From contig NW_026250404.1 in the NCBI RefSeq assembly GCF_024521635.1, positions 2,477,051 to 2,497,050 of the forward strand: a stretch of DNA of 20,000 nt. Direction: 5' to 3'. The notes beneath the pieces are model-generated. The model had not been told where the DNA came from and searched no databases. It worked only from the letters and a program-made list of their open reading frames with translations. Both the position numbers and the translations under genes were made by a program. This DNA is from Tricharina praecox. Lineage: Eukaryota. Positions 1 through 20,000 of the stretch are shown in pieces (the stretch's first letter is position 1; the number at the start of each line of letters is the position of its first letter).

Positions 1-265
1 TGGCGGTAAAGAACGGGGGACCAGCAATAGATCCAACGTTGCCTAGTCACCGGCTTAGTTCAAAGTTGCCCCCGGGGAAAGGAGATGAAGACGAACCTAG
101 TTCGGTGGTGCCACGGGCGAAGATGACAGTGACGGGCGCACACTTGCGGCTCTTGACGTCGTTGCGCGAGCTGCTCAGTGATTGCCGGGCTTCGAGCTCC
201 CCGGCAGGGGCGGCGAGCGCGGTGGTTGCCGCGAAGATAAGACCGAGGGTGGCGAGGAAGTGCAT
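1..265 (-). CDS. Secreted cutinase (CE5), paralog 1; 3' part lies outside the window. Exons 265-97 and 42-<1, intron 96-43
   Basis: Signal peptide MHFLATLGLIFAATTALA, then LEARQ and CAPVTVIFARGTTE. A GTTCGT...CTAAG...TAG intron (54 nt) joins G|GC to give GNVGSIAGPPFFTA, identical to the paralog at 3971-4725. Confidence 0.92.
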
Positions 266-644
266 ATTTGTTGGAAGTTTTTAGGGAGTGAATGAATGTT
301 TATTGCTACCAGGCAATCGATGGATAGAAAATGAATGAATGGCAGGCTGATATGACACTTGGAACTCCAGGTAGTAGGCTGTGCTGCTGCTTGTGGAGCT
401 TCAACAACACTGGGGAGTACGTAGGGTGTTCTTATACTCGGATTATTCTTTTTCGTTTTTGTCCTCATCGTGCGTTCGTGTCATTCATTTCACTTCATCG
501 TCTTTCGATAAGAGTCCGAGATACCGAATACCGAGGCAGTTTTAATCCTATCTCAGTATCCACTGATATCTCTGGCTTTCGTATGAGGAGCGGGGGGGGC
601 ACCTAGGCGAAGAATGGAATATGGATTATAGGAGAGGCGGCGGC

Positions 645-669
645 GGGGGGGGGGGGGGGGGGGGGGGGG
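645..669 (+). repeat. G homopolymer, 25 nt
   Basis: Counted directly in the sequence. Confidence 0.9.
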
Positions 670-1189
670 AAGGTTCCAGCAGACCAAGTGCCTCAATAAT
701 TAAGAAACCCTGAAGTCCCTTTAGTCGTGATTTGGCCGGGGGAGGACATTTATCCAATAATGCGGCGGCATAAGATCGACTATTCGGAGTATCAAGCATA
801 TGAGGAAAATTAATAATATTAAAAATCCGCTGACAGCGCATAGTGGGCCAAGCTGTTCGAGGCTGTCGTCCCGGATTCACGGAATTCATTGCGCCGAATG
901 ATGTTCTCGGCGCATGGAATGCACCAAAGTCTCCTGCCTGTCGGCTTCACTTGATGGTCACTGAAGCAAGGTTAGCAAAGCCAATACCCATTTACTCCCG
1001 CCGGTTTCATAGCAACAAGTGAAGCGGCGGCGACATTCGGACCTTCTACAGTTGACCGACACTAGATCTTTCGATTCGACGGCCACAGGGTTGCTCTTGG
1101 CTAATTAAGTAATAGAAGATACACATGTACTTAAGAGAAGGAGGCGGAGATTGTGTGGGGAATTCTAAGGTGCGCGACTCAGTTGCGGG

Positions 1190-1234
1190 GGATGCATCGA
1201 TAATGGGGTGGATGCATCGATAGTGGGGTGGATG
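1190..1234. repeat. 20-bp tandem repeat, about 2.2 copies
   Basis: GGATGCATCGATA(A/G)TGGGGT twice, followed by GGATG. Confidence 0.85.
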
Positions 1235-2530
1235 AACAAACGTACTCTAAACAAGCGAGCGGTCCAACCATACTATACCTAGGCAACTCTCTACGTATCC
1301 TGAGTTACTCTGTCCACGGATGGCCTTGTCTGGTGGCCGTCGGGAAACCCAAGTGATGCCACGGCGACACGTGAGAGCCGGATGGTTCGAGACGAAAGGA
1401 ATGGCCGTCATATATTCCATTGCCGTGGGGCCAACCTCAACCGTGCGCCAAGTCCGGGAGGCCGCCGAGTTGGATCCGGGCCGGCTGAAAGCCGTGACAG
1501 GGGCAATTCTGTCTGTGAGTTGCCAGCCGCTAGCCATATGGGTAAACGGTGAGATGAAAACACTGAAAATCATCACCTGCCTCTTGGTTTCGCAGATCGG
1601 CCAAGCCCAACCAAACAGCAATCTGAAAGGCATGCAGTATGGAGTCGTAGCGAAGCTCTAGCTCCAGCCCCAGCGTGAAGGTGATTCTCATCCCAAATCG
1701 CAGGCGGTAGACTTGGCATCTGCTCTGCCCCGCGACCACCGGCCACCACTGGCGGTGGGCAGCCAAATAGAATATCTACCGGTAGTTTGGTCAGTCTGCG
1801 TGATCCACGGCGACCAAGGTAGTCAACTGTATCCATTCGACATCGACCGAGGTAGCAACGGTGTGTCCGGACGAGCGAGCTTCTTACGCCTTAGCTTACA
1901 TTGTGCCCGGTCAAAGCAACCTCCATTCTGCTCTGAAGTATGCGGATGCTTGTCTCTATGCCTACATAGCGCCGAAGAATACGGGTGCCGCGCTTCACCC
2001 AGGAAGCCTTCAAAAACAGCGGCCCAGAGATTCGGAAAACATGGTAATTCTGCAGCTCCATGCGTATACAATCGGGACGACCTGGAGATGTGACACTAAG
2101 CATTACCGGGCGTTGACCTCTGCCAGTTTATACGGCAGGTGGATGCGGGTACCTGTAGTAGTTGAATAGACTCCTCCCTTTAAGATAGGTAAGCATTGGA
2201 GAGAAAGCTTTTGAGAATAGGTGAGCGTTTGTGTGCTTCATGGTCTCGTGAAACGCTGCGCCATTGACCGAGGATCAACATCCAAGCGTGGCGGTAAGCC
2301 ATCGTCCCAACGCTTGAGATTTACCGCATGTTAGTATCCGCGAGACAGTAGTAGAGCTGCAGGTGTATTTCGGAAATTTTGAGCGGAGGCAAGCAGGATG
2401 TTGTCGATGGCATGTAAACCAAGTTTCCGGAATTCCGTACCAAGGAAACTGTCCTATTAGGAGATATGCACAGTTCGCAATATACGTGTTCAGATTTTGG
2501 AGTTGAAATACGGCCGTATTCGTAAATAAG

Positions 2531-2646
2531 AAATTATGGAAAGGGGAGGCGGTCTAAGTACGAACACATTTGTTGCCAATAAATTACGGGGAGAGGGGGG
2601 AGTTGACGTATAAACGTATTTGTTGCCCATAAAGTAGGGGAAGAGG
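2531..2646. repeat. Degenerate tandem repeat of about 50 bp, about 2.3 copies
   Basis: AAATTAYGG, a purine run and ATTTGTTGCCMATAAA recur at about 49-50 bp spacing. Confidence 0.55.
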
Positions 2647-3970
2647 ATTAAGGTGCAATCTTTCTCGTAGCTGCATATATATAGAGCCTATAAGAACGTT
2701 GCGCGTAGAGGGATACTCTACTTATCTTGGTTTCGCAATATGACGGAAACTCGGAACGCGGGAAAGCGATCAGCCCTGGTCCCGCTTTGCAGCAAGTGGC
2801 CAGGCCCTCGAGGCTTTAGTATAATAGCCCTGTGGATCTCGATTTTACCTCGAACCCCTCACAGAGTCCGCATCTCCTAGACCTCTTTCCATCCAGACCC
2901 CATGATGTCCGCTGCCCGTATCCTGCGACATCCAACGTCGTTTCATAATGGAGTCGCGATGCCCCAGCCCCACAAACCCCTGTGCCAGAAGTAGTCCTCC
3001 TTTCCATTGTCCATATTTTGTACTTCCCATGGCCGTTTTTCTCTTGCCTTGCTCCGCATGATTCCCTGGCTTTCACATCCTTTCTCCTGCGACCTCCCAG
3101 GTCGGCTCCTCTCCCGGCCACCTCATGGTGGAAACTTCTTTGCCGCCGGTAAGACACGTAGATTCATACTGATGATGTAGAGGTCCGCTTATCAAGCCTC
3201 GTGATCCCGGTGAGATTTCGCGCGAAGTTTACTACCTAGTACGTTTCACCGTGTGGTGGCCAGAGAACGGCGAAGGCGATCGGCCCGAAAGAATTGTTTC
3301 AGGTTCCTCCCGAGGCCATTGCCGGGGGTTGTGAGTCAGTCCCGAACATCGATGAGCAGGGGGTATATAAAGCCAAGGTACTCTACATACATAAGACTGC
3401 GACGAGATTATGTAGCTGCCAAATTCAGGGATTAGGATGATCGGGAATCCCCACCCTCGCCTACCCTCCTGTTTCATAAAACTTCCGAGCGAAACTCAAT
3501 TGTAGACTAGTACTCTGCAGGCGCTCGGACTATCAAAATGTTTGGGTGAAGACATTGTGGCACGAATTCATGGCACCGACGAACCGGGGGACATCTGTCA
3601 CCCGATGGAACCCAGGGAACAAAGGAGGCACGGCAGTGCGGTTGAAGCGTACACAAACATGTCCATCATTGAGTGCTGCAGTGAATGATGAGAGACCTAG
3701 AAACTAGATCGTAGTCACGGGTGAACTTCTGCAGGTGAGACTTATGTTGCACCGAAAATCACGCGAGAGGCCCTCCTCCGTAGATAATGCTGTGCACAGC
3801 GTATATTTTCTTCGGTATAGGCGTTCCAGCACCCTACAAACCCAGAGAATCTTTCCACACATTCAGCACTCTGGCTCCCATTGCATCTTTGTTGCCCCTC
3901 CCCCGTCCCCACCCCCGACCATTCCACCTTCCTCTGATCGATCCCCCACGTCCCTCGATCACTCGTGTAC

Positions 3971-4725
3971 CTAACCGATCTGGCTCTTGACAAAGCTCGC
4001 AGCCGCAGTGGCATCGCTACCGTAACCGAGATGTGCGGCCAGGATGATACTCTGTCCAGCGCAGATAAGATCACCGGTCGCGCAGAAGGTCTTCGTCTTG
4101 GACTGCAGATCGCCCCAGGAGTCCCCGTTGTTTGGGTCGCCGAAGAGTACGATCGCAACTACCTTGGCCTCAGCGGTTCCAAGTTGAGCGGCTGCCTTGC
4201 GTGTGACTTGGGCGCCCTGACTGTAGCCCGACAGGACGAGTTTGGTGTCCGGGCAGTTTGTGATGGCGGTTTGAGCGTACTGAGCCATGTTCTTTGCGCC
4301 GTCGCTGCTGCCGCCAGCCAAGAAACCGGCAACCTGGAGATTCCATCAGCAAATACAGCACGATTGAGGGGGGGTGGTAAAGAGGAGGCCTCCACTCACA
4401 TCAGCGGGGTAGTCGACGCCCTGCACAGCCGTGGTTCCGACGGCTTTATCCAACGCGGTGAAGAAAGGTGGTCCGGCGATGCTTCCGACGTTTCCTTCAT
4501 CACCTTAGCATTAGCTACTTTGCCCTCACTTGGAACTTCGCCGTTCACTAGGGTGACTTTACCAGCCTCTGTGGTTCCACGGGCATAGATGACCGTCACT
4601 GCTGCACACTTCTTGTTCTTAACATCGTTGCGTGAGCTGCTTAGCTGTCGGGCCTCCAGCTTGGTGGGAGCTGCAAGAGAGGTGGCCACGAAGGCAATGC
4701 TGACAAGGCTGACGAGGAACTTCAT
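3971..4725 (-). CDS. Secreted cutinase (CE5), paralog 2, about 206 aa. Exons 4725-4563, 4494-4400, 4333-3971
   Basis: Signal peptide, CAAVTVIYARGTTE, VQGVDYPAD, catalytic GYSQG, LFGDP, CATGDLIC (Asp) and AHLGY (His). Two GT-AG introns (4562-4495, 4399-4334) give a 621-nt in-frame CDS. Confidence 0.95.
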
Positions 4726-4844
4726 GGTGGATCAGGACGAATGGACAAGAGTTTGAAGGAATGCGAGAGTCGTGAGTGACGAATGAAAGTGTTGCGGATG
4801 CCGATGCTGATGTAGGTCTGGAAGAAAATGGGACGCAAACCACA

Positions 4845-4853
4845 CCTTTATAT
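4845..4853 (-). promoter_or_regulatory. Probable TATA box of cutinase 2
   Basis: The minus strand reads ATATAAAGG about 120 bp upstream of the ATG at 4725. Confidence 0.5.
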
Positions 4854-6925
4854 CCTCGTCCTCCATTTCCTTCTTGCCCCACATCCCGTGTGATGTCGCT
4901 CTAACTGGCAGAATACCTACTACTAGTAGATGCGATAAGAGAAGGACCACAACCTAGGTGGGCTTCCAGAGCAATTCCGAGGGCTGCTTTCAAAGTTCTT
5001 GCCAATACTGTGGAACGTATGTGGTGGGGTACATGGATACCAGGGTATCCTGCGTCTGTACTGGAAGCCGCCGGTAGGGCCACCCAACTCGAAACGTAGT
5101 CTCTTTTTTCTCGTTATAGGCGTGTGATCCAATCTGGTCCGTCGATAGGATCTCGGAGTAATCTATCGCAGAGCTGTGAATGTAACAACACAACAGTGAC
5201 TCTTGGCGCGGCAACCATTGGCACTGGTACCGGATCGTGCGACATATCGGTTGACAAGCGATGTAAGCGCTCAACCAGAAGAGGCATCTATCTCCGCCTC
5301 CGATGGCAATGGATTATTTTCACTGACTACACTCGCAAACCGAGTCTTGGGGGGTTTCGTCTCAACAGTAGGAACTTTTCAAGTCAAAAGTACACAGCAT
5401 ACGCCCTGCGACTCGGAAAACTCGCCAGCATCTACTTAGAATCGACAAGCCTTTTCAACTCTAGGAACAAACGGTTAAACTGGAAGGTAAATTTGCGTGC
5501 CGAAATAGATATGCATCCATCCTACATAACGATGCATTGCGGGGTACATAAGCGCATAACCCGTAGATTACGAGGGTATTCCGGCGCCGAGAAACCCTGC
5601 AACCACGTCTTGGTCTTGAGGGGATCTTTTTACATGTAATAGCATCTACATATGCAGTTCAGAAATCGCCGGTGGCGATGCGGGGTTCAATCACAGCCGA
5701 TGGTTATGGTGGTCCTGCTCGGTCGTTCTAATGCACTCGCGCCTAAGCCAGGGCTTCTCCGGATGACACGAGCCTATTCACTGTTCCCGCCCTGATGTAT
5801 TCCCACAAACCTTACGTGCTCTGCTGGAATCGTGATGCACGTCGCTAAGCTCGAACATCTGTTCCCCATCTCGGGAGCAAATTCATCGGCATGGAGGGCA
5901 ACCGCGGGTCAAGCTCGGCGCTGCTCTACTGAGTCGGGCCCGGCCAAAAACTCGGTAAGCCCCCCCTCGGGCCTCTCTGCGATCTGTGGCCCAGCCGCTT
6001 ATCGATCAATAGAACAGTGGTGGAGCCACGGATTGTAGCGAGGGGGATCATAGACTTTTCGGCCGCCCGAGTATGTACACGAATACGGTCTACTATTAGT
6101 GAGCATGTATCAGGTGGATTCCATACCGTGCAGACGGGACCACTTCCTCCTTCGGCGGTTCCGGGAGGGTAGCGATTCCGCACTCTACTCTAGCTCAACT
6201 ACTGAGTAGTCTCCCGCACTAATCGTAGCGCAGCCGAGGTTGACTTCTTCGAAAATACTTATGTACATCGCTTCGGAAATACCTCCTTGAGCACGGGGAA
6301 GGCCGCCTGTCTGGCTAATATTGGAGATCTTTCCTTGCTGCGCTGCAGAATTAAGGCATTGAAAACAGATCCGCCTGCGCGATCATTGAAGGAAAATTAT
6401 GGATCCCGCCGAGGGATATGTCCTACACAAGGACCCTGTAATAAACAGATAAATTTCTATGTATCTGAAAGTTCATATGGTATCCAGATCGTTGTGTTTA
6501 GCGGTTAAACGTTCTGAGATGCAATTAATGTAAGCCGCGGTTCGCGTAACTGGGCGTGCGCCTCATGCTACGTGCACTGGCTTCACTGTTTCTCACTCAG
6601 ATGAGATTATGGGCAATCAAGCGGGTCTGTGTCGCAATGTAACGCGTCACGGTGCCGTCGTTATTAATTGTACGTTCGTTGGCAAACGAAACCGCCGCAT
6701 CAACTCACATGTGACATCAGCTGCCATCACTCAGTCACGTTCGATATGAACCATGAAAATTTGCAAACCGACGTTGGACGAAGAACGGTAAAACGGCCCA
6801 CGAGAAGGCTGATAATCCCAACTGTTAGAATATCCAGTGTTCTATATAGTCCGAACGGACTGGACAGGATCATTCGGGTCCGGTCTGTTCCTTATGGGGG
6901 ACGGGATAAAATTGGTCCGTGCCGT

Positions 6926-7052
6926 CAGCCGCCACATTGTAGTAGTCCGTTAGTGGGAAAAGAAAAAAAAAACAGTTCCAATCTTTTCCAGCCGCCACAT
7001 TGTAGTAGTCCGTTAGTGGGAAAAGAAAAAAAAAAACAGTTCCAATCTTTTC
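6926..7052. repeat. Near-perfect 63-bp tandem duplication
   Basis: CAGCCGCCACATTGTAGTAGTCCGTTAGTGGGAAAAG(A)nCAGTTCCAATCTTTTC starts at 6926 and again at 6989; the copies differ only in the length of the A run. Confidence 0.95.
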
Positions 7053-8840
7053 AGAACTTAGCCCACGAAAGATGGCAGTGAACCTCTTCCAGCTATTGTG
7101 TGAACTTCAGCCTACACGTCAACGCAGAAAAACGTCATAAGACACTGTGGAGGGACCGAGGATGATTTCTTACCGGGGGATACAATGCGGCTCGCCCCAA
7201 CGTTGGAAAAGATCGTCAGCCCTGCGAGGGTCTGGTGCCAGATTGACAACCATTAAATCCATGGGACCACAAGCGTCTGGCTCTCGGTCAGCAGAATCAG
7301 ATCATTCACATGATAGGCTGTTTTCAGCACGATCTGCCTTTCGGTGACTGAGTTATTGAAAAGAGATGATGTACGCTCTATGTGAGAAGGATTTAGAATA
7401 GTTTTCGACAGCCCAAAGTAGGTCTGCAACGTGGAGGAGCTCTCCCTCTTGTATTCATACAAATGTCGCCTTATGATTTCTTTTCCGCGGTACTATGTAG
7501 CATTCTTGAGAGTCGACTGCAGCCGACTGCAGTCCCACCTGCCCAACTTTACCGGAGATTAATCCGTCCAGCACACACCTCCGGACGGACGTGATGAATG
7601 TAGTCCAGTCTCATTCATGGATCCGGACGGACTGAACTCAACTAGGTATATCGAACTCTGGGAATGTCAGTACCTAGGTACCTTAGTCCTTTCTCAAAAC
7701 CACGGTAACCTCTGCTATGGCTACTATCGTAACAGGCGGTCAAGCAGCCCAGAAAAGTGAGCTGTGACATGTGTCAGTATCTTAGTATTAAACACCGGGG
7801 CTACCTTGAGCTGTAAGGAGTGAGAGTATGCTCCAGGGGAAAACAATAACCCCGGATAGGTACTTCAATGAGAACCTAATTGTCAACTGGTTCGTGACCC
7901 GGCAAGAGCACCAGCGGGGTTCTTATATCTTGGTGAGTCGTCTCTCGGGGAGTTCCTCGCGATTCTGCATCGGAGAGTTTGTATGAGCTAACTGAATCCG
8001 GAGCCAACGGATGAGAGGACCTCCCGACAGGGGATTGGGGTGCGTGGGAGTGTCAAGCGGCATCATCATCCCCAAACCGGGCAAGTACTGTACTTTCTGG
8101 GGTTCTAATATTGGCTGAAGGGCGGTGATTGCATATATGGCACTTGCTGTCTGGAAGGTGGTGGAGGTTTGATGCAGGTCGGACTTGCGTGCGTTTCTCG
8201 GCATGGCATTGAGTGAATCATGAGTAGGGAAAATAATTGTATAAAAATCAGGACAAGTCGAATGTCGACAAAGATGTGGATAAAAGGGCCCAGAGTCATG
8301 TCTACAAGCAAATGGCAAGATACCTGTTCTGTGGAGTCGTATAAAGGCTAGCCTTCGACAAAAGCGTAAGTGAGGCCACATCATGGACACCCAGAAACCA
8401 TGCGGTAATACGTGCATACTTAAATAAGCTTATGTGCACTTTTTGGAGAGCCTGAATGCTTCTAATAATCTTCCGAAGGAATATCATGTGTTTTTGAGGG
8501 AAGATTCCCGTGATTTTCAGCTAGTGACACTATTTCCGAGTGATATCCGAAGCATGACGCCACTACCTAGTTAGGGCATCCCGGCAAGCCACCGTGCACT
8601 GGCCACAGTCGCTTGCGTAACTCTAGCCACTCCCGGCTTTCACGAGCGATGACCAAAATATGACGTATGACATCGCCCTCCTCTGTCGCAAGGAAAACAA
8701 TGAAAATGACCGAACCAGCGCAACGCACAAAACCGATCTACTTTCCTCTTCTCCTTCATTTCTCCGTCCTGTAACAACATCGCTGTCCCCGTTACCACCG
8801 CCACCTCAACCTATCATAGCCATCTCTAACAAGACTCAAC

Positions 8841-9834
8841 ATGTCGTCGCTCAAAGACACTGTCCGAGACACCGTCAAGACGGAAGCTGCCGGCGTCACT
8901 TCCCTCGGCAAACAAGCTATCGAATCCGGCACCTACCTCTACCCTATCAAGGGAATTCTCTACTTCTTCACGCACCGCCAGCTATGGAAGCCATTGACTT
9001 CGCGACTCCTGCCCTTGTTGACCCTCAGTGCTGGCGTTGTGGTGCCCATGTTCTTGTTCACGTACGTCCACTCCTCACTCTCTCGCCTCAGATTTACTCC
9101 TAGGAAGTGCTCCCACTAAACGAACACAGCTACATCCCCCAGTCCTTTATCCTCCAATTCGTCAATGGCCCGCTGGCTTGGATCTCGACTATCGCGCTCG
9201 TTCTCTCGGAGAGCGCGGCCATCATCACCGCATTGAGCAAGAGCTTCTTGATCGACGATGCTTTGATCGATACGTTTGATTTGGTCCTCATGTCCGAGAA
9301 CCAGACTTCTCTCGTCAAGAACGGCCGCGAGCTCAAGTCGTCCGGTGGAGGCCTTGGGAAACTGTTGAAGCGCCCGTTCGCCAAGTTTTCGCCGCAGGCT
9401 ATCATTAAGTACTTCCTATACCTGCCGCTTAACTTTGTGCCTGTGGTCGGAACTGTCATCTTCCTGCTTGCCCAAGGTAAGTTAAAATTCATCGGTAAAG
9501 ATGATGACTCGCAAATACTGACAACGGAGTAGGTAGAGCTCAGGGACCCACTTACCACTCCCGATACTTTCAACTCAAGAGCTACACCCAATCGCAGAAG
9601 AATACGTTTATCGAACGCAACAAGCCCAAATACTTGGGCTTTGGAACTGTCGCAACCCTCCTGCAGCTTGTGCCTGGCGCTAGCATCCTCTTCCTTTACA
9701 CCAACACTGTCGGCGCCGCCTTGTGGGCTGTGGAGCTGGAACGGAAGGGTTTGACTCCGCCTGGAGAGGACCGCACCGGAAACGAGCTGGGTGATGCTCC
9801 TGCCACGAGGCAGCAGGCGAAGAAGGAATTGTAA
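8841..9834 (+). CDS. EI24-domain membrane protein (Rrt8/Lds-like), about 289 aa. Exons 8841-9061, 9130-9476, 9533-9834
   Basis: SGTYLYPIKGILYF...LWKP, FLFTYIPQ, hydrophobic helices, LPLNFVPVVGTVIF, GPTYHSRYFQLK, GFG...LLQLVP...TNTVGAALWA. Introns GTACGT..CAG (9062-9129) and GTAAGT..TAG (9477-9532) give an 870-nt in-frame CDS. The family call is from motif recall. Confidence 0.85.
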
Positions 9835-10096
9835 GTGCGTTCAGGGTAATGATGGCGTAGGGGGATAGTTGGATTTCGGTTGTACCTTGAAATTTGTTTC
9901 CTTTCGTGTTCCTGTATGTGGGTGGGGCGGATAGGCGCACACAGTTCGGGGAAAATAATGATTGCCTGCGATGAAATATTCCATCTCGGATTCTGTATTG
10001 TTTTTCTATGACAGCTTAAGTCCGTGACGGCACGATTTCATGTAGAAAAATGTTGGACGGCTTCTGCCGCTGTGAACTAGGCGGGGTGACTGGCAA

Positions 10097-11158
10097 CTAA
10101 TCCCGACCGCGCATATCTCCACTACCCTTCCTGCTCAAACGGACCTTAACCCAAAGCCCATAGTGATCGCTTGCCCATTCGGTCGTGTCATCGTCATCGC
10201 CACCGTCATCGTCGTCACTCTTACTCCCGTCGCTGACCTCGCCCGTCGGCTCCTCGAACCTTAAGCCCACGCCGATACGCCTCAAGAGCCGCCCTTCCTC
10301 CACCTCATCGAACGCAAAATCTCCACGGAACAGGACCTTATCCAATCTTCCTGGTGAAAACCTACAGGGCGGCTGATACCCCCAAGTATAGCCCTCCGTC
10401 TCCTCAGTCCCCTTCTGTAATTCCCACACATCTCCCAAGCCACAGCTTTTCGGGAAATCGTCGTCCTCTGGACAAATCGCGTTCATATCGCCCGCGATTA
10501 CACCTGCCCGAATGTCTCCCTCTTTCATCATCTCTGCCGCCATGGCAAGCTGCACGGGGCGAAACCTAACCCCTGGATGCGGTAGCGACTCCAGATGCGT
10601 ATTCCCCACTCTCAGGATACTGGGGTCGCCCTGCAGAGCTACGTCAAGGAACAGCACATCTCTTCCCATCTGCGTGCGCTCATAAGGCACTCTCCTCACC
10701 GCGATGACGGGTACATCGCGCGTCGCCAGAGAAACGGTAAAGTACCGTACCGATTCCGGACTTTCCAGGTGCGAAATCTGGAAGTTTTCCCTGATCCACT
10801 CGTTCCGAAACAGCACCACATGGGACTCCCAATCCACCTCCTGGAAAAGAACGATTGTATGCGACGGCGGCGAAGGCAAGGTGAAGGAGATATGGCCCAG
10901 GATCGCTTCCATCCGAGCGCCCGAGTGGTACGCGAAGGTATCGATGTTCCATGTGATTATCGAGATCGGTGTAGATGGGAGAAGTGATGGCGCTGTGGGC
11001 GTGGAGATCTGTCGCCACGAAGCGTCTCCGGTAGCGTCTTGTACAGGTGCCGCGAAGATGCATGGCATAGTGGGGGTGACCTCAATAGAAGGCGGTGTCG
11101 GCTCCCGAGGGGGAGTCTTCGACGTGAGAGGAGGCGCGGTGGATAAAGGAACGCTCAT
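10097..11158 (-). CDS. Endonuclease/exonuclease/phosphatase (EEP) family protein, TDP2-like, 353 aa
   Basis: EEP motifs appear in order: ITWNID, LFQEV, NTHLES, AGDMN, RLDKVL, SDHYGL. Single uninterrupted ORF. Confidence 0.9.
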   Translation of the reverse strand: MSVPLSTAPPLTSKTPPREPTPPSIEVTPTMPCIFAAPVQDATGDASWRQISTPTAPSLLPSTPISIITWNIDTFAYHSGARMEAILGHISFTLPSPPSHTIVLFQEVDWESHVVLFRNEWIRENFQISHLESPESVRYFTVSLATRDVPVIAVRRVPYERTQMGRDVLFLDVALQGDPSILRVGNTHLESLPHPGVRFRPVQLAMAAEMMKEGDIRAGVIAGDMNAICPEDDDFPKSCGLGDVWELQKGTEETEGYTWGYQPPCRFSPGRLDKVLFRGDFAFDEVEEGRLLRRIGVGLRFEEPTGEVSDGSKSDDDDGGDDDDTTEWASDHYGLWVKVRLSRKGSGDMRGRD

Positions 11159-11495
11159 TGTTTCGGTGTGGCGAGCAAAGATTGGTCGTGATGTGCAGCG
11201 TTGGTGATGATTTTGATGTCAAAGCGGGACAATACCTGATCGTCAAAAATATTTCACTGTAACGTGGGGGGAGTGGCGGACACAGGGGGTAGGTAGTCCG
11301 AATTTGGTTACTATGTAGCAAATATCCGCCATTCAGCCGGCTGAAGAAGGCTGGCTTGTGGTGCGGGCATAGGTGGCGCGGCGGCGGCGGCGAGGGATCT
11401 CATACTCGGCCGCACAGTCGCCTCACCATACCATTTGACATCAGCCCGACATCATAACCTATACACAAGTTGCCTCCACCCACCTGTCTCTCTAA

Positions 11496-11520
11496 CCCCC
11501 CCCCCCCCCCCCCCCCCCCC
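11496..11520 (+). repeat. C homopolymer, 25 nt
   Basis: Counted directly. Lies between the 3' end of the transcription factor gene and the start of the EEP gene. Confidence 0.9.
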
Positions 11521-11615
11521 GTGCCGTAGCTCGACTCCGTGGAAAAAATCAAAGGGATCTGATGGTATTACATAAAATTAACAGTCCAACGCCATGAATG
11601 CAAGAAACCCGTATC

Positions 11616-14073
11616 CTACATGCCCTGTGGCGGGATCGGAAACGATGGCCACTGCTGTTGCCCGACCAAACCTGCCGCCTGCAACCCGCGCTTCGACTCC
11701 AGCTTAGCTTCAACATGTCCTAACAATCTTCCCAACTGTGTGTCGACCCGCTGTGCTGCCAGGTCAACACTGCCAACGACATTTAACCACTCCAATGGCC
11801 GACGTGCCTCTTCGACTAGCTGTTGGCAAAAGTCGAGATCGTTGTTCCGCACGATCTCATGCAAGAGTACAGCTTCAGCGCACACTAGATAATGCAAGAG
11901 ACACCACCAGGGTAGTACACCGGCCGTCTTGTTGTCGGTGTGGTGGAGGATAAGAGACAGCATCGCGCGAGCGGCAGCTACACATTCGGCAGCGTCTCGT
12001 TTGGAATACCGCCGAGACATACTGTTGAAGTAAACAAGAATCATCGAATTGTAGTAGCGGAGTGCAAGGTCCGCTCTCTGGACAGCCTGTTAGAGAGCTA
12101 CTGAAAGGGCGAATAGATGAAGAGCACCAACCTGTGTAATTAGGCCCTGATCCTCACAGGGTGTTGAGAAGTTCAGGATCGGTGGCAATTCCCACTTCCA
12201 ATGGTCGAGTCTCCGGCGCAGAACACGGATAGCCTCCTTCAATGCCCTCTTTCCTTTATTCTCCACAGTCCCGAAGGCCGTTGTCGAGTATATTTGACTC
12301 TGCACGACCGTTATTATCACGGATAGTTTTATCAGAGCGCTGTAGTAGGCGTCCGGAGAGCTATCCGCGATCGATGCGGAGCGGGGAATCTGGCTCAGAT
12401 CCACCTCTTGTAGAACCGTCGGACGTCCGGTCACGAGAGACAAGGTTGCCTCGAGGTATTCCACCGAATACCACACGCGCACTCGCATCTGCCGCTGATG
12501 CTCGTCGAGTTTCGAATCCAACATGCGGAGGTGTAGGCCTAACCCAAGTGCTAGCCTGATGGCAAGTCCTACGGCATTCCACGCGCTGGTGCGTACTCTT
12601 CTCAGTGACCGCCGTATACGTAATCGAACTACCAGAATGGGATTACACCAACCGATTCGTTTGCTTGCTACCAAGGAGATATATCCCGGCGAGGCCCAAC
12701 GCCTGTACGTCCTTTAGCACGGCAATTTCGAATAACGTGCCGCCGTCCAATGCCCCAAGGACCCGAGCTCTGTTGAAGCATTCGAGATGGGAACAGCCCA
12801 TGTCTATTCCAACACTCTCGCCCGAGCGCGAGCCAGAGGCGAAAACGAGGTTGATGATCATCAACCAGTGGTTGGCGATCCTGGTGGGACCGCTAGCATG
12901 GAGTGCTTCGTACGCTGCCTCGAATTCCGGTTTCGAGATGATGGGAACTAATGGGTGGACAGTGTCAAAGTACCGCCTAACGAGCTCGTCGGCGATGTTT
13001 TTGGGAGGGATATGATAGGTGTCGATCTGATATTTATCCCCGCTTAGAGATAGATCGATATCGTCGAGGTGATAGGTAGCTCCTGGCCGGAATCCATCCG
13101 TAAGTACTTCCCTCGGATACGCACTGGATACAGACCTCCAGAGAACGAACCAACCATGTCCAGCCCGGCATCGGTCAAACTACCGGGATCACCTTTCCTC
13201 GCGCAAATCTCACGAAGCGCCTCATCCTCCGCAGCCTCGTCCAGCTCGAGTGCTTGTCGTAGCGACCTTAGCCACGAGACCTCCGATCCGCGACCCATGT
13301 ACCCAGTCGGCTTGTTGACGGAGAGCGTGTTGATATCGTCGGCAAGAGTGTCATTGGAGCCAATGGAGCCCTCATCGTCCGACATGGAGAGATCGCTGCC
13401 GTCGTCGCTTGGGAAATCCGTGGGTTCCGATGGCGGCACAAGTGTAAACGGCCCCTTCCTACACGTATCAGCTACAACACCACACCAGCACATCACAAGG
13501 GCTTCACGGATGATTACCGCTGCGAGCGCATTCTGCACTGCGAGTTTTTCCGGTCCGTCGAGAGTGCTTTCGAGCTCCCGCAGAAGGTTCTCGTAAATCT
13601 GAACCTGCGCTTCCAATTCCCGCGTCCTTCTGTTGCCAATATGTTAAAGAGTGCTTCGATTTGTGATGAGGATCGACCTGCTGCAGACTTTCTCGCCGAT
13701 TCCCGCTTTCCATCGGCATATCGGCAGATTATGAGAAACCTAGTGCAATTCCCGCAAGTCGGCCTGGGGATCGCGAGGAGCAAGGTCAGTTGAACAGGCA
13801 TCGCAGTGGTTTCAGCCAGCGTCGTATGGGAGAGAAAGGAACCTTTCGCCGTCGCACTATGGGAGAGTTAGAATTGTCAGCAAGCTCGATCGCCGCCATG
13901 AGGCTTGAGCAACATGCCCTCGTCTTCCGTCGCCGACACGATTCGCAAGCGTGATTTATTCTCGAACGATCCTTTGGCATGTTTCTGGCGGAGGGTGGAA
14001 GACGTTCGATCTGTCGGGGGGGAGTGGAAGTTGACATTTGCTGCAGATAACGATCAGGATAAAGTGGGTACAT
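11616..14073 (-). CDS. Zn(II)2Cys6 fungal transcription factor with a fungal-specific TF (middle homology) domain, about 668 aa. Exons 14073-13918, 13856-13843, 13763-13689, 13629-13518, 13454-13151, 13082-12653, 12585-12132, 12077-11616; start codon uncertain
   Basis: The spliced product gives CESCRRRKTRCDGERPTCGNCTRFLIIC, then GYMGRGSEVSWL, YFDTVHPLVPII, QTNRAWNAVGLAIRLALGLGLHL, RVRVWYS, SLVTGRP and LPWWCLLHYL. Exon phases sum to 2007 nt in frame. Confidence 0.88.
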
Positions 14074-14234
14074 CTAGAATACAGGCCGGCCTACCGTATT
14101 TGAACTCGCACGCGGGGGGCGAAATAGGGTACGACGTGGGGCAGGGATATGACGTCAACCGAGAAAATCATCGAACCGGGAACAGGTGTCGTAGGTGCTC
14201 TACGTACGTGTGGAATCAGAGTCCCGGGAACCAC

Positions 14235-14307
14235 CCCTCTCGCCACTTGAGGCCGATATGCTAAGCGAGTAACCCTCTCGCCACTTGATGCAGTTATTCT
14301 AAGCGAG
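14235..14307. repeat. 38-bp tandem duplication in the transcription factor's upstream region
   Basis: CCCTCTCGCCACTTGA...CTAAGCGAG starts at 14235 and at 14273. Confidence 0.85.
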
Positions 14308-15210
14308 CGTGTGGGGAATCGGCGGTGAAACGCGGCGGGTTTGCGGATCACAGAAAGCTTGATATGGCGGTGGAAGGAGGGCACATGGCAGTCGTAGCAC
14401 GTTACCGGACACTCATGTTTCGAGCGTGTCCGATAGAACTTGAAAAATACACATCGTTGCATACAGTGTTAGTACCCAACGAAATGCTCGCTCCTCCAGA
14501 CACAGGTTGGAACGAGTCGGTCGAATACGACTGCCAGCCATCAGTGGGAGATCTGCGGCACGAGACGTGCGGTATTTAGAGCATGCACCTACGAGGTCAA
14601 AGGTAATCTCGCGTCCTGTCCACCATAATTCAACCAGACCACGAACTTCTCAGAGGCGAAATGACTACGGGCCCGGTTGGTTTTCGAAGTGCTGCGAAAT
14701 CGAACTGATGACCTGTCGAAGGTATTTGGGCGCTCGGTCGATCGCAATCTACGGTCCACGAGAACTGAAAGACACTTGCATACGGCGACATGCAACGGAT
14801 AGTGTTGATGGGCGTCTTGAAGGGTTCAGCATCCGTCATCTCCTTGACGCCCGAGAGAAACAAGATGGCAATCAGACACCCACCCTCTTCTGTACTCCCT
14901 AGGACCGGAAGTATTGGTACTGTATATCCGGCGAAGTTGGAGCACTTCGAGTTGCGGAATGATGGCCTTCACGCGGGGCCGGTTCCACTAGCCTTTGATG
15001 TGCTCTGGTCGATGGCTACTCAATCTTGTACGGACGCGGCGGAGCCATCATTACCATTGAAATCGCTTCGGATTATTGGTCTTTTGTCTCTCTCATCGCA
15101 CCATGGAAACCACGGCTTCAGAGTGTACTAGACAGCAAACTGTATGACACAGTCCGCCGGGTGATGAGGCGAGCGAACAGCACGTCCAAGAACTAGCAGT
15201 TGGGAGGAAC

Positions 15211-15438
15211 AGCGATTTCAGTCACCCCCAGCCCAAGATCACCGTCAAAGAGCGGTCCCACAGAGAACTTTTTATGGCGTGAAACATTCCCGTGAGTGCG
15301 GAGACAGATGGTATTGGAATGCGGTAAACAAACGATGAGAAGTCGCTGAGCGGCGCCCCCCAGTACCACCAAAATAGCGATTTCAATCCCCCCCTAGCCT
15401 AGGAGCACCATCAAACAGTGGTCCCATAGAGAACTTTG
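15211..15438. repeat. Degenerate direct repeat, about 62-bp cores spaced about 166 bp apart
   Basis: AGCGATTTCA..CCCC.AGCC...GA.CACC.TCAAA.AG.GGTCCCA.AGAGAACTTT at about 15211 and about 15377. Confidence 0.75.
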
Positions 15439-16157
15439 TAAGACAAAAAAGATTCTACTATGCATGGGAATGAATGGGGTTGCGGTTACGTGTCAATCGG
15501 TTGCAAACTCGCGGAGCGGCAGCGGGTCCGACGCAATTTACCGGTCGGCCGTAGTCGATCTGGTGAATCTACAGCCTAGCAGGACGAAACACTGCTGTAT
15601 CGCAGTCAGTATTCTCCTGTTTCTCTCCACCTGACACTCGTTGGGACCCTCAAAGTATGCTCATTACACTCGGCGTACCAATCTCTGGGTCAGACGTAGT
15701 TTACTGGTCGGCCGAAGGTGATCTGATTGCTCTACACAAGCGTGACAGTTCAAGATGCGTGGTGTACAGCGTGATGTTTCATGATGTAGAATGTATTGTG
15801 TGATATTTCATGAAGGAGTATATCACACGATATATTAGTGAACGAGGAGACTTGCGATATGTGGAGCAACAACCGCCATGGTACATAGTTAGAATGCTGA
15901 ATAAAAGGACGGTAAATCAATCCGTCAGTTGAAATAAAACGTAAATGGGGATTACAAGTACATTTTAACTGTTAGCATATTCACGGCCTGATTAGATGCA
16001 GAGCGCAAACATGCAGCCCAGACCTTATTGGGATCTAATCAGCAAGGGTACCCCGAGCTGACATTTTACTGCGCTGCACTGATAGGTAATGCAGATTACC
16101 AACCAGTACCGCTATCGCCGTACCGCCAAGCGCCTGACGAGTACTATATGAGATTAG

Positions 16158-17207
16158 TGTAACGGCACGGTCGGGCAAGGCTCCAGGCAGCGAAGCCAGG
16201 CTAGGGATCGGGCTCTGGGTTTGGCAGGGGCAAGGCGGGTTCAGGGGACAAGGTGAGGCAGGGCTCAGTGCAGACGGCAACTGAGAACAGTGTCACGGCT
16301 CACAACGGAACGTTTGAGGAAGAATCGGAATAGGGGTCGGAAGGCTGTGCAGGCGGCAATGCAGGAATGAGTCGGAGGAATTGGGGCTGTGTGTTGGAGA
16401 CAGGGGTAGCGCGGCAGCGCAGGCTGTGAGTCACTGGAGCGGGGTATCGGCGAGGAGGATTTCTCAGGGTCTGGCACACGCCCACGGTCATTGTCAGGTT
16501 GCGGGAAGAGGTGGAGGATTTCCTATATAAACGGGCCAGCGCCCCTCTGTAATTAGTTCTTCATGCAACAACTTGTTAATTCAATCACTGTTACCTCTGT
16601 CCTTGCCTCGGCTGCCGTCTGCACCGTAGTCCTTGTCCCTGCCTCTGTTCTCAGTTGCCGTCTGCACTGAGCCCTGCCTCACCTTGTCCCCTGAACCCGT
16701 CTTGCCTCTACCGAACCCAGAACCCGATCCCCAGCCCGGCTTCGCTACCTGGAGCCTTGCCCGACCGTGCCGTTACAAACAGAGGCAGGGACAAGGACTG
16801 CGGCGCAGACGGCAGCCGAGGCAAGGACAGAGGTAACAGTGGTTGAATTAACAAGTTGTTGCGTGAAGAACTAAATACAGAGGGGCAACAGCCCGTTTAT
16901 ATAGGAAATCCTCCACTTCTTCCCGCAACCTGACAATGACCGTGGGCGTGTGCCAGACCCTGAGAAATCCACCTTGCCAGTACCCCACTTCCGTGACTCA
17001 TACCCTGCGCAGCCGCACTACCCCTGCTTCCTGCATACAGTCCCAATCTCCTGCGACTGATTACTGCGCTTTCCTGCTCCCTGCACACAGCCCCCAATCC
17101 TCTGCGGCTCATCCTTGCACTGCCGGTGCACTGCCTCTGCACTGCCCCCCAACTCTCCCGATCCTTGTGCCGACCCTCCCTTCGTCATTCCGTCGCGAAC
17201 CGTGACA
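16158..17207 (-). mobile_element. LTR family A, outer copy (about 558 bp after removing the nested copy), abutting the pol fragment
   Basis: The minus strand reads TGTCACGG (17207) to GCCGTTACA (16158). Closely similar to the copy at 17670-18228 and interrupted by 16291-16777. The flanks ATTAG and ATGAA do not match, so there is no TSD. Confidence 0.9.
16291..16777 (+). mobile_element. Solo LTR, family A short variant (487 bp), nested in inverted orientation inside the outer A LTR
   Basis: TGTCACGG...GCCGTTACA ends with a perfect 5-bp TSD AACAG at 16286-16290 and 16778-16782. Confidence 0.93.
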
Positions 17208-17607
17208 ATGAAGGAGGGATATAGGAAATGTTCGGTGCTTCTGAATGGTGTCCGGGATGTCCAATTCGTAGGCGAGGGTTCCGATTGTCCAAATCAGACG
17301 GTAGGGACCATGATGTTTGTTTTCCAGCTTGCGACTGGGTCTCTCGGTGCGCCAGTTCCGACCATCCACCCATACCATGTCGCCTGGTTGGAAGGCTGGC
17401 GCAGGGGTTTGGTGCCCGTCGGAGTCGCCCTGTTGCTGTGCCTGGGCATACCGCATTTGGCTGCGGGCGACGTCGTGGATTTGATGCAACCGTTCCGCTG
17501 CACTCTGAGCTTGATGTTCCTCCTTGGTGTCGACAGGGATATCCAGCTCAAAGTCACACCGTGGGTGGTATTCTAGGTTAGCGAAGAATGGGGACAGGGT
17601 AGCCGTG
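17208..17607 (-). pseudogene. Ty3/gypsy integrase, C-terminal fragment
   Basis: TATLSPFFANLEYHPR...FQPGDMVWV...SRKLENKHHGPYRL...AYELDIP...HRTFPISLLH (GPY/F region). Continues 18863-19870 in frame once the insertion is removed. Confidence 0.92.
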
Positions 17608-18862
17608 TGTGACACCCCGATAGGTATCGGAGGTCACGACGGTCGCAACAGATGTGATTAGATAGTCCGTGTCACGGCTCACGACGGAATGACGAAGGGA
17701 GGGTCGGCACAAGGATCGGGAGAATTGGGGGGCAGTGCAGAGGCAGTGCACCGGCAGTGCAAGGATGAGTCGCAGAGGATTTGGGGCTGTGTGCAGGGAG
17801 CAGGGATAGCGCAGTAATGAGTCGCAGGATATTGGGGCTGTGTGCAGGAAGCAGGGGTAGTGCGGCTGCGCAGGGTGTGAGTCACGGAAGTGGGGTACTG
17901 GCAAGGTGGATTTCTCAGGGTCTGGCACACGCCCACGGTCATTGTCAGGTTGCAGGAAGAAGTGGAGGATTTTCTTTATAAACGGGCCGTTGCCCCTCTG
18001 TATTTAGTTCTTCACGCAACAACTTGTTAATTCAACCACTGTTACCTCTGTCCTTGCCTCGGCTGCCGTCTGCGCCGTAGTCCTTGTCCCTGCCTCTGTT
18101 CTCAGTTGCCGTCTGCACTGAGCCCTGCCTCACCTTGTCTCCTGTACCCGTCTTGCCCCTACCGAACCCAGAACCCGATCCCCAGCCCGACTTCGCTACC
18201 TGGAGCCTTGCCCGACCGTGCCGTTACAGTTCGGGTGATTAGAATAGAGTTGCGAGCCGAAAGGATAGTTAGAAGCGATCGAGGACAAGACAGGAAGGAG
18301 GGAGCAAACGGATTCCAGAGTCTAGACAGTGATCGGAGATGCGGGAGATCGGGATAACAGTCCAGAGGACTTTGAGATCTCCGTTCATAGGGCCCCGCAG
18401 TAGGAACTCCGATCCAGGGAAAAACTGTTATGACGAGAGAATCGAACATCGACCGATGGTGGCAGACAACTTCGAGCGAAGAACTCTGCCGGCGCATGAG
18501 GGAGATAATTGCTCGGAAAACTCCGATCTATCTTGGGCGCGTGGTGTTTACCACCTGCCTAGTCGGGAAGACTATCCGAAGAGAGCTGACGACGACTCAA
18601 GGCTAGGCCGCGGAACTCCGATGCAAAGGAAGCAACGCAGCTACGTTAGGCCGCACTCCAGAGAAATCACGTGCTGAGGATCGGAACGGCTATAAGTCGA
18701 ACCGAGCGGGCAACCGAACCAAACTACAATCATCGCACCGAACAAACCATCGAAGAAACACGCTTGAGATTATTCCGTTGTGAATTATCGAAATCCCTGA
18801 CTTTTATTCTACACTCGATACTACCATAGACTCCGACGACGCAATCTCGTTCCAGTCTCACA
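17608..18862 (+). mobile_element. Solo LTR of a second family, B (about 691 bp net), inserted into the integrase gene
   Basis: TGTGA...TCACA ends with a perfect TSD CCGTG at 17603-17607 and 18863-18867. No visible similarity to LTR A. Orientation is inferred only from a TATAAG at about 18691. Confidence 0.85.
17670..18228 (+). mobile_element. Solo LTR, family A (559 bp), nested in LTR B
   Basis: TGTCACGG...GCCGTTACA ends; TSD GTCCG (17665-17669) versus GTTCG (18229-18233), one mismatch. Confidence 0.92.
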
Positions 18863-19870
18863 CCGTGTCGGAGACCTGGTTGTTGCCAGCGAATTCGGCC
18901 AAGAACAGGTAGTCGACCCAGTCATCCTGGAGGTAGCTGACGTACGCGCGGAGGAGCTGTTCCATGACGGCGTTCATCCGTTCGGTTTGGCCGTTGGTCT
19001 GGGGGTGGAAGGCAGTCGACAGGCGTGGCTCGATCTTGAGGCATGAGCATAGGTGTTTCCAGAATCTCGAGGCAAACTGGGGACCCCTATCCGAGACGAT
19101 GGTTTCTGGCAACCCGTGGTACCTGAAGAACCGGTCGCAGAACAGCTCGGCTAGTCCTTCCGAGGTGATGGTCGTGGTACATGGTAGGAGATGGCGTTGC
19201 TTGGTCAGTCGGTCAACAAAAACACAGATGGTGTCAAACCCCTTTGAGGCCGGTAAGCCAGTGACAAAGTCGACTGAGATGTGTTGCCATGGCTTCTCGG
19301 GTACTGGGAGGGGGCGCAGGACACCAGAGGGTGCGTGCCGGGTGGCCTTGGTTCGTCGGCAGGTGTGGCAGTTTCGGACAAACTGGTCAACGTCCTTTCG
19401 CATCTGTGGCCAGTAGTACCTCCAAGCAAGTAGATCCAGGGTTTTCACGCGCCCTGGGTGCCCCATGGTCGGTGGATTGTGGTGGTCCTGGATCAGTCGT
19501 AGTCGGAGTCGGTCGTACTCTGGAACATAGAGGCAGTCTCGGTAGATCAGTTGCCCGTTGACTTCGCGGCATTCGGCCAAGGAGATCTCCTTCAAGTGGC
19601 GTGTACCATTTCGGAGTAGCTCGAGGATTCGATTTGGGACGGGGTCTATGTCGTAGCCTTCTGTTATCAGTGACGTGAGGAGGGGACGGTCTTGTTCGGG
19701 TGTGTTGGTTGCTGCCAACCGGAGCTCTTCCGGTAGGTTGTCCGGTTTCAGGACTGCCTGCTGGTTGGCAAGCAGTCTTTCATCCCCTTCTTTAGGCAGG
19801 TCTCCTGACCTCCTGGTCAGTGCATCCGGTTTTCCTCCCGCTTTGCCTGGTCGGTAGACAATCTTGAAAT
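18863..19870 (-). pseudogene. Ty3/gypsy pol fragment: RNase H C-terminus plus integrase zinc finger and catalytic core, cut at its 5' end by the telomere
   Basis: FKIVYRPGKAGGKPDALTRR (end of RNase H), HHNPPTMGHPG...YYWP...CHTC (HHCC), and ISVDFV...SDRGPQF...GQTERMN (DDE). No stop codons. Confidence 0.95.
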
Positions 19871-20000
19871 GGGTTAGGGTTAGGGTTAGGGTTAGGGTTA
19901 GGGTTAGGGTTAGGGTTAGGGTTAGGGTTAGGGTTAGGGTTAGGGTTAGGGTTAGGGTTAGGGTTAGGGTTAGGGTTAGGGTTAGGGTTAGGGTTAGGGT
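19871..20000 (+). repeat. Telomeric repeat (TTAGGG)n, 21 or more units, running to the end of the window
   Basis: Perfect TTAGGG array with the G-rich strand running 5'->3' toward the end. Confidence 0.98.

What the first reader, a model, noticed from the sequence alone, without database searches (positions are those of the whole stretch)
19718..20000. Telomere added directly into a Ty3/gypsy pol reading frame (de novo chromosome healing)
Seen: perfect TTAGGG repeats begin immediately after ...CTTGAAAT. On the minus strand this is the middle of a codon just before FKIVYRPGKAGGKPDALTRR, in frame with the integrase. There are no degenerate telomere repeats or subtelomeric spacer, and gag, protease, RT and the 5' LTR are absent. 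Known: telomerase can heal breaks using little or no seed homology. Inference: the chromosome broke inside the retrotransposon and was capped there, losing the original subtelomere.
Basis: partly seen in the sequence, partly recalled or inferred. Interest (0 to 1): 0.72.

Follow-up and report, generated by a model that had tools for sequence, protein, structure and literature searches.

The report
Telomeres capping broken retrotransposon stacks
This fungal chromosome ends where a telomere was added straight onto a broken retrotransposon, an ordinary repair event on its own, but every assembled telomere in this genome sits on a retrotransposon broken at a different point, which suggests the chromosome tips are continually filled with these elements and trimmed back.

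Summary
Observation confirmed. The window is the last 20 kb of contig C17. A 130-nt GGGTTA tract joins a Ty3/gypsy pol fragment between RNase H and integrase. All 29 other fetched copies continue GGA…, so the seed is 2 nt (GG).

The event is not isolated. The assembly holds 12 telomere tracts, none interstitial, and all 12 abut LTR-retrotransposon sequence at 12 different points, in three families and both orientations (7:5). Overlaps are 0-3 nt (mean 1.75, against 0.65 for random phase). These families make up roughly 2-3% of the genome. A TERT gene is present.

The original subtelomere is not wholly lost: a minisatellite block (15208-16157, 98% identical to the C94 end) lies inside the 3.7-kb nested LTR stack, and related blocks occur at 7 of 10 scorable ends.

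Best reading: chromodomain-bearing elements pile into subtelomeric chromatin, and terminal loss plus telomerase healing trims the stack. Single junctions of this kind are known (Neurospora Pogo, truncated MoTeRs); the 12-of-12 architecture was not found in print. No read spanning the junction was available.

The parts
19871..20000 (+). Telomere tract (GGGTTA)n, 130 nt, reaching the contig end
19871..19872 (+). 2-nt GG shared between native element sequence and the telomere repeat (seed; the break lies at 19870-19872)
   Evidence: 29 of 29 other fetched copies read GG then A
18864..19872 (-). Truncated pol of Ty3/gypsy family A (positions about 3946-4954 of an intact copy): end of RNase H region, integrase zinc finger and core; 98.1% to the nearest fetched copy, no gaps
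17608..18862 (+). Solo LTR of family B nested in the A integrase, 5-bp target duplication CCGTG
   Evidence: (joint 17603-18864 in X1, X2, X3, X14)
17670..18228 (+). Solo LTR of family A nested inside the B LTR (flanks GTCCG / GTTCG)
17208..17607 (-). Continuation of the same A pol (about 4942-5350; Tf2-like SH3 region); its chromodomain and 3' remainder are missing
16778..17207 (-). First part of a family A LTR joined directly to pol position 5350; no target duplication across the whole LTR, so probably a recombinant of two LTRs
   Evidence: recombination is inference
16291..16777 (+). A-like (A2) solo LTR nested in that LTR, target duplication AACAG
16158..16290 (-). Remainder of the interrupted A LTR; proximal border of the terminal stack. 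The C94 end shows the site without this LTR
15208..16157 (+). Subtelomeric block with degenerate 163-166-bp repeats; 98% identical to the C94 end, 70-83% to patches at other ends

Best explanation
The junction is a real chromosome end healed by telomerase, and it is one instance of a genome-wide end architecture: genes, a subtelomeric minisatellite block, a stack of nested Ty3/gypsy elements (0.06-23 kb), then TTAGGG. Shown: all 12 assembled telomeres join LTR-element sequence at different points with 0-3 nt of overlap; terminal elements carry nested insertions with target duplications; the A and B integrases end in a chromodomain; TERT is present. Inferred: chromodomain integrases steer insertions into subtelomeric (and centromere-like) heterochromatin, which lengthens the stack; LTR-LTR recombination and terminal loss (breakage, or telomere failure and resection) shorten it; telomerase pairs 1-3 nt of the new 3' end with its template and re-caps it. 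Because the tip is always element DNA, each healing lands in a retrotransposon.
For: 12 tracts, all at contig 3' ends, none interstitial (214 30-mers, 238 18-mers = 214 + 2x12). Junctions (contig: family, orientation, position): C17 A rev 3946; C29 A rev 3297; C33 A rev 2141; C94 A rev about 2265; C14 A-LTR rev; C72 A-like LTR fwd; C6 B fwd 4467; C38 B fwd 4413; C39 B rev 3478; C8 C rev RT; C28 C fwd gag region; C99 C fwd RNase H. Overlap mean 1.75 nt against 0.65 for random phase (P 3e-4), compatible with best-pairing at a random break (1.44, P 0.20). M. oryzae de novo telomeres use 1-4-nt seeds in 19 of 24 events (PMC7367193, passage). Families A, B and C make up about 2.4% of the assembly by a rough count. 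Terminal fragments are 95.9-99.2% to their nearest fetched copy at 10 ends, while the youngest intact A copies are 99.3-99.7% alike, which fits residence before truncation. Chromo domain in A pol 45.2 bits (cut-off 25.1), in B pol 24.1 bits; the MAGGY chromodomain binds H3K9me and redirects Tf1 insertion (as cited in PMC4600332, passage). TERT RNA-binding domain over the cut-off, with RT motifs in open exons.
Against: No read or contig spanning any junction was seen (contigs only). All 12 tracts lie at contig 3' ends and none at a 5' start (two-sided P 5e-4 if orientation were random), so the set is shaped by the assembly and about half the ends may be unseen. The same families also form large internal clusters (for example C10 194-256 kb, C23 173-221 kb, C28 1130-1190 kb), so they are not telomere-specific. 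The subtelomeric block was not found at C8, C33 or C39. Overlaps were read by eye against the commonest fetched copies; C29 and C94 are ambiguous, and fetched copies are redundant. One strain only, so neither rate nor timing is measured; chromatin state is not tested.
Confidence: 0.7

Rival explanations
1. One episode, not a steady state: a single telomere crisis (for example a telomerase lapse in this lineage or in culture) eroded all ends into pre-existing subtelomeric LTR stacks, and all were healed at about the same time. The usual telomere-adjacent sequence of the species is then absent from this strain only.
For: No degenerate repeat at the inner border of 11 of 12 tracts, as expected if all are young. 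Catastrophic multi-telomere change is described in M. oryzae, with 9 of 14 telomeres altered (PMC8381367, passage).
Against: C14 has an imperfect inner repeat, only 56 bp of LTR left, and a 91% match to its nearest copy, which suggests an older end. Stack lengths span 56 bp to 23 kb. TERT looks intact over the part seen.
Confidence: 0.13
2. Capture during repair: a broken end copied part of an internal element (break-induced replication) or captured element cDNA, and telomerase then capped the copy.
For: Capture of internal sequence at failed ends is documented in M. oryzae (PMC7367193, PMC8381367, passages). C17 and C94 share a 950-bp block at 98%, so ends do exchange sequence. C29 and C33 fragments are 99.2% to an internal copy.
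Against: The window's terminal element holds nested solo LTRs with target duplications, so it was resident through later insertions. Its best match is 98.1% with no gaps, not about 100%. At C33 and C39 the terminal element begins with an intact LTR end inside another element, as integrase insertion leaves it. Caveat: only 40 of 68 candidate copies were scored.
Confidence: 0.1
3. Assembly artefact: telomere reads were joined to repeat copies, or this arm was joined to another chromosome's tip through the repeat.
For: All 12 tracts at 3' contig ends; junctions lie in multicopy DNA; no spanning read seen.
Against: Twelve different sharp junctions with only 0-3 nt of overlap give an assembler nothing to join on. 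Tract lengths are uniform, 122-159 nt. The overlap excess over chance is a telomerase signature. A mis-join through the repeat would move the tip to another arm but leave the element-telomere junction real.
Confidence: 0.05

Closest known systems
Neurospora crassa Tel VR Pogo relic and AT-rich chromosome ends (PMC2596135; passages and section 13 read)
   Same: TTAGGG repeats directly adjacent to a transposon relic with LTRs; about 2 kb of repeat-derived DNA between the telomere and the first gene.
   Different: Neurospora ends are RIP-degraded and the paper reports no repeat class shared among them. Here the elements are 96-99% alike and legible at 12 of 12 ends, substitutions show no strong C>T/G>A excess at most ends, and a shared subtelomeric block exists.
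Truncated MoTeRs and de novo telomeres of Magnaporthe (Pyricularia) oryzae (PMC7367193, PMC8381367, PMC1635262; passages read)
   Same: Telomeres added to truncated retroelements with 1-7-nt in-frame seeds; frequent terminal truncation; minisatellite-rich subtelomeres (HARs) and truncated or solo-LTR elements near ends.
   Different: MoTeRs are non-LTR elements that insert into the telomere repeats and leave interstitial tracts that drive breakage. Here the elements are LTR chromoviruses, there is no interstitial tract of 3 or more units, and orientation is mixed. In strain 70-15, 11 of 14 ends carry the TLH subtelomere next to the telomere, not LTR fragments.
Schizosaccharomyces japonicus LTR retrotransposons and MAGGY-type chromoviruses (PMC4600332; abstract and passages)
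   Same: Ty3/gypsy elements clustered at centromeres and telomeres; chromodomain integrases proposed to target H3K9-methylated chromatin.
   Different: The passages seen describe no telomere junctions within truncated elements; Tj1 targets Pol III genes.
Telomere-specialised retroelements: FoTeR (PMC12857005, search listing only), Zymoseptoria subtelomeric Penelope-like family (PMC4522978, passages), Drosophila HeT-A/TART and Bombyx TRAS/SART (recalled)
   Same: Retroelement DNA forms the telomere-adjacent sequence at many ends.
   Different: Those are non-LTR or Penelope-like, confined to ends and uniformly oriented. These are LTR elements, also internal, oriented 7:5, and capped by ordinary telomerase repeats.

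Membership tests
Ty3/gypsy chromovirus (family A, the capped element) | pol order RT, RNase H, integrase, downstream of a gag | tested here: met
   Intact copy C17:3623-9815: RVT_1 472-632, RNase H 699-830, integrase 951-1120; gag ORF hits Retrotrans_gag
Ty3/gypsy chromovirus (family A, the capped element) | Direct LTRs with TG...CA ends and 5-bp target duplication | tested here: met
   560-bp LTRs 99.3% alike; duplications AACAG (A2 LTR), GTCCG/GTTCG (A LTR) and CCGTG (B LTR) in the window
Ty3/gypsy chromovirus (family A, the capped element) | Chromodomain at the integrase C-terminus | tested here: met
   PF00385 45.2 bits (cut-off 25.1) in A; 24.1 bits, just under the cut-off, in B
Ty3/gypsy chromovirus (family A, the capped element) | Placement in the chromovirus clade on an RT tree | not tested
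   No tree built
De novo telomere addition (chromosome healing) | Abrupt junction inside non-telomeric DNA with little or no seed | tested here: met
   2-nt GG in the window; 0-3 nt at 12 of 12 ends
De novo telomere addition (chromosome healing) | G-rich strand runs towards the end and nothing follows the repeats | tested here: inconclusive
   True of the contig; no raw or long reads available
De novo telomere addition (chromosome healing) | Telomerase encoded by the host | tested here: met
   PF12009 over the cut-off at C17:1003233-1003728; RT motifs in open exons. Telomerase RNA not sought
De novo telomere addition (chromosome healing) | Progenitor end known to extend further | not testable with these tools
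   Other copies show what the element had; the ancestral chromosome end is not available
Telomere-targeted retroelements (MoTeR, FoTeR, TRAS/SART, HeT-A) | Non-LTR element inserting into telomere repeats and leaving interstitial tracts | tested here: not met
   LTR elements; no tract of 3 or more units besides the 12 terminal ones; no 9-10-nt telomere-like match in 28 end-proximal loci scanned
Telomere-targeted retroelements (MoTeR, FoTeR, TRAS/SART, HeT-A) | Uniform orientation relative to the end | tested here: not met
   7 reverse, 5 forward
Telomere-targeted retroelements (MoTeR, FoTeR, TRAS/SART, HeT-A) | Confined to chromosome ends | tested here: not met
   Large internal clusters on C10, C23, C28, C39, C61

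The most novel reading that the evidence does not exclude
In this Pyronemataceae-like fungus the telomere-adjacent DNA is a self-renewing buffer: active chromoviruses keep inserting distal to a subtelomeric minisatellite boundary, ends break or erode often, and telomerase re-caps within the stack. Loss is absorbed by element DNA, so genes a few kb from the tip are spared, and no chromosome keeps an ancestral telomere junction. LTR elements and telomerase would share end maintenance without any telomere-specialised element.
Probability: 0.2. Interest if true: 0.75.

Novelty: new variant of a known kind. Interest (0 to 1): 0.5.

Why it matters
One healed break is ordinary. Twelve of twelve junctions inside young multicopy elements are useful because the lost native bases can be read from sister copies, giving a natural set of de novo telomere seeds, and because element age bounds how recently every end was re-founded. 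It makes a standing question testable with population long reads: are fungal chromosome tips in steady turnover, and do heterochromatin-targeting retrotransposons buffer terminal loss or cause it? It also hints at what RIP-erased ends such as Neurospora's may have looked like.

Tried and rejected
Public runs: 4 of 14 listed runs were laid on 12000-19885, all contigs. In X1, X2 and X3 contigs leave the window at 19872 into native element sequence, as multicopy DNA must. X14 barely covers the unique flank and was not interpreted; small-share runs were not used. Telomere-targeted insertion: rejected (no interstitial tracts, mixed orientation). Long cryptic seeds: the longest in-phase telomere match on either strand of A, B and the 3.5-kb part of C tested is 6-7 nt and the window junction does not use one; C29 (TTCGGGTT) and C94 (GAGGGTT 12 nt downstream) may be near-seeds. 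Addition always starting at GGGTTA at a random break: rejected on overlap (P 2e-4). Start register: 8 of 12 tracts begin GGG or AGGG, in line with the N. crassa template (PMC3592445, passage), but weak and post hoc (P 0.03 against random phase, 0.11 against best-pairing). End-to-end fusion at the internal C28 cluster: no inverted subtelomeric block on its far side. Weak subtelomere-block hits were discarded because one query overlapped a small LTR element; only searches are counted. Earlier findings of this scan: none. Literature searches showed no report of all ends capping truncated LTR elements; the library lacks most subscription papers, and supplementary tables of PMC7367193 (S2, S4) were not opened.

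Full report
Setting. The window is the last 20 kb of contig C17 (2,497,050 bp) of a 38.4-Mb assembly in 104 contigs. The best named homologues of a nearby TDP2-like gene are from Wilcoxina, Sphaerosporella and Pyronema (42-49% identity), so the host is probably a Pyronemataceae-like pezizomycete (inference from one gene).

The junction. A perfect GGGTTA tract spans 19871-20000. Upstream, the minus strand carries an open frame with integrase zinc-finger and core domains. A search of the genome with 19400-19870 gave 41 matches (40 of 68 candidates scored). Of 30 loci fetched, the 29 other copies all continue GG then A. The break therefore lies at 19870-19872 with a 2-nt GG overlap, just after the RNase H domain.

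The terminal 3.7 kb. Against intact natural copies of two families (A, 6193 bp, LTRs 99.3% alike; B, 7375 bp, LTRs 99.0% alike), the tip resolves into one reversed A element (positions about 3946-5350). It is split by a B solo LTR (target duplication CCGTG), which holds an A solo LTR. It is joined at 5350 to an A LTR with no target duplication, which is itself split by an A-like solo LTR (duplication AACAG). That is about five insertions and several LTR-LTR collapses in 3.7 kb (inference). The capped copy was already interrupted; it is 98.1% to its nearest fetched relative with no gaps.

The subtelomere. 15208-16157 holds degenerate 163-166-bp repeats. It is 98% identical to the C94 end, which lacks the LTR at 16158 and runs on about 475 bp. 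With this block as query, related patches lie just inside the LTR stack at 7 of 10 ends with enough flank: C17, C94, C72, C28, C29, and weakly C14 and C38; not C8, C33 or C39. Similar patches lie near contig ends without an assembled telomere (C83, C46, C47, C51, C40, C39 start) and before one internal cluster on C28. In soil run X1 the unique flank 12325-15208 is covered with no differences, and a further contig joins 15208-15875 to other upstream DNA, as the two-ended sharing predicts (the upstream letters were not shown).

The census. The assembly has 12 telomere tracts, 122-159 nt long, each at a contig's last base; the counts of 30-mers (214) and 18-mers (238) leave no room for another tract of three units. 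All 12 abut LTR-retrotransposon sequence: six family A (C17, C29, C33, C94 in pol; C14 and C72 in an A or A-like LTR), three family B (C6, C38, C39 in pol) and three of a third family C (C8, C28, C99). No two share a position; 7 are reversed and 5 forward. Stacks measure 56 bp to 22.9 kb at the 10 ends where the inner border was seen. A rough count puts these families at about 2.4% of the assembly (196 and 136 LTR motifs, 68 and 64 internal candidates); collapsed repeats and uncounted families would raise this, but even at 25% twelve of twelve has probability 6e-8. The proper reading is that the tips are made of these elements.

Telomerase signature. Overlaps read against the commonest fetched copies are 2, 2, 1, 2, 2, 2, 3, 2, 1, 3, 0, 1 nt (C6, C8, C14, C17, C28, C29, C33, C38, C39, C72, C94, C99); C29 and C94 are ambiguous. 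The mean of 1.75 exceeds a random-break, random-phase null (0.65; P 3e-4) and fits a model in which the end takes its best-pairing phase (1.44; P 0.20). M. oryzae reports 1-4-nt seeds in 19 of 24 de novo events and 1-7-nt seeds at 17 of 23 truncated MoTeRs (PMC7367193, passages). A TERT gene with RNA-binding domain and RT motifs is present.

Mechanism. A and B integrases end in a chromodomain (B just under the cut-off). The MAGGY chromodomain binds H3K9me2/3 and redirects insertion (as cited in PMC4600332). The copies listed here fall in clusters at contig ends and in internal blocks of up to about 60 kb and more, which fits heterochromatin targeting; centromeric identity of the internal blocks was not tested. 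I infer insertion-driven growth, loss by recombination and terminal truncation, and telomerase healing with minimal seed. The cause of terminal loss is not shown; the inverted LTR pairs in the window (297 nt at 96%, 729 nt apart) are candidate fragile sites, though the break is 1.8 kb distal to them.

Against. No spanning read was available. All tracts are at 3' contig ends (P 5e-4); some long-read assemblers drop the first read of a contig (recalled), which would hide about half the ends without regard to their sequence, but this is not verified. One strain cannot separate steady turnover from a single crisis. Capture from internal copies is not excluded for C29 and C33 (99.2% to an internal copy).

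Comparison and verdict. Single cases are known: a Pogo relic directly adjacent to Neurospora Tel VR (PMC2596135), truncated MoTeRs (PMC7367193), frequent terminal truncation in Pyricularia (PMC8381367, PMC1635262; passages), and repeat-filled subtelomeres in Zymoseptoria (PMC4522978, passages). The elements here fail the tests for telomere-targeted retroelements. Seven searches found no report of every end capping a truncated LTR element; coverage is limited to open-licence papers and supplements were not read. Verdict: observation confirmed, interpretation partly supported, new variant of a known kind, interest 0.5.

Noticed in passing
G000:C14:869060-869170 (L052:9161-9270); also L136, L138, L141, L062, L134: A small element with 108-bp TG...CA terminal repeats, often paired about 298 bp apart (TRIM-like, about 400 bp), sits in the same LTR clusters; the C14 copy is a solo repeat with a 5-bp duplication.
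   Followed up: partly
G000:C28:1128221-1190353: An internal 60-kb LTR cluster is preceded by the subtelomere-type repeat block in end orientation, with none on its far side: possibly an internalised former chromosome end, a centromere, or a mis-join.
   Followed up: partly
G000, all 12 telomere tracts: Every tract lies at a contig's 3' end and none at a 5' start, which points to an assembler asymmetry and to missing ends.
   Followed up: partly
G000:C14:869599-869811 (L052:9700-9912): The only end with an imperfect inner repeat (TTATGGG) keeps just 56 bp of a 91%-identical LTR: probably the oldest junction and an almost eroded stack.
   Followed up: partly
window 15208-16157; L058:1-2100; L122:7300-9300; L121:3500-5800: The subtelomeric domain is a patchwork of degenerate minisatellites (about 165, 163, 61/45, 17 and 10 bp); the 165-bp period is close to nucleosome length.
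   Followed up: no
window 10097-13867 (-): A TDP2-like endonuclease/exonuclease/phosphatase gene and a fungal transcription factor gene lie only about 6-10 kb from the telomere; a cutinase gene lies at about 3970-4730 (-).
   Followed up: no
G000:C39:1673932-1688408: A second nested LTR stack lies 28 kb inside the 5-kb terminal stack of C39, separated from it by DNA that matches none of the element families tested.
   Followed up: no
L032:4212-9403 (C17:3623-9815): Family A has overlapping gag and pol frames, and several intact copies are 99.3-99.7% alike with no strong RIP-type bias, which suggests current activity.
   Followed up: partly
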